This document shows positions 1 to 64,000 of a stretch of 64,000 bases of DNA, in pieces (within the stretch, counting starts at the first letter, position 1; the number at the start of each line of letters is the position of its first letter). The stretch covers positions 100,687 through 164,686 of the forward strand of contig CAYLJV010000002.1 of NCBI GenBank assembly GCA_964384105.1, given 5' to 3'. The notes under the pieces are model-generated. The model had not been told where the DNA came from. It saw nothing but the letters and a program-made list of their open reading frames with translations, and did not search any database. This DNA is from Candidatus Hadarchaeota archaeon (lineage in GTDB: Archaea; Hadarchaeota; Hadarchaeia; Hadarchaeales; JAGGTB01). The translations under genes were made by a program, and so were the position numbers.

Positions 1-1
1 C

Positions 2-103
2 TCAGTTTCAGAATTAGAACCAGGAGACGAAGTTTTAACAAATCTTCAAAAAGGTGGACGTCACTTCGGAGCTCAAGTAGAAGAAACACTCGTTGAAAAG
101 TAA
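2..103 (+). CDS. 3-dehydroquinate synthase II (archaeal AroB'), C-terminal fragment, truncated by window start
   Basis: Manual translation SVSELEPGDEVLTNLQKGGRHFGAQVEETLVEK* matches the DHQS-II C-terminus (GDEVL...GGRHFG..EET..EK); lies upstream of aroD-aroE. Confidence 0.85.
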   Translation, partial: SVSELEPGDEVLTNLQKGGRHFGAQVEETLVEK

Positions 104-287
104 TTCCAAAAACTCCTATTTTCTTTTATTTATCAAAGAAATCCAATCTGGGTTGAGAATTTTTGTTAAATTTAAATATTTGAGTTAAAAAGGTTAAAAC
201 GAACTCGCCCCTCTTAAAGTAAATTCTGTTTAATTAATAGGCGTTAAAATGATTATATCCAAAAACCAGAAATCAGGAGGGGGAAAT

Positions 288-998
288 TTGATCGACTTTG
301 GGAAACTCAAAATCCAGACGCCTGCCGTCTGTGCATCAGTGATCGGAACCGATTTAGACTCCATGAAAGATTCCTTAGAGAAAGCCATCAAAGCAGGAGC
401 CGATATAGTAGAATTAAGATTGGATAGATTAGAAAAAATCAGAGGATGGGAAGAATTACTCAAACACAATATACCAAAAATAGTGACTGTAAGATCAAAA
501 AAAGAAGGTGGATTTTTTGAAGGAAAAGAAAAAGAGCGAATCGAAATCTTGATAGATGCAATAAACAGAGGAGTGGACTGCATCGATATCTCGCTCACGA
601 CACCCCAGATAGAAAAAAAGAATGTTTTAAAAAATGCAAAAAAGGCTGGTTCAAGTATTATACTATCCTTTCACGACTTTGAAAAAACGCCGACTTACGA
701 AGAACTGAAGAAAAAAGCAGAAGAAATGAAAAAAAATGGGGCAGACTTCGCAAAAATAATAGGATTCGCCAGATCACCCGAAGATTCAATCGACATTCTA
801 AAATTCCTTATCTTAGCCCGAAAAGAGGTCGAAATTCCTCTAATAGCCTTTGCAATGGGTGAAGAAGGAAAGTTCACAAGAGTCTCTGCACCTCTTTTAG
901 GTTCACCTTTGACATACTCTTCGGTCGGAGAAAAAGCCGCCCCGGGACAGATGGACGTTGAAGAAGTCATAGAAATACTAGATAAATTTAGAAAATAG
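288..998 (+). CDS. aroD: type I 3-dehydroquinate dehydratase
   Basis: ADIVELRLD, EGG.F.G, SFHDF.KTP, AMGEEG..TR, APGQ motifs; TTG start at 288 after SD AGGAGG (ORF track starts at 249). Confidence 0.95.
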   Translation: MIDFGKLKIQTPAVCASVIGTDLDSMKDSLEKAIKAGADIVELRLDRLEKIRGWEELLKHNIPKIVTVRSKKEGGFFEGKEKERIEILIDAINRGVDCIDISLTTPQIEKKNVLKNAKKAGSSIILSFHDFEKTPTYEELKKKAEEMKKNGADFAKIIGFARSPEDSIDILKFLILARKEVEIPLIAFAMGEEGKFTRVSAPLLGSPLTYSSVGEKAAPGQMDVEEVIEILDKFRK

Positions 999-1052
999 AA
1001 TCAGTTACAAAGGAGTTTTTTACTAATAAGCATATTTTCAACTGGGAATAGG

Positions 1053-1907
1053 ATGATTAAGGGAAGTACAAAAGTTATAGCTTTATTAGGCGACCCAGTA
1101 GAACACAGCATATCTCCCGAAATGCAAAACGCTGCATTGGAAAAGAAAAAACTGGATTTTGTTTATGTGGCTTTTAAAGTACCTGAAAAATACGTCGAAG
1201 AATCGATTAAGGGAATAAAATCCCTCGGTCTCAAAGGAGCGAACGTTACTATCCCTCACAAATCGGCCGTTATGAAATATCTTGACGAACTAGATGAAAT
1301 CTCTCAGAAAATTGGAGCTGTAAACACAATAAATGAAGAAAATGGAAAGCTAAAAGGATACAATACGGACGGAAAAGGAGCTCTTAGAGCTCTAAGACGG
1401 AAAATCGGTGAAATTCGCGGAAAAGAAGTGCTAATACTTGGAGCAGGCGGGGCTGCAAGGGCCATAGCCTTCACACTAATCGAATCAGGAGCCAATTTAA
1501 AAATCTCAAATCGTACAGAAACTAAAGCCAATGATCTCGCGGCGGAATTAAAAGATAAGACTGGAAAATCTGTAACCCAAATACCCCAGAAAAGTAGAGA
1601 ACTAGAAAATTCAATAAAAGAATCAGATATCTTAATCAACTCAACATCAGTAGGGATGCATCCGAAAACCGACGAAACCATAGTAGACTCAGAAATGATG
1701 CATTCAAATCTTACAGTTATGGATATCGTATACAACCCTCTAAAAACGCTATTGCTTCGAGAAGCAGATAAAGCCGGAGCAAAAACAATAAGCGGTATCG
1801 AAATGCTGATCCAGCAAGGTGCAGAATCCTTCGAAATCTGGACAGGTAAGAAAGCCCCAATCAACGTCATGCGAGATTATGCCATCAAAGCTATGGAGAG
1901 AAGATAA
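1053..1907 (+). CDS. aroE: shikimate dehydrogenase
   Basis: HSISP, NVTIPHK, GAVNT, GYNTDG, GAGGAA, DIVYNP motifs. Confidence 0.97.
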   Translation: MIKGSTKVIALLGDPVEHSISPEMQNAALEKKKLDFVYVAFKVPEKYVEESIKGIKSLGLKGANVTIPHKSAVMKYLDELDEISQKIGAVNTINEENGKLKGYNTDGKGALRALRRKIGEIRGKEVLILGAGGAARAIAFTLIESGANLKISNRTETKANDLAAELKDKTGKSVTQIPQKSRELENSIKESDILINSTSVGMHPKTDETIVDSEMMHSNLTVMDIVYNPLKTLLLREADKAGAKTISGIEMLIQQGAESFEIWTGKKAPINVMRDYAIKAMERR

Positions 1908-1908
1908 A

Positions 1909-2769
1909 GTGAAGATAGCAATCTTGGGGGCTGGATCTATGGGTAAGTGGTTTGCGAGATTTGCTAAAGAGAGAAGTTGGGAGATATCCATCTATGATAT
2001 TAATAAGAAAAAAGGAAGAAAAATCTCAAAAGAACTAGGACTGGAATTTTCACCAAATAAAGAAGATGCTGTAGAAAATGCAGACGTAATTTTGATTTCT
2101 GTACCCATAACGGAAACTCCCAAACTGATAAAAGAGGCTTCAGAATCCGTAAAAGAAGGGTCTCTGCTAATAGACATTGCCTCGGTAAAGGAAAGAGCAG
2201 TAGAATCCATGAAAGAAGTGAAAAAAAGAATGGAATTAGTTTCAATACACCCTCTTTTCGGTCCAGGGGCCAAGAATCTGGATAATAAAAATATAATATC
2301 TATTCCTGTAGAAAAAGGAGAAAAATATCAACGATTAAAGAGCGAGTTTTCAGAACTTGGTGCAAAAATAGTAGAAATGGAAGCAGAAAAACATGACAAG
2401 CTTATGGCAGTTATACAATCTCTAACTCACTTCTCCCTCCTGACCCATTTTTCGGCATTCACCTCCATGGACTATAGTGACGAAGCAGAAAAATTTGAAA
2501 CTCCCATATTCAAGAATTTATTCGATCTAACCAAAGCGTTCATGTACGAAAATCCTAAACTCTGTGCGGATATTCAGAGAGAAAACAGATACTCGGAGAT
2601 AGCTAGGAATTCTATAATAGAGGCTTCTAGAAACCTGAATGAGACGTTAGAATCAGGAGATATCAAAAAGATAGAAGAAATTTTCGACGAAGCCAGGGAA
2701 AAGATTGGCCCAGAAAAAATAGAGGCAGCTTATAAAAAAATTTACGCAAAGAAGGGAAATGAAAAATGA
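1909..2769 (+). CDS. tyrA: prephenate dehydrogenase
   Basis: GAGSMG Rossmann motif, DIASVK, HPLFGP, HDKLMA..Q.LTH; probable GTG start at 1909 right after the aroE stop. Confidence 0.92.
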   Translation: MKIAILGAGSMGKWFARFAKERSWEISIYDINKKKGRKISKELGLEFSPNKEDAVENADVILISVPITETPKLIKEASESVKEGSLLIDIASVKERAVESMKEVKKRMELVSIHPLFGPGAKNLDNKNIISIPVEKGEKYQRLKSEFSELGAKIVEMEAEKHDKLMAVIQSLTHFSLLTHFSAFTSMDYSDEAEKFETPIFKNLFDLTKAFMYENPKLCADIQRENRYSEIARNSIIEASRNLNETLESGDIKKIEEIFDEAREKIGPEKIEAAYKKIYAKKGNEK

Positions 2770-3587
2770 AAGTGGGAATATTAGGACCTCGTGGAACTTA
2801 CAGCGAAATAGCAGCTAAAAATTACTTTAAAGAAGAAATAGAGATAGTGACATACTCCTTAATAACAGAAGTAGCAGAGAGTGTTGAAAAAGGAGAAATA
2901 CCCGCAGGTGTAGTACCAGTAGAAAGCCTCAGAGAAGGCTCCGTAGGGGAAACTTTAGATGCGCTAGCGTGGTTGGACGTGAAAATAAAGGCCGAAATAG
3001 TGATAGAAGTAACCCATAATCTATTGGGAACTAAAGGTTCTAAAATAGAAGACATAAGACAAGTTCTATCTCACCCCCAAGCACTGGCTCAATGTAGACA
3101 GTTCCTTCGAAAGAAACTACCCGAAGCTGAGTTAATAAGCGTAAAAAGTACAGCAAAAGCGGCGAAGCAAGTCAGCAAGGTAGAAAAGCCTTTCATGGCA
3201 GCCATAGGATCCCAAGATTTAGCAGATTTATACGATCTAGAAATTATCGAAGAAAACATTCAAATAGGCAAGAAAGATGAAACGAGATTTTTAATCTTGG
3301 GAAAAGAAGATAGCGAACCTACTGGAAAAGACAAAACTTCGATAGTTTTCTATACTCGAAAGGACGAACCAGGAATACTATATAAAATACTAAAAGAATT
3401 CGGAGAAAGAAAAATAAACCTGACAAGAGTGGAATCAAGACCATCGAAAGAGGCTTTAGGAGATTATCTATTTTTTGTCGATTTTGAAGGCCACAGAAAG
3501 GATAATAAGATAAAACAAGCACTTGAAAAAATCAAACCAAAGGTTGCAACTCTCAAGATTATAGGCTCCTATCCTAAGATATTTTGA
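2766..3587 (+). CDS. pheA: prephenate dehydratase with ACT domain
   Basis: LGPRGTYSE, SHPQALAQC, TRF, INLTRVESRPS, YLFFVDFEGH, GSYP. Confidence 0.96.
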   Translation: MKVGILGPRGTYSEIAAKNYFKEEIEIVTYSLITEVAESVEKGEIPAGVVPVESLREGSVGETLDALAWLDVKIKAEIVIEVTHNLLGTKGSKIEDIRQVLSHPQALAQCRQFLRKKLPEAELISVKSTAKAAKQVSKVEKPFMAAIGSQDLADLYDLEIIEENIQIGKKDETRFLILGKEDSEPTGKDKTSIVFYTRKDEPGILYKILKEFGERKINLTRVESRPSKEALGDYLFFVDFEGHRKDNKIKQALEKIKPKVATLKIIGSYPKIF

Positions 3588-3596
3588 GGCTGAAAA

Positions 3597-4397
3597 ATGG
3601 AAAAATCTGAGATAATCGAAGAAGCTCTAAAATTTGATTCAAAAAAAGCCAAGGAAAAAATAGTCGATTTCATCAGGGAAATAGTAAAGAAGGCGGGTGC
3701 CAAAGGGATCGTACTCGGCCTAAGCGGAGGATTAGATTCCTCAACTACAGCATACCTATGCGTTGAAGCGCTCGATAAAGACCGTTTTACAGCTATATTC
3801 ATGCCAGAAGAAGATGTCACTAGAAAACAGAGCGTAAAAGACGCCCACAAGGTAGCCGAAGATCTCGGAATAGAACTAAAAGAGACCGAGATATCCCGCA
3901 TAATAAAAACTTTCGAGAAAGAATTAGACTTCAAAAAAGAGAAAAGGATTGCAACAGCGAATTTAAAGGCCAGAACCCGGATGGTGATAACCTACTACTA
4001 CGCAAATCTATATAACCATCTGGTAGTCGGTGGAAGTAATAAAACAGAAATCAAGGCAGGCTACTTTACAAAATACGGCGACGGAGCCTGTGACTTCAAA
4101 CCTTTAGGATCACTCTACAAAACCCAGGTTAGGGAATTAGCAAGAGAACTAGGTGTTCCCGAAGGAATAATCAAAAAGGAACCCACCGCGGACTTATGGC
4201 GAGGACAAAAGGATGAAGACGAACTGGGACTCCCCTACGACAAGATCGATCGTATATTTATCGGATTAGAAAAAAATTTAGAAATAGAAGAAATCGCTGA
4301 GATCGTCAAAGTGAGTAAATCTAAAGTTCAAGAATTTATCAAACGAGAAAAGAATTCACAACATAAAATTCGGCCGGTACCTATTCCAGACCTATAA
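3597..4397 (+). CDS. nadE: NH3-dependent NAD+ synthetase
   Basis: GLSGGLDSS, NLKARTRM, GYFTKYGDG, YKTQV, PTADLW.GQ.DE. Confidence 0.96.
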   Translation: MEKSEIIEEALKFDSKKAKEKIVDFIREIVKKAGAKGIVLGLSGGLDSSTTAYLCVEALDKDRFTAIFMPEEDVTRKQSVKDAHKVAEDLGIELKETEISRIIKTFEKELDFKKEKRIATANLKARTRMVITYYYANLYNHLVVGGSNKTEIKAGYFTKYGDGACDFKPLGSLYKTQVRELARELGVPEGIIKKEPTADLWRGQKDEDELGLPYDKIDRIFIGLEKNLEIEEIAEIVKVSKSKVQEFIKREKNSQHKIRPVPIPDL

Positions 4398-4404
4398 AAA
4401 ATCA

Positions 4405-5649
4405 CTACTTCTTAACTAGATCCACACATATACCGGCGGCTATCGTTTTACCGCCATGTCTAATAGCGAATCTTCCAAGTTCGGGGATATCGCTGGCTTT
4501 CTCCATAACCATTGGTTTAGTGGGCTTTACCCTGATAACTCCTGCTTCACCTTTTTTCAAGAAGTCTGGATTCTCTTCTATTACTTCTCCTGTTTTAGAG
4601 TTAATTTTTTGAACTATCTCCACTATCTCTCCGGGCACATGCTCTGATTGGCAGTGGAACAATGGGGTAAAACCAGAGGTTATGTAAGTAGGAGTATCCA
4701 GAATGATCACCTTCCCCGTAAATTCCTTTACCACGGTTGGTGGGTCGCTAGGATGGCCCGCCACATCTCCACGCATTATTTGATCCTTAGAAACACCCCT
4801 CACGTTAAATCCTACATTATCACCTGGGCCAGCTTTCTCTATCTCCTCATGATGCATCTCTATAGATTTGACTTTACCCTTCACACCAGCAGGATTGAAG
4901 ATAACCTCATCACCAATCTTCAATGTTCCCGTCTCTATTCGACCTATGGGGACAGTCCCAACCCCCGTAACAGAGTAAACGTCCTGAATAGGTATCCGCA
5001 AAGGTTTATCAACGGGTTTTTCACTCTCTCTCAACTCTTTAAGAGCATCTAAAATCGTGGGTCCACTGTACCAATCTAAATCCTCACTTGGTTCAGCTAC
5101 GTTTTTTCCTTGATAAGCTGAAATAGGAACGAAATGAAAGTCAGAAACACCCCTATAGCCAATATTTTTCAGCAGGGGGATAATATCCTCCCTCAACTTC
5201 TCGTAAACCTCCTGATCGTAATTCACTTTGTCCATTTTATTGATGGCCAATATCAACTGGTCGACTCCTAGAGTATAGGCTAACGCTGCATGTTCTCTGG
5301 TCTGAGGCATTATTCCATCGTCGGCAGCCACTACCAAAATCGCTGCATCTGCCTGACTAGCTCCAGTAATCATATTTTTAACAAAATCTTGATGACCCGG
5401 GGCATCGATAATAGTCAGCATATTCTCGGAGGTTTCTAGCTTTTGATAGGCAACATCGATAGTGAGGCCCCGCTCTCTTTCCTCTTTAAGATGATCGAGG
5501 ACCCAAGCAAACTTGAAAGTATCCGCCTCCTCGGACAGATCCTCTGGTTTTATCACTCCGGTTTCCAGAAGCAACCTTCCCACGAGTGTAGATTTCCCGT
5601 GGTCAACGTGTCCAATTACAGCCAGATTTATGTGAGGTTTATCAGCCAT
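4405..5649 (-). CDS. tuf: translation elongation factor 1-alpha (archaeal EF-Tu), short-helix variant, stand-alone
   Basis: GHVDHGKST, EERERGLTID, DAPGH, NKMD, IQDVYS.TGVGTVP.GR.ETG, PGDNVGFNV. Confidence 0.93.
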   Translation of the reverse strand: MADKPHINLAVIGHVDHGKSTLVGRLLLETGVIKPEDLSEEADTFKFAWVLDHLKEERERGLTIDVAYQKLETSENMLTIIDAPGHQDFVKNMITGASQADAAILVVAADDGIMPQTREHAALAYTLGVDQLILAINKMDKVNYDQEVYEKLREDIIPLLKNIGYRGVSDFHFVPISAYQGKNVAEPSEDLDWYSGPTILDALKELRESEKPVDKPLRIPIQDVYSVTGVGTVPIGRIETGTLKIGDEVIFNPAGVKGKVKSIEMHHEEIEKAGPGDNVGFNVRGVSKDQIMRGDVAGHPSDPPTVVKEFTGKVIILDTPTYITSGFTPLFHCQSEHVPGEIVEIVQKINSKTGEVIEENPDFLKKGEAGVIRVKPTKPMVMEKASDIPELGRFAIRHGGKTIAAGICVDLVKK

Positions 5650-5792
5650 TGAACTCCCTCATTCTATTCATCGACTAGATTTAAGTTCTTTTCATTAAAT
5701 AAGACCTTTCACAAATATTAGAAAAAGAGCATCCCGACCATCTCTTATCCGTATTTATAAACAAAGCTGGAAAATGTAGTTTGGTTTTGAAA

Positions 5793-6554
5793 ATGAAGGA
5801 GATAGAGCCAGACCACCCCCGAGCGGAGTCACTTAGAATAAGAAAGAAAATAGCTGAAGGTTTCAAAAAAGAACTAGTAACTCCCGAAGGGCTATCCGCC
5901 CATGGTCGAGGTGAAGCCTTCGACTATCTGCTTGGAGAGAAAACTACAGAATGGGCAAAAAAAGCAATAAGAGCAGGAGCCGCAAAAATACTCCTAGCAA
6001 AAGAGCCAGTTTTTTCTGTGAATGGAAATGTTGCTGCACTAGTTCCAAAAGAAATAGCAAAACTGGAGAAAATAATCGATGTCAAAATCGAAGTCAACCT
6101 TTTTCATAAATCCAAAAATCGAGCGAAGAGAATAGCAAAGCACCTAAAGAAAAATGGTGTTTCTAAAGTACTAGGTATAGATAAAGAACATTACACCTCG
6201 ATTCCCGAAATAAAAAGTCATAGAAAAACAGTCGATAAGAGAGGTATAAAGAAAGCGGATTTGATTCTGGTACCACTAGAAGATGGAGACCGAAGCGAAG
6301 CACTGAAAAAAATAGGAAAAACGATAGTTACAGTAGACCTAAATCCACTATCTCGAACTGCCAAAGCTGCGGACGTTACAATCGTGGACAACGTAGTCAG
6401 GACACTACCAGCGCTGATCAAAGAAATAAATGAACTAAAAGACTACCCCCGAGAAAAACTTGAAGATATTTATGATAATTTTGATAATGAAAAAAATCTG
6501 AAATCTATGATCAAAAATATACTGAATCGATTAGAGGAACTCTCGGGAGTCTAG
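5793..6554 (+). CDS. archaeal phosphopantothenate synthetase (DUF137)
   Basis: HPRAESL, AHGRGEAFDYLLGE, SVNGN, VPLEDGDR, DLNPLSRT, VDN motifs; ATG at 5793 (track starts at 5781). Confidence 0.93.
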   Translation: MKEIEPDHPRAESLRIRKKIAEGFKKELVTPEGLSAHGRGEAFDYLLGEKTTEWAKKAIRAGAAKILLAKEPVFSVNGNVAALVPKEIAKLEKIIDVKIEVNLFHKSKNRAKRIAKHLKKNGVSKVLGIDKEHYTSIPEIKSHRKTVDKRGIKKADLILVPLEDGDRSEALKKIGKTIVTVDLNPLSRTAKAADVTIVDNVVRTLPALIKEINELKDYPREKLEDIYDNFDNEKNLKSMIKNILNRLEELSGV

Positions 6555-9008
6555 TTAATCTTTTTTGGATTCTCTTATCTCTCTAAGAATTCTAGAAGTC
6601 GTCTCCTTTGGATTTGAAGAATTATAGATAGCACTACCTACAACACATATATCTGCTCCTGCCTTTGCTACTTCCTTAGCAACTCCCTCTTTGATACCAC
6701 CAGCAACCGCTAGTTTAAAATCTCCAGCAATTTTCCTAGCTTCGGCCAGCAGCTTTTTCTTTTCATAAATCCCTCGTCCCTTAAGCTGCTCACTGATTCC
6801 CCTATGAATACAGAAAATAACCCGATCTTCATAGCCCTTCAACTCCTTAACAAGTTCACTCAACTTCTCTAAAGGATCAGAACAATCTATAAAATCTATC
6901 AGAATAGCTCCATCACGCTGGACCGACTCACTCAGGGCTTCTGTTATTTTGTTTTTACCCCCAATTGCCAGAACAGCAGAAATATCTGCGCCAGGCCTAA
7001 AAGCAATCCTAGCCTCTAAACCACCAACATCCATCGTCTTGAGATCAGCCAAAATCAAAGCTTCTGGCGCAACTTCCCGTAAAGGAGGAATAAGATTATC
7101 CACTCCATGTCTTTTAATCGCCGGAGTACCCGCCTCGATTATACGTGCGCCTGCCTCATAAGACTGTTCAGCAATCTCACAGATTGTATCTATGTCAGCA
7201 TCCATATCAAGTGCTACCTGAACTTGAGGATAGTTTATCCTATCTAGAGGACTAACGAACACATCTATTTTCTCAAACTTTTTGGGCTCACATAGAGGAA
7301 CACCCTCTATCGGAACACCATTTTCAGCCCACCCTCTCTCCTCATAATACTTTTTCAGCAAATCACCCAGATCAACCTCAAAACCCTCAGGTAACACATC
7401 TTGATCGTAATCAAATCCCTCTCGAGCATTGAAAAGCCGTTCTAAAGTATAGATCCGAGAACCAATTTCTTTAAGATCCTCATTACTCCACTCAAATCCC
7501 GTCAGAGCAGAAAGAAGATTGGCGATATCGTCGAGTTCATAGTCAATCGTTGAAAAGAGAGCAATCCCATGAAATTTGCAAGCAATCATGCTGTCGTAAA
7601 CCGCATAAGCATCCTGCATTTTTTTGACGAGTTCGGGTTTTCCTTCCTCCTTAGCCGGATCAACGAATTCCGGATTACTAATTATTTCGGGTAAGATCGT
7701 AAAGGCTCGCAAATGGCAACCGCCTCTATTAGAAGTGGCATAAGCGAGGGCTATACCTTTAGCCCCTCTAGGATCATAAGCAGGTATTTCAAGTCCCTTG
7801 ACATGAAAGGCTCTATCTTCTTTTCCAAACTCCTCCGCAGCTTTAGCTACTCCCTTCGAAAAGACTGTCTTTCCTTTTCCAATATCTTTGATAAGCTTCT
7901 TAGCTTCCTTCAAGTCAGAAACTTCGCCTACTTCCCTTGCAAAACCAAGAATGTTCCCTACAGAAATGGTATCCAATCCAAATTCTTCACAAAGTTCTGA
8001 CAGAGGCATGATCTCATTTTCGTAATCGTAGAAACCTGAATTTGGGCCGAGCATAGCAACCGATTCATACTCCGGCCCTTTCGTCTCCCCACTACCAATA
8101 TTCACTATTCGTCCACATCCAGTGGGGCAAGCGAAACACGCCTTCTGATCGGTTAGATACTCTTCATAAACCGTCTCCCCCGAAAAAGGATCTACCTGAT
8201 CAAAATCCAACGGTTCACCCGAAAAATTATCCTTCGGAACCATCCCTGCAGCGGTTATCCTATGTACTAAAAGAGAAGTTCCAAATCTCGAGAGAGTCCC
8301 ATCAGAACCGGTTATAGGATTAGTTTTTACGGTCTGCTTAATCTTTTTTAGAACTTTGTTAAATTCTTCCTCGTGGGATATCTCCAAACTATTATTTCCC
8401 CTAACTACAATAGCCTTCAATTTCTTCGATCCCATCACCGCGCCCAAACCACCTCTACCAGCAGCGCGAGTCTCTGAAAGTAAACATGATACATTGACCA
8501 AATTTTCCCCAGCAGGGCCTATCTCAACCACTCTAGAATTCTTATAAGAATCTCTCAAACGCTTCTCAACATCCGAGGTTTTCTTACCCCAAAGCTCCGA
8601 AGCATCCTTCAAAGAAACATCTCCATCGTCGATAAGTAAATACATCGGGCCCTCCGATTTCCCTTCTATAATAACTCCATCAAAGCCTGCCTTCTTTAGG
8701 TACGCTCCAAAAGACCCACCCATAGAGCAGTCAAAAATCGTTCCAGTTAGAGGAGACTTAGAACATATAGATATCCTACCAGCACCAGGAAAAGTGGTTC
8801 CAGTGAGAGGACCGGTCATGAAAATTAATTTATTTTCTTCAGAAAGAGGATCCACATTAGCCTCTAGTTCATCGTAAAGAACACTACATCCGTATCCTCT
8901 ACCACCCAGATAGTTGTATGCTCTCTTTTCATCCAAATTTTCGACTTCAATTTTCTTATCAGCAAGATTAACTCTCAGAACCTTACCTACATATCCACCT
9001 AGTTTCAT
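6555..9008 (-). CDS. fusion of tungsten aldehyde:ferredoxin oxidoreductase (AOR family) and C-terminal 3-hexulose-6-phosphate synthase (HPS/OMPDC-family) domain
   Basis: AOR: GRGGLGAVMGSK, CFACPTGC, GPEYES, GLDTIS, VKGLEIPAYDPR, RGGCHL, DSMIAC. HPS (about 6555-7230): QVALD, IEAGTP, ADLKTMD, HRG, VAGGI, VVGSAI. One uninterrupted frame; ATG at 9008. Confidence 0.92.
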   Translation of the reverse strand: MKLGGYVGKVLRVNLADKKIEVENLDEKRAYNYLGGRGYGCSVLYDELEANVDPLSEENKLIFMTGPLTGTTFPGAGRISICSKSPLTGTIFDCSMGGSFGAYLKKAGFDGVIIEGKSEGPMYLLIDDGDVSLKDASELWGKKTSDVEKRLRDSYKNSRVVEIGPAGENLVNVSCLLSETRAAGRGGLGAVMGSKKLKAIVVRGNNSLEISHEEEFNKVLKKIKQTVKTNPITGSDGTLSRFGTSLLVHRITAAGMVPKDNFSGEPLDFDQVDPFSGETVYEEYLTDQKACFACPTGCGRIVNIGSGETKGPEYESVAMLGPNSGFYDYENEIMPLSELCEEFGLDTISVGNILGFAREVGEVSDLKEAKKLIKDIGKGKTVFSKGVAKAAEEFGKEDRAFHVKGLEIPAYDPRGAKGIALAYATSNRGGCHLRAFTILPEIISNPEFVDPAKEEGKPELVKKMQDAYAVYDSMIACKFHGIALFSTIDYELDDIANLLSALTGFEWSNEDLKEIGSRIYTLERLFNAREGFDYDQDVLPEGFEVDLGDLLKKYYEERGWAENGVPIEGVPLCEPKKFEKIDVFVSPLDRINYPQVQVALDMDADIDTICEIAEQSYEAGARIIEAGTPAIKRHGVDNLIPPLREVAPEALILADLKTMDVGGLEARIAFRPGADISAVLAIGGKNKITEALSESVQRDGAILIDFIDCSDPLEKLSELVKELKGYEDRVIFCIHRGISEQLKGRGIYEKKKLLAEARKIAGDFKLAVAGGIKEGVAKEVAKAGADICVVGSAIYNSSNPKETTSRILREIRESKKD

Positions 9009-9142
9009 TTGAAGACCATCTCTATTGATAAAATAACCCAATAAATAATTATTATTCTACTAATAAACTCTGAGTCTCTATATTGGCAATACTTTAAGAG
9101 CTGAAAAGAGTTGAGTAAAAAACAGACAAAAGGTTACCCAAA

Positions 9143-9991
9143 ATGAATAAAGATAAGATAACAGTACAAAATTTCCAAAAAATGAAGGAAAATAAAGAAA
9201 AAATCTCAATGTTAACTGCTTACGATTATCCAACAGCAAAGTTAATCGAAGAATCAAATATAGAAGCAGTTTTGGTAGGCGATTCACTGGGAAATATAAT
9301 TCTGGGCTATAAAAACACCCTTCCTGTAACTCTAGAGGACATATTGCATCACACAAAAGCCGTAGCAAGAGGGATAGACCATTCCATGCTAATCGCAGAT
9401 ATGCCTTTTAACTCGTACCAAAGCAGTACAGAAGAGGCTATAAAAAACGCTGGTAAACTCATAAAGGAGGGAAATGCCGAAGCAATCAAGATAGAAGGAG
9501 GAAAAGAATCCCTTAAACAGATAAAAGGAATTTTAGAAACCGGCATCCCTGTAATGGGACATTTAGGCTTAACACCCCAAAAAATACTCCAGTTTGGGGA
9601 ATACAAAGTTCGAGGAAAAACAGGAAAAGAAGCCTATAGGATTTTTGAAGAAGCCAAAATGCTGGAGGAAGCTGGTGTGTTCAGCCTAGTTTTAGAAGCT
9701 ATACCCTGGGAACTAGGAGAAATAATAACCAAAAACCTTGAAATTCCTACTATTGGAATCGGTGCAGGTCCACACTGTGACGGTCAAATATTGGTTCTTC
9801 ATGACATTTTAGGACTTAGCAGTTTTTCTCCAAAATTTGCCAAAAAATACGCAGATTTAAATTCATCAATAAAGAAAGCTGTTAAAAATTTCTCAGAAGA
9901 AGTAAAAGATAAAAAATTCCCAGATTCAAAACACACATACAGTATGAAAGAAGAAGAATTCAAGAAATTTAAAGAATTGATCAAAAAATAG
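9143..9991 (+). CDS. panB: ketopantoate hydroxymethyltransferase
   Basis: MLTAYD, LVGDSLG, ADMPF, KIEGG, GHLGLTPQ, IGIGAG..CDGQILV.HD. Confidence 0.97.
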   Translation: MNKDKITVQNFQKMKENKEKISMLTAYDYPTAKLIEESNIEAVLVGDSLGNIILGYKNTLPVTLEDILHHTKAVARGIDHSMLIADMPFNSYQSSTEEAIKNAGKLIKEGNAEAIKIEGGKESLKQIKGILETGIPVMGHLGLTPQKILQFGEYKVRGKTGKEAYRIFEEAKMLEEAGVFSLVLEAIPWELGEIITKNLEIPTIGIGAGPHCDGQILVLHDILGLSSFSPKFAKKYADLNSSIKKAVKNFSEEVKDKKFPDSKHTYSMKEEEFKKFKELIKK

Positions 9992-10075
9992 GTATTTTTT
10001 AAGTAAATACAAGCTCTAAACAACGAATTTTAAATAAATTCAAGTTCACGTTTAATCTGTACGAATATCCCATTA

Positions 10076-10083
10076 GGAGGTGA
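10076..10083 (+). promoter_or_regulatory. strong Shine-Dalgarno site of the histone gene, with a TATA-like TTTAAATA about 50 nt upstream
   Basis: GGAGGTGA 6 nt before ATG 10090; TTTTAAATAAA near 10028-10038. Confidence 0.7.
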
Positions 10084-10089
10084 ATATGT

Positions 10090-10284
10090 ATGGCTGAACT
10101 TCCAAAAGCAACAATCAAAAGAGTTTTCACAGACGCTGGAGCTGAGAGAGTTTCCGGAGATGTTCCCGACGCAGTAAATAAGATAGTAGAAGAAATAGCA
10201 AAAGGTGCAATTAAATCATGCGAAGCAGACGGACGAAAAACGGTTAGTGCTGATGATTTAAGACTAGTCGTAGTGGTACAATAG
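10090..10284 (+). CDS. archaeal histone-fold protein, atypical (short alpha2 helix)
   Basis: MAELP.A.IKR...AGAERVS ... GRKTV..DD histone signature. Confidence 0.9.
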   Translation: MAELPKATIKRVFTDAGAERVSGDVPDAVNKIVEEIAKGAIKSCEADGRKTVSADDLRLVVVVQ

Positions 10285-10325
10285 GAAATTAATAACTAAT
10301 TTTTTGTTTTTATCAAAAACCTATC

Positions 10326-10721
10326 TTAAAAACTTCTTTTATCTACAATTTTTTTCCTATTCAGAGACTCTACATATTCCACTTCATCTCCCTCTTCAAC
10401 TTCGCCTCTAAGCTCCAGAGGAATTGGGAGTTCAAAAGTTTCATAAGTAGAAAGATCCATAAGCTGAGCACTATCCCTGATTATCGCTACTATCTGGGCG
10501 TTTTTACTTTCAACCTCTGGTACTGTAACCTCATCATCCAAATTCTTTACCATAGTCCTTTTTTGGCCATCGAAAAGACCCTCAACATATACCTTTTCTT
10601 TCTTCGGATCGCTACTCTTAGTTGACGAGGAGGTCTTTTTTGTAATTACACAGGGGTCGCCATTAACAACTATATACTCTCCGACTTTAAGATCTCCAAT
10701 CTTTGCTTTTTGTTTTGCCAT
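10326..10721 (-). CDS. aIF5A-like translation factor lacking the GKHG hypusine motif
   Basis: DLKVGEYIV.NG.PC, GLFDGQKR, AQIVAI, QLMDL.TYETFEL, EG.EVEY are all aIF5A hallmarks. Confidence 0.88.
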   Translation of the reverse strand: MAKQKAKIGDLKVGEYIVVNGDPCVITKKTSSSTKSSDPKKEKVYVEGLFDGQKRTMVKNLDDEVTVPEVESKNAQIVAIIRDSAQLMDLSTYETFELPIPLELRGEVEEGDEVEYVESLNRKKIVDKRSF

Positions 10722-10815
10722 GAAAACACCATTTTCCTTTGTTAAGAACTTCTTTAAATCCTTAGCAAAAAAACTTACTACTAGCTTTACAGTAAAATTT
10801 AACGGAGATATTTAG

Positions 10816-11616
10816 ATGAAAATCGGTATAGTTTCTCGATTGGATTCACAAAAAGCTCTTGACCTGGCCGCAGAAATAGAAAATTTTCTTTCAGAAGAGG
10901 AGGTCTTTTTAGAAAAGGGACTAGCGGAAAAGCTCGGAAAAGAAAAAACATCTATAGAAGAAATGAATGTAGACTCAATAATAACGGTAGGTGGTGATGG
11001 AACTGTTCTATACACCCTTCAAAGATCTCCGGAAACACCGATATTAGGAATTAATATGGGAGGAATGGGGTTTTTAGCAGACGTTAAACCCGCTGAGTCC
11101 TACGATGCCATCGAAAAACTCACTAGAGGACAGTTAAAAATAGTTGAAAGAGAGCGACTCGCAGTGGAAATATCTGGAGAACAACTAGCCATAGCCCTGA
11201 ACGAGGGGGTAATAAGATCCCAAGAACCAAGCAGAATTCTCTCTTTTAGCGTTAGCATAGACGGAGAAGAAGTAGAAAAGAATAGAGGAGACGGTATAAT
11301 AGTCGCTACTCCAACTGGAAGCACAGCCTACGCTATGTCCGCCGGGGGCCCTATACTTGACCCCAAAGTGAAAGCATTTGTAGCAGTTCCTTTGAATACC
11401 CACAGATTAAGAGCCATGCCCCTAGTATATCCAATGTCCTCCACACTTCAAATCAAACTCCTAGAATCAAAAAGAAAAGCAGACGTTACAGTAGACGGAC
11501 AAGTAACTAAAGAAGCAGACCAAGACGACGTAATAAGTTTCAAACATTCAGATAAGAGCGCAAAATTTTACGATTGGAATGAAAATCTCTATAAAAAGAT
11601 CGGGGAGAAATTTTAA
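10816..11616 (+). CDS. nadK: NAD kinase
   Basis: GGDGT, GIN.G..GFLA, LNE, DGIIVATPTGSTAYAMSAGGP, VDGQ. Confidence 0.95.
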   Translation: MKIGIVSRLDSQKALDLAAEIENFLSEEEVFLEKGLAEKLGKEKTSIEEMNVDSIITVGGDGTVLYTLQRSPETPILGINMGGMGFLADVKPAESYDAIEKLTRGQLKIVERERLAVEISGEQLAIALNEGVIRSQEPSRILSFSVSIDGEEVEKNRGDGIIVATPTGSTAYAMSAGGPILDPKVKAFVAVPLNTHRLRAMPLVYPMSSTLQIKLLESKRKADVTVDGQVTKEADQDDVISFKHSDKSAKFYDWNENLYKKIGEKF

Positions 11617-11617
11617 A

Positions 11618-12112
11618 TTGGAAGAAAAAGTCCTAGTTCCGGATACTTCAGCCCTAATTGCCGGATTCACACCTAGCCTAGAAAAAAGAAAACAATACAT
11701 AGTTCCAAAAGTTCTAGATGAAGCACGGAGTATGCCTTTAAAATTAAAACTTGAAACGGCAATGAACTCAGGACAGGTGAGGATGCAACAACCTTCTCAA
11801 GAGTTCGTAGAAAAGGTAGAAAATAAAGTCGAAAAAACCAAGGATCACGTTTCTCCTACCGATATCCAAATATTGGCCTTAGCCAAAGAACTACAAAAAG
11901 CTGGAAAGGACCCAGAAATAATAACCGATGACTATGCGATTCAAAATCTCGCCGAGCTACTGAATATAAAATACTCACATGTAGCCAAACCAGGAATAAG
12001 TGAAGTATATGAATGGGAAAGAAAATGCCTTGCATGTGGAAGAAGATACAGTGAAGATATAGAAAAATGCAGAATCTGTGGATCTAAACTAATAAGGAAA
12101 CCAAAGGACTAA
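11618..12112 (+). CDS. nob1: Nob1-family PIN endonuclease with C-terminal Zn ribbon
   Basis: DTSA, SPTD, TDDYAIQN, CxxC...CxxCG; probable TTG start at 11618. Confidence 0.9.
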   Translation: MEEKVLVPDTSALIAGFTPSLEKRKQYIVPKVLDEARSMPLKLKLETAMNSGQVRMQQPSQEFVEKVENKVEKTKDHVSPTDIQILALAKELQKAGKDPEIITDDYAIQNLAELLNIKYSHVAKPGISEVYEWERKCLACGRRYSEDIEKCRICGSKLIRKPKD

Positions 12113-13140
12113 GATTCCCAAGTTTTAGAGAGTTTTATACCTGACCATGCTATTCCGGTAGCGCTGAAGAGACTAGTAAACCAGAAAGAAACACCCCTAT
12201 CCAAAAGAGCAGCACTTAAGGCCACACCAGCCGGTACCCCCGCCGCTTTAAATATAACGATATATGCTCCTTCTACTACCCCCAAACCCCCGGGTATGGG
12301 AACTATTTGAAGAACCAACCCGAGAGTGAGTGCCAATACCACGGTAACTAGAGAAACGGGCTCACCCAGAGCCAAAAAAACTATCCACATACGCAATATA
12401 GATAAAAACCAGTATATACTTGAAAGAGCGACCGCAGGACCTGCATACCTCTTATTACCAAGTATGCGCGGGGATCCTTCTGCAAATCCTTCCATAAACT
12501 CTTCTACTTTTCTCTCCACATACTCAATAGGCCTAAATTTAGTAATTATTCTCCTCAATTTTTGAATGAGCCACTGGATAAAGCTCTTAGCGGGTTTAGG
12601 GCGAATAGAAACATACAAAAAAGCGATTAGCACTATTATCACAAAAATAGACGTGATTAAAAGTACTATCGTCAAATACAGAGATATATCCCAAATGAAA
12701 ATGGCTGTAGAGAGAGAAGCGAGTATAATAAAGATAAATGGTATCCCATCAACCGCCCTATCCGCAACAACTGTAGCAAAACTCTTTCCAATCGGAACTT
12801 CACCAAGCTCAGAGAACATATACGCTCTTAGGGGGTCTCCACCAACATTGCCGCTTGGAACCACCGTATTCACGAAAATACCGGACAAAAGAATAGGAAA
12901 CATTCTCCTCGCTCCAACATTCAAACCAATCGCTTGAGTAAGAATCTTCCACTTAGAAAGCCAGATCATAATAGCCAAGACCTGAACTACAAAGGCCAAA
13001 GCATAGATAGAACTATTTGTCTTGGAAATGGCCTCCAATATTCTGTCGATACCAGTAATCAGAGTTAGCGCAAAAATGATGACTACTCCGATCAAAAAAA
13101 ACGGAATGGCCTTTTTAAGAGAGAAACGCGAATCGAACAC
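12109..13140 (-). CDS. lysylphosphatidylglycerol synthase-like / UPF0104 flippase membrane protein
   Basis: Multi-TM; N..P...GGDP.R, DR..D, PIPGGLGVVE, DR...FW motifs. Confidence 0.85.
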   Translation of the reverse strand: MFDSRFSLKKAIPFFLIGVVIIFALTLITGIDRILEAISKTNSSIYALAFVVQVLAIMIWLSKWKILTQAIGLNVGARRMFPILLSGIFVNTVVPSGNVGGDPLRAYMFSELGEVPIGKSFATVVADRAVDGIPFIFIILASLSTAIFIWDISLYLTIVLLITSIFVIIVLIAFLYVSIRPKPAKSFIQWLIQKLRRIITKFRPIEYVERKVEEFMEGFAEGSPRILGNKRYAGPAVALSSIYWFLSILRMWIVFLALGEPVSLVTVVLALTLGLVLQIVPIPGGLGVVEGAYIVIFKAAGVPAGVALSAALLDRGVSFWFTSLFSATGIAWSGIKLSKTWES

Positions 13141-13210
13141 AGTTATCCCTATCCATTTAATCTTAAAAAACGCTTAAAAGCTCCTACCATTAATCAAGAT
13201 ATGGAAGCAA

Positions 13211-13921
13211 ATGGACCTTTTTAAAATCGGTTTTATTCCCATAGGTGGAAAAAAGGAAGAGAAAACATTCGAAATCCTAGTAGTACTCTCCAAAACTGTA
13301 GTGAAATGTGTAGAAAAATTCCGAGATGGAGTAAACGAATTCTCTAAAAACAATCTTGAGAAAGGTCGGGAAATATTAAGTGAAGTGGAGAAACTCGAAT
13401 CAGAAGCAGACGAACACAACTTTAAGTTCAAGTCCAGACTAGGCGGGGGAGCATTTCTTCCCACTTACAGAGGAGACCTATCAAAACTCTCCGAGTCCAT
13501 TGACGACATAGCAGATGTGGCAGAAAGATCAATTAGAGAAATAAACCGAAGGCCTCGAGTATTTGAAGATCTTAAAAAAGCCGAAAAGAAAAACGAAAAA
13601 GCAGAATTTCTCAGACTAGGACTCGTAGATCTGGCCGAGAAAGCAGTAAAATCCACAAGGGCGCTAGACAAAGCCACCTCTGTCCTTATGAAAAATATGG
13701 ACGAAGCAGCGAAAAGAGCAGAAGGAATTCACAAACGAGAACAAGAATCAGATAGAAAAGAAAACGAACTAGCAATGGAGCTTTATAAGCACGAAGATTT
13801 ATTGAACCCCATAACCGTGATGCAAATAAAAGAATTAATCAAGAGCTTTGGTCAGATATCGGACGCAGCTGAAGATTCCGGAAATATACTTTCCGCAATG
13901 GTATATTCAATAAAAGCTTGA
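13211..13921 (+). CDS. DUF47 / PhoU-like Pit accessory protein
   Basis: Two E..AD / D..E repeats (LESEAD, IDDIADVAE, ISDAAED); adjacent to a PiT gene. Confidence 0.85.
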   Translation: MDLFKIGFIPIGGKKEEKTFEILVVLSKTVVKCVEKFRDGVNEFSKNNLEKGREILSEVEKLESEADEHNFKFKSRLGGGAFLPTYRGDLSKLSESIDDIADVAERSIREINRRPRVFEDLKKAEKKNEKAEFLRLGLVDLAEKAVKSTRALDKATSVLMKNMDEAAKRAEGIHKREQESDRKENELAMELYKHEDLLNPITVMQIKELIKSFGQISDAAEDSGNILSAMVYSIKA

Positions 13922-13939
13922 ATTACAACTTATCGAATC

Positions 13940-14968
13940 CTAAAATACAACAAAAGAAATCCAACCAAAGAAAAAGGAGAGTGCTGCAGCAACTAGTGGT
14001 GTTACAATCCAAGTCAATGCTATTCGGCCAACTTTACCCTTACTCACAGTAGCCAAACCCTTTACAAGCCCTACTCCTATTATACCACCTACTATCGCCT
14101 GAGAAGTCGAAACAGGGATTCCAAACTGATTAAAACTCCAAACGGTGATAGCAGCTCCTATCTGGGCCGAAGAAGCGGTAATAGAATCCAACCTCGTTAT
14201 CCCGAAACCTACAGTCTGCATAACCCTGCGACTATATGTCACAGCTCCGACAATTAAGGCAACGCCGCCGAATAATGCTACGACTTGATGAGACCAAATT
14301 GCCTGTTTCCCTAAAACAACGCTTAGAACCCCCATTCCCGCACCAACATCGTTAGTTCCTAAAGTATATGCCGTGAAACAACCGGCCACTACGGAAAGAA
14401 AGCCAAAAACCCGATTAATAGTTATGAGATTTTTTATCCAAGATAAGGCACTTGAAAAAATTCTATAGAAGATAAAAGCCAGCGCAATGGCACCTAAAGG
14501 TGATAATATCCAGCTCAAGGCTATAGTTCCTAGTCTACCGAATTGAACACTCGCAGTAGTTCCATTTATCGGACCAAGAACAGATATTAAAATCCCGGAC
14601 CCCATAACCGCCCCCAATATCGACTGAGACGTAGAAACGGGGAACCCAAAAGTTGTTGCTATAGTAACCCATATCCCCGCCGCTAGTAATGTAAGAATAG
14701 CTATTAGCGGGAGCTGAGATAGAGGGTTACTCTCTCCAGGAGGTGGCACTATAATATCTTCACCAATCGTCTTCATAACCGCTCCACCTTCCAAGACGGC
14801 ACCCAAAATAACGAATATAATGAGTATCAGGATCGCTTTTCTGTAACTTAGGACACCACCACCCACTGGCGCTCCCATCGCATTAGCCGCATCATTAGCA
14901 CCGATGTTCCATGCTAGGTAGAACCCCACTAACAAGGAGAGCCACAGAATATAATCGATTAAAACCAC
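13940..14968 (-). CDS. inorganic phosphate transporter, PiT family
   Basis: GANDAANA and GTNDV signatures, two PVSTSQ motifs. Confidence 0.93.
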   Translation of the reverse strand: MVLIDYILWLSLLVGFYLAWNIGANDAANAMGAPVGGGVLSYRKAILILIIFVILGAVLEGGAVMKTIGEDIIVPPPGESNPLSQLPLIAILTLLAAGIWVTIATTFGFPVSTSQSILGAVMGSGILISVLGPINGTTASVQFGRLGTIALSWILSPLGAIALAFIFYRIFSSALSWIKNLITINRVFGFLSVVAGCFTAYTLGTNDVGAGMGVLSVVLGKQAIWSHQVVALFGGVALIVGAVTYSRRVMQTVGFGITRLDSITASSAQIGAAITVWSFNQFGIPVSTSQAIVGGIIGVGLVKGLATVSKGKVGRIALTWIVTPLVAAALSFFFGWISFVVF

Positions 14969-15016
14969 CTAATCATATTACCAAACAAAAATTCTAACCT
15001 TAGAAAGGATAAAAAT

Positions 15017-15505
15017 CTATATTCTCAATATTTCTACGTCTAATTTTTTGGTATCAAGTAAACCTACCGTTCTTTCTTCGGCTAAATATCCCGATACGGC
15101 TCCGGGATTTATCACTAGCGGATTTTCTTTAATTCCAGACTTGTGGGTGTGGCCCCTGACTACAACATCGTACTTTCCACTCGCAGCTAGCGATTCAACA
15201 ATCTCCTCATTCTCGCCATGGAACAAAGCGATATTATGATCATCTATCTCAATAGATTCAAAACTTCCGGCCGGTTCTATACCAATTTCCTCGAACTTTT
15301 TAAGAATATGCAGCCTGTCTCCCTCATTATTTCCCCAAACGTAATGAAGCTTAGCATCCAGATCAGAAAGCTTCGAAATCACGAAAGGTGATACCAAATC
15401 ACCAGCATGTAGAACGCGATCGACACTTACGTCATTGAATATCTTGACCGCTTTTTCAGTAGCATCAAGGTTATCGTGAGTATCCGACATCAAACCAACT
15501 TTCAA
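15017..15505 (-). CDS. YfcE/MJ0936-family metallophosphoesterase
   Basis: SDTHDN, HAGD, GNNE, HG, GHTH, INPG. Confidence 0.9.
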   Translation of the reverse strand: MKVGLMSDTHDNLDATEKAVKIFNDVSVDRVLHAGDLVSPFVISKLSDLDAKLHYVWGNNEGDRLHILKKFEEIGIEPAGSFESIEIDDHNIALFHGENEEIVESLAASGKYDVVVRGHTHKSGIKENPLVINPGAVSGYLAEERTVGLLDTKKLDVEILRI

Positions 15506-15528
15506 GTAATCACCCCCATAACACTCAA

Positions 15529-16695
15529 TCAGTGGGAATTAACAGATTCATTCATTTCAATACCAATCAATTCTAAAATTAATCTCCCTGTCCTCTCAAT
15601 ATTTTCAACTTTGATATTGTCCGGAACATCCTCCCTGGTATGGATATTGGAATTTAATCTCAAACAAACATTTGAAAGATTGAAAACTCTTTCAAGAAAC
15701 TCGTGGAATTTCTCTTTTTCCTCCGGATCAAGGGAAGTCAAGGTTGTTGCCTTTATGCCTTTTTCAACGAAAGGAATATGATCATGGTAAGAAATAGGAG
15801 CCCAGAAACTTTCCGTGCTTATTTTATCCTCAATTTCTTTATTTAACTGAGTAGCTGTAAACTTCTTCATGAGAGTTCCGTTTCCGCGCACTAACGCCAG
15901 TTTTTCTCCACTTCCCAAAGAATCTAGATTCAAGAAGAAATCCGCACTGTCAACTTCTTTGGAAAACTCCTTGGAACCGGCCAAATTCTGCTCTTCACCT
16001 CCAAAAGCAACAAAAACTAGCTCTGTATCCCCAGGCTTCACCTCTGAAGCGACCCTAGCTACTTCAAGCATTACAGAAACTCCTGAAGCATTATCATTAG
16101 CACCAGGAGAAACCAAGCTCTCGTAGGCCCAAAAGAGGAATCCAGAAAGAAAAATATAGGGGATTAAAATTCCAATCCAGCCCACAAGCCAAGCTGTATA
16201 TCCTATGGAAAAACGGAAAATTGAAAGTGCCAAGAAAGCAGCGAGAAGTATGGGGAACCCAATTTTAAAAAAATAAATCCATTTTAAGCTCTTTACGCAG
16301 CGAGCCGAATCGTAATGGGCCCCAACTATTATTTTTCTATTAACTTTATCTTCAGGAACTAATCTCGAAATTACGTTTCTATCTCTTTTCTTCGGGATAA
16401 TCCAAGACAGAGAATAGACGGAAACATAACCGGCTATGAGAATAAAAAATGAATAAAGTGAACTAAGAAACGGAGCGACTACGAATATTCCGGCTAATAT
16501 CAAGACCATAAGACGATTCTTCAAAACTTCATCAACAAAACGGAAATCCTGAAATCTCGTCTTCAAATCAAAACTTTCAAATTGTTCCCCTATGTATTCG
16601 GCTGCCTTTTTCGACCTTTTCCCACCAGCCAATCTTGGGCCTATCTCATATGTTAGATTATCGATATGCTCAAAAACCTTTTTAGACTCGATCAA
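15529..16695 (-). CDS. membrane-bound M28 family metallopeptidase
   Basis: GAHYDS, GANDNASG, GEE..L.GS, NLD, DH.PF, HT.ED; inserted TM hairpins. Confidence 0.85.
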   Translation of the reverse strand: MIESKKVFEHIDNLTYEIGPRLAGGKRSKKAAEYIGEQFESFDLKTRFQDFRFVDEVLKNRLMVLILAGIFVVAPFLSSLYSFFILIAGYVSVYSLSWIIPKKRDRNVISRLVPEDKVNRKIIVGAHYDSARCVKSLKWIYFFKIGFPILLAAFLALSIFRFSIGYTAWLVGWIGILIPYIFLSGFLFWAYESLVSPGANDNASGVSVMLEVARVASEVKPGDTELVFVAFGGEEQNLAGSKEFSKEVDSADFFLNLDSLGSGEKLALVRGNGTLMKKFTATQLNKEIEDKISTESFWAPISYHDHIPFVEKGIKATTLTSLDPEEKEKFHEFLERVFNLSNVCLRLNSNIHTREDVPDNIKVENIERTGRLILELIGIEMNESVNSH

Positions 16696-16827
16696 ACTCT
16701 CACCAAAATTTTACTAACGATTATACTTTTACACAAATTCTCTATGGCTCAAACAAAGGTATAAAAAGTTGGTAAGTGTCACCTTCAAATATTATTTATC
16801 AGTAATTAATCCAATGATTAGATGCCT

Positions 16828-16915
16828 GCGGGGGTTGCCGAGCCAGGTCAAAGGCGAGGGACTCAAGATCCCTTCTCGTAGGAGTTCGAGGGTTCGAAGC
16901 CCTCCCCCCGCACCA
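16828..16915 (+). tRNA. tRNA-Leu(CAA)
   Basis: GCGGGGG/CCCCCGC acceptor stem, AGGGA-CTCAAGA-TCCCT anticodon arm, long variable arm, encoded CCA. Confidence 0.96.
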
Positions 16916-17141
16916 CTCTTTGCCTGACTCAAAAAGGCCTAAAAGTTCCCTAATTCCATTTTCAAGGAATTTAATAATTTTAATCCCCCCACTCTAGCTT
17001 TCTACTGATCGAGTAACAACTCAAGGGTCAGGGCACTCGGATCTATAACCAGTAGAAACATCAGACTTTCTAAATAATCTACATAATTTTCATAAAAGGA
17101 GATACGGGTTTCATAAGGAGACTTTGAAAACCAGAAAAAAA

Positions 17142-17450
17142 TCATAAATTAGAACTGTCAATACTTTCCTTCAATTTCATTATTTTACTGTCAATCCGTT
17201 GTACTCTCCGTATAGACCTGACTATTAGATAAGCTCCCAATAATATCAGTCCAATACAGATAATCAAGAGAAATATGAAAAGATATAGAACTTCGCTTAT
17301 ATTATAGTACTGAGAAGCTGCAGTCAAAATAGTAAAAACTGATATCGGTATAGTAAATAGAGCTAGACCAGTTCTCAAAACTGACAGAGAAGTTCTTTTT
17401 TCTGAAAGCAAAACCCTAATTTCATTAAAAAGAGTAGATTTATCATCCAT
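17142..17450 (-). CDS. small membrane protein, DUF202/YidH-like
   Basis: L.EKRT.LS.LRTGLAL motif plus two TM helices; ATG at 17450. Confidence 0.65.
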   Translation of the reverse strand: MDDKSTLFNEIRVLLSEKRTSLSVLRTGLALFTIPISVFTILTAASQYYNISEVLYLFIFLLIICIGLILLGAYLIVRSIRRVQRIDSKIMKLKESIDSSNL

Positions 17451-17590
17451 TTTTGGTCCTACCACATAATGTCCCCCATCAGGCCGAAGATACACATCAC
17501 ATTTGTTGATTATAAATTTTCACTTTAGGTTAAAACATAATCATCAGAAACCAAAGAAAAATCAACTAACAGAGATATTCACGCTCTGAA

Positions 17591-17711
17591 AATCAAAAAG
17601 GGGAGGAGACACTGTACTTCCCCCTTGGAGGTGAGAATACCAGTCAACTGAAATTGTTGAAAGTAACAAGAACACTTTCAAGAATTCACATTCTCCTCCC
17701 TTTCATTGATT
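17591..17711. other. intergenic element bounded by an imperfect inverted repeat, with internal hairpins (candidate ncRNA or MITE)
   Basis: AATCAA-AAAG-GGGAGGAGA (17591-17609) pairs with TCTCCTCCC-TTTCA-TTGATT (17692-17711); internal TTGAAAGT/ACTTTCAA stem. Confidence 0.45.
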
Positions 17712-17941
17712 GTGTTACCCATCAATCATAAAATTTTCTAAATCTAGAAGATGAAGAAACGAAATTTCGGCCAATATTTTTTGAAAAGTCTCAAAGTGAA
17801 TATTTCTAGTTTTAGTTAAAAACAATATTTCAAAAGGAATTTAGAATGAATTAACCGTTCATCCCTAAATATCCCCCAAGAATAGTTGAAGATTTACAAA
17901 ACATTTTTTTATCTCTCAGAAAAAGAATTAGTGGTGGAAAT

Positions 17942-18379
17942 ATGCCTACGAAACAGGAATTATTGGAAGAAAAGACCGTAAAAGAATTGACTCAAATGGC
18001 TAGAGACAAGGATCTATCGGGCTATTCCCAGATGAACAAGCCCGGACTAGTAGACTTAATCAAATCAAATTACACAAAAGCGGAAATACAGGATTGGCCT
18101 AAGAAAAAAGAAAAAACCAAAAAAGAAACTAAAAAAGAAAAGAAGACCAAAGAACCAGAAGCCCCGAAAGAAACTGAAGAAACAGAGACAACCGAAATTA
18201 GCAAAGAAGAACTTAAAAAACCGAAAAGCGTTGAAACCGTGGAAGTCGAAGGAGATTTCGAAAGAGTACCTCGACCCCAGCCTAAAAAAACAACGACAAA
18301 AAACCGATGGCCGATTATCGCCGTAATAATTGTATTGGTAATAATAGCTATTGCCCTAATCGCTTGGGCAGTCGTATAA
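17942..18379 (+). CDS. Rho_N (helix-extension-helix) domain protein with charged linker and C-terminal TM anchor
   Basis: LEEKTVKELTQMARDKDLSGYSQMNKPGLVDLI fits the Rho_N pattern; K/E/T/P-rich linker; terminal hydrophobic WPIIAVIIVLVIIAIALIAWAVV. Confidence 0.75.
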   Translation: MPTKQELLEEKTVKELTQMARDKDLSGYSQMNKPGLVDLIKSNYTKAEIQDWPKKKEKTKKETKKEKKTKEPEAPKETEETETTEISKEELKKPKSVETVEVEGDFERVPRPQPKKTTTKNRWPIIAVIIVLVIIAIALIAWAVV

Positions 18380-18446
18380 AACGATTTCAGAGTTATCAGA
18401 GCAGAACAAAGCCATGAAAGTCTAGCTGTAGCTTTCGAGAATTTGG

Positions 18447-19106
18447 CTAAGATACCTTCAACTTTAATAAATCTAAAAATATCCTTAATCCACTAGCTAT
18501 AGTAGTACCCGACGCCTTAGAATATTCAGTAAAAATACCTTTTATGGGAATCGCTTGGAAACGTAAATTCTCCATCCCGACCTGTATTACTATCTCAGAA
18601 GACACAGCATAACGATCACTCCTGATTTCGATTTTTTCCAAAGCCCGAGGACCAAAAGCCCTGAACCCTGATTGAGAATCAGTCAAAACTCCTCCTAACA
18701 TATACGTAATAACATCTAATCCATAATTTCCAATTCTCTTATTCAAAGGCATCTGATCCCGATCCCGCTCTCCCACAGCGAAATCTGCACCATCTAATGC
18801 ATCCACCAACCGGTCAATGTCTGTAGGATCATGCTGACCATCAGCGTCAAAAGTAACTACTACCTCAGCGCCTTTATCCCGCGCCTTGTTTAAACCAGTT
18901 CTAATCGCAGCCCCCAGACCACGATTTTCTTCGTGAATAACGACCTCTGCTCCGAAATCACGAGAAATATCGGCCGTCCTATCCTGAGAACCATCGTCAA
19001 CCACTATTATTTTCTCGTATTCCTCTTTCCTCAATCCCTCTAAAACAGAGCCTATACTCTTTTCCTCTTCATATGCAGGTATAACGATCCAAATATCCTT
19101 CGACAT
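18447..19106 (-). CDS. GT2 glycosyltransferase (Dol-P-Man synthase-like)
   Basis: VIPAY.E, VVDDGS.D, N.GLG.A, FDADGQH, DSQSGFRA. Confidence 0.92.
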   Translation of the reverse strand: MSKDIWIVIPAYEEEKSIGSVLEGLRKEEYEKIIVVDDGSQDRTADISRDFGAEVVIHEENRGLGAAIRTGLNKARDKGAEVVVTFDADGQHDPTDIDRLVDALDGADFAVGERDRDQMPLNKRIGNYGLDVITYMLGGVLTDSQSGFRAFGPRALEKIEIRSDRYAVSSEIVIQVGMENLRFQAIPIKGIFTEYSKASGTTIASGLRIFLDLLKLKVS

Positions 19107-19213
19107 CGAAATTATAATTGATTAGTTATAAATAAAGTCTATTCCCAAATATCCGAATCTAAAGCCCAAACAAAAGCTTAAGATAAAGCAACGGTTTTAA
19201 GCATGAACAATCA

Positions 19214-20131
19214 ATGAGAACTGAAACCATGCAAGACATATTAGTAACTGGTGGAGCAGGATTTATCGGTTCCAACCTGGTCAGGAAGCTTTTAGAAAAT
19301 GGAAAAAATGTCACCGTAATTGACAATCTATCCACAGGAGCTCCAGAAAATCTTGGTGATTTAATAGACAAAATAGAACTGATAAAAAAGCCTTGTTCTG
19401 AAATTCCAACTCTGGATTTAGAGAACATCGATTCAATCTTCCATATTGGAATACCCTCAAGCTCACCTATGTATAGAGACAATCCTTTACTAGTAGGAAG
19501 CGCCATCAATGAATTTATAAAAATTATGGAACTTGCTAAAAAGACCGATTCTAAAGTGGTCTATGCCTCTAGCTCAAGCTTATACGGGAGATGCGAACCC
19601 CCTCACCAGGAAAACATGGAAATAGAAGCCTTCGACTACTACACAGAAGCTAGACTAGCTATGGAAAGACTCGCTAAAGTATACCATGAACTCCATGAAG
19701 TAAATTCTGTAGGAACACGATTTTTTTCCGTCTATGGTCCTCATGAAAAGAATAAAGGAAAATACGCAAACATTGTATCACAGTTTTATTGGAAGCTAAA
19801 AGAAGGGGAAAAGCCGAAGATTTACGGGGACGGGGAGCAGACCAGAGACTTTACTCACGTCAGCGATATTGTAAATATCTGCCTAAAAGCTATGGAAAAG
19901 AATCTTGGATACGAAATATTAAACGCAGGAACTGGAAAAGAAACGAGTTTCAATCAAGTGGTGGCTATTCTAAACGAAAAACTCGGAAAATCTATAGAAC
20001 CAATCCACGTAGAAAATCCAATAGAAAACTACGTACCTAGAACTTGTGCAGACTTAACTAAAATGAAAAAACTATTGGAATACGAACCTCAGGTAGAATT
20101 AAGAAAAGGGATAGAAAGTATAATGAATTAA
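19214..20131 (+). CDS. NAD-dependent nucleotide-sugar epimerase/dehydratase
   Basis: TGGAGFIGS, DNLSTG, ASSSSLYG, R.FSVYGP, GDGEQTRDF; the YxxxK motif reads YTEAR. Confidence 0.9.
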   Translation: MRTETMQDILVTGGAGFIGSNLVRKLLENGKNVTVIDNLSTGAPENLGDLIDKIELIKKPCSEIPTLDLENIDSIFHIGIPSSSPMYRDNPLLVGSAINEFIKIMELAKKTDSKVVYASSSSLYGRCEPPHQENMEIEAFDYYTEARLAMERLAKVYHELHEVNSVGTRFFSVYGPHEKNKGKYANIVSQFYWKLKEGEKPKIYGDGEQTRDFTHVSDIVNICLKAMEKNLGYEILNAGTGKETSFNQVVAILNEKLGKSIEPIHVENPIENYVPRTCADLTKMKKLLEYEPQVELRKGIESIMN

Positions 20132-20191
20132 TTTCTTCCCAAAAACAACTAATATTCAAAATTAAAGAACATCAAGAGGTGATGGTGAAAT

Positions 20192-20605
20192 ATGAAAATA
20201 CATTCTAAGGAAATAACTTTCTCTACAAATAGTCATAGAGAAGTCATCGATATGACTGACAAAGTAATGAACATCGCTAGAGAATCTGAAATAGAAAATG
20301 GAATACTAGTAGCCCAACTTCCCCATGCTACAGCCATGCTCGTACTGAATGAAAACGAGAGCGGGGTTAAAAAAGACCTCTTAAATAAATTAGATGAGTT
20401 TGCACCGCCACAAGCGGGATACAAACACGATAGAATTGACAGCAACGCTCATGCACATTTAAAAGCCGCACTTGTCGGATCCTCAAGAGTACTTCCTATA
20501 GTAGATGGGAAAGTCATAAAAGGCACCTGGCAGAGCTTCCTAGTAATAGAACAAGATGGCCCTCGTTCAAGACGAACTCTGTCAGTTCTAGTGATGGGAG
20601 AATAG
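20192..20605 (+). CDS. YjbQ/UPF0047 family protein
   Basis: HATA...NENE, Y.HD..D.NAHAHLKA, GTWQ...E.DGPR. Confidence 0.92.
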   Translation: MKIHSKEITFSTNSHREVIDMTDKVMNIARESEIENGILVAQLPHATAMLVLNENESGVKKDLLNKLDEFAPPQAGYKHDRIDSNAHAHLKAALVGSSRVLPIVDGKVIKGTWQSFLVIEQDGPRSRRTLSVLVMGE

Positions 20606-20620
20606 GGAAATCGGTTTCAG

Positions 20621-21226
20621 TTGGTTTTGATGGAGAGTTTAGAGAAACTTAATGAAAAGATTGTAAACTGCACAATGTGCGACCTGCACAAAAACCGCAC
20701 TAATGCAGTTCCTGGAGAAGGTCCAGAAGACGCTGATATAATGCTTATAGGGGAAGGACCTGGTTATCATGAGGATCAAAAAGGAAGACCGTTCGTGGGG
20801 AAAGCCGGCGAAGTTCTCACCGATCTGTTGGAAAAATCAAATCTAGAAAGAGAGGACGTTTTTATCGGGAATGTAATAAAATGCAGACCACCCGACAACA
20901 GAGACCCAACTAAAGAAGAAATTAAAAAATGCTCTCCATACTTAAAAAAGCAAATCCAACACATTAAGCCAAAACTCATAATTACACTAGGGCGGTTCGC
21001 ATCTAAATTACTGTTAGGCCGTTCGGTAAAGGTAAGCAAGGAACATGGAAAACTGTTAGACTGTGATTACGCTGGACTAAAATGTAAACTCTTTATTTCT
21101 TACCACCCAGCTGCGGCTCTTTATGGACCCGGTGCGGGAGAGAAGCTAGAAAAAGATTTCGGAAAACTAAAAGATATCCTAGAGGAACTAAAAGACTTCA
21201 AACCAACCCAACAGATGACTTTCTAG
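20621..21226 (+). CDS. udg: family 4 uracil-DNA glycosylase
   Basis: CxxC.L, GEGPG..ED..G.PFVG.AG, KCRPP.NR, YHPAA. Confidence 0.95.
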   Translation: MVLMESLEKLNEKIVNCTMCDLHKNRTNAVPGEGPEDADIMLIGEGPGYHEDQKGRPFVGKAGEVLTDLLEKSNLEREDVFIGNVIKCRPPDNRDPTKEEIKKCSPYLKKQIQHIKPKLIITLGRFASKLLLGRSVKVSKEHGKLLDCDYAGLKCKLFISYHPAAALYGPGAGEKLEKDFGKLKDILEELKDFKPTQQMTF

Positions 21227-21316
21227 ATTAGATTTTTTGAACCCTGTTGAGATCTTTAATTAGAACTCTCATTCCAAAGAAAAAAACGTCTGGCTGAATC
21301 AATAGAAAATCTGAAA

Positions 21317-21979
21317 TTATATATTAGTTAAATCCAAAAGATTTGCCTCTGTTTTTCTCACGATCTCCGAAGGAATGTCCAAAACCCTATCTGAACGCTC
21401 TATTATAATCCGATCACTTGAAGCAGAAACATCGACACCCCAGACTTCCGCATCCGTTCCTTTAGTAGTTCTCGCGCCACCTCCAAGACCTCTGTTCTCT
21501 AACTCTCTTCTTATTAAACCGGCCAACTCTCCACTTTTGCTAACCTGTTTATCGAAAAAGAAAAACACCTTTGCAGGTTTTAAATCCTCAAGAATATCAA
21601 GAATTTTAAAAACTGCGGGTTCAGTTGAATCAGATATTTTATATTTACCAAAGATAGCCTGTAAATCTCTTATAAATCCATCATCGCATTTTACTACCCT
21701 CTCCCCACTCATGACGCTTTCAACAGTAATTAGAACATTATAACCGTCGATACCTACATTGCGACCTTCCATCTCTCCAGGCTTAACCAGCCTTTTTCTA
21801 TGGTCGTTAATCTCATCTTCAGAAAACACACATCTAGTTAACAAGTGTCTATCATCCAAAACCAATTGATAATGGTCTGCTACGAACTTCACTGCCGAGC
21901 TCCGAGGATAACCCCTATTAAGTAAACATCTGAGATCCCGAATTGCTCTTTTTAGCTCATCTGAAAGCATCATTTTCAT
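21317..21979 (-). CDS. DUF434 domain (NYN/PIN-like) protein
   Basis: DL..LLNRGY, IDGYNVLIT.E, DGFIRDL, S.SGELA, SSD..II. Confidence 0.85.
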   Translation of the reverse strand: MKMMLSDELKRAIRDLRCLLNRGYPRSSAVKFVADHYQLVLDDRHLLTRCVFSEDEINDHRKRLVKPGEMEGRNVGIDGYNVLITVESVMSGERVVKCDDGFIRDLQAIFGKYKISDSTEPAVFKILDILEDLKPAKVFFFFDKQVSKSGELAGLIRRELENRGLGGGARTTKGTDAEVWGVDVSASSDRIIIERSDRVLDIPSEIVRKTEANLLDLTNI

Positions 21980-21988
21980 TTAAAGAGG

Positions 21989-24886
21989 CTATTCAACATA
22001 AATAGCCGGCTTATAGGGGAGAGACTTCCTCGCTTTGTTTTGAGGATCGTAACAGTTTGGATCATCTGCTTTGAAAACTTCAACTTTTTTAGCTCCGAAT
22101 TTTCCTCTTATGAAATCTGTCGCATCAGAAATAATCTCAAACTCATCTATGTCCTTTTCAGATATGATAGAGAGCTTATCTCTCGGCACCTGTCTGACCT
22201 CTTTAACAGCATCTTTGAAGAAATCAACCAAATCCTTAGGTGGAACATCCGAGAATTTCTCTCTTCCTACCTCCATCAATTCTCCTATGTTCACCTTACC
22301 TTCTCGAACCTGATCCATCACTACCTCATAAGCTTCTCGTTTCCATTCCTCGGAAATGTAAATGTAAATCCCATCGGGATCTTCAATTCTCGTAACTTCC
22401 AAAATCTTTCCAATATCCTTGCTTATATTATCCAGATAATCCTCACTGAACTCAGCAACTTTGTCAACGAACTCTTCTTCGACATCGGGCCACTTAGCTT
22501 TGGAAACAAAACCTTCTTTTCCCATTTGACTCCAGATTTCCTCGCATATATGAGGTACAAATGGAGCAAGTAATCTAACCCAAGAGTCAAATATTTTATT
22601 CAAAACCCAGTCTCGGGATTCTCCCTCATCTATTCTATTCAAATACCATCTAAGATCCTGCATCATTAAGAAAAAAGCATGTTGGGATGCCTTCCGAGTT
22701 TCAAAGTTCTCTAATCCATCCGTGGCCTTCCGAATATGAGTCTGCAACCGGCTTAAGATCCAGAGATCAGGAAGTTCAAGGTCCGGTTTTTCATCAAAAT
22801 TCGATTTCATCACCATTCGAGAATAATTGTAAAATCTGTCGAGGTGCTTTACCATCGCTTTCGCTTCTTGGACCTGCCAGTCAAAATCCTGCCAAGGTTC
22901 TACTCCAGAAGCAAGGTACAACCTCACCGCATCCGCCCCATATTGACTAGTTGCTTCATTTATGGGAATTATATTACCCTTTGAAGAAGACATTTTTTTG
23001 CCTTCAAGCAAAGCCATCCCGAAAGAAACTATACCTCTCGGCCACTTATCGGGATTGAAAAGAGCGACGTGATGGAATATATGGAAAGTTAGATGGTTGG
23101 ATATAAGTTCGTAAGCTGAAAGACGATAATCCAATGGGTACCAATATTCAACCTGTTCCCTCATTTTTCCCAGCTTTTCCTTTTCTATTCCCAAATTCTC
23201 CGATATTTCCTCTGGATAACCGATTCCCAAAAAGGTATAATCAAAAAATTCATCAGTTAACTTCTCCGGTTCAATGTCTTCCAGAATATGGGAAATAGTA
23301 TAGAATATCATATAGATAGTAGAATCACTTAATGATTCGATTATCCAGCTCTGGTCCCAAGGAGCGGGGGTTCCCATTCCAACTCTTCGGGTGCAAGGCC
23401 ACTCTTCGAGCCAATCGATTGTATACTCAAACTGAGCCCTGGTTTTCGAAGGCACCAGATCCATTTCAGACAGACAATCCTTCGCTTTCATTTTCCAGCC
23501 TTCGTTCGAATAATTCAAAAACCACTGATCCTCGACCACTTTAACTAGACACTTTGTTCCACAACGACAGATAACAGGTTTTTTGGAAAACTCATACATC
23601 GACGAACCTTCACCAGAAATAGAGAGTTCACTATGAACCTCATCCTTAGCTTCGGATACACTCATACCGGAATAATCCGGCACCCAACCTCTAAGTACAC
23701 CTTCGGAAAATTCCTTTTGGTAAACTTCCTCAGTAGCCTCTTTTAGGCGAGGGTCATCCTGGCTTTCTATCCCCTCTCTTTTAACAACATCAACCGCTGG
23801 AGATTCCCCATAATCTGGGTGTTCTATTAAAGAAATTGGCTCAATATTCCCAATATCTTCCGGACTTAACTCAAATTTCTCCAAAAAATCAGGATCCTTC
23901 TGAAGTTCAACCAAAGCGATATAATCATAGGGTGCATGAGCTGGAACCGAATAAACGATTCCGGTCGCATTGCCCGGATCAACGAATCTAGCCGGCAATA
24001 TTGGTATCTTCCTATCTATTAAAGGGGCCTCAGCTTCTTTTCCAATTAACTGGTCTTGAAGCTTTTCGACATTTCCTATATCAAAACCCTGATTTTCCAA
24101 CTTCGTTAAGCCTTCTTCACTCACTACCCACTTCTCAGAATTAACCTCAGCAACCACATAATCTACTTCCGGGTTCATCCAAAGATTAGTGACCCCAAAA
24201 ATAGTTTCGGGACGAAGGGTAGCTGCGGGAAGTATATATTCATCGACCTTGTATTTGAGCAAAGAATACTCAACTATGTCCACCCCCTCACCTTCTAATA
24301 AATCGTGATCGGTAACAGGATTCTCATCACTAGGACACCACTTGACGGGGTGAGCCCCCTTACTGACTAAATCCATATCCATCAACTTATGATATTGCCA
24401 CGTGATGAACTTCTTGTAATGTTCATCGATCGTTCTGAATTCTCGACGCCAGTCTATAGAATAACCAAGCATCTTCATGCCACTTTTATAACTCAAGGTG
24501 CTTTTCTCTGCGAAGTAGTCCCCAAAATATTCGGGATCCTCGAACTTTGGAATCTCTTCTTCATTGACCCCGTAGAGTCCAGTAAGAGTATCCAAGAGAT
24601 CTTTGTCTCTGTTCTCAACTCTTTTAGAAGCCCCAACTAAAGGAGTCCCAGTATAATGAAACGCCATTGGGAAAAGAACATTAAATCCTTGCATTCTCTT
24701 GTATCTAGCGATTATATCTGGGATAGTATACGTTCTGGCGTGACCAACATGCATAGGACCGGAAACATAAGGATAGGCAACTGTTAGAAAGAACTTAGGT
24801 TTATCACTATCTGGTTCGGCCTCAAAAGCATTCTTCTCTTTCCAGACATTTTGCCATTTTTTATCTACTTCTTTCCAATTAACCAT
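21989..24886 (-). CDS. leuS: leucyl-tRNA synthetase (archaeal type)
   Basis: YPY..G.MHVGH (HIGH), ATLRPET, SVPAHAPYD, ESLSDSTIYM, KMSSS. Confidence 0.97.
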   Translation of the reverse strand: MVNWKEVDKKWQNVWKEKNAFEAEPDSDKPKFFLTVAYPYVSGPMHVGHARTYTIPDIIARYKRMQGFNVLFPMAFHYTGTPLVGASKRVENRDKDLLDTLTGLYGVNEEEIPKFEDPEYFGDYFAEKSTLSYKSGMKMLGYSIDWRREFRTIDEHYKKFITWQYHKLMDMDLVSKGAHPVKWCPSDENPVTDHDLLEGEGVDIVEYSLLKYKVDEYILPAATLRPETIFGVTNLWMNPEVDYVVAEVNSEKWVVSEEGLTKLENQGFDIGNVEKLQDQLIGKEAEAPLIDRKIPILPARFVDPGNATGIVYSVPAHAPYDYIALVELQKDPDFLEKFELSPEDIGNIEPISLIEHPDYGESPAVDVVKREGIESQDDPRLKEATEEVYQKEFSEGVLRGWVPDYSGMSVSEAKDEVHSELSISGEGSSMYEFSKKPVICRCGTKCLVKVVEDQWFLNYSNEGWKMKAKDCLSEMDLVPSKTRAQFEYTIDWLEEWPCTRRVGMGTPAPWDQSWIIESLSDSTIYMIFYTISHILEDIEPEKLTDEFFDYTFLGIGYPEEISENLGIEKEKLGKMREQVEYWYPLDYRLSAYELISNHLTFHIFHHVALFNPDKWPRGIVSFGMALLEGKKMSSSKGNIIPINEATSQYGADAVRLYLASGVEPWQDFDWQVQEAKAMVKHLDRFYNYSRMVMKSNFDEKPDLELPDLWILSRLQTHIRKATDGLENFETRKASQHAFFLMMQDLRWYLNRIDEGESRDWVLNKIFDSWVRLLAPFVPHICEEIWSQMGKEGFVSKAKWPDVEEEFVDKVAEFSEDYLDNISKDIGKILEVTRIEDPDGIYIYISEEWKREAYEVVMDQVREGKVNIGELMEVGREKFSDVPPKDLVDFFKDAVKEVRQVPRDKLSIISEKDIDEFEIISDATDFIRGKFGAKKVEVFKADDPNCYDPQNKARKSLPYKPAIYVE

Positions 24887-27631
24887 CTAACTACCTCTCA
24901 ACTGTCTCTTACAGATATCAAACGCTTTTTTAGTAGCTTCTTCAAGTTTTTCTACCTTATCACCGCCACCCTGTCCCATCGAAGGCTTTCCACCTCCGCC
25001 TCCGCCGAGTATTTTTGCAGCATCCGAGGCAATTTCTCCGCAATTTACCCCTTTTTCGAGAGCACCTTCACCAGCCATTACTAATATAGTAGCCGATTCA
25101 TTCGCAGTTCCCAATATTACAACCATATCTTTATTTTCTTTGGTAAGAATCTCTCCGATCTCGACCAGTTCATCGATATCCCCGCTTTCGAGAGCCTCTA
25201 CTACTACTTTAGTATCTCCCACCGCTCTAGAGGCTGATTTCAGCTCCTTTGCCCTAATTTCGGCCAGCCTGCTTTTGAGAGAATCTATCTCTTTTTCAGC
25301 AGATTTCCACTGATCAAAAAGCTTCTTAACAGCAGAATCTACTTCTCCAGGACTTGATCTCAGAACCTCCGAGGCTTCTTTGACTTTTTGTTCTTGATCC
25401 TGGATAGCTTCCAGAACGGGCTTCCCCGAAGCGAAAATCAATCTTTCAACACCATCCTGTATTCTTTCCCTACCGATTATCTTTATCAGCCCTACTTCCC
25501 CGGTCTTAGTACAGTGGGTTCCAGCGCAAGCTTGGGCATTCCAATCGACTATATCAACTATCCTTATTTCCCTACCCGGAACTACCCCACCCTGATACAG
25601 AGAATGACCGTACTCTCGCTCTGCCTCGTTCCGTTCCATCCAAAAAGAATTGACATCTCTGTTCTCGAAAACGATCTCGTTAGCCAATTTCTCTACTTCT
25701 CTAAGCTCATCATCAGAAATCCTCTTGAAATGAGTTACATCCAATCTAGAACTTTCCTCACCCTTTTGCACACCGTGCTGCCAGACGTGGTCTCCCAGAA
25801 GATGTCTTAGTGCACCCAAAAGTATGTGGGTAGCCGTATGATGTCTCATGAAAGCACTTCTTCTCTCCCAATCCAACTCCCCCTCTACATTCTGACCGTT
25901 CTTTATTTCATTCGAATCTACTTTATGCAAAACGATATTATCCTTCTTCTGGACATCTAAAACTTCAAATTCCATCCCATCTATTCTTAAAACCCCTTTA
26001 TCGGCGGGTTGACCGCCACCTTCGGGATAAAAAGCGGTCCGGTCTAATACCACATAACCTTCCTGCACATCAAGAATCTTTGCTTCAAATTTCTTTTTAT
26101 GCGGGTTACTATAATAGAGAGCTTCTGTATCAGGTAAATCCGTTAAATCTATATTCTTTGGAAGTTTAGATTTATCTTCAATTGATTTCTCAGAATGAGA
26201 ATGGGACTCAGCTACTTTAGCGTAGAAATCATCCTTTAGATCAACATCAACCCCCTCCTCGTTAGCTACTTCTTTAACTATCTCAGGGGGAAGTCCATGA
26301 CTATCATAGAGCTCAATTAATTTCTCCGAGGGTATGATAGACTTATTTTTTTTCTTTAAGGAAGAAGACAACCTTTTAACTCTCCTCCTCCCCTGTTCCA
26401 AAGTGTCGAAATATCTTTGTTCCTCCAAATCAACGACTTCCAGAATATAATCTTTCTTTTGGTCAAGTTCGGGAAAATCCGGAACCAACTGTTTTAGCTC
26501 CATAGCCATCAATTCCGACAGTGGCTCTTCTAAATCCAAATCTTGCATCAGCCTCATGGTGCGTCTGAGTACCAGCCGGGACAGATAACCTCCTCCTTCG
26601 TTACTGGGCGTGATACCATCCCCGAACATAAAAGCTAGGCATCTGAGATGGTCCGCTATAGCGTAAACATTTTCCAACGGAACCAGTAACCGGTTTAGCT
26701 CTTCGACTTCAACACCTGTGGCCTCACTAACTCTTGAGCGAAGCATATTCAGGTCACGGCCTGTTTCTATATCCATAAGTCCAGCGAGCTTGGAATGTTT
26801 TTCTAAAATATCTTCGGGCGGTAGTGAAACTCCCGCTATCTCCCTTAAATCAGAAACAATAGGACCAAAGATAGCTTCATAACTAGTTGGAGTACCCTGA
26901 GAAGCCCAAACCAATCTCTCAATACCGTAACCAGTATCCACTATCTTCAAGGGCAATTCGTAGCGTTCCCCATTTTCTATCCCATAGTGCATGAACACTA
27001 GAGTCGACAGTTCCAACCCCGACACATTGACCTCTAAGTCCTCTCCGGCATTGCCTCCTCCCTCCCAAAAATCTTCGACATATGTTATCTCAACCGGATC
27101 TATTCCCAAAGCCCCTGTAAGAAACTCGTGACAAAAAGCCACCGTTTCATCTGTCCAATAAACGTGATTATTCTTGGAATTGAAAGCATGGTGACCGCCC
27201 ATAAAAAAAAGCGTAGTATGTCTCCCAGATCTTCCCACATTATCTATATCATTAAGTCGAATGCTGGGCTGGCTTATCACCAAAGGATTGGCGGGAGGGG
27301 GAGCTTCTCCACTAGTCACCCACGGTTGAAAATCTGCTATCGAAGCAATAGTAAGGTAAATATCATCACGCCACCTTGCAACAACAGGATATCGAGATAT
27401 TCGGGTATGATCTTTTTTCTCGAAAAAACTCAGAAATTCCTCTTCCATCTCTGATAGGTTGTAATTTTTTTCTATAGGGGGATTGTCGATAAAAGTATAC
27501 TCGTCACAAGGTGTATCACCACAAGTATCCTTCTCCGGGTCTAGAGTCCAAAAAGCTCTACCACAGCTTTTACAGACCTTTCTGTTGAAATCCTTTTCTC
27601 GAAAGATATCTGTTTCATATATATTACTCAT
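24887..27631 (-). CDS. alaS: alanyl-tRNA synthetase (archaeal type)
   Basis: YPVVARWRDD, W.GGGNAG, DTGYG.ER, DHLR, HTATH and CAGTH editing motifs, GGGGG C-Ala; ATG at 27631. Confidence 0.97.
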   Translation of the reverse strand: MSNIYETDIFREKDFNRKVCKSCGRAFWTLDPEKDTCGDTPCDEYTFIDNPPIEKNYNLSEMEEEFLSFFEKKDHTRISRYPVVARWRDDIYLTIASIADFQPWVTSGEAPPPANPLVISQPSIRLNDIDNVGRSGRHTTLFFMGGHHAFNSKNNHVYWTDETVAFCHEFLTGALGIDPVEITYVEDFWEGGGNAGEDLEVNVSGLELSTLVFMHYGIENGERYELPLKIVDTGYGIERLVWASQGTPTSYEAIFGPIVSDLREIAGVSLPPEDILEKHSKLAGLMDIETGRDLNMLRSRVSEATGVEVEELNRLLVPLENVYAIADHLRCLAFMFGDGITPSNEGGGYLSRLVLRRTMRLMQDLDLEEPLSELMAMELKQLVPDFPELDQKKDYILEVVDLEEQRYFDTLEQGRRRVKRLSSSLKKKNKSIIPSEKLIELYDSHGLPPEIVKEVANEEGVDVDLKDDFYAKVAESHSHSEKSIEDKSKLPKNIDLTDLPDTEALYYSNPHKKKFEAKILDVQEGYVVLDRTAFYPEGGGQPADKGVLRIDGMEFEVLDVQKKDNIVLHKVDSNEIKNGQNVEGELDWERRSAFMRHHTATHILLGALRHLLGDHVWQHGVQKGEESSRLDVTHFKRISDDELREVEKLANEIVFENRDVNSFWMERNEAEREYGHSLYQGGVVPGREIRIVDIVDWNAQACAGTHCTKTGEVGLIKIIGRERIQDGVERLIFASGKPVLEAIQDQEQKVKEASEVLRSSPGEVDSAVKKLFDQWKSAEKEIDSLKSRLAEIRAKELKSASRAVGDTKVVVEALESGDIDELVEIGEILTKENKDMVVILGTANESATILVMAGEGALEKGVNCGEIASDAAKILGGGGGGKPSMGQGGGDKVEKLEEATKKAFDICKRQLRGS

Positions 27632-27703
27632 ACTGGTCCCTACAGTGCAAATATGCGAGTTCTCGTAAAAGAACTTCTCCAAAAATCGGGAAGAATTTCA
27701 CAA

Positions 27704-28018
27704 TTAACCGAAGAGTTCACCAAGACCAGCTACTTCTTCTTCCTCTTCCTCTTCTTCTGCTTCTTCGGCTTCTTCCTCTTCGGGAGCCTTTTCCTTCTCT
27801 TCCTCTTTGGAAGGCGCTGCTGGTGCTGGAGCCGCTGACGCTGCTGCCGCAGATTCGATAGCTTCTTCAATATCCAAGCCTTCTAGTGACGCAACCAAAG
27901 CCTTAACTCTAGCTTCGTCTACCTCTGCACCTGCAGCCTTAAGCACTTTTGAAACCTTATCTTCGTTTATTTCCTTACCCACAGAATGCAATATCATCGC
28001 AGCATATACGTATTCCAT
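27704..28018 (-). CDS. rpl12: ribosomal stalk protein P1 (L12)
   Basis: MEYVYAA..LH, Ala-rich hinge, acidic tail GLG.LFG. Confidence 0.97.
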
Positions 28019-28034
28019 TTAAATTACACCTCCA

Positions 28035-29075
28035 TTAGTCAAACAAACCACCTAATCCTGCTGATGGCTCTTCTTCCTCTTCTTCGATTTTTTCCTCTTC
28101 AGGAGCTTTTTCCTTTTCTTCCTCTTTAGGTTTTCCCTCTTCTTTAATTTTTTCAGCAGGTTTTTGAGCAGAAACTATTGAACTCAATTCCTCATCGAGC
28201 GCATCCGGGTCCAAAGACCCAAGATTTGATGCTAAGCTCAGCATTTCCGAATGAGCTTTGTTCAAAATCTGAGGTATGGTATCGGAATTGAATATGGAAG
28301 CGTTAAAAGCCAAATTCCTTGCCTGATTGTAAGCCCGATTTATAAATATAGGTAGATTCTGCTTAGTCGGGAATCTTATCTCTAGTGAAAGATTCATGGA
28401 ATTCATATATGCAGCTTGTAACTCACCAAGAACTTTCTCCTCGTCTATTACCAGCATATCTCCCGGGAAGACCGTCCCATCCTCGTAGGCAGCTTTAAGT
28501 TCAAATCCTATTTCTCTCGGCTCGATTCCAAATCTAGAGAGTACTCCCGCCACTTCTTCTGAAATAGGCTCACCCTCCTCAACAATCTTGGAATCTTCGG
28601 TAACCACGACCTTTCCTGCCTGGATTCTAGCCTTAACTCCCGCCTGCTGAAGTTCGCTAATAACCGGCCCAGGAGAGAATTCTGTATCACCCTTCGGAAT
28701 AACTATATCCTCTGGCGACTCCATTCCTACCTTCGCTGGGGCATTAGTTTTATTCTCATCAAGCAATCTCCAGAGTTTAAAAGGATTCATATCAGTGAAA
28801 ACTAGAGCACAAGGACCTTCAAGATAGTTAATTATTTCTTCGAGCCCTTGAAAATCTTTACCAACTTTCTCTATCGCTATCTTTAATAAAACCCTTCTAC
28901 TCACCTTTATTTCAGCCTTTCCCCTAAGAATCTCTCTAATTTGCTGAAACTGGGGGGCTGGGATACCGGAAATATTCATAACTCCTACTACGGAGTAATT
29001 CTCAAACTTTTCGAGCAACTCATCGATTAACTCTTTCTTCCACTGGGCGACACTGGCTTCGTGAACAGATGCCAT
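28035..29075 (-). CDS. rpl10: ribosomal protein uL10 (P0)
   Basis: WK, NPFKL, T.F.PGP, acidic tail GLGGLF. Confidence 0.96.
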   Translation of the reverse strand: MASVHEASVAQWKKELIDELLEKFENYSVVGVMNISGIPAPQFQQIREILRGKAEIKVSRRVLLKIAIEKVGKDFQGLEEIINYLEGPCALVFTDMNPFKLWRLLDENKTNAPAKVGMESPEDIVIPKGDTEFSPGPVISELQQAGVKARIQAGKVVVTEDSKIVEEGEPISEEVAGVLSRFGIEPREIGFELKAAYEDGTVFPGDMLVIDEEKVLGELQAAYMNSMNLSLEIRFPTKQNLPIFINRAYNQARNLAFNASIFNSDTIPQILNKAHSEMLSLASNLGSLDPDALDEELSSIVSAQKPAEKIKEEGKPKEEEKEKAPEEEKIEEEEEEPSAGLGGLFD

Positions 29076-29076
29076 C

Positions 29077-29730
29077 TCAGTTCACCCCCAAAGAAACCGG
29101 TTTACCCATGGTGGTTTTAAGCGTGACTGAATTAATCTGTCTAGGACCTTTAGGAAGCTTGGAAGATAAGAAATCCAAGACGACCTTCACATTTTCGGCT
29201 ATTTCCTCATCAGGCATATCCTCCCTGCCAACAGGCAAGTTAGCAGCGGGATTTTCCCTAACGCTGACACGAACCGTATTTCTTGATCGGGCTATGTATT
29301 TAGAAGGATCCTCAGTCGGAGGAACCGCCTGCGGCATCTTACCCCTAGGACCAAGAACGGGACCCAGTTCTTTACCTACGATCGGCATAAAATCCGCCTG
29401 AGCCAAGAAAGAATTATACTCGTCAGCAATCTTTTTTGCCTCGGATTTATCACTTCCTAAACTCACTAGTTCATCTTTATCGAAGACTCTATCCGCACCC
29501 GCCTTTTCGGCCCTTTCAGCGAGTTCGCCACTCGCGAATACCGCGATTTTTTGCTCCTTTCCTGTTCCATGCGGCAAAGATATCTCCTCATTTATCCTAT
29601 TCTCGGGATTAGACAAATCCAAATCGGATACACCAACGGATAAATCAAAACTCTGGGTAAAATTCCTGTCGGTACTTTTCTCCTTTGCCTCTTTAACCAC
29701 TTCTAATATTTCTTCTTCCGAAAATTCCAT
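29077..29730 (-). CDS. rpl1: ribosomal protein uL1
   Basis: RNFTQS.DL, LPHG, LGPVLGPRGKMP, KTTMG. Confidence 0.97.
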   Translation of the reverse strand: MEFSEEEILEVVKEAKEKSTDRNFTQSFDLSVGVSDLDLSNPENRINEEISLPHGTGKEQKIAVFASGELAERAEKAGADRVFDKDELVSLGSDKSEAKKIADEYNSFLAQADFMPIVGKELGPVLGPRGKMPQAVPPTEDPSKYIARSRNTVRVSVRENPAANLPVGREDMPDEEIAENVKVVLDFLSSKLPKGPRQINSVTLKTTMGKPVSLGVN

Positions 29731-29735
29731 TCAAA

Positions 29736-30221
29736 TCACCTCTCTTCCAACACATCATCATATTTTCCTTCATCAATATCTTTTTGCAATTCTCGAGCTG
29801 GCTTACCCTCTCCATAGACACCCATACTTACACAGGCACCGAGAACTTCTTTTACAGCATTTTTCTTATTTTTAGCTAAAATAGAATTTTCCTTTTGTTC
29901 AGCAATCTTAATCAGTTGAGGCACAGAAAGATCACCCACAGGAGCGTCCTCCAAGCTACTGCTCCCCTTATCGATACCAAGCTCTTTTTTAATCAAAGCT
30001 GTCGTAGGTGGCGATCCCACCTCGACTTCAAACTCCCCACTTTCTGTATCGACTATCACCTTCACGGGAACTGTCATCCCATCGTACGAAGAAGTTTCTT
30101 TATTGATTCTCGCCACTACTTCACCAACGTTTATGCCTAATGGCCCCAATGCGGGACCGAGCGGCGGACCAGCGGACGCCTTTCCGCCTTCCACTAATGC
30201 TTCAATTACTTCTTCTCCCAT
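29736..30221 (-). CDS. rpl11: ribosomal protein uL11
   Basis: GGKA.AGPPLGPALGP.G.N, PPT.ALIKKELG. Confidence 0.97.
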   Translation of the reverse strand: MGEEVIEALVEGGKASAGPPLGPALGPLGINVGEVVARINKETSSYDGMTVPVKVIVDTESGEFEVEVGSPPTTALIKKELGIDKGSSSLEDAPVGDLSVPQLIKIAEQKENSILAKNKKNAVKEVLGACVSMGVYGEGKPARELQKDIDEGKYDDVLEER

Positions 30222-30316
30222 TCGATTAACCTCTCATTTTCCAATTACATTAGAACTTCTAAACTTAAGAAGCATAAAAACGCTAGGGTTCAAAAAGCGG
30301 AAACGCTTATTAATGA

Positions 30317-30604
30317 TTACTTGATAACCTTGAGTTCTCCATATTTCCCAGCGCTTACATGGACTTCATCTTTAAAAAGTCGAGAATATCCATTCTCGAT
30401 ATGTATCTTATCACCCACTTCTATCTTCTCAATTTCATCGTTCCATAATGATATTTTTACCTTCCCCGAGTCGTCCTCACAAACAGCCGTGGCAACTCGC
30501 CCTTTGCCCTTGTCCGTATTAAAGGAATGCGGTTCTCCCTTCTCGACGACCTTCAGGTCTAAACTAACGTTTCTCATCCCCGGTTTTACCTCACTCGCCT
30601 TCAC
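30317..30604 (-). CDS. single OB-fold ssDNA-binding protein (SSB/RPA-like)
   Basis: G.VATA...DDSG.VK.SLWN.E, GD.I.IENGY, SAGKYG; overlaps the spt5 stop. Confidence 0.85.
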   Translation of the reverse strand: MKASEVKPGMRNVSLDLKVVEKGEPHSFNTDKGKGRVATAVCEDDSGKVKISLWNDEIEKIEVGDKIHIENGYSRLFKDEVHVSAGKYGELKVIK

Positions 30605-31091
30605 TCTTCTCCCTCCCTTTTCTTTCTACAACTCTTACTTGATCTCCTCGAACGGTAACTGGAATAGGAACGGTTGCTTCGAAAAGCTCTACCGTAGCCT
30701 CCTCCTTCCCCTCCTCCACTCTTATGATCTTGGCTCGCTCACCTTTGAAAGGTCCACCGGTCAACTCTACGATATCCCCCTTCTCCATTCCACTTACGGT
30801 TAGTTTTGGCTCCATAAGATCTTCAATTTCCTTTATAGGAACCTTTCTATCGATCAACCCTTTACTATGTTTAATTCCAGATCTTGCTCTTTCTACAGCG
30901 CTTTTTCCGTTGGCTTCGACAAAAACGTACCCCCTAATTTCCTGAGGAACTAAAACAGCTTTAATTGGGAGGTTTCTGCTCCTAATACGTGACTCCATCA
31001 TCTCAGCGGTATTCTTTTCTTGCCCTATCGTAGTCCTAACGACAAATATCGAACTTTCAATCTTTTCATTTTCCGAACTCTCTTCCGGCAT
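30591..31091 (-). CDS. spt5: transcription elongation factor Spt5/NusG
   Basis: RTT.GQE, GYVFVEA, KOW motif GDIVEL..GPFKGE.A. Confidence 0.96.
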   Translation of the reverse strand: MPEESSENEKIESSIFVVRTTIGQEKNTAEMMESRIRSRNLPIKAVLVPQEIRGYVFVEANGKSAVERARSGIKHSKGLIDRKVPIKEIEDLMEPKLTVSGMEKGDIVELTGGPFKGERAKIIRVEEGKEEATVELFEATVPIPVTVRGDQVRVVERKGREKSEGE

Positions 31092-31102
31092 TTTTTACAC
31101 CT

Positions 31103-31276
31103 CTATCCAACAACGCCACCTGCAAGGTAACTAACTAAAGTTATAACAAAACCGATAACGCCAATTATAATCATTCCAATACCAGTAACCTTGGCTACAT
31201 TAAGGTACTCATCTGCCTCGGGCTTCCTAGCAACATGAAGAACTCTTTTTGCTTGGTGTATGAATTCTCTTAACAT
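31103..31276 (-). CDS. secE: protein translocase subunit SecE (Sec61-gamma)
   Basis: Not in ORF track; manual translation MLREFIHQAKRVLHVARKPEADEYLNVAKVTGIGMIIIGVIGFVITLVSYLAGGVVG* has RVL..ARKP..EY; canonical position between ftsZ and spt5. Confidence 0.95.
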   Translation of the reverse strand: MLREFIHQAKRVLHVARKPEADEYLNVAKVTGIGMIIIGVIGFVITLVSYLAGGVVG

Positions 31277-32368
31277 TTACTCCAATTGCTCCAGTCCGAG
31301 TTCCAGCTCTCCTTTTCCTCTTTTTATTCTTTCCCCTGTAGGCTCCTCTCCCGGACCTAGGACGTACGGAGAGTGAACCCCTGATAAAATTACCATTACT
31401 CTCACTGCTTTCTTCAAGTCATCTGATACCTGCGCGCCCCAGCTTATCTGGGCTTCTGGATCTAGCGCCTCAGAAACCTTACCGACTATCCTCTCAGCCT
31501 CATCCAACGACATATCCGAACTACCTGTTACATTAACGAGCGCACCACTAGCACCGGTTATGTCGACATCCAACAGAGGACTGTTGAGAGCCTCGTTGGC
31601 GGCTTCATCTGCACGGTTCTCTGAATCTGATTCTCCGATACCGATCATTGCAACTCCTCCATCCCTCAAAACGGTTCTGAGATCTGCGAAGTCGAGATTT
31701 ATCAAACCGGGCTTTGTTATCAGTTCCGTGATTCCTTTAATAGAATCCATTAAAAGCTGATCCGCAACTTTGAAGGCTGCTGGGATTGGAAGATCTGGGG
31801 CAACTTTCAGAAGTTTATCATTTGGGATAACAATTACTGTGTCAGATACTTCACGAAGTTTCCGAAGACCCATCTCGGCATTCTTACTTCTTCTTTTCCC
31901 TTCTACGCTGAAAGGTAAAGTAACCACAGCGACAGTCAAAGCCCCAAGCCTTTTTGCAACTTCGGCGACTACAGGAGCGGAACCTGTTCCAGTTCCCCCT
32001 CCAAGACCACAAGTTATGAAAACTAAATCTGCCTTATGCAAATGTTCCTTGAGCTGCTCTTCATCTTCCCTAGCTGCCTCTTCGCCCTTCGAGGGATCGT
32101 TTCCTGCACCAAGCCCACCAGTAGCTTCCCTTCCTATCAGTAGCTTGCGATCCGCAGTTGCGTAGAGTAAATCCTGTGCATCAGTATTGATTGCCAGAGT
32201 TTGAGCTCCTTCTATCCCTACTTCCATCATTCGAGAAATTGTATTCCCACCAGCACCACCACAACCTACGGCTACAATTCCAGCTCTGGCCTGCCTTAAA
32301 GCCTCTTCAAGATCTTCATCGTCTGGACCTAATATTGATTCGTAATCTTCTGCTTCAGACTCTACCAT
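31277..32368 (-). CDS. ftsZ: cell division protein FtsZ (FtsZ1 locus)
   Basis: GCGGAGGN, NTDAQ, GLGGGTGTG, PF..EG..R, NLDFAD. Confidence 0.98.
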   Translation of the reverse strand: MVESEAEDYESILGPDDEDLEEALRQARAGIVAVGCGGAGGNTISRMMEVGIEGAQTLAINTDAQDLLYATADRKLLIGREATGGLGAGNDPSKGEEAAREDEEQLKEHLHKADLVFITCGLGGGTGTGSAPVVAEVAKRLGALTVAVVTLPFSVEGKRRSKNAEMGLRKLREVSDTVIVIPNDKLLKVAPDLPIPAAFKVADQLLMDSIKGITELITKPGLINLDFADLRTVLRDGGVAMIGIGESDSENRADEAANEALNSPLLDVDITGASGALVNVTGSSDMSLDEAERIVGKVSEALDPEAQISWGAQVSDDLKKAVRVMVILSGVHSPYVLGPGEEPTGERIKRGKGELELGLEQLE

Positions 32369-32587
32369 TTATACCCTCTATATACTTTCATTGCTCATTT
32401 ATAGATAATTCGTTAAAAGCTTTGCTTTATTAAATGGCTACTTCAAGATGAAACACTTGATAGAATATAAAATTATTCCATAAATCGGAGTTAGCCGATT
32501 CAATATATGAAATCAGAGTTCATTTCTCAACGAGCTCAGAAAAGAGAGAAGATATTTAATTTTTGGAACAAATCAAGAGGAAAAATA

Positions 32588-32663
32588 TGGTGGGCCCGGA
32601 GGGATTCGAACCCTCGGCCTCCACCATGTCAAGGTGGCGTCATAGCCACTAGACTACGGGCCC
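32588..32663 (-). tRNA. tRNA-Val(GAC)
   Basis: Reverse complement GGGCCCG...CCACC-TTGACAT-GGTGG...GGTTCGAATCC...CGGGCCC-ACCA. Confidence 0.96.
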
Positions 32664-32847
32664 TCGTAGACAAAGACACATACTCAATCTCTATCTAAAT
32701 CTTTTCGTAACTTCAATTATCTTCTGGAGTCCTTAAAAGATTCCGTTCATTGAACACAAAAATTTTTTGTAAAAAATTTTATCTCAAAAATCAAAATGGC
32801 TAAAGCGCGATTTTAAATTAAAAGTTTATTATTTTTAATCGGATACT

Positions 32848-34059
32848 ATGGGGACAATCTTCACAATACTCTTCATTCTGGGGTCAGTTTGGGTAGTCAG
32901 ACTGATTTTCGAAAAGTTGGGCCTACCGTTCGTTTTGGGTGAACTACTTGCAGGAATGATAATAGGTCCCGCCGCTCTAGGACTGGTTGGACCACCAGGA
33001 TCGCTCTTTGAATGGACTTCTTCTATGGACATACTTGCCGAGCTGGGTATGTTTTTCATAATGTTCTATGCAGGTTTGACAACTGATCCAAAAGAACTGA
33101 AAGAAAAAACCAAGGCGTTCCTCGGAGTTGGAATATTAGGCACTATAGCCCCACTAATACTCGTCTTCTCAGTCACCTGGCTTTTCACAGGTAACTTCTG
33201 GATCTCTCTTCTCATAGGACTGGCACTCTCTGGAACTTCCTTGGCTACTAAAACAAGAATACTCGATGACTTGAACATTCTCGGAAGCAAAATGGGGCAG
33301 ATAATGATGGGTGGAGGAATGGTAGATAATATTTTTTCCTTTATTATACTCACGGTCGCACTCAAAGCAATTATTCAAGGGAGTGTAGGCTTTCTCGACG
33401 TCATAATTACAATATTCATGGCATTTGCATTCTTCTTAGGGGTGCTCTTCCTCGGCTACTACGTATATCCGATACTCGGAGTATTCATAGGAAGGCCGGG
33501 AAGAGGATTCACTTTTGCTTTGATCATGGGGCTACTAATAGCCGGATTGGGACAACTTATCGGATTTCATCTCATAATAGGGGCCTATCTCGCAGGTTTG
33601 TTTGTCAGGGAAGAGATTTTACCACCTTCTTCACCTATCGATGAACTCATAATGGGTAGACCCCTCGGAAATCTAGATCGACAATTCCAAACACTAAGCC
33701 ATGGCTTTCTGGGACCCATATTCATAGTGAGTGTGGCATACCATGTTGATTTTGCAATACTGACAACATCTACACTATTCCTGATAGGCTTGATAGCAGC
33801 GGCGGTAGCTGGAAAAGTCATAGGCGCCGGCGGAGGGGCCCTGCTCTCTGGATTAAATAAAAAGGAATCGATTGTAATCGGATTAGGAATGAATGAAAGA
33901 GGAACTGTAGAGCTTATTCTAGCAGCTGTTGGCTTAGAGATAGGAATACTGACAGAGACACACCTTTCACTGCTCGTTTTTACTGCTTTCGTGACGACGC
34001 TCATGGTTCCCACAGCACTAAAGTATCTCACGTTTCAAGAAGATCTTTCTGAAAACTAA
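32848..34059 (+). CDS. cation:proton antiporter (CPA2/NapA-like)
   Basis: P..LGELLAG.IIGP, ELG.FF.MF.AGL, GAYLAGL, PIF, GKVIG, RG.VELI; about 12 TM. Confidence 0.88.
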   Translation: MGTIFTILFILGSVWVVRLIFEKLGLPFVLGELLAGMIIGPAALGLVGPPGSLFEWTSSMDILAELGMFFIMFYAGLTTDPKELKEKTKAFLGVGILGTIAPLILVFSVTWLFTGNFWISLLIGLALSGTSLATKTRILDDLNILGSKMGQIMMGGGMVDNIFSFIILTVALKAIIQGSVGFLDVIITIFMAFAFFLGVLFLGYYVYPILGVFIGRPGRGFTFALIMGLLIAGLGQLIGFHLIIGAYLAGLFVREEILPPSSPIDELIMGRPLGNLDRQFQTLSHGFLGPIFIVSVAYHVDFAILTTSTLFLIGLIAAAVAGKVIGAGGGALLSGLNKKESIVIGLGMNERGTVELILAAVGLEIGILTETHLSLLVFTAFVTTLMVPTALKYLTFQEDLSEN

Positions 34060-34192
34060 CACTTGAAGAATAAAATAGTAAATACAATATTTTTTGTTAT
34101 GGATGTAACAAAAAGTTCTGAAATCAGGATAAAATAAAAATTAACAGACTATATCCTAAACAGAAAAGTCCATCCACTAACACTTCGTAAAG

Positions 34193-34265
34193 TGGACCGG
34201 GTGGGATTTGAACCCACGACCTTCCGCATGCCAAGCGGACGTTCATACCCCTGAACTACCGGCCC
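34193..34265 (-). tRNA. tRNA-Ala(GGC)
   Basis: GGGCCGG/CCGGTCC acceptor stem with G3:U70, TCCGC-TTGGCAT-GCGGA anticodon arm; CCA not encoded. Confidence 0.95.
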
Positions 34266-34323
34266 TCGAAAAGAAGATATTAGCAGCTTCTTTAAGTTTC
34301 TAACGATTACCATTAAGAACTAT

Positions 34324-34482
34324 CTATTTGTTCCAGTTATATTGCCTTCTCTTCTTGGATCTGCCATAGCCGCAAGAGGCACAAACTCCCTTCTTTACAT
34401 TAAAGGATCTATTTCCACAGCGTCTGCACCTGACGTGGACTGTTTTTTTCTGCTTGCCTTTAGCAGCCGTTCCTTTCGTCAT
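34324..34482 (-). CDS. rpl37e: ribosomal protein eL37
   Basis: Not in ORF track; [52 protein letters not shown]; canonical position after SmAP. Confidence 0.96.
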
Positions 34483-34489
34483 TCAAAGT

Positions 34490-34720
34490 TCACCTTGCTG
34501 GAGAGATGAAAACCACGTTGTCTCCACGAATTATCATCATACCAAAACGTTTACTGGCTTCATCGCTCTGAATTTTCTCCGCTTCATCCAGAACAAGGTT
34601 CACGTGAGTATCGTAGGAAACCAGCTTTCCTCTAAATTCGTGTCCACCTTTAAGTCCAACAAGTACTGTGGAACCTATCGCTTTATTTAATGTATCCAAT
34701 GGTCTTCTTTCAGATGTCAT
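34490..34720 (-). CDS. Sm-like archaeal protein (SmAP/Lsm)
   Basis: RPLD.L, LKGG..F.G.L.SYD.HVNLVL..AE, IRGDNVVFISP; ATG at 34720. Confidence 0.95.
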   Translation of the reverse strand: MTSERRPLDTLNKAIGSTVLVGLKGGHEFRGKLVSYDTHVNLVLDEAEKIQSDEASKRFGMMIIRGDNVVFISPAR

Positions 34721-34777
34721 AGTGTTCAACCGGCAATTAACCAGCTTTCTATTTAAGAATAACGTACGTAATAAAAC

Positions 34778-35266
34778 TTGATGGCAATGAAAAAGAGGCA
34801 TTCTATAAGAGATTCAGACATAAGGAAGCTTTTAGAAACCCTAAAACCGAAATTCGGGAACAGCGTAGAAGTTCTATTTGAAGGAAAGGCGGAAAAAGCC
34901 GAACTCGAAAATGGAAAAACCGTATTACTGTCAGATGAAAAACCTGTTTTTATAGAAAAGAACGGTGAGTATATCCCCATAGTACTTCACGCCAATAAAA
35001 TTAGGCTAAAAAGAATAACCGTGGACATGGGAGCCGTGAGTCCGATCTCGGACGGAGCAGATATCATGGCACCGGGGATAGTAAAAGCAGATAAGGACAT
35101 AGAAAAGGGTGACATAGTAGGTATAGAGGACGAAAAAAATCAGAAGATCTTCGCAATAGGGAAAGCCTTAGAAGGAGGAGCTTCACTTAATAAAAAGAGG
35201 GGAAAAGTAGTAAAGAACCTGCACCACGTAGGAGATAAATTTTGGGATTTACTTAAAAACCTGTAG
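34778..35266 (+). CDS. pre-PUA/PUA domain RNA-binding protein (MCT-1-like)
   Basis: VDMGAV..I..GADIMAPGI, G.VV.NLHHVGD..W. Confidence 0.9.
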   Translation: MMAMKKRHSIRDSDIRKLLETLKPKFGNSVEVLFEGKAEKAELENGKTVLLSDEKPVFIEKNGEYIPIVLHANKIRLKRITVDMGAVSPISDGADIMAPGIVKADKDIEKGDIVGIEDEKNQKIFAIGKALEGGASLNKKRGKVVKNLHHVGDKFWDLLKNL

Positions 35267-35312
35267 GGAAAAGTTAAATAGATTAGAAAAGCACTTGCTT
35301 TCAAGGGAAAAA

Positions 35313-35702
35313 ATGGATACTTTAAAAAATATATTTGCAAAGAAAAAAAGCACCTCGAAAGACGAGGCGACTACAGAAAGCGGTTACGACGTCCCAATAA
35401 TAGAGGTCTCAGAAACCAGGGCCTCCAAGAGAATTGGTGAAATAGAGCCGATTCTGGTAAAAAGTATGGATTTAAACAGTCTCGTGGACGTACAAGAAGT
35501 TTCAGCGGAACTTAGAGAAGGAAACATAATCATACTAAATATATCACCGCTTATGGAAGAAGACCCGGGAGAACTCAAAAGAGCAATAGACCAGTTGAAA
35601 AACGTTACAAATGAAGTCGGAGGAGACGTAGGTCGGTTATCAGAAACTCGAATAATCGCAACTCCAAAGCTAGTAAAGATCCAGTTTAGAAGAAAGGGCT
35701 AA
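35313..35702 (+). CDS. sepF: cell division protein SepF (archaeal)
   Basis: L..GNIIILNI.PL, LKRAID.LK....GGD, II.TP..VKI; ATG at 35313. Confidence 0.85.
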   Translation: MDTLKNIFAKKKSTSKDEATTESGYDVPIIEVSETRASKRIGEIEPILVKSMDLNSLVDVQEVSAELREGNIIILNISPLMEEDPGELKRAIDQLKNVTNEVGGDVGRLSETRIIATPKLVKIQFRRKG

Positions 35703-35794
35703 AAGAAAAAGCCGCATTAAAACCTATTTTTGGCTAATCGCTTCTATTATTACGCAATGCTAAAATTAAATCCAGAGAATATTATACCTAATAT

Positions 35795-37705
35795 TTAGTG
35801 CAATCGAGTAGTCTCAAGATTCTTTGGCGAACTCGTTTTTATCTTAAATAGCTTGTGCAGAGACCTGCAGAGATCCACACACCTTCGTTTATCCCCATGG
35901 ACACATAGTATACGTCTTGGTTTTGGAGAAGAGCTCCTGACAAAATCCACAAGTTGAGCCCTATCTGAATGGGCACTGAAACCTTCCACAGTCTCGATAT
36001 CCATATTCACTTTTACAACATCTTTCTTTCCATTATCATTTCTCATTGGCACCTCTCTCCAGCCCTTTTGTATTCTCCGACCCAAAGAGCCTTCACACTG
36101 ATAACCAACAAATACTAGCGAATTATCTGGATCAGGCGCCAATCTTCTAAAGTAATCTAGGACCGGTCCTCCAGCCATCATACCGGCAGTTGAAAGTATT
36201 ACTGACGGACCACCACTCATTACTTTCTCTCTTTTTTCGACACTTTTTACTTTCTCAAATATATCTGATAAGAAAGGATTCAGATCCTGATGGAGAATCT
36301 TATTTTGTAAATCTTTCGACAGATATTCCGGATAGGCCGTATGAATACTAGTAGCCTCCCAAATCATTCCATCGAGATAAACCGGCAAATCATCGAAGAC
36401 TCCATTCCTATTGTAATCTTCTAGCAACAACATTATCTCTTGGGCCCGCCCAACAGCAAAGGCAGGAACCAGGACTTTACCCCCTCTTTTGATAGTCCTC
36501 TTAACAATATCCAAGAACTGTTTCTCCGAATCTTTTCGAGACGGTTGCATACTATCTGAACCACCGTAGGTGCTCTCCATTATCAGAGCCTCCAAACGAG
36601 GGTAATTGTGATTTGCAGGAGATAGTAGTCTAGACTTTTCGAATTTCAAATCGCCCGTATACACAATGTTGTAAAGACCCTCGCCGATGTGGAGATGCGC
36701 AAGAGCGGATCCTAAAATGTGACCTGAATTATGCAGAGTCAACCTGACATCCGGACAGATATCCGTAACATCCCCATAATCCAGCGGGATAGCGTGCTTC
36801 ACGAATTCTTTGACATCTTTTTTGGTATAGGGTATATCCTTTCCCTCATTCCTCGCGATATCAACGTAATCAAACTGCAGTAAAACAGCTAGATCTCTGG
36901 TTGGAGTAGTACAGTAAACTGGACCATCGTAACCGTACCTGTAGAGATAGGGTATAAAACCGGAATGATCCAAGTGAGCGTGAGTTACAATAACCGCATC
37001 GAGTTCGTGTAATCTAACCTCAGGCGCATCTATATACGGGTAAGCATCACGGCCCTCAGCTGCCACATTTACTCCACAATCCAGAAGAATCTTGCTTTCA
37101 GGAGTTTGAAGTAGATTAGCAGAACGACCTACTTCCCTTGAACCTCCCAAAGAAGTAAATCTTATCCAATCCTCCTCGCTTTTTGATTCTCTATGGATCC
37201 GCTCACCAATCCGCCTAAGTATCTCCTGCCTCTCCTTAGACTCCAAGATCATAGATCTTCTAATATCGTTCACTATCTCTGACTTGATCGGAGGCGCACG
37301 GACTACCCGAGGAGTCCAACGGACCTCTTTCAGGATCTTACGGAGTAGACTTCCGCCCTTACCAATAACAAGTCCCGGCTTCTCGGCCTCTATAATTACT
37401 TCACCGATAGTGGGAACAAAAATCAGATCTTCTATATTAGCCTCTTCCGGCACTAATTTTTTTATCTTCTTTTTAGCCTCCTCCGGTGGAAGCCTTATCG
37501 ACGAAGCCGGACGGAGAGTGATACGTTTCTGGATCTTTTTAGCTAAATTTTTAACTAAACGTCCATCCTCAACTAGAGGCTTCAGATCATCGCAATAAAT
37601 CACTACTTTTGGTCCTTCAAAGTCTACACTAGTAACTGATCCAGCAAATGGAGTGTCCTCTTTTATAACTTCTTTTATCTCTTCAATTACGTCTTCAGTC
37701 GACAT
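35795..37705 (-). CDS. aCPSF1 / FttA beta-CASP ribonuclease with KH domains
   Basis: KPGLVIGKGG (KH), HAHLDH, GHILGS, ESTYG, PAFAVGR.QE, FSAHSD; next to psmB. Confidence 0.96.
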   Translation of the reverse strand: MSTEDVIEEIKEVIKEDTPFAGSVTSVDFEGPKVVIYCDDLKPLVEDGRLVKNLAKKIQKRITLRPASSIRLPPEEAKKKIKKLVPEEANIEDLIFVPTIGEVIIEAEKPGLVIGKGGSLLRKILKEVRWTPRVVRAPPIKSEIVNDIRRSMILESKERQEILRRIGERIHRESKSEEDWIRFTSLGGSREVGRSANLLQTPESKILLDCGVNVAAEGRDAYPYIDAPEVRLHELDAVIVTHAHLDHSGFIPYLYRYGYDGPVYCTTPTRDLAVLLQFDYVDIARNEGKDIPYTKKDVKEFVKHAIPLDYGDVTDICPDVRLTLHNSGHILGSALAHLHIGEGLYNIVYTGDLKFEKSRLLSPANHNYPRLEALIMESTYGGSDSMQPSRKDSEKQFLDIVKRTIKRGGKVLVPAFAVGRAQEIMLLLEDYNRNGVFDDLPVYLDGMIWEATSIHTAYPEYLSKDLQNKILHQDLNPFLSDIFEKVKSVEKREKVMSGGPSVILSTAGMMAGGPVLDYFRRLAPDPDNSLVFVGYQCEGSLGRRIQKGWREVPMRNDNGKKDVVKVNMDIETVEGFSAHSDRAQLVDFVRSSSPKPRRILCVHGDKRRCVDLCRSLHKLFKIKTSSPKNLETTRLH

Positions 37706-37731
37706 GCGAAACAGCCTTTTGTGTTAATCAA

Positions 37732-38361
37732 TCAATTTTCGATTATTTCCTTAATCTCTTCAGGAGACAATTCTTGATAGCCATCCTCGGTGATTTTGGC
37801 TATTGTTATTCCATTTCCAGTACCTATATCTCGTTCTATGGCAGACTGGAGAGCTTTTATCACCAATGGTACCGCCTCGTCCACGGTCATATTTTCCCTA
37901 TACTCGGACTCTAAAAGTCCATAAGCCATAGGAGAACCTGAACCTGTGGATAACATAGTCTCTTCTATCAGGGACCCATCCATATTAAGCAGATAGAGAT
38001 TTGGCCCCGTCTCGTCCATTCCCGCCATAATAAGCACAGCCAGATACGGAAAGATTCGCGAAGAAGAAAACATGTTCGAAGCTATCTTGGCGGCAGCTCT
38101 AACTCTAATCGGGTATCCTTCTTTTCTAAGATAATATTTTGTCTCGGCCCTCAGCATTCTAACCAATTTTTGGGTATCGCCAACACTACCCGCTACAGTT
38201 ACTCCTATCCGATCCGTGATCTTATACAATTTTTGAGCAGTTTTACTCGCAATCTCGTAACCTGCAGTTGCTCTTTTATCGGTACCTAAGACTACCCCAT
38301 TCTTGCAAACCAAACCAACAGTGGTAGTACCCTTAAGATACTCTATTTGTTCTTTCTCCAA
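37732..38361 (-). CDS. psmB: proteasome beta subunit
   Basis: KG|TTTVG propeptide cleavage site, DKRAT, AGSVGD, TGSGS, RD..TG; probable TTG start at 38361. Confidence 0.95.
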   Translation of the reverse strand: MEKEQIEYLKGTTTVGLVCKNGVVLGTDKRATAGYEIASKTAQKLYKITDRIGVTVAGSVGDTQKLVRMLRAETKYYLRKEGYPIRVRAAAKIASNMFSSSRIFPYLAVLIMAGMDETGPNLYLLNMDGSLIEETMLSTGSGSPMAYGLLESEYRENMTVDEAVPLVIKALQSAIERDIGTGNGITIAKITEDGYQELSPEEIKEIIEN

Positions 38362-38526
38362 TGTAAAAACCTCAAGGCTAAAAATGTCCCAAAAGGACAT
38401 TGGAAACTTCTTTTAAACTCCTATATAAAACTCTCGGAAGCTCGCAACTTAACCATTTCAACCAAGGTTTCTTATGGCCTACTAAGTTTTATGTCTAAAC
38501 AGTTTAAAAATTGAAGCGGCCTTAAC

Positions 38527-39573
38527 ATGAAAAAAGCGAAAAGAATGGAACTCCCCCGAGAGGTGTGGATGGGTCCAAGAGTTATAGAAAAAGTGTCCAA
38601 GACCTGTAAAAGCCTTTCTTTGGGAAAAAAAGCACACATAGTCTCAGGTAAAAAGACCTACCAGATAGCCGGAAAAAAGATAGAGGAATTTTTATCTGAA
38701 TCCGACTTCAAAATAGGGCACTCAATCATAAAGGACGCAGATATGGAAACGATGAAGAAACTGAAAGAAGAAATAGGGGACAGTTCCGACTTTTTATTGG
38801 GAGTTGGGGGTGGAACTTGTATAGACGCCGCTAAATTTGTCTCCTTTAAGCTAAAAATACCTTTTATAAGCGTCCCAACAGCAGCAGCACACGACGGCAT
38901 ATCCTCCTCCCGAGCATCAATAAAAGGAGAGAAAAAATCTACTTCTATTCAGGCTCAGGCTCCAATAGCTATCCTCGCGGACACCCTTGTGATAAGAGAT
39001 TCCCCATACAAACTGACCGCCGCGGGTTGTGGAGACATGATCGCAAATTACACGGCCGTCTTAGATTGGAAACTTGCCCATAAGGAGAAAGGAGAGCCCA
39101 TAAGCGAGTATGCGGCAGCACTTTCCAAAATGAGTGCAAAACTCATAGTAAAAAATGCCAGTGAAATAATGGAAGGAAACGAGGAAAGCTCTCGAAAGAT
39201 AGTAAAAGCCCTGATCAGTAGCGGGGTTGCCATGAGCATAGCCGGAAGCAGTAGACCTGCTAGCGGTTCGGAACACCTGTTCAGCCACGCACTTGATCAA
39301 CTGGCACCACAATCTGCGCTACACGGGGAACAATGCGGAGTCGGATCGATAATGGCGATGTATTTGCACGGAAAGGACTGGAAATCTGTGAAAAAAGCCC
39401 TAAAAAATGTAGGCGCTCCCACAAATTCACGAGAACTAGGTATAGAACCTAAATACATAATCGAATCCTTAGAAACGGCCCATGAAATCCGGCCAGATAG
39501 ATACACGATATTGGGAGACGGGATAGGAAGAAAAAAAGCGGAAAAAGTAGCCAGAGAAACTGAAGTTATCTAA
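38527..39573 (+). CDS. egsA: sn-glycerol-1-phosphate dehydrogenase
   Basis: GVGGG..ID.AK, VPTAAAHDG, SSRPASGSEHLFSHALD, LHGEQ.G. Confidence 0.97.
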   Translation: MKKAKRMELPREVWMGPRVIEKVSKTCKSLSLGKKAHIVSGKKTYQIAGKKIEEFLSESDFKIGHSIIKDADMETMKKLKEEIGDSSDFLLGVGGGTCIDAAKFVSFKLKIPFISVPTAAAHDGISSSRASIKGEKKSTSIQAQAPIAILADTLVIRDSPYKLTAAGCGDMIANYTAVLDWKLAHKEKGEPISEYAAALSKMSAKLIVKNASEIMEGNEESSRKIVKALISSGVAMSIAGSSRPASGSEHLFSHALDQLAPQSALHGEQCGVGSIMAMYLHGKDWKSVKKALKNVGAPTNSRELGIEPKYIIESLETAHEIRPDRYTILGDGIGRKKAEKVARETEVI

Positions 39574-39586
39574 ATCTTTCTCAACC

Positions 39587-40249
39587 CTATTCATCCCTTA
39601 CATCCAAAAGGTTAATCTCGAACTCGTTATTTTCATAGATAAATTCTGCAGCATAACCTTCGCTGATAGGACCCGCGTTCACAACAGTAGTTCGACCAAA
39701 ATTTTCTATTCCTCTGGCCTCATGAATATGTGCACAGAAATTTATGAGGGGTTTTCTCTCAGAGACGATTCTCCAGACACTTTTGCTTCCAGCATGGATA
39801 TTATCAGAGGTCAAATCTGATTGGGTTCCATAAGGGGGAACATGTGTCACCAGAATCCATCCGCCCTCAACTTGTCCCGTTAAAGAGTCTAACTCGTTCC
39901 AGATCTCTGATTCGGTGAGCTCAAAAGGAGTGCTAAATGGAGTTTTGTTCGATCCACCAAGTCCAACGAAAGTTAGACCGTTAAAATTTCTTATTTTGGA
40001 ATGAAGATTAATATCACGACTTTCTAAAACCTCTACAATTCCTTTAGGATCACAGTTTCCGGGAATAGAAAAAATAGGTACGTTGGCCTTATCAATTCTA
40101 TTAAACAGTTCATCAGCTTGGCAAGGAGCTCCAAGCTGGGTAAGATCACCAAGAATAACCAAAAGATCGTATCCGTTTTCTAGAAAATTTTCTAGGTTAC
40201 TGCCAGAACAGGACTTTCCATGAAAATCGGAAGCAACTAAAACTCTCAA
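39587..40249 (-). CDS. Icc-like calcineurin-fold metallophosphoesterase
   Basis: SDFHG, GDLT, PGNCD, H.PPYG, HAGS, HIHE. Confidence 0.88.
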   Translation of the reverse strand: MRVLVASDFHGKSCSGSNLENFLENGYDLLVILGDLTQLGAPCQADELFNRIDKANVPIFSIPGNCDPKGIVEVLESRDINLHSKIRNFNGLTFVGLGGSNKTPFSTPFELTESEIWNELDSLTGQVEGGWILVTHVPPYGTQSDLTSDNIHAGSKSVWRIVSERKPLINFCAHIHEARGIENFGRTTVVNAGPISEGYAAEFIYENNEFEINLLDVRDE

Positions 40250-40308
40250 GCTCTCCCCTTGTTTGATAGATATTATTAATAATTAAAGATAAGGTAAACC
40301 GCAAAAAA

Positions 40309-41190
40309 TTAACACGAACGTATTACAAGCTCCCCCCTGTCCACGTCAAAACTTTTTGCAACTGGATTGCACTTAGCCCTCAAAATGTAAACGAGCCTGT
40401 TCTCAAACTCTTTTTCAAACTCGGAAATCGTTTCAAAATTACCCATTCCCTTACTTATAATTAAATCCGCTTTCTCTAATTGCTCCCTAAACTTCGGCGA
40501 AATATCCTCAAGAAAAAGTCCCACTTTACCTCCCGTCGCAAAAACCTCCCCAAATCTCTCGATACCTATCTCAGAAGCTACCTCTAAAGTTACGTCTTCC
40601 TGAACTGGTTTAGACTTCACACCAATTGACAGCCCTATTTCCAGATCTCTGATCTCCTCCATGAGTATCTGATCTAAAATTATTTCACCACAATTATCAG
40701 CTAGATAAACAATCTCGTCACTCGATAGGATTTTCGAAGCTATCTTTGATGAATCATCTATCCCCAACCTTCCATTGACAAGCCTTTTGAACTCGGAATA
40801 GAACTCATCCGGGTCAAAATCGTAACCTGAAACTCCAAACTCCATAGAATTCGCAGCAGCAGCCACCTTCAACGACATTTCAAGTCTCTTCTTCTTTTTA
40901 TCTAAATCTTTCAACAAACCCTCGGCAGGAGATTTTAGCTTGGAAGCAGTTTTATTAGACGTTTTCTTTAGTTCCTCGTAAGGATCAAAATTCGAAGTAA
41001 CCTCTCTCATTATATTGCTTCTTTCAGAACCGTAAAAAGGGGGAGTTTTTCTTCCTTTTAGATTGGAATATAAAAACTCTAAAAATTTACCAATTGCCTT
41101 GAACTGTAATTCCTCGTCATCTGTAGAAATTTCAGCCTGTCTAACAGCAGTTTCTATAAGACACGGGATACATTCACGTTGAAGTTTCAT
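40309..41190 (-). CDS. DUF89/ARMT1-like damage-control phosphatase
   Basis: ECIPC, DPY..LK..SN, DNCGEI..D, IISKGMGNFE, L.AKC..VA. Confidence 0.9.
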   Translation of the reverse strand: MKLQRECIPCLIETAVRQAEISTDDEELQFKAIGKFLEFLYSNLKGRKTPPFYGSERSNIMREVTSNFDPYEELKKTSNKTASKLKSPAEGLLKDLDKKKKRLEMSLKVAAAANSMEFGVSGYDFDPDEFYSEFKRLVNGRLGIDDSSKIASKILSSDEIVYLADNCGEIILDQILMEEIRDLEIGLSIGVKSKPVQEDVTLEVASEIGIERFGEVFATGGKVGLFLEDISPKFREQLEKADLIISKGMGNFETISEFEKEFENRLVYILRAKCNPVAKSFDVDRGELVIRSC

Positions 41191-41200
41191 AGGTATTACC

Positions 41201-41737
41201 TCATGGGAAGACTAACCTAATTTTCTCTCTTTCGAGTCTCTCATGCAATTTTGGATTATCCCTAGCTAATTCCCCATACTCTAATGGGCTCAATATTCTT
41301 GCCTCAATATCTCTCCCAATTTTCGAAGAAACATCATTTAAAACTTTTTTAATTCTCTTCGAGTCTCCTCTCTTCAATATTAGTAGTTCTATCGAACTAT
41401 CCGGAGCATAAGTCCCCTTGGCAGCAGATCCGATTAGATAAACAGATTTAATGTCATTCACGCCCTCGAAAGCCGAGATAAGCTCAGATATTGTTAAAAG
41501 AACCCTTAACTGCCTAACTAGTGGGTTTCCCAACCTAATTTTGTAAAATTTTTTTCTACCATCGGTTTTTTCTGATAGTATTCCATTATTAGTCAGATTT
41601 TTCAACCACTTTATCGTAGTGGCTTTAGAAAGATTGAGTTTATTACCGATCTCTTTGGAATAAAACTCCTTATCCGGATTCTTGCAGAAAAGCTCGAGCA
41701 TATCAACAGAAGCCTGAGAGCCCAAAAAATCTAACAT
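41201..41737 (-). CDS. winged-HTH plus nucleotidyltransferase-like (MNT) domain protein
   Basis: N-terminal wHTH (EIGNKLNLSKATTIKWLKNL...G.L....GR.K.Y); C-terminal YLIGS.A.G motif. Confidence 0.75.
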   Translation of the reverse strand: MLDFLGSQASVDMLELFCKNPDKEFYSKEIGNKLNLSKATTIKWLKNLTNNGILSEKTDGRKKFYKIRLGNPLVRQLRVLLTISELISAFEGVNDIKSVYLIGSAAKGTYAPDSSIELLILKRGDSKRIKKVLNDVSSKIGRDIEARILSPLEYGELARDNPKLHERLEREKIRLVFP

Positions 41738-41803
41738 ACTATCCCGATTAAGGTCTAAAATATTAAACCTATAACTATTTCCCTCTTTGCCAAAAATAAT
41801 GTA

Positions 41804-42853
41804 CTACTCGAAAACCACCGGAGTCTTGTTCTTGTACTCAGCTACGGTAAGAACCCTTGTATCACTCTTATCCGCAGTTTTCCAAACTTTTTCGGTTCTC
41901 TCTCGGAAATTTTTCTCTCGAGTAAGGTGGTGATCATATAGAATTAGCTTAGAACTAGTCTCCTCTATTATTCTGGATATGTTCTCGACAGCTCTATCGA
42001 GATTGGTCTGATTAAGCATATAACCTAAAAGATAAGTAGCCGGTCCATCCAGGTAAAGAAAATCCGGATCTTGATCTATAATCCAATCAGCATAGTCCTC
42101 AACAGTAGGGCCCTGTAAATCAGATGAATGAACAAAACTCTTGTTCCCCCTTTGAACCACTGTTGAAAAAACCCAACCAGTCTTAGAAAGCTCTATCCCG
42201 TGAAAGATAGAATGTGTAAATTTTAGAGTCGTAGAACCGAACTCTATCTCTTTCCCTTCTGGAAACTCAACTTTTATGTTATCAAAGTCCAACTCTGGAA
42301 TTTTTTCGTATGAATTCCAATTTTTGGTCCTTTTCCAATACAGATCTAACCATTTCTGGATCAACTCATCTCTTCTCGAATTGTATTCCTCAAAGTCCAT
42401 ATCTCTAGCATGAGGAATCTCATCCAACGGATCCCCATAATCTTTTTCCGAACGCTCCTCCATCAAATCCTCGAGCCTAACTCCACCAAAATTCTGACAA
42501 ATATTATCGAAGAACTTAGATGCCCTCTCTCGCTGAGAATTGTTAATGAATTCATTGGGATTTTTAACCAGAAGCAACTTTCCACTGTAAAGATCCTCAT
42601 CGAAATCGGTAAAATGATCGTAGTGATAATGGGAAATTACCATCACATCGGCTCTTCTACTGGCCTCTTTGATAGAAAGCCACGAACGGGACTTCCAGTA
42701 GGATTTTTTAACATCGGAAGCAGGAAAACTAGGCTGCATCACAGCAACTCCTGGGTCTATAAGCACGTTAACTTCGGGAGTTTCAACGAGAGTACAAGTC
42801 GTCTTCGCACCAAGAGAATCTGCCCAAAGAGGGTTGAAAGAGATATCGTTCAT
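41804..42853 (-). CDS. MBL-fold metallohydrolase (UPF0282-like)
   Basis: W.DSLGAK, IDPG, ISHYHYDH, HG, SSDLQGP, DGP..Y, DHHL.R. Confidence 0.85.
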   Translation of the reverse strand: MNDISFNPLWADSLGAKTTCTLVETPEVNVLIDPGVAVMQPSFPASDVKKSYWKSRSWLSIKEASRRADVMVISHYHYDHFTDFDEDLYSGKLLLVKNPNEFINNSQRERASKFFDNICQNFGGVRLEDLMEERSEKDYGDPLDEIPHARDMDFEEYNSRRDELIQKWLDLYWKRTKNWNSYEKIPELDFDNIKVEFPEGKEIEFGSTTLKFTHSIFHGIELSKTGWVFSTVVQRGNKSFVHSSDLQGPTVEDYADWIIDQDPDFLYLDGPATYLLGYMLNQTNLDRAVENISRIIEETSSKLILYDHHLTREKNFRERTEKVWKTADKSDTRVLTVAEYKNKTPVVFE

Positions 42854-42933
42854 ACTGACTTATTATTAAAGTATCATTCAAAATAGAATTTAGGTATATT
42901 AATCTCTTTTAGACCGAACTTTAGAGAGTATAT

Positions 42934-43854
42934 TTAGAGATAATCCAACCAGAACTCGTATTCAGACCTCTTACCTTTCACAGTATCAAAGAATATCGAC
43001 TGCAGTTTTTCGGTAATTTCCCCTCTCTTACCACTGCCGATCTCATGTCCATCGATTTCTCTTATCGGGGTCACTTCAGCCGCAGTTCCTGTGAAAAATG
43101 CCTCATCTGCAGACAAAAGTCGTTCTTCTGTAAAGTCTTCCTCTATCACCGAAATACCCAGATCAGACGCTATTTTTATAATGGAATCTCTGGTTATGCC
43201 TTCTAGAACACCTGATGACAGAGGTGGAGTTATTATCTCACCATCTTCAACTATGAAAAGATTCTCTCCTGGACCCTCCGTTATATTACCCTCTAAATTC
43301 TTCAAAATCGCCTCATCGAAGTCTCTTCCCAAAGCATCGAGCTTCGCTAATATTGAATTTGCATAATTAGCCACGGTCTTCGAGTGAGGTGGCAATATCC
43401 TTGAACTGATCTTTCGCCATTGTGTAATAGTGGCTTTTATACCATTTTTTAGTCCCTCTTCTCCAAGATACGAACCCCAAGGCCAAACGGCTATTGCAAC
43501 CTCTACAGGCGCACCTTGGGGATTCAGACCCATCTTCCCATAGCCGTAATACCCAAGTGGCCTTATATAGCACTCCTCAAGGTCATTTTTCGTAACGGTA
43601 AGCCTCACAGCGTCGATGAGTTCACTCACAGAATATGGTAAATTCATCTTCACGATATTGGAGGATTTTTCAAATCTCTTCATGTGGTCCTCCAAGCGGA
43701 ATATCGCTGGGCCGCTATCAGTTTTGTAGCACCTGATACCCTCAAAGATTCCAAGTCCATAATGAAGAGTATGAGTAAGGATGTGCACCTTTGCCTCATC
43801 CCAGGGAACCAGCTCCCCGCTCATCCAAATATAATCTGTAGGAATCAATGACAT
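42934..43854 (-). CDS. ilvE: branched-chain amino acid aminotransferase
   Basis: LHYG.GIFEGIR.Y, YIRP, K..ANY, EGPGENLF, LEGITR, GTAAEVTP; ATG at 43854. Confidence 0.96.
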   Translation of the reverse strand: MSLIPTDYIWMSGELVPWDEAKVHILTHTLHYGLGIFEGIRCYKTDSGPAIFRLEDHMKRFEKSSNIVKMNLPYSVSELIDAVRLTVTKNDLEECYIRPLGYYGYGKMGLNPQGAPVEVAIAVWPWGSYLGEEGLKNGIKATITQWRKISSRILPPHSKTVANYANSILAKLDALGRDFDEAILKNLEGNITEGPGENLFIVEDGEIITPPLSSGVLEGITRDSIIKIASDLGISVIEEDFTEERLLSADEAFFTGTAAEVTPIREIDGHEIGSGKRGEITEKLQSIFFDTVKGKRSEYEFWLDYL

Positions 43855-43944
43855 AAGCTCACGACGTATATAACTACTGGGCATTAATATTAACTCTTAC
43901 TAAGAAATAACCTCTACAAATCATCGAAGCCCAGCAACATGACA

Positions 43945-44169
43945 TTAATTGTCCTTCAGATAGTCTCTGACTACCTTCAGAGCACATAATTCAGAACACA
44001 TGCTGCAAGTTTCGGGATCAAGCACCGATGGCTTCTTCTCTCTGAAACGTCTGGCTCTTTCAGGGTCCAGGGAAAGTTCAAATTGTCTTTCCCAATCTAA
44101 ATATTTCTTAGAATAGACTTCCTTCATTTCCTGAGTGGCTTTACCTTTCCTAGCTTCTTCTAATTGCAT
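43945..44169 (-). CDS. mini-ThiC: N-terminal helix joined in frame to the C-terminal Fe-S domain of ThiC (remnant or small protein)
   Basis: MQLEEARKG.AT.EMK.V matches the ThiC N-terminus; LDWERQFELSLDPERAR...CSMCSELCA matches the ThiC C-terminus. Confidence 0.75.
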   Translation of the reverse strand: MQLEEARKGKATQEMKEVYSKKYLDWERQFELSLDPERARRFREKKPSVLDPETCSMCSELCALKVVRDYLKDN

Positions 44170-44234
44170 TTAATCTCTTACCACTGATTCTACAACAAAC
44201 TAAATAACTTTGGGTATAAGAAACATTCACTACA

Positions 44235-45056
44235 ATGCCACCAATCGGAATAATAACCGACTTCGGAGAGAAGGACTATTTTGTTGGATCCATGAAAGGA
44301 GTAATACTTTCGATAAATCCGAAAGCTCAAATAATCGATATAACCCACGAAATATCGAAACACGATATTCGCTCTGCCAGCTTCATACTCGCAAACGCAG
44401 CTAAGACATTTCCCAAAGGGACAGTATTTCTTGTTGTGATAGATCCTGGGGTCGGAACAAAAAGAAAATGTATATCTCTAAAGACGAAGAACGGACTGAC
44501 ATTCGTTGGACCAGATAACGGAGTATTTACTCAAGTTTCAGAAGATTTTGGAATACAGGAAATTCGCGAGGTTTCGAATAAAAACTTGATGAGATCAACT
44601 ATCTCAAACACTTTTCATGGAAGGGATGTGATGGCTCCAGTGGCTGCTCACCTTAGTTTAGGTATTGAAAATTCTAAAATCGGACCAGAATTAGAAGAAA
44701 TAAAATTATTGGAAATAGAAAAGCCAGAAATATCCAAGGGCGAAATAAAAGGTGAGATTCTGCACATAGATGACTTCGGAAATGTGGTCACGAACATAAA
44801 ACAAGAACTGGTGAAAAAGATCGCAAAAACAGGGGGTAAATTAGAAATAAGAATAAACAAGGAAAGATTGGAAGCTCCCTTTGTAGATGATTTTTCCAGA
44901 GTTCCTAAAGGAAACGTTCTCTGCTATATTGGAAGCGCAGGTGTCCTCGAAATAGCCAAAAATCAGGGAAATCTCGCAGACGATTTAAAAGTAGAAAGAA
45001 ATAGCAAGGTCCATATAAAAACAATAACACAACAGTCACAGAACTCAGACTTTTAG
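44235..45056 (+). CDS. SAM hydroxide adenosyltransferase / chlorinase-like protein (DUF62)
   Basis: TDFG..DYFVG.MKG, DITH, VIDPGVGT.R, GPDNG, TFHGRD, D.FGN. Confidence 0.93.
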   Translation: MPPIGIITDFGEKDYFVGSMKGVILSINPKAQIIDITHEISKHDIRSASFILANAAKTFPKGTVFLVVIDPGVGTKRKCISLKTKNGLTFVGPDNGVFTQVSEDFGIQEIREVSNKNLMRSTISNTFHGRDVMAPVAAHLSLGIENSKIGPELEEIKLLEIEKPEISKGEIKGEILHIDDFGNVVTNIKQELVKKIAKTGGKLEIRINKERLEAPFVDDFSRVPKGNVLCYIGSAGVLEIAKNQGNLADDLKVERNSKVHIKTITQQSQNSDF

Positions 45057-45114
45057 TCTATTTAAAAAAGTTAAAAAGTAGCCAGCCGAGTTTTTTAAAG
45101 AGGAAGGGAAAAAT

Positions 45115-46098
45115 TTGCCAAAAAAAGGCCTGATAATCGGAAGATTTCAGCCATTACATAAAGGACACTTCTCCGTTTTTAAGCAAATGAACAAAGAATG
45201 TGATTTAATAATAATCGGAGTCGGAAGCGCTCAGATTGAGAGAGAAAAAAGCAATCCATTATCTGGAGGAGAACGAATAACAATGATAAAAAAAGTCCTC
45301 GATAACCGAAAGATAGGGCCATACGAAATCTACCCCATTCCAGACATAAACTGCTATCCAGCTTGGCCATACTATGTCAAAACGATATTACCCGAATTTG
45401 ATTACCTGTATGCTCATTCCGAAACCGTACTTAGACTGTTCGAAGGAACAAGAACAAAAATAAGAAAAGTGCCATCCTTTAATAAGAGTGAATGGTCAGC
45501 TACTATAGTAAGAAGAAGGATTCGCGAAGGCAAAGAATGGAAACACTTAGTTCCAAAAGAAGTTGCAGAATTTTTAGAGGAGATAGATATGAAGGAAAGA
45601 TTAAAACCGGTTTTAGAGACTAAGTCCGAAACTGAAAAGAAAATTGCTCATTTATTAACCAAGAAAAAATTGAAGATAGCAACTGCGGAATCATGCACTG
45701 GGGGATTGGTTTCAAATCGTCTCACTAATATTCCAGGCTCCTCCACTTACTTTGAAAGAGGACTAGTAACCTACAGTAATAAAGCAAAGATAGACCTTCT
45801 CGGAGTGGATGAGGAGGTACTAAAAAAAGAGGGTGCCGTAAGCAAAGAGGTAGCCAAGCAGATGGCAGAAGGATTAAGAAAAAGAGCTAAGGTGGATAAT
45901 ATAGGACTAGCAACTACGGGTATTATGGGACCTGGCGGAGGTACAAAGGGAAAACCAGTAGGAACTGTTTACATGGGACTCGCACATTCCGAAGGAACTG
46001 AAATCCAGCACTTTCAGTTTTCCGGAAACAGACCGGAAGTAAAAAACCAGACCTCAGAGAAAGCTTTACAATTTGTTATAGACTTCCTCGAGAAATAA
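45115..46098 (+). CDS. fusion of NMN adenylyltransferase (NadM) and NMN deamidase (PncC/CinA C-terminal domain)
   Basis: GRFQPLHKGH, NPL..GER, SATIVR (NadM); AESCTGG, PGSS, YSN.AK, GAVS, TG..GP, KPVGTV (PncC). Confidence 0.9.
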   Translation: MPKKGLIIGRFQPLHKGHFSVFKQMNKECDLIIIGVGSAQIEREKSNPLSGGERITMIKKVLDNRKIGPYEIYPIPDINCYPAWPYYVKTILPEFDYLYAHSETVLRLFEGTRTKIRKVPSFNKSEWSATIVRRRIREGKEWKHLVPKEVAEFLEEIDMKERLKPVLETKSETEKKIAHLLTKKKLKIATAESCTGGLVSNRLTNIPGSSTYFERGLVTYSNKAKIDLLGVDEEVLKKEGAVSKEVAKQMAEGLRKRAKVDNIGLATTGIMGPGGGTKGKPVGTVYMGLAHSEGTEIQHFQFSGNRPEVKNQTSEKALQFVIDFLEK

Positions 46099-46107
46099 AA
46101 CTCATAA

Positions 46108-46413
46108 TTATTCAAAATCTTCAAAAAAGTACTTTTCTAGATCTATCTTACCCTCAATAACCTCTACTCCCTCTTTCCTAAGCAATTCCACTTTTTTATC
46201 CCGTCCCAGTCTGTAACCCCCAATAGTTCCACTCGATTTAACTACTCTGTGACACGGTATCTCCACCGGATTGGGGTTCTTTGATAGAGCATTGCCCACC
46301 GCCCTTGCAGCCTTTGGCTTCCCAAGGGCTATTGCTACTTGTTTATAAGTAGAAACTTTTCCTTCTGGAATTTTTGAAATTAAATCCAATACTCTCTTAT
46401 CAAATTTTGTCAT
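46108..46413 (-). CDS. ogt: O6-methylguanine-DNA methyltransferase (single domain)
   Basis: IPEGKV.TY, ARAVG.A...NP, PCHRVV with catalytic Cys; start uncertain (46413-46461). Confidence 0.9.
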   Translation of the reverse strand: MTKFDKRVLDLISKIPEGKVSTYKQVAIALGKPKAARAVGNALSKNPNPVEIPCHRVVKSSGTIGGYRLGRDKKVELLRKEGVEVIEGKIDLEKYFFEDFE

Positions 46414-46584
46414 TTCCAACTTGTTCATTGAACAATGAATACAAAAATTTTGTTGAATCAAATCGTAACTAACTTAAATACTGATTAATGAATCTCCATA
46501 CCTTTTAGAATCTTGGAAAACCAATAAAAGAAATTGAATTAAGGACCTCTAACAAAAATGAAACTATCAAAATAGAAAAGAAGG

Positions 46585-47643
46585 ATGAAAAGATTGATAG
46601 AGATAGATGGTTCCAGAGGTGAAGGAGGAGGGAGTGTAGTAAGACTCTCAACTGCCCTGGCAACTACTCTTGGGGAGCCGATCAGAATATACAATATTCG
46701 AATAAAAAGAGATAACCCCGGCCTGAGACCCCAGCATCTGATGGGACTGCGGGCACTCGCGGAACTCTGCAATGGGAATCTAACTGGAGATGAAGTAGGC
46801 TCTAAAGAAATAAAGCTCGATCCTGGAAAGATTCAGGGTGGAGATATACTAGTCGAAATAGAGACTGCAGGTAGCATATGTCTAGTACTTCAAACCTTAA
46901 TGATCCCTGCAGCTTTTTCGAAATCAAATACTAATATAAAGTTTAGAGGAGGAGCAACTGACACATTTTTCGCTCCACCTATAGACTACCTGAAAAACGT
47001 TACACTTCCCATGCTCAGAAAGATGGGATACATAGGCGAAGTAAAATGTGTCAGACGTGGTCATTACCCAAAAGGCGGAGCTATAGCAGAGGCAAAAATA
47101 TCTCCAATAGAGAAACTTAAACCAATTCACCTTGAAGAGCTGGGTGAGGTTAAAAGTATATCCGGGAGGTCCCACTGTGCCAAACTTCCCGGTCATATAG
47201 CTAAGAGGCAAGCTGAATCTGCAGAGAAATACTTGGAGAATTCGGGATACAAAGCCAATATCGGCATTGAATCTTACGAAAAATCCGAGGACCCCCACAT
47301 AGGACCTGGCACCGGAATAACCCTGTGGACAAAAACGGAAAACGGAGCTATCTTGGGAACCAGTTCCCTCGGTAAAAAGGGTAAATCTGCCGAGGTAGTG
47401 GGAGAGGAAGCCGCGAAGAGTCTCATAAAACAGATAAAAACCGGTTGTTCTTTCGATCTCTACCTGACCGACCAGATAATACCCTACATGGCATTGGCGG
47501 AAGGTAAATCGGTGATAACCGGTTCGGAAATTACTTCCCATACTTTGACAAACGTAAAAATTGCGGAAGAGATTCTGAGAGTTGACTTCGATGTGAAAGA
47601 TAAAAAAGGTCAACCGGGGAAAATATCCGTCGAAAAAAACTAG
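46585..47643 (+). CDS. rtcA: RNA 3'-terminal phosphate cyclase
   Basis: IDGS.GEGGG, R..PGLR.QH, TAGS, R.GHYPKGG, DQ...YMALA, H..TN. Confidence 0.94.
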   Translation: MKRLIEIDGSRGEGGGSVVRLSTALATTLGEPIRIYNIRIKRDNPGLRPQHLMGLRALAELCNGNLTGDEVGSKEIKLDPGKIQGGDILVEIETAGSICLVLQTLMIPAAFSKSNTNIKFRGGATDTFFAPPIDYLKNVTLPMLRKMGYIGEVKCVRRGHYPKGGAIAEAKISPIEKLKPIHLEELGEVKSISGRSHCAKLPGHIAKRQAESAEKYLENSGYKANIGIESYEKSEDPHIGPGTGITLWTKTENGAILGTSSLGKKGKSAEVVGEEAAKSLIKQIKTGCSFDLYLTDQIIPYMALAEGKSVITGSEITSHTLTNVKIAEEILRVDFDVKDKKGQPGKISVEKN

Positions 47644-47894
47644 AAATCATAATCTTCTGTTCTTCAAATGAAATATAACTGACCTCTAAATTTCTTAGAA
47701 TAACTAAATTTTCCTCTTGAAAATATTATCAAAAATATTTCTCAAATTACTTATGTCAAAAAGTGAAATTCGATTTTCCAATCTCTACTAAAATTCGAAA
47801 TATAGAGTCGATAGAAAGAAGCTCCAAAAATTAACGTCTAAGATTTATCTCTTTATAAAACCCCTTCGACTCAAAAATTGTCGATAACCTGAAC

Positions 47895-48149
47895 ATGTTG
47901 ATAATTTCGATAATAGGTCTGGCCCTGGGATGGCACATGAGTATAATGATCTTCGATCACATAATTCTGCCCAGAAGAAAAAAGCCCTCGACCGAAAAAA
48001 TACTCAAATCGATAGAGATGGACTTACTCCAAAATCTAAGAAGGCGATTGGAAAAGCTTCCCAGTGAAAAGTTAAAGAAATCCCCCTATCAAGATTGGTC
48101 GACAAAATCTGAAATTTGGTTTAATAAGTTAGATGAGTCCCATAAATAA
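47895..48149 (+). CDS. hypothetical protein with N-terminal TM helix
   Basis: ORF with a hydrophobic N-terminus heading a chain of overlapping genes. Confidence 0.5.
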   Translation: MLIISIIGLALGWHMSIMIFDHIILPRRKKPSTEKILKSIEMDLLQNLRRRLEKLPSEKLKKSPYQDWSTKSEIWFNKLDESHK

Positions 48150-48726
48150 TCACCCCGAAAAAATATTGAAAAACATAGAAGAATTTCTGAGTATTGAGCC
48201 TCAAAACATACACGATGGAAATAGAAAAGGAAAAGAGATTTTAGAAGATTTAGAAAACATAGAAGGTCTTATTTTCAAAAAAGAGATCAAAAAGAAATTC
48301 GATAAAATAACATCCAGAGTCAAAACTCAGTACTCTAAACTCTCAAAAGACATTAACTACCTAGAAAGAACCGCTTTAGAATCAGATTGGAAAAAACTAG
48401 CAAAAAAGGATTTGTCAAGCTTTATAGAAGAGGTAATGTCCCTCCAGGAATTTCTTAGCCGACACAAAAGCACCATTCGAAGAAACTTCAATGAGGTAAA
48501 ATACGGATTCGATCTTCAAGACTTGGCAAACACTCTCAGAAAAAAAGACGTGGTTGATGAAATAACAGTCTCAAAATTTTTTCGGTTATTACATAGGATG
48601 GAAGAAAATGAAATTCAATCCAAAACAGAGGAATTCAAAGATAACCTCGAAAGGATTTCGGAATTACTTCTCATTTTGAAGGAACTAAAAACAGGGGAAA
48701 AGAACATTGGGCGAACAGAAAACTGA
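48133..48726 (+). CDS. hypothetical helical protein
   Basis: 197-aa ORF with typical + strand codon usage, overlapping both neighbours. Confidence 0.6.
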   Translation: MSPINNHPEKILKNIEEFLSIEPQNIHDGNRKGKEILEDLENIEGLIFKKEIKKKFDKITSRVKTQYSKLSKDINYLERTALESDWKKLAKKDLSSFIEEVMSLQEFLSRHKSTIRRNFNEVKYGFDLQDLANTLRKKDVVDEITVSKFFRLLHRMEENEIQSKTEEFKDNLERISELLLILKELKTGEKNIGRTEN

Positions 48727-48970
48727 GAAGAAGGTTTTGGCAGCACACGGAAGGTGGATAAAAGAACTCCAGGAATCCCTCAAGGTCATGAAACTTGACA
48801 TAGATCATCTCAAAAAGAGAATATCTGTATTTGAAAACGAGACCTCCGCTATCACAAAACATAGAGGGGAGTTGAAATCCGAGATAAGCTCTCTCAGAAA
48901 CGAACTAAGGTCACTAAAGTCAGAGATTGGAAACCTTCGACAAAATAGAGATGGTAAAAATAAAGAATAA
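48707..48970 (+). CDS. small coiled-coil protein
   Basis: Heptad repeats LKSEISSLR/LKSEIGNLR; overlaps the ATPase start. Confidence 0.55.
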   Translation: MGEQKTEKKVLAAHGRWIKELQESLKVMKLDIDHLKKRISVFENETSAITKHRGELKSEISSLRNELRSLKSEIGNLRQNRDGKNKE

Positions 48971-51122
48971 AATAAAATCCATCGGAGAAAATCGGATTTT
49001 AAAACTAGATTGTAAAAATTGCGAACAGGCTCCTTCTCTAAAAAGTAGCAAGTGCATGAAGGACATGCTAACTGTACTCGAGGAGCACGTAGATATCGAT
49101 AAAGCAGTGTTGGATGGAAATTACGTTCAGGAATATGATGAGAAGGATCTATCTCTCTTAAAGAATTTCGTTAAAGACCTCAAAGAGTCAATATACACTG
49201 CGCTAAAGAAAACAAGTCCGAAAGATTGTAGAGAATGCGAGGAAAAACGAAAGAAAAAGATAAGAGAAATTTGGAAGGAACTCAAGGAGAATCCAAGAAG
49301 AGGACTAGAACAACTTAAGCAATACAAATCTGAAACCAAGAAGAAATCGGAAAGTGGAGCAGAGAAGTGCAAAATTTGCAGGGGAAAATTCTCCGAAAAA
49401 GGCCTAAAACCAGCCCATAAGTCGCTATCTAAAAACGAACTAATCCAAAAAATCGTAGAGGCCGGGGAGAAAAAAGGTAAGAAAATATTCAATCCAACCG
49501 TCCGACCGAGGTTCCTTCGCTCTAAACTCAAACTAGAACCAATGAAAAAAGCGGAACTAGTCGATGCTTACGAAATTGGCGCGAGCAAAGTGAGAATATA
49601 TTATTCATCAGAAAGACTTCAGCACTTCTACTTTCTAATTCCACCTGAGTATAGATTATCCCCGAAGTACGTGGAGATCCTAGAAGAGGTGCGAAGAAAG
49701 CTTCTCAAATTAAAAGGAAGCCCCGACACAAGGCGAGCAAAGAAGGAGATCGAAAAGAAAGGCAGCGCGTTAATGAGAGATATTTGCCTTGAGAGAGAAT
49801 TAGATGCAGATAATGAAAAAATAAACAAACTCTCAAAATCCCTAGCCAAGTTTACCGCGGGACTGGGAATAGTAGATAACCTGTTATCAGACCCGAAAAT
49901 CCAAGATATATACGTAGATGCCCCGATAGAGAAGCTACCGGTCCACATATACCACCAAGACTACGAGGAATGTCTAACGAATGTTTTTCTAACTGAAGAA
50001 GACACTCAGATTCTAACATCTAAATTCAGATCAATAAGCGGCAGACCTTTCTCTGAAGCAAATCCAAAAATAGACCTCAACATGGAGGACGTTAGGATAA
50101 CTGCAATAAACAAGCCACTCAGTCCCGACGGGTTGGCACTCGCAATACGGAGACACAAATCCACACCCTGGACGCTCCCGCTATTTATAAAAAAAGATTT
50201 TCTCACACCAGAGGCAGCGGGATTATTGAGCCTACTCGTTGATTCGCAAGCTTCGATGCTGATCACTGGAAGCAGAGGAGCCGGGAAAACTTCCCTCCTG
50301 GGAGCACTAATGATCGAACTACTGCCGAAATACAGGATCATATGTTTAGAAGACACGGCCGAGTTACCCGTCAAGAAATTAAGAAAGCTTGGACACAAAA
50401 CTCAGAGACTGCAGGTCCGCCCATCTATCTCCGGATCTGAAATCGAAATGAACACCGAAGAAACACTCAGAACAGCTCTGAGGCTTGGCGAATCGGTTTT
50501 GATTATGGGTGAAGTCAGAGGACCCGAAGCAAAATCGCTTTACGAAGCCATGAGAATCGGAGCTGCTGGAAATTCTGTAATGGGTACAATACATGGATCC
50601 TCAGCAAAAGACGTCTTCGAGAGAGTAGTGTACGACCTAGAAATTCCTCCATCCTCCTTTAAGGCAACCGATGCGATAGCGGTTGCTTCTCCGATAAGAT
50701 CTAGGGGAAGCATCAAAAGAACTCGAAAACTAGTTCAGATCACAGAAGTCGGAAGTGATTGGGAAAATAATCCGATCAAAGAAGATGGGTTCAGAGATCT
50801 TCTCTCATATGACCCAAAAGAAGAGAAACTGAAAACCACTTCCCAACTGGATGACAACAAATCCATCTTGTTAAAGAAAATCGCCAAGAAATGGTCCATG
50901 AAAATTTCCGAGGTCAGAAAAAATCTAAAGCTCAGAACAAAGGTCCAGAGGAAAATGGTGGAAACTGCCTCCGAAACCGAAAATCCCGAGTTATTAGAAC
51001 CAAAAAACATCGTCAAATCAAATCTTCGTCTTCACAGTCATCTAGAAGAGGAGATCGGCAAAGGAAAAATCGACTATGGAGAAGTCTTTTCGAAATGGAA
51101 TGATTGGTTAAAAGGAGTATAG
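48951..51122 (+). CDS. type II/IV secretion or pilus assembly ATPase (VirB11/TadA/FlaI family) with Cys-rich N-terminus
   Basis: Walker A GSRGAGKTS, Asp box EDTAEL, Walker B IMGEVRG, His box GTIHG; CxxC pairs in the N-terminus; probable ATG at 48951. Confidence 0.9.
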   Translation: MVKIKNKIKSIGENRILKLDCKNCEQAPSLKSSKCMKDMLTVLEEHVDIDKAVLDGNYVQEYDEKDLSLLKNFVKDLKESIYTALKKTSPKDCRECEEKRKKKIREIWKELKENPRRGLEQLKQYKSETKKKSESGAEKCKICRGKFSEKGLKPAHKSLSKNELIQKIVEAGEKKGKKIFNPTVRPRFLRSKLKLEPMKKAELVDAYEIGASKVRIYYSSERLQHFYFLIPPEYRLSPKYVEILEEVRRKLLKLKGSPDTRRAKKEIEKKGSALMRDICLERELDADNEKINKLSKSLAKFTAGLGIVDNLLSDPKIQDIYVDAPIEKLPVHIYHQDYEECLTNVFLTEEDTQILTSKFRSISGRPFSEANPKIDLNMEDVRITAINKPLSPDGLALAIRRHKSTPWTLPLFIKKDFLTPEAAGLLSLLVDSQASMLITGSRGAGKTSLLGALMIELLPKYRIICLEDTAELPVKKLRKLGHKTQRLQVRPSISGSEIEMNTEETLRTALRLGESVLIMGEVRGPEAKSLYEAMRIGAAGNSVMGTIHGSSAKDVFERVVYDLEIPPSSFKATDAIAVASPIRSRGSIKRTRKLVQITEVGSDWENNPIKEDGFRDLLSYDPKEEKLKTTSQLDDNKSILLKKIAKKWSMKISEVRKNLKLRTKVQRKMVETASETENPELLEPKNIVKSNLRLHSHLEEEIGKGKIDYGEVFSKWNDWLKGV

Positions 51123-51125
51123 AAG

Positions 51126-52901
51126 ATGGAACTCGGTCAGTTGTACTTCCGATTATGCAAGATCGCGGGAAAGTCCAAAAAACTAAAATCTATTCAAAAG
51201 TCCCCGAAAGAGCTCGAAAATAATCTCGAAATTCTAAACTCGGAAGTTACAGGAGAGGAGATTATAGCTCTTGCATATTTAGTACTCCTAGCAGGACTCT
51301 CCTTTACAGCAATATTTCTAGCACTCGCCTGGTTTATCAAAATTTCATTTATTATACCGCTGACTACCGGTTTTTCCACTTTTCTTGTCTATTTCATAGT
51401 AGGATGGTATCCAAGTTGGAAGGCTCAGAACAGAAAAGCAAAGGAAATGAGAAGGATCCCCCAGTTACTCAACTATATCACTATTCTGCTAAAGATAACT
51501 CCAAACCTTGAGAAAGCAATCAAGTTTGCAGCCAGAAACTTGGAAAGATCACTTGGGAAAACTCTAAAAAAGGAATTCTGGCTACTCTGTATCAGCGAAT
51601 ATCCGGATGCGAGAGAAACTCTAACTCAAATCAGTGAAAAACTAGAGAAACAAAATTCTGGAACAAAGCGATCAATAGATCTAGTAAAGAGTTCTGTAAA
51701 AGAAAAAAATAGAGAAAGCCGGACCGAGATCCTCGATCAAGCCCTAAAAGCGAGTTTTCGAGAAGTCCGAAATCAGATGAAAAATTTTGCTTCAAACCTT
51801 CAACTACCTACTGTGGTTCTATATGGGGTAGGAGTTCTAATGCCACTTACTCTGCTGGCAATAATCCCAGTGCTATCATCAACTGGGATAAATATTGGTG
51901 GGAAAGAAATCGCATCTATTTATTGCATAATACTTCCCGTCAGTATACACTCGCTCAAAAAGCAAATTTTGTCAAAACGGCCCTCAGCCTTCTTTTCCTA
52001 CGATATACCCTCAAGAGACAACAAACTAAAGGCGACTTTGATATCTGTTACAGTGTTTATAGCACCCATATTATTGACATTCGTTTTAGACCTATCCCAC
52101 TATATGATAGTCTTCGTCTCACTCTGGAGTTTGACCACCGGAATATCCGTCTTCTGTTATCTAAATTCGGTTAAAACCTACAAGATCAGAAACAAAAATC
52201 TAAACCTGGAAAAAGAATTCTGCGAAACCCTCCTACAACTGGGATATCAGTTGAAAAACAAATATCCCGCTGAAGTAGCTTTTCGAAGGACCGCAAAGAT
52301 ATCCAAGGGAGGTGAGATATCAAAGGTTCTAGAAAAGACTTCGATAAACATCCAAACCAGAGGGATGGACACTTTCTCAGCTTTCTTTGACGAAGAGATC
52401 GGATCTTTGAAAGGAGTCTATTCAACTTCTATAAGAAATACTTTCAAGCTCCTAACAGACCTATTAAACCAGAGTTCCGAAGTCGCCGGAGAAGCCATTC
52501 TTCACTCTGCAAGACACCTGCAAAAACTGAGAGAAATAGAAAGGAAAATTCGGAGAACTCTAAGTGAAATTGTAAATTCAATGAAATCTGTATCTATATT
52601 TTTCGCTCCCTTCGTAGCTTCCGTAACAATAAAAATTCAACAGGTTGTTTCCAAAAGAACCAATGTCGTGCCGATCTTAGGTTCCGGCGTTCAAATCTCA
52701 CAATCCGTGCTGTTGGGTATCCTAGGTTTCTACACTCTTGCACTAACAATGCTACTATCAAGTTACATAGTAGAGATCGAACAAGGTGATGATAGATTAA
52801 AAAAGATGAGAGAAATATCCAACAATCTACCTATAGCTATGACAATATTCAGTTTTGGATTGATTATCGGGGATAAAGCAATCTCTTTAATGTCCATATA
52901 A
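51126..52901 (+). CDS. TadC/FlaJ-like (T2SSF) membrane platform protein, double-domain
   Basis: TM blocks alternating with two helical cytoplasmic domains (P.LEKAI.FAA; P.E.AF); immediately after the ATPase. Confidence 0.75.
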   Translation: MELGQLYFRLCKIAGKSKKLKSIQKSPKELENNLEILNSEVTGEEIIALAYLVLLAGLSFTAIFLALAWFIKISFIIPLTTGFSTFLVYFIVGWYPSWKAQNRKAKEMRRIPQLLNYITILLKITPNLEKAIKFAARNLERSLGKTLKKEFWLLCISEYPDARETLTQISEKLEKQNSGTKRSIDLVKSSVKEKNRESRTEILDQALKASFREVRNQMKNFASNLQLPTVVLYGVGVLMPLTLLAIIPVLSSTGINIGGKEIASIYCIILPVSIHSLKKQILSKRPSAFFSYDIPSRDNKLKATLISVTVFIAPILLTFVLDLSHYMIVFVSLWSLTTGISVFCYLNSVKTYKIRNKNLNLEKEFCETLLQLGYQLKNKYPAEVAFRRTAKISKGGEISKVLEKTSINIQTRGMDTFSAFFDEEIGSLKGVYSTSIRNTFKLLTDLLNQSSEVAGEAILHSARHLQKLREIERKIRRTLSEIVNSMKSVSIFFAPFVASVTIKIQQVVSKRTNVVPILGSGVQISQSVLLGILGFYTLALTMLLSSYIVEIEQGDDRLKKMREISNNLPIAMTIFSFGLIIGDKAISLMSI

Positions 52902-52952
52902 GGGGAAACACTCGCAAACTTTAATTATTTGGCCGGCTGAAAAGCTTACGGA

Positions 52953-53027
52953 GCGACCGTAGTCCAGTGGCTAAGACACCGGCTTGCCATGCCGGTAACC
53001 CGGGTTCAAATCCCGGCGGTCGCACCA
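52953..53027 (+). tRNA. tRNA-Gly(GCC); its 3' part forms attL
   Basis: GCGACCG/CGGTCGC acceptor stem, CCGGC-TTGCCAT-GCCGG anticodon arm, GGTTCAAATCC, CCA. Confidence 0.97.
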
Positions 53028-53402
53028 CAACTCTTTTTCAGAAAAAGCGTTAACGGAAAAATTAGAAGGCTCATTTTTCTTTTAGAGCGTTTCCTAAGAT
53101 TTTTGACAAATTTATATTCCCTTTTTAACCTCTTAGCGAAGTTGTTTTATCTCTCTTAAAATTGTTTTTTAGTTCGATCTCCGAAAAAACTCAAAAATCT
53201 AAAGAACGAAAAAAAAAATTCAATTCTCATTAATATCACTATTAAACAAAATTCCTTTCTCTAGCTCAAATTAAAGAAGAGTAACAGGATTCTATACACT
53301 TTAAAAAGATTGCAAGTAAAGTTTTGCCTTTTAAAATTAAAGGATTTCTTAAAAATGTTAATAGATAGTTTTACAAACTATTTTTTAGTTCAGGAAGGTT
53401 AA

Positions 53403-54290
53403 ATGGAATCAGAATCTTTAGGCGCATTTTTTTCGATTTTAGCGGCCATAAGTATCTCTATACGTTACTATTTTCTGAGAAAAACCATACATCTTAAAGG
53501 GGTAATATATTCAGTTTTTATTACCTTTTTGCTTGGAGCGTTATTTTTTATTCCGGTATCGATAATTTTGAATTATCCGAATTTCGAACTCCCTAAAATC
53601 GGTATAACAATCTTCGTTATATTGGGATTACTAGAATTTCTTATAGTCCGTTGCGAATTTGAAGGTATTAGACATATTGGTGCCTCAAAAACTTCGCCAA
53701 TAATAATGGGCTCTTTGCTTATTGCTTCACTGATTAGTGTTCTTTTTCTCGGAGAAAATGTTGAAATTCCGCATTGGATTGGAATTATCTTACTCTTTTC
53801 TGGGGTTGCAATAGTTAGCTACGAGTCTAACAAAAATAATCAGAAATCAGGAACTATCCTGTCAGTGGGTATTGTCTTTCCATTTATTGCTATGATACTG
53901 ATTGGAGTTGCAATTCCCCTAGTCAATTTGGGTTATTCCAAAGGTGTGCCTGTCACAATTGGATTAGCTATCACACAACTTGTGGCTCTCCTTATTCTGA
54001 CATTTTTCTCCCGATATAAAAGCTGGAATTTATCTAATTCTTTCAATACAGAGGAAAGGAGTTTATATTTTGGTGTTGGTGTCTCCTACGTTGTTTTTTA
54101 TTTATTTTTTTATTTCGCTCTTAGTATTGCACCTGTTTCAGTTGTATCCCCATTCAATGGAACAGGACCTCTATTTGTTCTGATAGTTTCATATCTTTTT
54201 TTGAAGCAACTTGAAAAAATTACCAAAATTTTAGTAGTTGGAATAATTTTGACAGTCTTGGGAGCAGTTCTCGTCGGAGTTTTTATGTAA
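53403..54290 (+). CDS. DMT/EamA family transporter (cargo)
   Basis: About 10 TM, two EamA repeats (G..KTSPI, FLGE; APVSVVSP, LFL...E); T-rich composition unlike the flanking genes. Confidence 0.85.
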   Translation: MESESLGAFFSILAAISISIRYYFLRKTIHLKGVIYSVFITFLLGALFFIPVSIILNYPNFELPKIGITIFVILGLLEFLIVRCEFEGIRHIGASKTSPIIMGSLLIASLISVLFLGENVEIPHWIGIILLFSGVAIVSYESNKNNQKSGTILSVGIVFPFIAMILIGVAIPLVNLGYSKGVPVTIGLAITQLVALLILTFFSRYKSWNLSNSFNTEERSLYFGVGVSYVVFYLFFYFALSIAPVSVVSPFNGTGPLFVLIVSYLFLKQLEKITKILVVGIILTVLGAVLVGVFM

Positions 54291-54784
54291 TTTTAGTTAT
54301 TTTCCATCTTCATCATATTTGTAAACCTATATGACTCATCTTTGAATTTCCATAAAAGAAAGTTTAATCTTTTCAGATAAATCTGTAGGTGTTAATATTT
54401 TTCTAAGGAATAGTCCGAAAGTTTTGATTTCCAAAGCTTGAGGAATTCTAAGTTATTGGCCTGTTATTCCAAGATTTTTAAACCTGCTTTCTCATAGACT
54501 TCTTTCAATCTCTCAGGAGAATAATCAGTATAATGTTTAGCTCTGACAGAACGTGGTATTCTACCACAGAAAGCGTCTATATGTTCTCCACTAACTCCTT
54601 GGTTTCTCATTTCTTTGGCAAACCATTTCCTCAAATCTTGTGGCGTGATAGTCTCAATATCTGCTTTCTTAGAATTTTTTCGAAAAATTCTATTTGATGA
54701 CCGAGCCCGTATAGAAAAGATTTCATCTTTGGTATCTCTCTCATTTAGATATTCTTTCAAATGAGTTTCGGCTTCCTCGTTATA

Positions 54785-54834
54785 GAAAGTCACGTAGGTT
54801 CTTTTAGTCGAAAGTCACGTAGGTTCTTTTAGTC
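54785..54834. repeat. perfect 25-bp tandem duplication frameshifting the integrase
   Basis: GAAAGTCACGTAGGTTCTTTTAGTC x2 (54785-54809, 54810-54834). Confidence 0.97.
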
Positions 54835-55344
54835 CTTGGGTTCTTCGCGGGAATCACCATCCTTTTCTCAAAATCTATATCCTCCTTAGTCAAATTGAAA
54901 AGCTCATTTCTTCTGAGCCCAGTCGTAGCAAACATCAACAGAACCGTTTTGTCCCGGAGAGACTCCATGGCTTCGTAAAGTTTCTGGACTTCTTCCTTTG
55001 AAGGCGGACTATCGTTACTCGGTTGGGGCTGTGGCATAGAGAGTTTTTCAGCTATATCCGTTCCTAAATGGTCTCGAGAGAACACTCTAAGTGATTTTAC
55101 TTTGTTAGCGTAAGTGGAGGGTGCATAGTCCTCTTTCCATTTTCTTAACCAATTCCTGATATCCTCTTTTCCAATCTTCCTGAGAGGCTTGTCTACAAAT
55201 TTCAAGAATTTTTCAATGTTTCGGATATGTTGTTTGACGGTTCTATCTGCAAGATTCTTGTCTATCTCTAACAATCCTCGGAATTCCTTTATTATTTCCT
55301 CGATTGAAGTTTTTTCGTAGACTTTTTTTCTAAAAAAGGTCTAT

Positions 55345-55393
55345 CCGGCTTGCCATGCCGGTAACCCTGGTTCAAATCCCGGCGGTCGCACCA
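55345..55393 (+). repeat. attR: duplicated 3' portion of tRNA-Gly
   Basis: CCGGCTTGCCATGCCGGTAACCCTGGTTCAAATCCCGGCGGTCGCACCA versus 52979-53027. Confidence 0.96.
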
Positions 55394-55586
55394 ATTTTCT
55401 TTCTAAAAGAGGATCAAAAAAAATTACGAGTATTCTTTGGTTTCCTCTAAAAACCGGGAAACTATCTAAGCGTAAAAAAGGATCCTCAAAGATATTGAAA
55501 TAAAAAATGGTCATTTTTAAATAAAAGTAAATATCATAATCTCTCCAGACTGAAAAGTCTATTTAAATTTCTTAGAGGTGGGGGAA

Positions 55587-55628
55587 ATGGCAAAAAAGAA
55601 AGAAAAGAAAAGCAAGAAGTCTAAATAG
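55587..55628 (+). CDS. putative 13-aa Lys-rich micropeptide MAKKKEKKSKKSK
   Basis: SD GAGGTG at 55575-55580 and TTTAAA box at 55562-55567 upstream; isolated in an intergenic region. Confidence 0.35.
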   Translation: MAKKKEKKSKKSK

Positions 55629-55948
55629 AATTTAATTGCTATTCTATAGTAAACGGACCTGTTAATTGAGATAGATCCGGAGAAAATCCAGGTATTAATT
55701 TATTTTAAGTTTATTTCTTGTCTAGAATGTTAGATAAAGTTTTATGGATGAAAAAATCGATTTTTTACTAAGAGCGACCATTCAAATTGCCTTGTGGAAT
55801 TTTAGAACTGTTTGAAACGGTTACAGTTAATATGAGTCCAGTCTCAAATTATAGGTGACCTATATTAAATCCCTAAATATTGCTTTAATTTGGAATCAAA
55901 AGCTAATTAGACGTTTTTGAGATTTTTTGTTATGGGTGTAACAAAATT

Positions 55949-58048
55949 TTACTTCAACTTCAACCTAGCGTCCAGAACTACCCCACCGGAGCCGAAAACT
56001 AAAAACGGATTAGCCTCTACTTCTCCAATTTCTGGGAAATCCTCAACCAGCTGAGACAATTTAACTAAAACATCTACCACAGCCTGGAGATCATAAGGTT
56101 CTTCACCTCTCTGCCCCTTAAGCAATTCGTCGATATACCTCGTATCGTCGATCATCTTACTCGCCTTTTCTCTATCGAGGGGAGAGATTCCATTTGAAAC
56201 ATCTCCGAAAACCTCTGTGTACTTTCCACCCAATCCAAACTTTATCAAATGCCCGTCCAAGATCTCCTCATAAACTGCCCCGATCAAAACTTCCTTACCC
56301 TCATTAAACATTGGCTGAAGGCAAACCCCATCAATACTGTCTTCTTCCAAACCCTGACTTCTTGAAAGGACTTCGTCGATCAATTGGCGATAAGAGGACT
56401 CTACCTCTTCTTCAGAAACGTCAAGACGGATTCCACCAACATCCGACTTGTGAGATACTTGAGGGGATTCTATCTTCATAGCCACCGGCCCATCCAATTT
56501 TTTGGACATTTCAACAGCCTCATCCGGGCTTGTAGCCGAATAACAATCAGACACGGGAATGTCGTAGGCCTTAAATACCTCGAAGGTTTTAACCAGGCCC
56601 AATAGCTTTTCCCCTCTCTCCTCGACCTCGGAAATTATCTGTTGGACCCTAGATCCGTCAACAGTGGTATCTCTCTCGGGTTCAGGAGTCGTAACCTCAT
56701 TATTCCTGTAACGCCACATCTCGGAAAGAACCTGGGCCGCCCTCTCGGGAGTTGAATAAAGGGGATGACCCCTCTTTTCCATCTCGATAACCTCGTCCAT
56801 AACAAACTCCCTACCGGTGCTCGCCAGTAAAATCGGCTTACCGCCGCTATCCACTTCGCCGAAAATGTCCACGTACTCACCGAGCCTCTCAGGCTGCAAC
56901 ACTATCAAAAATCCGCCAACGGTATCTTCAGATGAAACAATTTCAATCATGTTCCTTATCTTCTCGGGAGACTGGTCAAAAGTGAAATCGGCAGGATTGT
57001 ATCCTTCTATAACACCAGGCAATAACTCATCCATTTTATCTTTAGTATCCTCACTCAGCTCAGCGAGACCAAGACCCTCCTCATTTAGAGTATCTGTCGC
57101 GGTAATTCCCTGAGATCCGGAATAACTAGCAATCATAAATCTCCCAGATTCCGGCAAATTCTGTTTAGAAAAAGCACGAGCGATATCGAACAAGTGATCG
57201 TTATCTTCTGCCTGTATTATACCACTCTCCTCAAAAATCGTATCATATATCTGAGTCGGACCTCCGATAGCAGCAGTATGCGTTACAGCAGCAGCCTTGC
57301 CCTCCTTTGTCCTCGCACCTTTGAGAACCACAACTGGCTTTTCTTGAACAACCGCTCTAGCGGTTTTTAAGAACTCTCTCCCTCTCTTAATATCCTCCAG
57401 GTACATCGCGATTACATCGATCGTTTCCTCCTGTCCCATGTACTCGAGAATATCAGTCTCGTCGATGTCCATCTTGTTTCCGACAGTCGCAATAATACTG
57501 AAGTCCATTATCCTGCGGAGACCCCACAAAATGCCCGCGGCGTAAACACCCGCCTGGGCTATCAGTCCTACACTACCCGGTTTAAGCTCCCCAACCCGTC
57601 CTATAGACTGGCACATCCCGTTGTTCACATTTATGATTCCAGTACAGTTAGGACCTAAAACATGACAATCCTCGTACTCATCCAGCAGAATTTCCAAATC
57701 CTCCTTTATCTTCTTTCCCTTCTCCCCGGCCTCTCCAAAACCAGCCGCTTCAATCGTCACAAATTTGATTCCATTTTCGAAACATTCCCTAACGACTTCA
57801 GGAGTAATTTTAGCGGGTACTATCAAAACCGCAGCATCTACAGAAGGCCCGATATCCCCTACTATCCCATAAGCCTTGATGCCCTGAACCTTGTCCGCAC
57901 CGGGGTTAACCGGATAGAGATCTCCTCGAAAGCCGTGATTTATTAGATTATTGAGAACGTTGTAACCCAGCTTTCCCTCTTTATTCGAAGCACCCACAAC
58001 AGCCAAACTATCTGGACAAAAAAGCTTCTTTAAGTCCATCGGTAACAC
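55949..58048 (-). CDS. ADP-forming acyl-CoA synthetase, fused alpha-beta (Acd)
   Basis: AVVGAS, YPVNP, GF.E.G, GPNC.G, QAG, GNK.D, HT (alpha His), HKSDVGG (beta His), E.NP...DAR. Confidence 0.93.
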   Translation of the reverse strand: MLPMDLKKLFCPDSLAVVGASNKEGKLGYNVLNNLINHGFRGDLYPVNPGADKVQGIKAYGIVGDIGPSVDAAVLIVPAKITPEVVRECFENGIKFVTIEAAGFGEAGEKGKKIKEDLEILLDEYEDCHVLGPNCTGIINVNNGMCQSIGRVGELKPGSVGLIAQAGVYAAGILWGLRRIMDFSIIATVGNKMDIDETDILEYMGQEETIDVIAMYLEDIKRGREFLKTARAVVQEKPVVVLKGARTKEGKAAAVTHTAAIGGPTQIYDTIFEESGIIQAEDNDHLFDIARAFSKQNLPESGRFMIASYSGSQGITATDTLNEEGLGLAELSEDTKDKMDELLPGVIEGYNPADFTFDQSPEKIRNMIEIVSSEDTVGGFLIVLQPERLGEYVDIFGEVDSGGKPILLASTGREFVMDEVIEMEKRGHPLYSTPERAAQVLSEMWRYRNNEVTTPEPERDTTVDGSRVQQIISEVEERGEKLLGLVKTFEVFKAYDIPVSDCYSATSPDEAVEMSKKLDGPVAMKIESPQVSHKSDVGGIRLDVSEEEVESSYRQLIDEVLSRSQGLEEDSIDGVCLQPMFNEGKEVLIGAVYEEILDGHLIKFGLGGKYTEVFGDVSNGISPLDREKASKMIDDTRYIDELLKGQRGEEPYDLQAVVDVLVKLSQLVEDFPEIGEVEANPFLVFGSGGVVLDARLKLK

Positions 58049-58124
58049 CTAATCAAATACAAGACTTGTTTGCACGTATTTATGTACACATGGAAATCGG
58101 GAAATTTCCGAATTTTAATTATTC

Positions 58125-59483
58125 TTAATTCCTCAGACTCAAAATAGGGCTGGGAAGCCTTCCCCCTCTGGAGATAAAGGCCTCAGAAGAATACTTGTTA
58201 ACCTTCATTACAGGAGCTTTACCAAGAAGACCTCCGAACTCGATAACATCACCCGCCTTTTTTCCAATAGCTGGAATAATCCTAACTCCCTCTGTCTTAT
58301 TGTTAACAATTCCAATGGCCAATTCATCAGCTATTATCGCGCTTATCTTGCTAGCCGGGGTATCACCCGGTATCGCAATCATATCCAGACCCACTGAACA
58401 AACGGCAGTAAGAGATTCCAACTTATCCAAACTCAAAGCACCGCTCTGAACGGCCTCCACCATCCCGAGGTCCTCACTGACAGGGATGAAAGTTCCACTC
58501 AATCCACCAACGTTACCACTGGCCATAGCTCCTCCCTTCTTGACCGCGTCCATCAAAAGAGCAACTGCCAAGGTAGATCCATGGGCACCGGCCTTATCGA
58601 CTCCCATAGCCTCCAGAGTTCTCGCAACCGAATCGTTTTCTACAGGAGATGGAGCCAGAGAAATATCTACTATCCCAAACGGAACGTCGAGTTCCTCTGC
58701 CAGTTCTCTACCGATAAGCTCCCCCGCTCTGGTCGTCTTAAAGGTGGTCCTCTTGATAACCTCGGATAGTTCGGTAAGATCGCAGTCCTCGTTCTCCTTT
58801 ACTACCTCTCTCACCACACCGGGTCCACTAACACCTACATTTAAAGAAAATTCGGCTTCACCTGCACCATGAAACGCCCCCGCCATGAAGGGGTTATCCT
58901 CTGGAGCGTTCACAAAAACCACAAACTTCGCGCAGCCTATGCTCTTCTCGCTTTTCCTGGCAATCTCCTTCAATATATGGCCTATCTTTATAACAGCATC
59001 TAAATTCATACCTGCCCTGTGGCTCCCGACATCAAGGAAAGAACAGACGCGGTCTGTCTCGGAAAGCACTTGCGGAAGAGATTCTATCAGTTTTTCGTCG
59101 CAATCTGTCATACCCTTCTGCACCAACGCTCCGAAACCTCCGACAAAGTCAACACCACCCTCTTTGACAGCTTCATCCAGAACCTTTCCAACCTCTACAA
59201 ACTTCTCCTCCGTGGAATGGGGTCCCATAATGAGACTTACTGGAGTAACTGAAACCCTTTCGTTTATAATAGGTATTCCGTATTTTGTCTCTAATTTCTC
59301 GGTTTTAGACGATAGTTTTTTGGAATGAAAACTTACCTTCTCGTATATATTCTCCTTAAATTTTTCGAAATCTGAATCTATACAATCTCTCAGATTTATT
59401 CCAAGAGTAACTGTCCTTATATCAAGTCCTTGATAAAGAGTCATACTAGCCGTTTCAAAAACTTCATCTACTGTAAATGCCAT
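58125..59483 (-). CDS. DUF711 / UPF0210 PFL-like fold protein
   Basis: LDIRTVTLGI, VF.NAPEDNPFMAGAFHG, GVSGPGVV, GGLSG.FIPVSED, VCSVGLDM, FGGLLG. Confidence 0.93.
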   Translation of the reverse strand: MAFTVDEVFETASMTLYQGLDIRTVTLGINLRDCIDSDFEKFKENIYEKVSFHSKKLSSKTEKLETKYGIPIINERVSVTPVSLIMGPHSTEEKFVEVGKVLDEAVKEGGVDFVGGFGALVQKGMTDCDEKLIESLPQVLSETDRVCSFLDVGSHRAGMNLDAVIKIGHILKEIARKSEKSIGCAKFVVFVNAPEDNPFMAGAFHGAGEAEFSLNVGVSGPGVVREVVKENEDCDLTELSEVIKRTTFKTTRAGELIGRELAEELDVPFGIVDISLAPSPVENDSVARTLEAMGVDKAGAHGSTLAVALLMDAVKKGGAMASGNVGGLSGTFIPVSEDLGMVEAVQSGALSLDKLESLTAVCSVGLDMIAIPGDTPASKISAIIADELAIGIVNNKTEGVRIIPAIGKKAGDVIEFGGLLGKAPVMKVNKYSSEAFISRGGRLPSPILSLRN

Positions 59484-59486
59484 CCT

Positions 59487-59765
59487 TCAAACCCTGTGCA
59501 TAGCTTTAAAGATATTCTCATGTTGTAATTGTACCTGAAGACCCATATCCTTACCTATAGCCATAAGGTCGTCCCCAATGCTCTTCAAACTACAATTAGC
59601 GTTCCCAACATCTATCAGCATACTCATAACAAAATAACCCTCTATCACCTTCTGGCTTATATCCTCGATATTCACGTCCTTCTCATAGAGGGAGTTAGAC
59701 ATCCTGGCGATTATACCCGGTTGGTCCTCTCCAATCACAGTGACAAAACAGAGCTCCTTTCCCAT
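59487..59765 (-). CDS. ACT domain protein (UPF0237)
   Basis: VTVIG.D.PGIIA, NIEDISQ, QHENIF.AMHRV; usual partner of DUF711. Confidence 0.92.
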   Translation of the reverse strand: MGKELCFVTVIGEDQPGIIARMSNSLYEKDVNIEDISQKVIEGYFVMSMLIDVGNANCSLKSIGDDLMAIGKDMGLQVQLQHENIFKAMHRV

Positions 59766-59830
59766 ATTATTCTCCTCGCAATGGAGAATCAACCCTCTTA
59801 AGTATTAAAATTTCTCTCAAAAACATCGCT

Positions 59831-60763
59831 TTAGGACTTCTCGACTACCTCAAACAGATCATCCGCAAGACTGATTATCAGGGCCTTATCCTCCAAATTC
59901 CCCTTCAGATCCTCCGGAATACTATCAGAACCGTGATACGCCCCGGCGATAGCTCCAGTCATAGCTCCTATAGTATCCGCATCTCCACCCAAACTGATAG
60001 CATAAGTAACAGCATTCAGAAAGTCTCTTGAATGAGACAGGAAAGAATAGATCGCTGTGGGAACGGAGTTAAATGCTTCAACTCTATTACCGAGAGACTC
60101 AACAACTGCTCCCTTATCTGGATCGGAACTGACCAGTTCTTCCAACCTATTTAATTTCTGCATATACTCCTTTTCATTCGCAAAATCTCTGAGCCTTTCG
60201 ATAAATTCTCCAACATCTAAACCAGCTGAAGGGTCCTCATTAGTAGCAAGCGCAACTGCTGCGGACTGAAGGACGGCGCCACCTATCCCCAATCGATGGG
60301 TGTGAGTAACTCGACTGGACTTTTCCGCAACCGTAGGTAAATTATCCAAATCATTACAACAAAATAGTCCTACTGGAGCCACCCTCATGGAAGAACCGTT
60401 TCCATAGGATCCTTCTCCACCAAACAGTCTCTTCGCTGGCTCTCTCCAGTCCTCTTCACGCTCAAGGGATTTTATAACCCGTCTAGCCCCAGGACCATAA
60501 CCCCGAAATGGCTCAAAATTATCCACCAATCTACTCGCAAAATAACCTCCATCAAACTCTCCCTTTTCCACCAATGATTCTGTCAAACTGATCATCTGCT
60601 GGGTATCATCCGTGTAGCGTAAATTCTCAAATCTGGAGAGCAGGCTCTCTATCTCTCCAGAATCCATGAGGGATCTACCCTCGCTCGTTCTACCCAAAGA
60701 GTCTCCCACCGCGGTCCCAAGCAGAGAACCACGAAACTTCGATCTCAGGTCCACTTCAATCAC
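59831..60763 (-). CDS. ADP-ribosylglycohydrolase (DraG/ARH family)
   Basis: GDSLG, YTDDT, RGYG, GNGSSMR, TH, GGDADT.GA..GA. Confidence 0.93.
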   Translation of the reverse strand: MIEVDLRSKFRGSLLGTAVGDSLGRTSEGRSLMDSGEIESLLSRFENLRYTDDTQQMISLTESLVEKGEFDGGYFASRLVDNFEPFRGYGPGARRVIKSLEREEDWREPAKRLFGGEGSYGNGSSMRVAPVGLFCCNDLDNLPTVAEKSSRVTHTHRLGIGGAVLQSAAVALATNEDPSAGLDVGEFIERLRDFANEKEYMQKLNRLEELVSSDPDKGAVVESLGNRVEAFNSVPTAIYSFLSHSRDFLNAVTYAISLGGDADTIGAMTGAIAGAYHGSDSIPEDLKGNLEDKALIISLADDLFEVVEKS

Positions 60764-61448
60764 CTAGAGAGACTAAGGGAACTATATCTTCAAGGATAAA
60801 ATCCAAAAATTCCTGGGGCTTGAGCTTGCTGAAAAGCACGATCACAGAATTCCTAGTAATTCCGACAACGATCCCTCTCTTCTGAATTTCAAAAACTGCG
60901 TACCATATATTACCATGATCCAGATACTCCTGATAAAGTGAAGTATCTGCAATTGAAGATCCGTAGAGGGCCAACTTTCCTACATCCGGAATGTCCACAT
61001 TATCAAAATATATTACCTTAGTAGCGCGAGGATTGCTCTCGTGAAGCTCTTTTAGAGTCTCTTCTTTAATCTTGGCCTCTACTATCCCCCCGGATTTCAA
61101 AAAGAGTGCTTCACTGACCTTGTTAGCTATCCTATTCGCCCTCGGTTTGTCGCTTACTATAACTAAAAATATTTCTCCCTTTCTATTATGGAAGACCAAC
61201 TCGGTTTCTTTGGTCTTCGGAACTTCGACCTCGCCAGACCTGTGATAAACTGAAATCAAAGTATCATCGCTATAGGTCCCGTACAAAGTTCCATCTTCTG
61301 CTTTCAAGTTCGTAATCTCAGTCACTAAATTGAACTTCTGGGTCCTGCCCTCGAACGGCTCCTCCTCCCGATAATCCTTCAATTTGCTAGCAATAAACCC
61401 CAGATCGGCATCTTTAGCAATTCTAAATATCTTTGCGGAACTTACCAT
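60756..61448 (-). CDS. hypothetical protein
   Basis: 230-aa globular ORF with SD AGGTG; 8-nt overlap with the ARH gene. Confidence 0.7.
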   Translation of the reverse strand: MVSSAKIFRIAKDADLGFIASKLKDYREEEPFEGRTQKFNLVTEITNLKAEDGTLYGTYSDDTLISVYHRSGEVEVPKTKETELVFHNRKGEIFLVIVSDKPRANRIANKVSEALFLKSGGIVEAKIKEETLKELHESNPRATKVIYFDNVDIPDVGKLALYGSSIADTSLYQEYLDHGNIWYAVFEIQKRGIVVGITRNSVIVLFSKLKPQEFLDFILEDIVPLVSLGD

Positions 61449-61520
61449 TCACTGCACCTATAGTCTCCTAAAAGGAGCTTTACCATTAAAAATTTCTTTT
61501 CAATTGATTCTCAGTAATAC

Positions 61521-62546
61521 TCACGTCCACTGTTCAAGAGACCTCTGAGCTCTCTTCTTTACTCCCTTCTCGAGTCTTTCGATTCCCGTCTCAACTCTCG
61601 ATTCAGAAAACTCGTGCTCTTCACAGAGAAAACCTTTTATCTCCTCAGGAGATGGATCACTCCAAGCTATCTCGTAATCCTCCGTAACATTCGGTTCAAG
61701 AAAGACCTTTTCCACTTCAAGCGGGTCGACATCGAATTCTTCGGATATATCCAACTCCAAAATTTTCTCCAGGTTTCCATTCTCCTTAACAATTTTCAAA
61801 GCCCTTTTTGGTCCAATACCCTTAATCCCATCATTGTAATCCGTTCCTACTAGAACCCCTATAGCGATTAGCCCTCTCCTATCTATCCCATGGTCCTTCT
61901 TCAACTCCGACAATTTGGCAATTTCGGGAAGGACTTCCTTATACTCATCCTTACCAGGCAGTTTCCTCTTGCCAGTTATCGTCACGTTTCGAACGAGAAT
62001 AGGCGCCCCATAGAGTAAACTGTCGAAATCCTGACTCCCAACGGCCCAAGCATCGCCGCGCTTGACCATAAAGGAGGCCTGAGCCTCGCCTTCACCTGGG
62101 GCCTGAACCCACGGGACACCCATAGCGAAAAGAAGTGTCTTCGACTGATCAACCATCTTGCCCGAAAGCCTAGAAGCCCTCTGAGCATACTTAAAAGCCT
62201 CCTTTTCGTCACCTTTTCGAATGGCCTCTCTCCTAGCTTTCTCAGCCTCTGCTTTCAATTTCCGACGAGTTTTGAGTGTCTTACTTTTAAGCTCAGGAGG
62301 TTCTCCATCAAAAACGAAAAATGGACGAATTCCTCGTTCAATCAGGTTAGAAGTTCTATAAAAAAGACCAGAAAGGTGTGAAGTTACTCTCCCCTTAGAA
62401 TCCTTGAGAGGAGTGCCGTCCCTCTGCCGAATTATAGAGAGAAACTGGTACAAAGTGTTCATAGCATCAACTGCTATGACCTTCCCCTGCAGATATTCTA
62501 GATCGACTTCCTTGAAAGTAACAAGTTCTTTTATCTGTGTTCCCAA
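61521..62546 (-). CDS. fen: flap endonuclease 1
   Basis: DA.N.LYQFLS.IRQ.DGTPL, FDG.PP, EGEAQA, SQDFDSLL.G, GTDYN, PIP box QRSLEQW; TTG start at 62546. Confidence 0.97.
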   Translation of the reverse strand: MGTQIKELVTFKEVDLEYLQGKVIAVDAMNTLYQFLSIIRQRDGTPLKDSKGRVTSHLSGLFYRTSNLIERGIRPFFVFDGEPPELKSKTLKTRRKLKAEAEKARREAIRKGDEKEAFKYAQRASRLSGKMVDQSKTLLFAMGVPWVQAPGEGEAQASFMVKRGDAWAVGSQDFDSLLYGAPILVRNVTITGKRKLPGKDEYKEVLPEIAKLSELKKDHGIDRRGLIAIGVLVGTDYNDGIKGIGPKRALKIVKENGNLEKILELDISEEFDVDPLEVEKVFLEPNVTEDYEIAWSDPSPEEIKGFLCEEHEFSESRVETGIERLEKGVKKRAQRSLEQWT

Positions 62547-62600
62547 AAAACCCACCAAAATAAAATAGGTAGACAAGCTTTATTGACTCTCGCCAGAGGA

Positions 62601-62819
62601 CTATGCAATTCTTTCTCCACTTGGAAGCCTTCTGACTACCGTCATGGGTATTGCGGAATTTTCGAACTCCGAAGTCGCGATATCAATTGGGTCTGAAATA
62701 CCCTCAGGAACATCAATTAAAACGGGAGCACCAAGTTCTATCTGAATAGATCTCGCACCAATTACCCTAGCTTTTTCGAATCGAGTATATTTTTTAGGAT
62801 AAATGGTTACCACCTCCAT
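62601..62819 (-). CDS. rpoK: RNA polymerase subunit K (Rpo6)
   Basis: TRFEKARVIGAR.IQI..GAP, IP.TV.R.LP. Confidence 0.94.
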   Translation of the reverse strand: MEVVTIYPKKYTRFEKARVIGARSIQIELGAPVLIDVPEGISDPIDIATSEFENSAIPMTVVRRLPSGERIA

Positions 62820-63399
62820 ACATTTCTATCCAAATCTTAAAATTCAAAGTGTTTCCTCCTACAGTCTCACTACCTCAAAAAATGAATGTTTTAATCTATC
62901 AACAAATTCCGCTAAGCATGTTAGCCTACGTATGTTAAACTCTCCCATCGTTTGATTCATTTTTCAACTCTATTAAGAGTTAAGTGTTTAAAAAGTTACT
63001 CTTCAAAATTACATTCATTTTTCAAAACTTGTATTAATCCTATTCTAAAATTTTTCAGAAAATTTTAGTAATCAACAAGGAAAGTATAAAATTCAATAAT
63101 ATCCTCATAAAAGGAAATATGAACCATTAAGGCTATCAAAAACCAATAGAAGGTGCAATTTCTTCCTATGTGTCCTGTTAAATCCAATAGTAAGATAAAA
63201 AATTGACTATTCACTATAAACACTATTAATGAACAATAAACCATCTAAATTATTTTTTTCAATAATAAATAAACAAAAAAAGATTTTTTTGCCGATTTAA
63301 AATAATTAAACTCCTCCTAGTCTTTGAAATGGAATTTATTAATAAAAATAGAAAAGCTTTTATCTTTATACTAGGAAAAGAGAATGCAGGTCTCTGTAA

Positions 63400-64000
63400 A
63401 TGGAAAAAAAGCTGGATCTGTGGCAAGTTATTTTGCTCGGTCTGGCTTATATGGCACCGGCTCTTTCGTTATTGGCAACTTTTAGAATTATAATGGCGGC
63501 TGGCTATACATGGACCGCGGTTCCTCTAGCTTATCTTATAGCAGGAGTAGCGATTATCATAACTGCAGTTGCTTTTGCTAACCTAAGTAAATTAACTCCT
63601 AAGGGTGGGAGTGTCTGGACCTATGCAAAAGATGCCTTAGGTCCCAAGTTCGGCCAGTTTGCTGTTTGGATTTATTTACTGCAGTTAGTTGTAGTACCAG
63701 CAGCAGCTATGATCCCGGTTGGCATTTTCGCTCAAAGCTGGCTGGGAATATCGCCCTGGATCACAGTGCTGATAGGTTTTCTGTTCATTCTGGGTATCGC
63801 CCTCTTAGGGATTGATCTGTCGTTTAAAACGATGGCAGTCCTATTCATCGGTGAGCTAATAATTCTTGTAACATTTGCAGTTAGCTCAATTTTGTGGTCT
63901 TCAGAAGTAGGTGCTTTCGGAACCATTTCCAGAATTGCCATCACACCATCTGGTTCCCTTTTTGGCATCGCAGGTATTATTGTAGGAGCTGCCGCAGCAG
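63400..64000 (+). CDS. APC-family amino acid/polyamine permease, truncated by window end
   Basis: Not in ORF track; MEKKLDLWQVILLGLAYMAPA..., P.GGSVWTYA..ALGP..G; frame appears open to the window end. Confidence 0.85.
   Translation, partial: MEKKLDLWQVILLGLAYMAPALSLLATFRIIMAAGYTWTAVPLAYLIAGVAIIITAVAFANLSKLTPKGGSVWTYAKDALGPKFGQFAVWIYLLQLVVVPAAAMIPVGIFAQSWLGISPWITVLIGFLFILGIALLGIDLSFKTMAVLFIGELIILVTFAVSSILWSSEVGAFGTISRIAITPSGSLFGIAGIIVGAAAA

Follow-up and report, generated by a model that had tools for sequence, protein, structure and literature searches.

Many archaea without a pentose-phosphate pathway make ribose by reversing the RuMP pathway, with one formaldehyde released per pentose, and methanogens capture this reverse-RuMP formaldehyde with Fae-HPS. 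In that enzyme (NF009833), the functional analogue of the AOR-HPS protein analysed here, HPS is fused to a formaldehyde-handling module for pentose synthesis by reverse RuMP. The Fae partner carries out no redox step and needs a C1 carrier because it condenses formaldehyde with tetrahydromethanopterin, whereas AOR-HPS has an N-terminal tungsten-pterin/[4Fe-4S] oxidoreductase of ~570 aa, from which formate and reduced ferredoxin would be expected. The biochemistry of the bifunctional methanogen enzyme was reportedly worked out by Goenrich et al. 2005. The HPS-PHI fusion of Thermococcales (9lj9), the best solved relative of our barrel by bits (100; Foldseek rank 10), shares a pathway role with AOR-HPS as a substitute for the missing pentose-phosphate pathway. 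It joins HPS to the enzyme of the following pathway step, with the formaldehyde left unhandled, whereas in the genome studied here PHI is separate and the fusion partner would act on the by-product; the physiology of HPS-PHI is said to have been described by Orita et al. 2006. Stand-alone tungsten oxidoreductases (P. furiosus AOR 1aor, C. autoethanogenum 9g7j and P. furiosus FOR 1b25) have the same Pfam domains, cluster ligands and catalytic Glu/His as the N-terminal module, but they are single-function proteins of ~600-620 aa, while the module described below runs on into a putative docking arm and a barrel. The Fae-HPS bifunctional enzyme is mentioned in the accessible part of PMC6946796. 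Formaldehyde disposal in non-methanogens is a loose end, and in the accessible part of a metagenomic study its oxidation by a separate AOR is only guessed (PMC8065059).

The window, a 64,000-nucleotide stretch of a Candidatus Hadarchaeota genome (90.2% complete, 12 contigs), encodes aldehyde:ferredoxin oxidoreductase (AOR) and HPS-like domains in one frame (Table 1). The longest ORF call is 6555..9041 on the minus strand (828 aa, TTG start). Initiation at the ATG at 9008 gives a protein starting MKLGGYVGK, in agreement with the N-termini of homologues, and we therefore take 6555-9008 as the gene including its stop codon. Pfam matches to AFOR_N (274 bits, gathering cutoff 29.8), AFOR_C (326 bits, cutoff 27, profile 1-376/385) and OMPdecase (residues 594-806, E 1.9e-22) bear out the sequence-only reading that this single 817-aa frame joins an AOR to an HPS-type barrel. 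Every motif listed in that reading occurs in the translation: CFACPTGC, GRGGLGAVMGSK, EYE, DPRG, GGCHL and a distal Cys (C477 in DSMIAC) in the AOR part, and QVALD, EAGTP, DLKTMD, AGGI and VGSAI in the barrel. The linker is present as proposed, at 26 aa by Pfam boundaries instead of the suggested ~30, and consists of a basic patch and then a nearly invariant SPLxRIxxPQ that enters barrel strand 1. The full-length protein, modelled as a single chain, is predicted to fold with a pTM of 0.89 and a mean pLDDT of 92.5; its two parent families form dimers.

Table 1. Features of the AOR-HPS locus, in window coordinates.
Feature	Position	Strand	Remarks
AOR-HPS fusion gene	6555..9008	-	817 codons from ATG 9008; stop 6555-6557
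AFOR_N domain, residues 8-204	8397..8987	-	PF02730, E 7.7e-82, profile 1-198/199
AFOR_C domains 2 and 3, residues 218-567	7308..8357	-	Pfam E 5.3e-97
CxxCxxxC motif (C291, C294, C298)	8115..8138	-	Equivalents of P. furiosus AOR Cys288, Cys291, Cys295
F543/E544, site of 13-residue AOR loop deletion	7377..7382	-	
Linker and putative docking arm, residues 568-593, 26 aa	7230..7307	-	pLDDT 76-86
HPS-like OMPdecase-fold TIM barrel, residues 594-817	6558..7229	-	
Phosphopantothenate synthetase (PPS_PS), convergent neighbour	5781..6554	+	Housekeeping, no pathway partner
PanB-like divergent neighbour	9143..9991	+	Translation read by eye, without family-library search

The gene sits in core-genome synteny with housekeeping neighbours. 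When ORFs were clustered over 35 loci, the conserved neighbours were housekeeping genes only, namely PanB-like (found again at 15 loci), aIF5A-like (12) and NAD-kinase-like (10) genes plus PPS, with Topo VI A and B near the fusion at 10 loci each; no ferredoxin, PHI or C1 genes were among them.

An assembly error or a private stop-loss that merged two adjacent genes would give the same frame, and the assembly does consist of 12 contigs; beyond that, such an artefact is a prior possibility only. The same architecture recurs widely, as the sequence-only reading had proposed to check. We collected 93 full-length fused homologues (67 of the window type and 26 of the Asgard type). Among 36 loci of named GTDB species genomes, 22 have one continuous frame and four more have abutting split genes, and fused frames of at least 800 aa are found in 19/66 genomes of the phylum. 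The junction itself is covered by contigs of two other samples (7056-7409 and 7232-7581), which together bridge both linker boundaries, 7229/7230 and 7307/7308, with 0 differences each. These data confirm that the AOR-HPS frame is real, neither a misassembly nor a private stop-loss, and leave next to no probability for an artefact. A chance architecture is excluded because of the domain E-values and the recurrence of the fusion. No meaning is attached to stretches of the gene that lack contigs in X2, X3, X5 and X9. In one metatranscriptome run, contigs match 7486-7681 with 6 differences and 8813-9009 with 4; they represent a close relative in the RNA library and are no proof of transcription of the window gene.

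Fused proteins are currently named automatically as 'OMP decarboxylase/HUMPS family', 'aldehyde:ferredoxin oxidoreductase' or '3-keto-L-gulonate-6-phosphate decarboxylase'. These names hide the sole HPS of the genomes concerned, so that their pentose pathway would score as missing. In the literature searched, which did not extend to supplements, we found no published description of an AOR-HPS fusion, in agreement with what had been stated from the sequence; AOR phylogenies supplementing PMC11291895 might include fusions.

The AOR module retains the residues of a working tungsten enzyme. C291, C294, C298 and C477 align with P. furiosus AOR Cys288, 291, 295 and 494 (C477 ungapped), which we take to be the four [4Fe-4S] cluster ligands. 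E315 (in EYE) and H432 (in GGCH) are equivalent to Glu313 and His448, presumably active-site residues, and D472 in the AFOR_C region corresponds to the pterin-contacting Asp489. All of these are invariant in 37/37 fused sequences, while Asp338 and Lys450 of the P. furiosus enzyme are replaced by Glu and Arg in the window protein. Mean column identity of the module across fused sequences is ~69%, which indicates purifying selection on the full-length enzyme. From its sequence the module thus looks catalytically competent. That it might instead be a non-catalytic scaffold or redox sensor on a working HPS could be argued from a clade-specific loop deletion and from the loss of the module in some lineages; the window-type AOR lacks 13 residues of the conserved loop EEPxPxGPxxG, and this short form occurs in 13/13 window-type fused sequences, 0/9 Asgard-type fusions, 0/6 paralogues from the same genome and 9/143 stand-alone AORs. 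The invariant cluster, catalytic and pterin-contacting residues and the purifying selection make such a scaffold very unlikely.

Within the family, the module is AOR-like and not FOR-like, both by bits and by fold rank, the trees containing no named references. It scores 425 bits to 1aor, 415 to 9mqx and 398 to 9g7j vs 302 to the FOR 1b25, which Foldseek ranked fifth; the fold agrees with solved AORs at a target-normalised TM of 0.89. No stand-alone AOR exceeds 46% identity to the window module, compared with 55-57% inside the fused clade. The genome's own AOR paralogues were rejected as the source of the module, as none of the 6/8 stand-alone paralogues placed in the tree lies near it; the two left out include one with two stops. 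According to the accessible part of PMC10816221 (Table 2), an AOR-clade enzyme oxidises formaldehyde with a Km of 93 uM and a Vmax of 25 U/mg and favours acetaldehyde over formaldehyde.

The C-terminal barrel is closest to HPS, in line with the HPS-type call of the sequence-only reading, which had proposed the comparison with KGPDC and OMPDC. Profile scores are 134 bits for HxlA (TIGR03128, RuMP_HxlA) vs 50 for KGPDC and 39 for PyrF, and against solved structures the barrel scores 100, 84 and 72 bits for HPS, 40 for OMPDC and 34 for KGPDC, with the same order by fold. D601, E625, D655, K657, D660 and H735 are invariant in 37/37 sequences and align with the HPS structures 9lj9 and 3ajx, and G770-G771 are likewise invariant; we take the strand-1 Asp, the Glu of EAGTP, DxKxxD and the strand-6 His to be the suprafamily's metal ligands and catalytic residues. 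The known HPS fusion models match in their HPS halves only (171-381/392 of Fae-HPS NF009833, 4-213/391 of HPS-PHI NF041755 and 3-214/430 of HPS-RraA-like NF005442), and profile comparison found no Fae, SIS/PHI or RraA-like domain on the polypeptide. On this evidence the barrel looks like an HPS. Its HxlA score (138 bits on the genome) is nonetheless below the curated cutoff of 200, as are those of window-type solo barrels (143-145 bits), and window-type barrels form a separate, long-branched clade, so that altered specificity is possible.

We propose that the gene encodes a bifunctional reverse-RuMP enzyme, and consider it probable that the barrel releases formaldehyde which the AOR module oxidises to formate. 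In this scheme a separately encoded PHI would convert fructose-6-P into hexulose-6-P, the barrel, working as HPS in reverse, would split hexulose-6-P into ribulose-5-P and formaldehyde, and RpiA would make ribose-5-P from ribulose-5-P. The linker arm would hold the tungsten-pterin/[4Fe-4S] AOR module on the barrel, where formaldehyde would be oxidised to formate with two electrons passed to ferredoxin. The net effect would be to remove a toxic product and to pull an otherwise unfavourable cleavage, all without a C1 carrier. We infer that both modules are active, that flux runs in this direction, that the AOR acts on formaldehyde and that ferredoxin is the acceptor.

Gene content of the 90.2%-complete window genome agrees with what had been predicted for PHI, Fae and HPS. 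A stand-alone PHI (204 bits, curated cutoff 160) is present, unlinked to the fusion, as is RpiA. No Fae, transketolase or second HPS was found in this genome; the sole other OMPdecase is PyrF (224 bits, cutoff 208). We extended this to 66 genomes of the phylum, in which related genomes are non-independent observations. The window-type barrel occurs in 26 of them, with PHI in 24/26 and no other HPS in 24/26; the two barrel genomes without PHI are 70% and 88% complete. PHI is found in just 5/28 genomes without any HPS. Transketolase is present in 19/28 HPS-less genomes vs 3/26 with the window-type barrel, these three being a point against the proposed mechanism. Fae occurs in 1/21 fused genomes. 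Within the window's genus, two species have the fusion without Fae, four have canonical HPS and Fae-HPS without the fusion, and one has a short barrel together with Fae-HPS. This either-or distribution of AOR-HPS and Fae-HPS is the pattern expected for alternative formaldehyde sinks.

The two modules might nevertheless be uncoupled, the barrel cleaving or decarboxylating another sugar phosphate (with another aldehyde), or the AOR being a general scavenger fused for co-expression. The low HxlA score and long-stem clade of the barrel would fit, as would the broad-specificity AOR type of the N-terminal module and the lack of a tunnel in the docking model described below. Moreover, 5/26 genomes have the barrel without the window-type AOR and deletion derivatives occur too, so that the AOR module is dispensable. 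Uncoupling would, however, leave PHI without an HPS in 24/26 genomes, and it sits poorly with the invariance of those catalytic residues that solved HPS also have, with the joining of AOR to canonical HPS in the Asgard-type fusions and with the replacement by Fae-HPS within the genus, which specifically indicates formaldehyde. Conservation of the docking arm and the existence of split-gene pairs also favour a specific partnership, and we regard uncoupled modules as unlikely.

The HPS reaction can run freely both ways and is favourable towards condensation. The AOR might reduce formate with low-potential ferredoxin, with the barrel at once condensing formaldehyde and ribulose-5-P, which would pull the unfavourable reduction, to fix formate into hexose or to turn salvaged pentose into hexose, and the fusion itself would suit either direction equally. 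In the 90.2%-complete genome we found no FdhA above cutoff (best 77-92 bits vs 666, that ORF being NuoG/HoxU-like), no FTHFS (formate-THF ligase) and no FocA formate channel. Formate is therefore left without an identified sink, and with no formate-consuming enzyme found it could be a substrate and not a product. That no formate channel was found counts against this direction, and assimilation by RuMP needs transketolase, which regenerates ribulose-5-P but was not found here and is present in only 3/26 barrel genomes. Since no other pentose route was detected, nucleotide synthesis requires that the pathway operate in the pentose-forming direction. Operation as a formate-fixing enzyme thus seems distinctly unlikely to us, even though the abstract of PMC10816221 describes the reduction of acids by AORs.

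Support for a physical partnership comes from natural split forms. In four Bathyarchaeia species (L041, L042, L044 and L048) the AOR and barrel are separated by an in-frame stop. Sec/Pyl recoding was rejected, as the stop is TAG in two and TGA in two and directly precedes a GTG, ATG or TTG start that has a purine-rich motif upstream; the mixed stops and immediate starts identify these as abutting genes. An apparent frameshift in L046 is only a scaffold gap filled with N. The L041 products are predicted to dock with an ipSAE of 0.86 vs 0.00 for the best of three controls, a mark reached by 58/80 solved complexes and 2/110 mismatched pairs, proportions that apply only approximately here, as the docking was run with our own alignments. 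Docking runs agreed in at least 95% of contacts, with partner pLDDT of at least 86. Foldseek found no chain with both modules among solved structures, so a similar complex learnt by the predictor is an improbable source of the docking result. Most predicted contacts with the AOR are made by arm residues 1-25 of the split barrel protein, and docking of the split products is thus predicted to occur through the linker arm. The other barrel contacts in the model involve residues 141-145 and 173-176 in helices and loops; from TIM-barrel topology these would be on the barrel's bottom or side, away from the catalytic face.

With the AOR against the linker arm and the barrel bottom or side, neither a tunnel nor strict channelling as first envisaged is supported by the model. 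Capture of formaldehyde by proximity is more likely than transfer through a sealed tunnel. Overall, the original idea of a formaldehyde-to-formate fusion is supported in silico by gene content, co-occurrence and barrel placement, while strict channelling is not.

Asgard-type fusions, auto-named '3-hexulose-6-phosphate synthase' in MAGs of Hodarchaeales, Heimdallarchaeota, Thorarchaeota and Promethearchaeota, have the same domain order as the window protein and a length of ~807-839 aa; we found no paper describing them in the literature searched. Their barrels exceed the HxlA cutoff of 200 (201-283 bits in 7/7 tested, compared with 134 for the window barrel, to which they are 35-41% identical) and nest among canonical HPS, whereas window-type barrels form their own clade. 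The Asgard-type AOR retains the loop that is deleted in the window type. Asgard archaea are relatives of eukaryotes.

First trees put the two types of fusion apart. However, when 66 AOR modules were placed in an ML tree, the best tree had the 22 fused rows, of both types, on one side of a branch with a weak support of 48, and a single clade of all fused-type barrels was not rejected by the AU test (p 0.58), the constrained tree being 9.5 log-likelihood units better. Given these two results, convergent origin was dropped as a claim. It is a bold and decidedly improbable extension that AOR-HPS is an ancient single-origin machine of Hadarchaeota, Bathyarchaeia/Thermoproteota and Asgard archaea, the main carrier-free answer of reverse RuMP to formaldehyde, and reversible in vivo with ferredoxin driving formate into sugar phosphates. 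If true, it would constitute a new tungsten-dependent C1 entry to central carbon metabolism.

The conserved AOR-HPS fusion provides a 'Rosetta-stone' link between both activities, present in split form as translationally coupled gene pairs with products predicted to dock, and suggests how many archaea handle formaldehyde. Its hosts are abundant uncultured subsurface and sediment lineages as well as Asgard archaea. The enzyme would regain two low-potential electrons per pentose, and C1 pathway engineering gains from it a compact module for turning formaldehyde into formate (or the reverse).

A single open frame (6555..9041, minus strand, window ORF listing) encodes the AOR-HPS fusion. With the start assigned to the ATG at 9008 from homologue N-termini, the product has 817 residues, and AFOR_C and OMPdecase are separated by a linker of 26 residues. 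The sequence-only reading had placed both ends of the gene exactly, and all motifs it listed are found in the translation. The full-length protein model has a mean pLDDT of 92.5 (76-86 in the linker) and a pTM of 0.89. The fusion is flanked by coenzyme-A biosynthesis genes; the PanB-like neighbor occurs in 15 of 35 loci, with no functional link to the fusion apparent.

Coordinates of the AOR-HPS gene, its domains and other genes mentioned in the text
Feature	Position	Strand	Basis
AOR-HPS fusion gene	6555-9008	-	start from homologue N-termini
AFOR_N	residues 8-204	-	Pfam, far over gathering score
AFOR_C	residues 218-567	-	Pfam, far over gathering score
OMPdecase	residues 594-806	-	Pfam, far over gathering score
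Phosphopantothenate synthetase	5781-6554	+	Pfam
PanB-like ORF	9143-9991	+	translation reading
AFOR_C gene with in-frame stops	G000:C1:371897-372997, outside the window	-	AFOR_C match
NuoG/HoxU-like protein	G000:C5:18105-19259; L052:955-2850	- (C5)	258 bits to NuoG, under the NuoG cutoff

The architecture AFOR_N+AFOR_C+OMPdecase recurs widely. A search with the barrel region (candidates of 449-1430 aa) returned 268 proteins, and most of the best 120 of these 268 carry it. Among the proteins pooled from several searches, 93 are fused over their full length, with 480 aa or more of the AOR part and 180 aa or more of the barrel covered; 67 of them are window-type (barrel identity of at least 44%) and 26 of a second type. 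Scanning one genome for each GTDB species by pattern yielded 36 loci: 22 with one continuous frame of 820-947 codons, 3 cut by a contig end with the AOR tail still in frame, 1 with a scaffold gap, 4 with abutting split genes, 3 stand-alone barrels, 1 of unclear class and 2 canonical HPS (~34% identity). Names on the 22 continuous-frame records are Hadarchaeota, Hadarchaeum, Hadarchaeales and Bathyarchaeia/ota, with one each of ‘Hodarchaeaceae’, ‘Thermoproteaceae’ and Thaumarchaeota. Contigs of two other samples from what is presumably the source study cover 7056-7409 and 7232-7581 with 0 differences and bridge both linker ends, and a run from another study holds pieces of 90-99% similarity. 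The recurrent continuous frames and bridging contigs exclude a misassembly or private stop-loss at the junction. Runs X1-X11, which match window 6400-9200, are labeled microbial mat, brine, salt lake, microbialite and freshwater sediment; 8413-8450, the conserved GRGG..GAVMGSK-coding stretch of AOR genes, draws high-depth contigs of other organisms. The ‘Hodarchaeaceae’ record (L036, match 8001-8708) holds a Hadarchaeota-type fusion with 68% barrel and 64% AOR identity to the window, and its neighbors include KH-domain and archease genes; horizontal transfer, or else mis-binning of the contig, could account for its presence in an Asgard-labeled MAG.

Over its whole length the AOR half can be aligned with solved AORs, scoring 425 bits with P. 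furiosus AOR, 415 with 9mqx and 398 with 9g7j; the scores with P. furiosus FOR (302 bits) and WOR5 (174) are lower. Counted on the alignment with P. furiosus AOR, the cluster ligands Cys288, Cys291 and Cys295 are kept, as is Cys494 in an ungapped reading, together with the equivalents of Glu313, His448 and Asp489, while Asp338 is replaced by Glu and Lys450 by Arg; the roles of these residues are those given in structural work on AOR. At the conserved positions, all 37 full-length fusions compared are identical. Because of these scores and residues, the module is, as judged from sequence, AOR-like rather than FOR-like. Formaldehyde may still be a substrate of such a module, since the AOR of Thermoanaerobacter X514 oxidizes it with a Km of 93 uM and a Vmax of 25 U/mg (Table 2, PMC10816221).

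Window-type AOR modules have a 13-residue deletion in the conserved ‘EEPxPxGPxxG’ loop (13 of 13 representatives), which was found in 0 of 9 second-type modules, 0 of 6 own-genome paralogues and 9 of 143 stand-alone AORs. Identity to the window module is 55-57% within the fused clade and at most 46% for stand-alone AORs (50% clustering). Six of the eight stand-alone paralogues in the window's genome (G000) were placed in the tree, none near the fused module. Nine AOR-family genes are a large complement for a 1.6-Mb genome; of the nine AFOR_C matches, one is interrupted by two stops in frame (one TGA, one TAA) and is probably a pseudogene.

The barrel scored 100, 84 and 72 bits against solved HPS, versus 40 against OMP decarboxylase and 34 against KGPDC, and fold comparison gave the same ranking, placing it with HPS. 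The strand-1 Asp, the EAGTP Glu, DxKxxD and the strand-6 His are all invariant. With 134 bits on the NCBI HxlA model (cutoff 200) it falls outside the curated HxlA definition, and in the barrel tree the window type makes up a separate clade (28 rows) on a long stem (SH-aLRT 100). At the base of this clade, on a long branch, sits P0070 (617 aa), with a window-type barrel at residues 395-608 behind ~390 residues that have no Pfam match and carry a CxxCxxCC motif.

The 26 second-type fusions have the same domain order and come from sources named Hodarchaeales, Heimdallarchaeota, Thorarchaeota and Promethearchaeota. All seven barrels tested exceed the HxlA cutoff (201-283 bits), so AOR is fused to canonical HPS as well. 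The two fused types stand apart in the barrel tree, and joining them was not rejected (AU test, p 0.58). They are also apart, on weak branches, in a FastTree of 171 AOR modules (243 rows, less 72 that shared 62% identity or more with a retained row); in an ML tree of 66 modules a branch (support 48) sets all 22 fused rows off from the others. Two Asgard-type relatives, P0244 (992 aa) and P0072 (989 aa), show AOR followed by two OMPdecase/HPS stretches by both Pfam and HxlA (P0244, 283 bits), which suggests a tandem-barrel variant.

Two genes of the OMPdecase fold occur in the window's genome (1.62 Mb, 12 contigs, 90.2% complete): the fusion, and one of 240 aa that is flanked by a pyrI-like and a pyrE-like ORF and scores 224 bits on the PyrF model (cutoff 208). 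PHI is present, unlinked to the fusion (204 bits, cutoff 160), as is RpiA; neither Fae nor transketolase was found in this 90.2% complete assembly, in agreement with the gene content expected in the sequence-only reading (phi, with no fae or other hps). Since PHI and RpiA are present and transketolase was not found, the only visible pentose route would run from fructose-6-P via hexulose-6-P to ribulose-5-P and formaldehyde, with the fused barrel as sole HPS candidate. A search of the same assembly for FdhA, FTHFS and FocA as formate sinks found none. Its sole weak formate-dehydrogenase-like match is a 631-aa NuoG/HoxU-like protein of iron-sulfur/molybdopterin fold.

We tabulated 66 species genomes of the phylum by hand, which as related genomes are non-independent observations. 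PHI occurs in 24 of the 26 genomes with a window-type barrel (the two lacking it have a completeness of 70% and 88%), in 10 of 12 with only other HPS and in 5 of 28 without HPS; for transketolase the counts are 3, 0 and 19. The latter leave out partial Transketolase_N matches in seven genomes (G003, G004, G006, G030, G044, G045 and G046), where proteins of ~550-710 aa match only ~5-250 of 334 positions with 133-160 bits and differ from the ~290-aa split archaeal subunits of other genomes. The 26 window-type barrels comprise 19 frames of 800 aa or longer, 1 contig-cut, 1 broken and 5 short forms, and in 24 of the 26 genomes no other gene is HPS-like. Seven of the 66 genomes have Fae, every time as Fae-HPS; among the 21 fused genomes just one has it. 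Within the window's genus, two species have the fusion without Fae, four have canonical HPS and Fae-HPS without the fusion, and one has a short barrel and Fae-HPS. Pentose routes that replace one another, and likewise formaldehyde sinks attached to HPS, would be expected to give such a distribution, here seen in genomes that are related and not independent. The opposite direction, in which AOR reduces formate and condensation by the barrel pulls the reaction, is improbable, as the transketolase needed for the cycle was not found in the window's genome and occurs in so few of the window-type barrel genomes.

In four Bathyarchaeia species (L041, L042, L044, L048) the AOR gene ends in ‘...RGW(I/V)’ and TAG or TGA, and a start codon (GTG, ATG or TTG) comes directly after it without a change of frame. 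Stop-codon recoding was rejected on this arrangement, and the pairs are translationally coupled neighbors. The split barrel protein retains an arm of ~40 residues. Complex prediction for the L041 pair, from a 27-row alignment of each module, gave ipSAE values of 0.85, 0.86 and 0.86 (best of 3 controls 0.00), at least 95% contact agreement between runs and partner pLDDT of at least 86. Of 80 solved complexes 58 attain this ipSAE level, as do 2 of 110 mismatched pairs, counts that apply only roughly here because custom alignments were used. A fold search found no solved chain with both modules, so the prediction is unlikely to reproduce a similar complex already known to the model. In the model, arm residues 1-25 make most contacts, lying on AOR residues 28-33, 212-230 and 501-562 beside the 13-residue deletion site. 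The barrel proper contributes only residues 141, 144-145, 173-174 and 176, which from TIM-barrel topology would lie at the bottom or side and not on the catalytic face. With regard to the formaldehyde channeling proposed from sequence, the model thus favors a specific assembly mediated by the arm and gives no support to a sealed tunnel.

Three proteins of 272-276 aa (P0122, P0125, P0127) join ~25 residues of the AFOR_N start (‘GGYTGKLLRV...’) directly to arm and barrel, as if the AOR body had been removed entirely, and in frame, from a fused ancestor. Five genomes of the phylum have short barrels, and none of these five has a window-type AOR (two without a match at 1e-50, three with best identities of 36-47%). 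Some lineages thus appear to have lost the AOR module, and because of these short-barrel lineages the barrel would be the indispensable part and AOR an add-on.

As the sequence-only reading had supposed, no description of an AOR-HPS fusion was found in the openly searchable full-text literature; public databases hold the proteins under uninformative automatic names. The nearest statement, in a passage on Brockarchaeota, suggests that a separate AFOR could oxidize formaldehyde beside RuMP (PMC8065059). Like methanogen-type Fae-HPS, AOR-HPS joins HPS to a formaldehyde-handling partner, but here the partner is a redox enzyme. We consider it reasonably likely that the barrel would carry out reverse-RuMP cleavage and that the tethered AOR would at once oxidize the released formaldehyde to formate with ferredoxin as acceptor, capturing it by proximity or, as it may be, by a channel. 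Such oxidation would detoxify formaldehyde and pull the cleavage forward, a reading of good explanatory reach that is directly testable.
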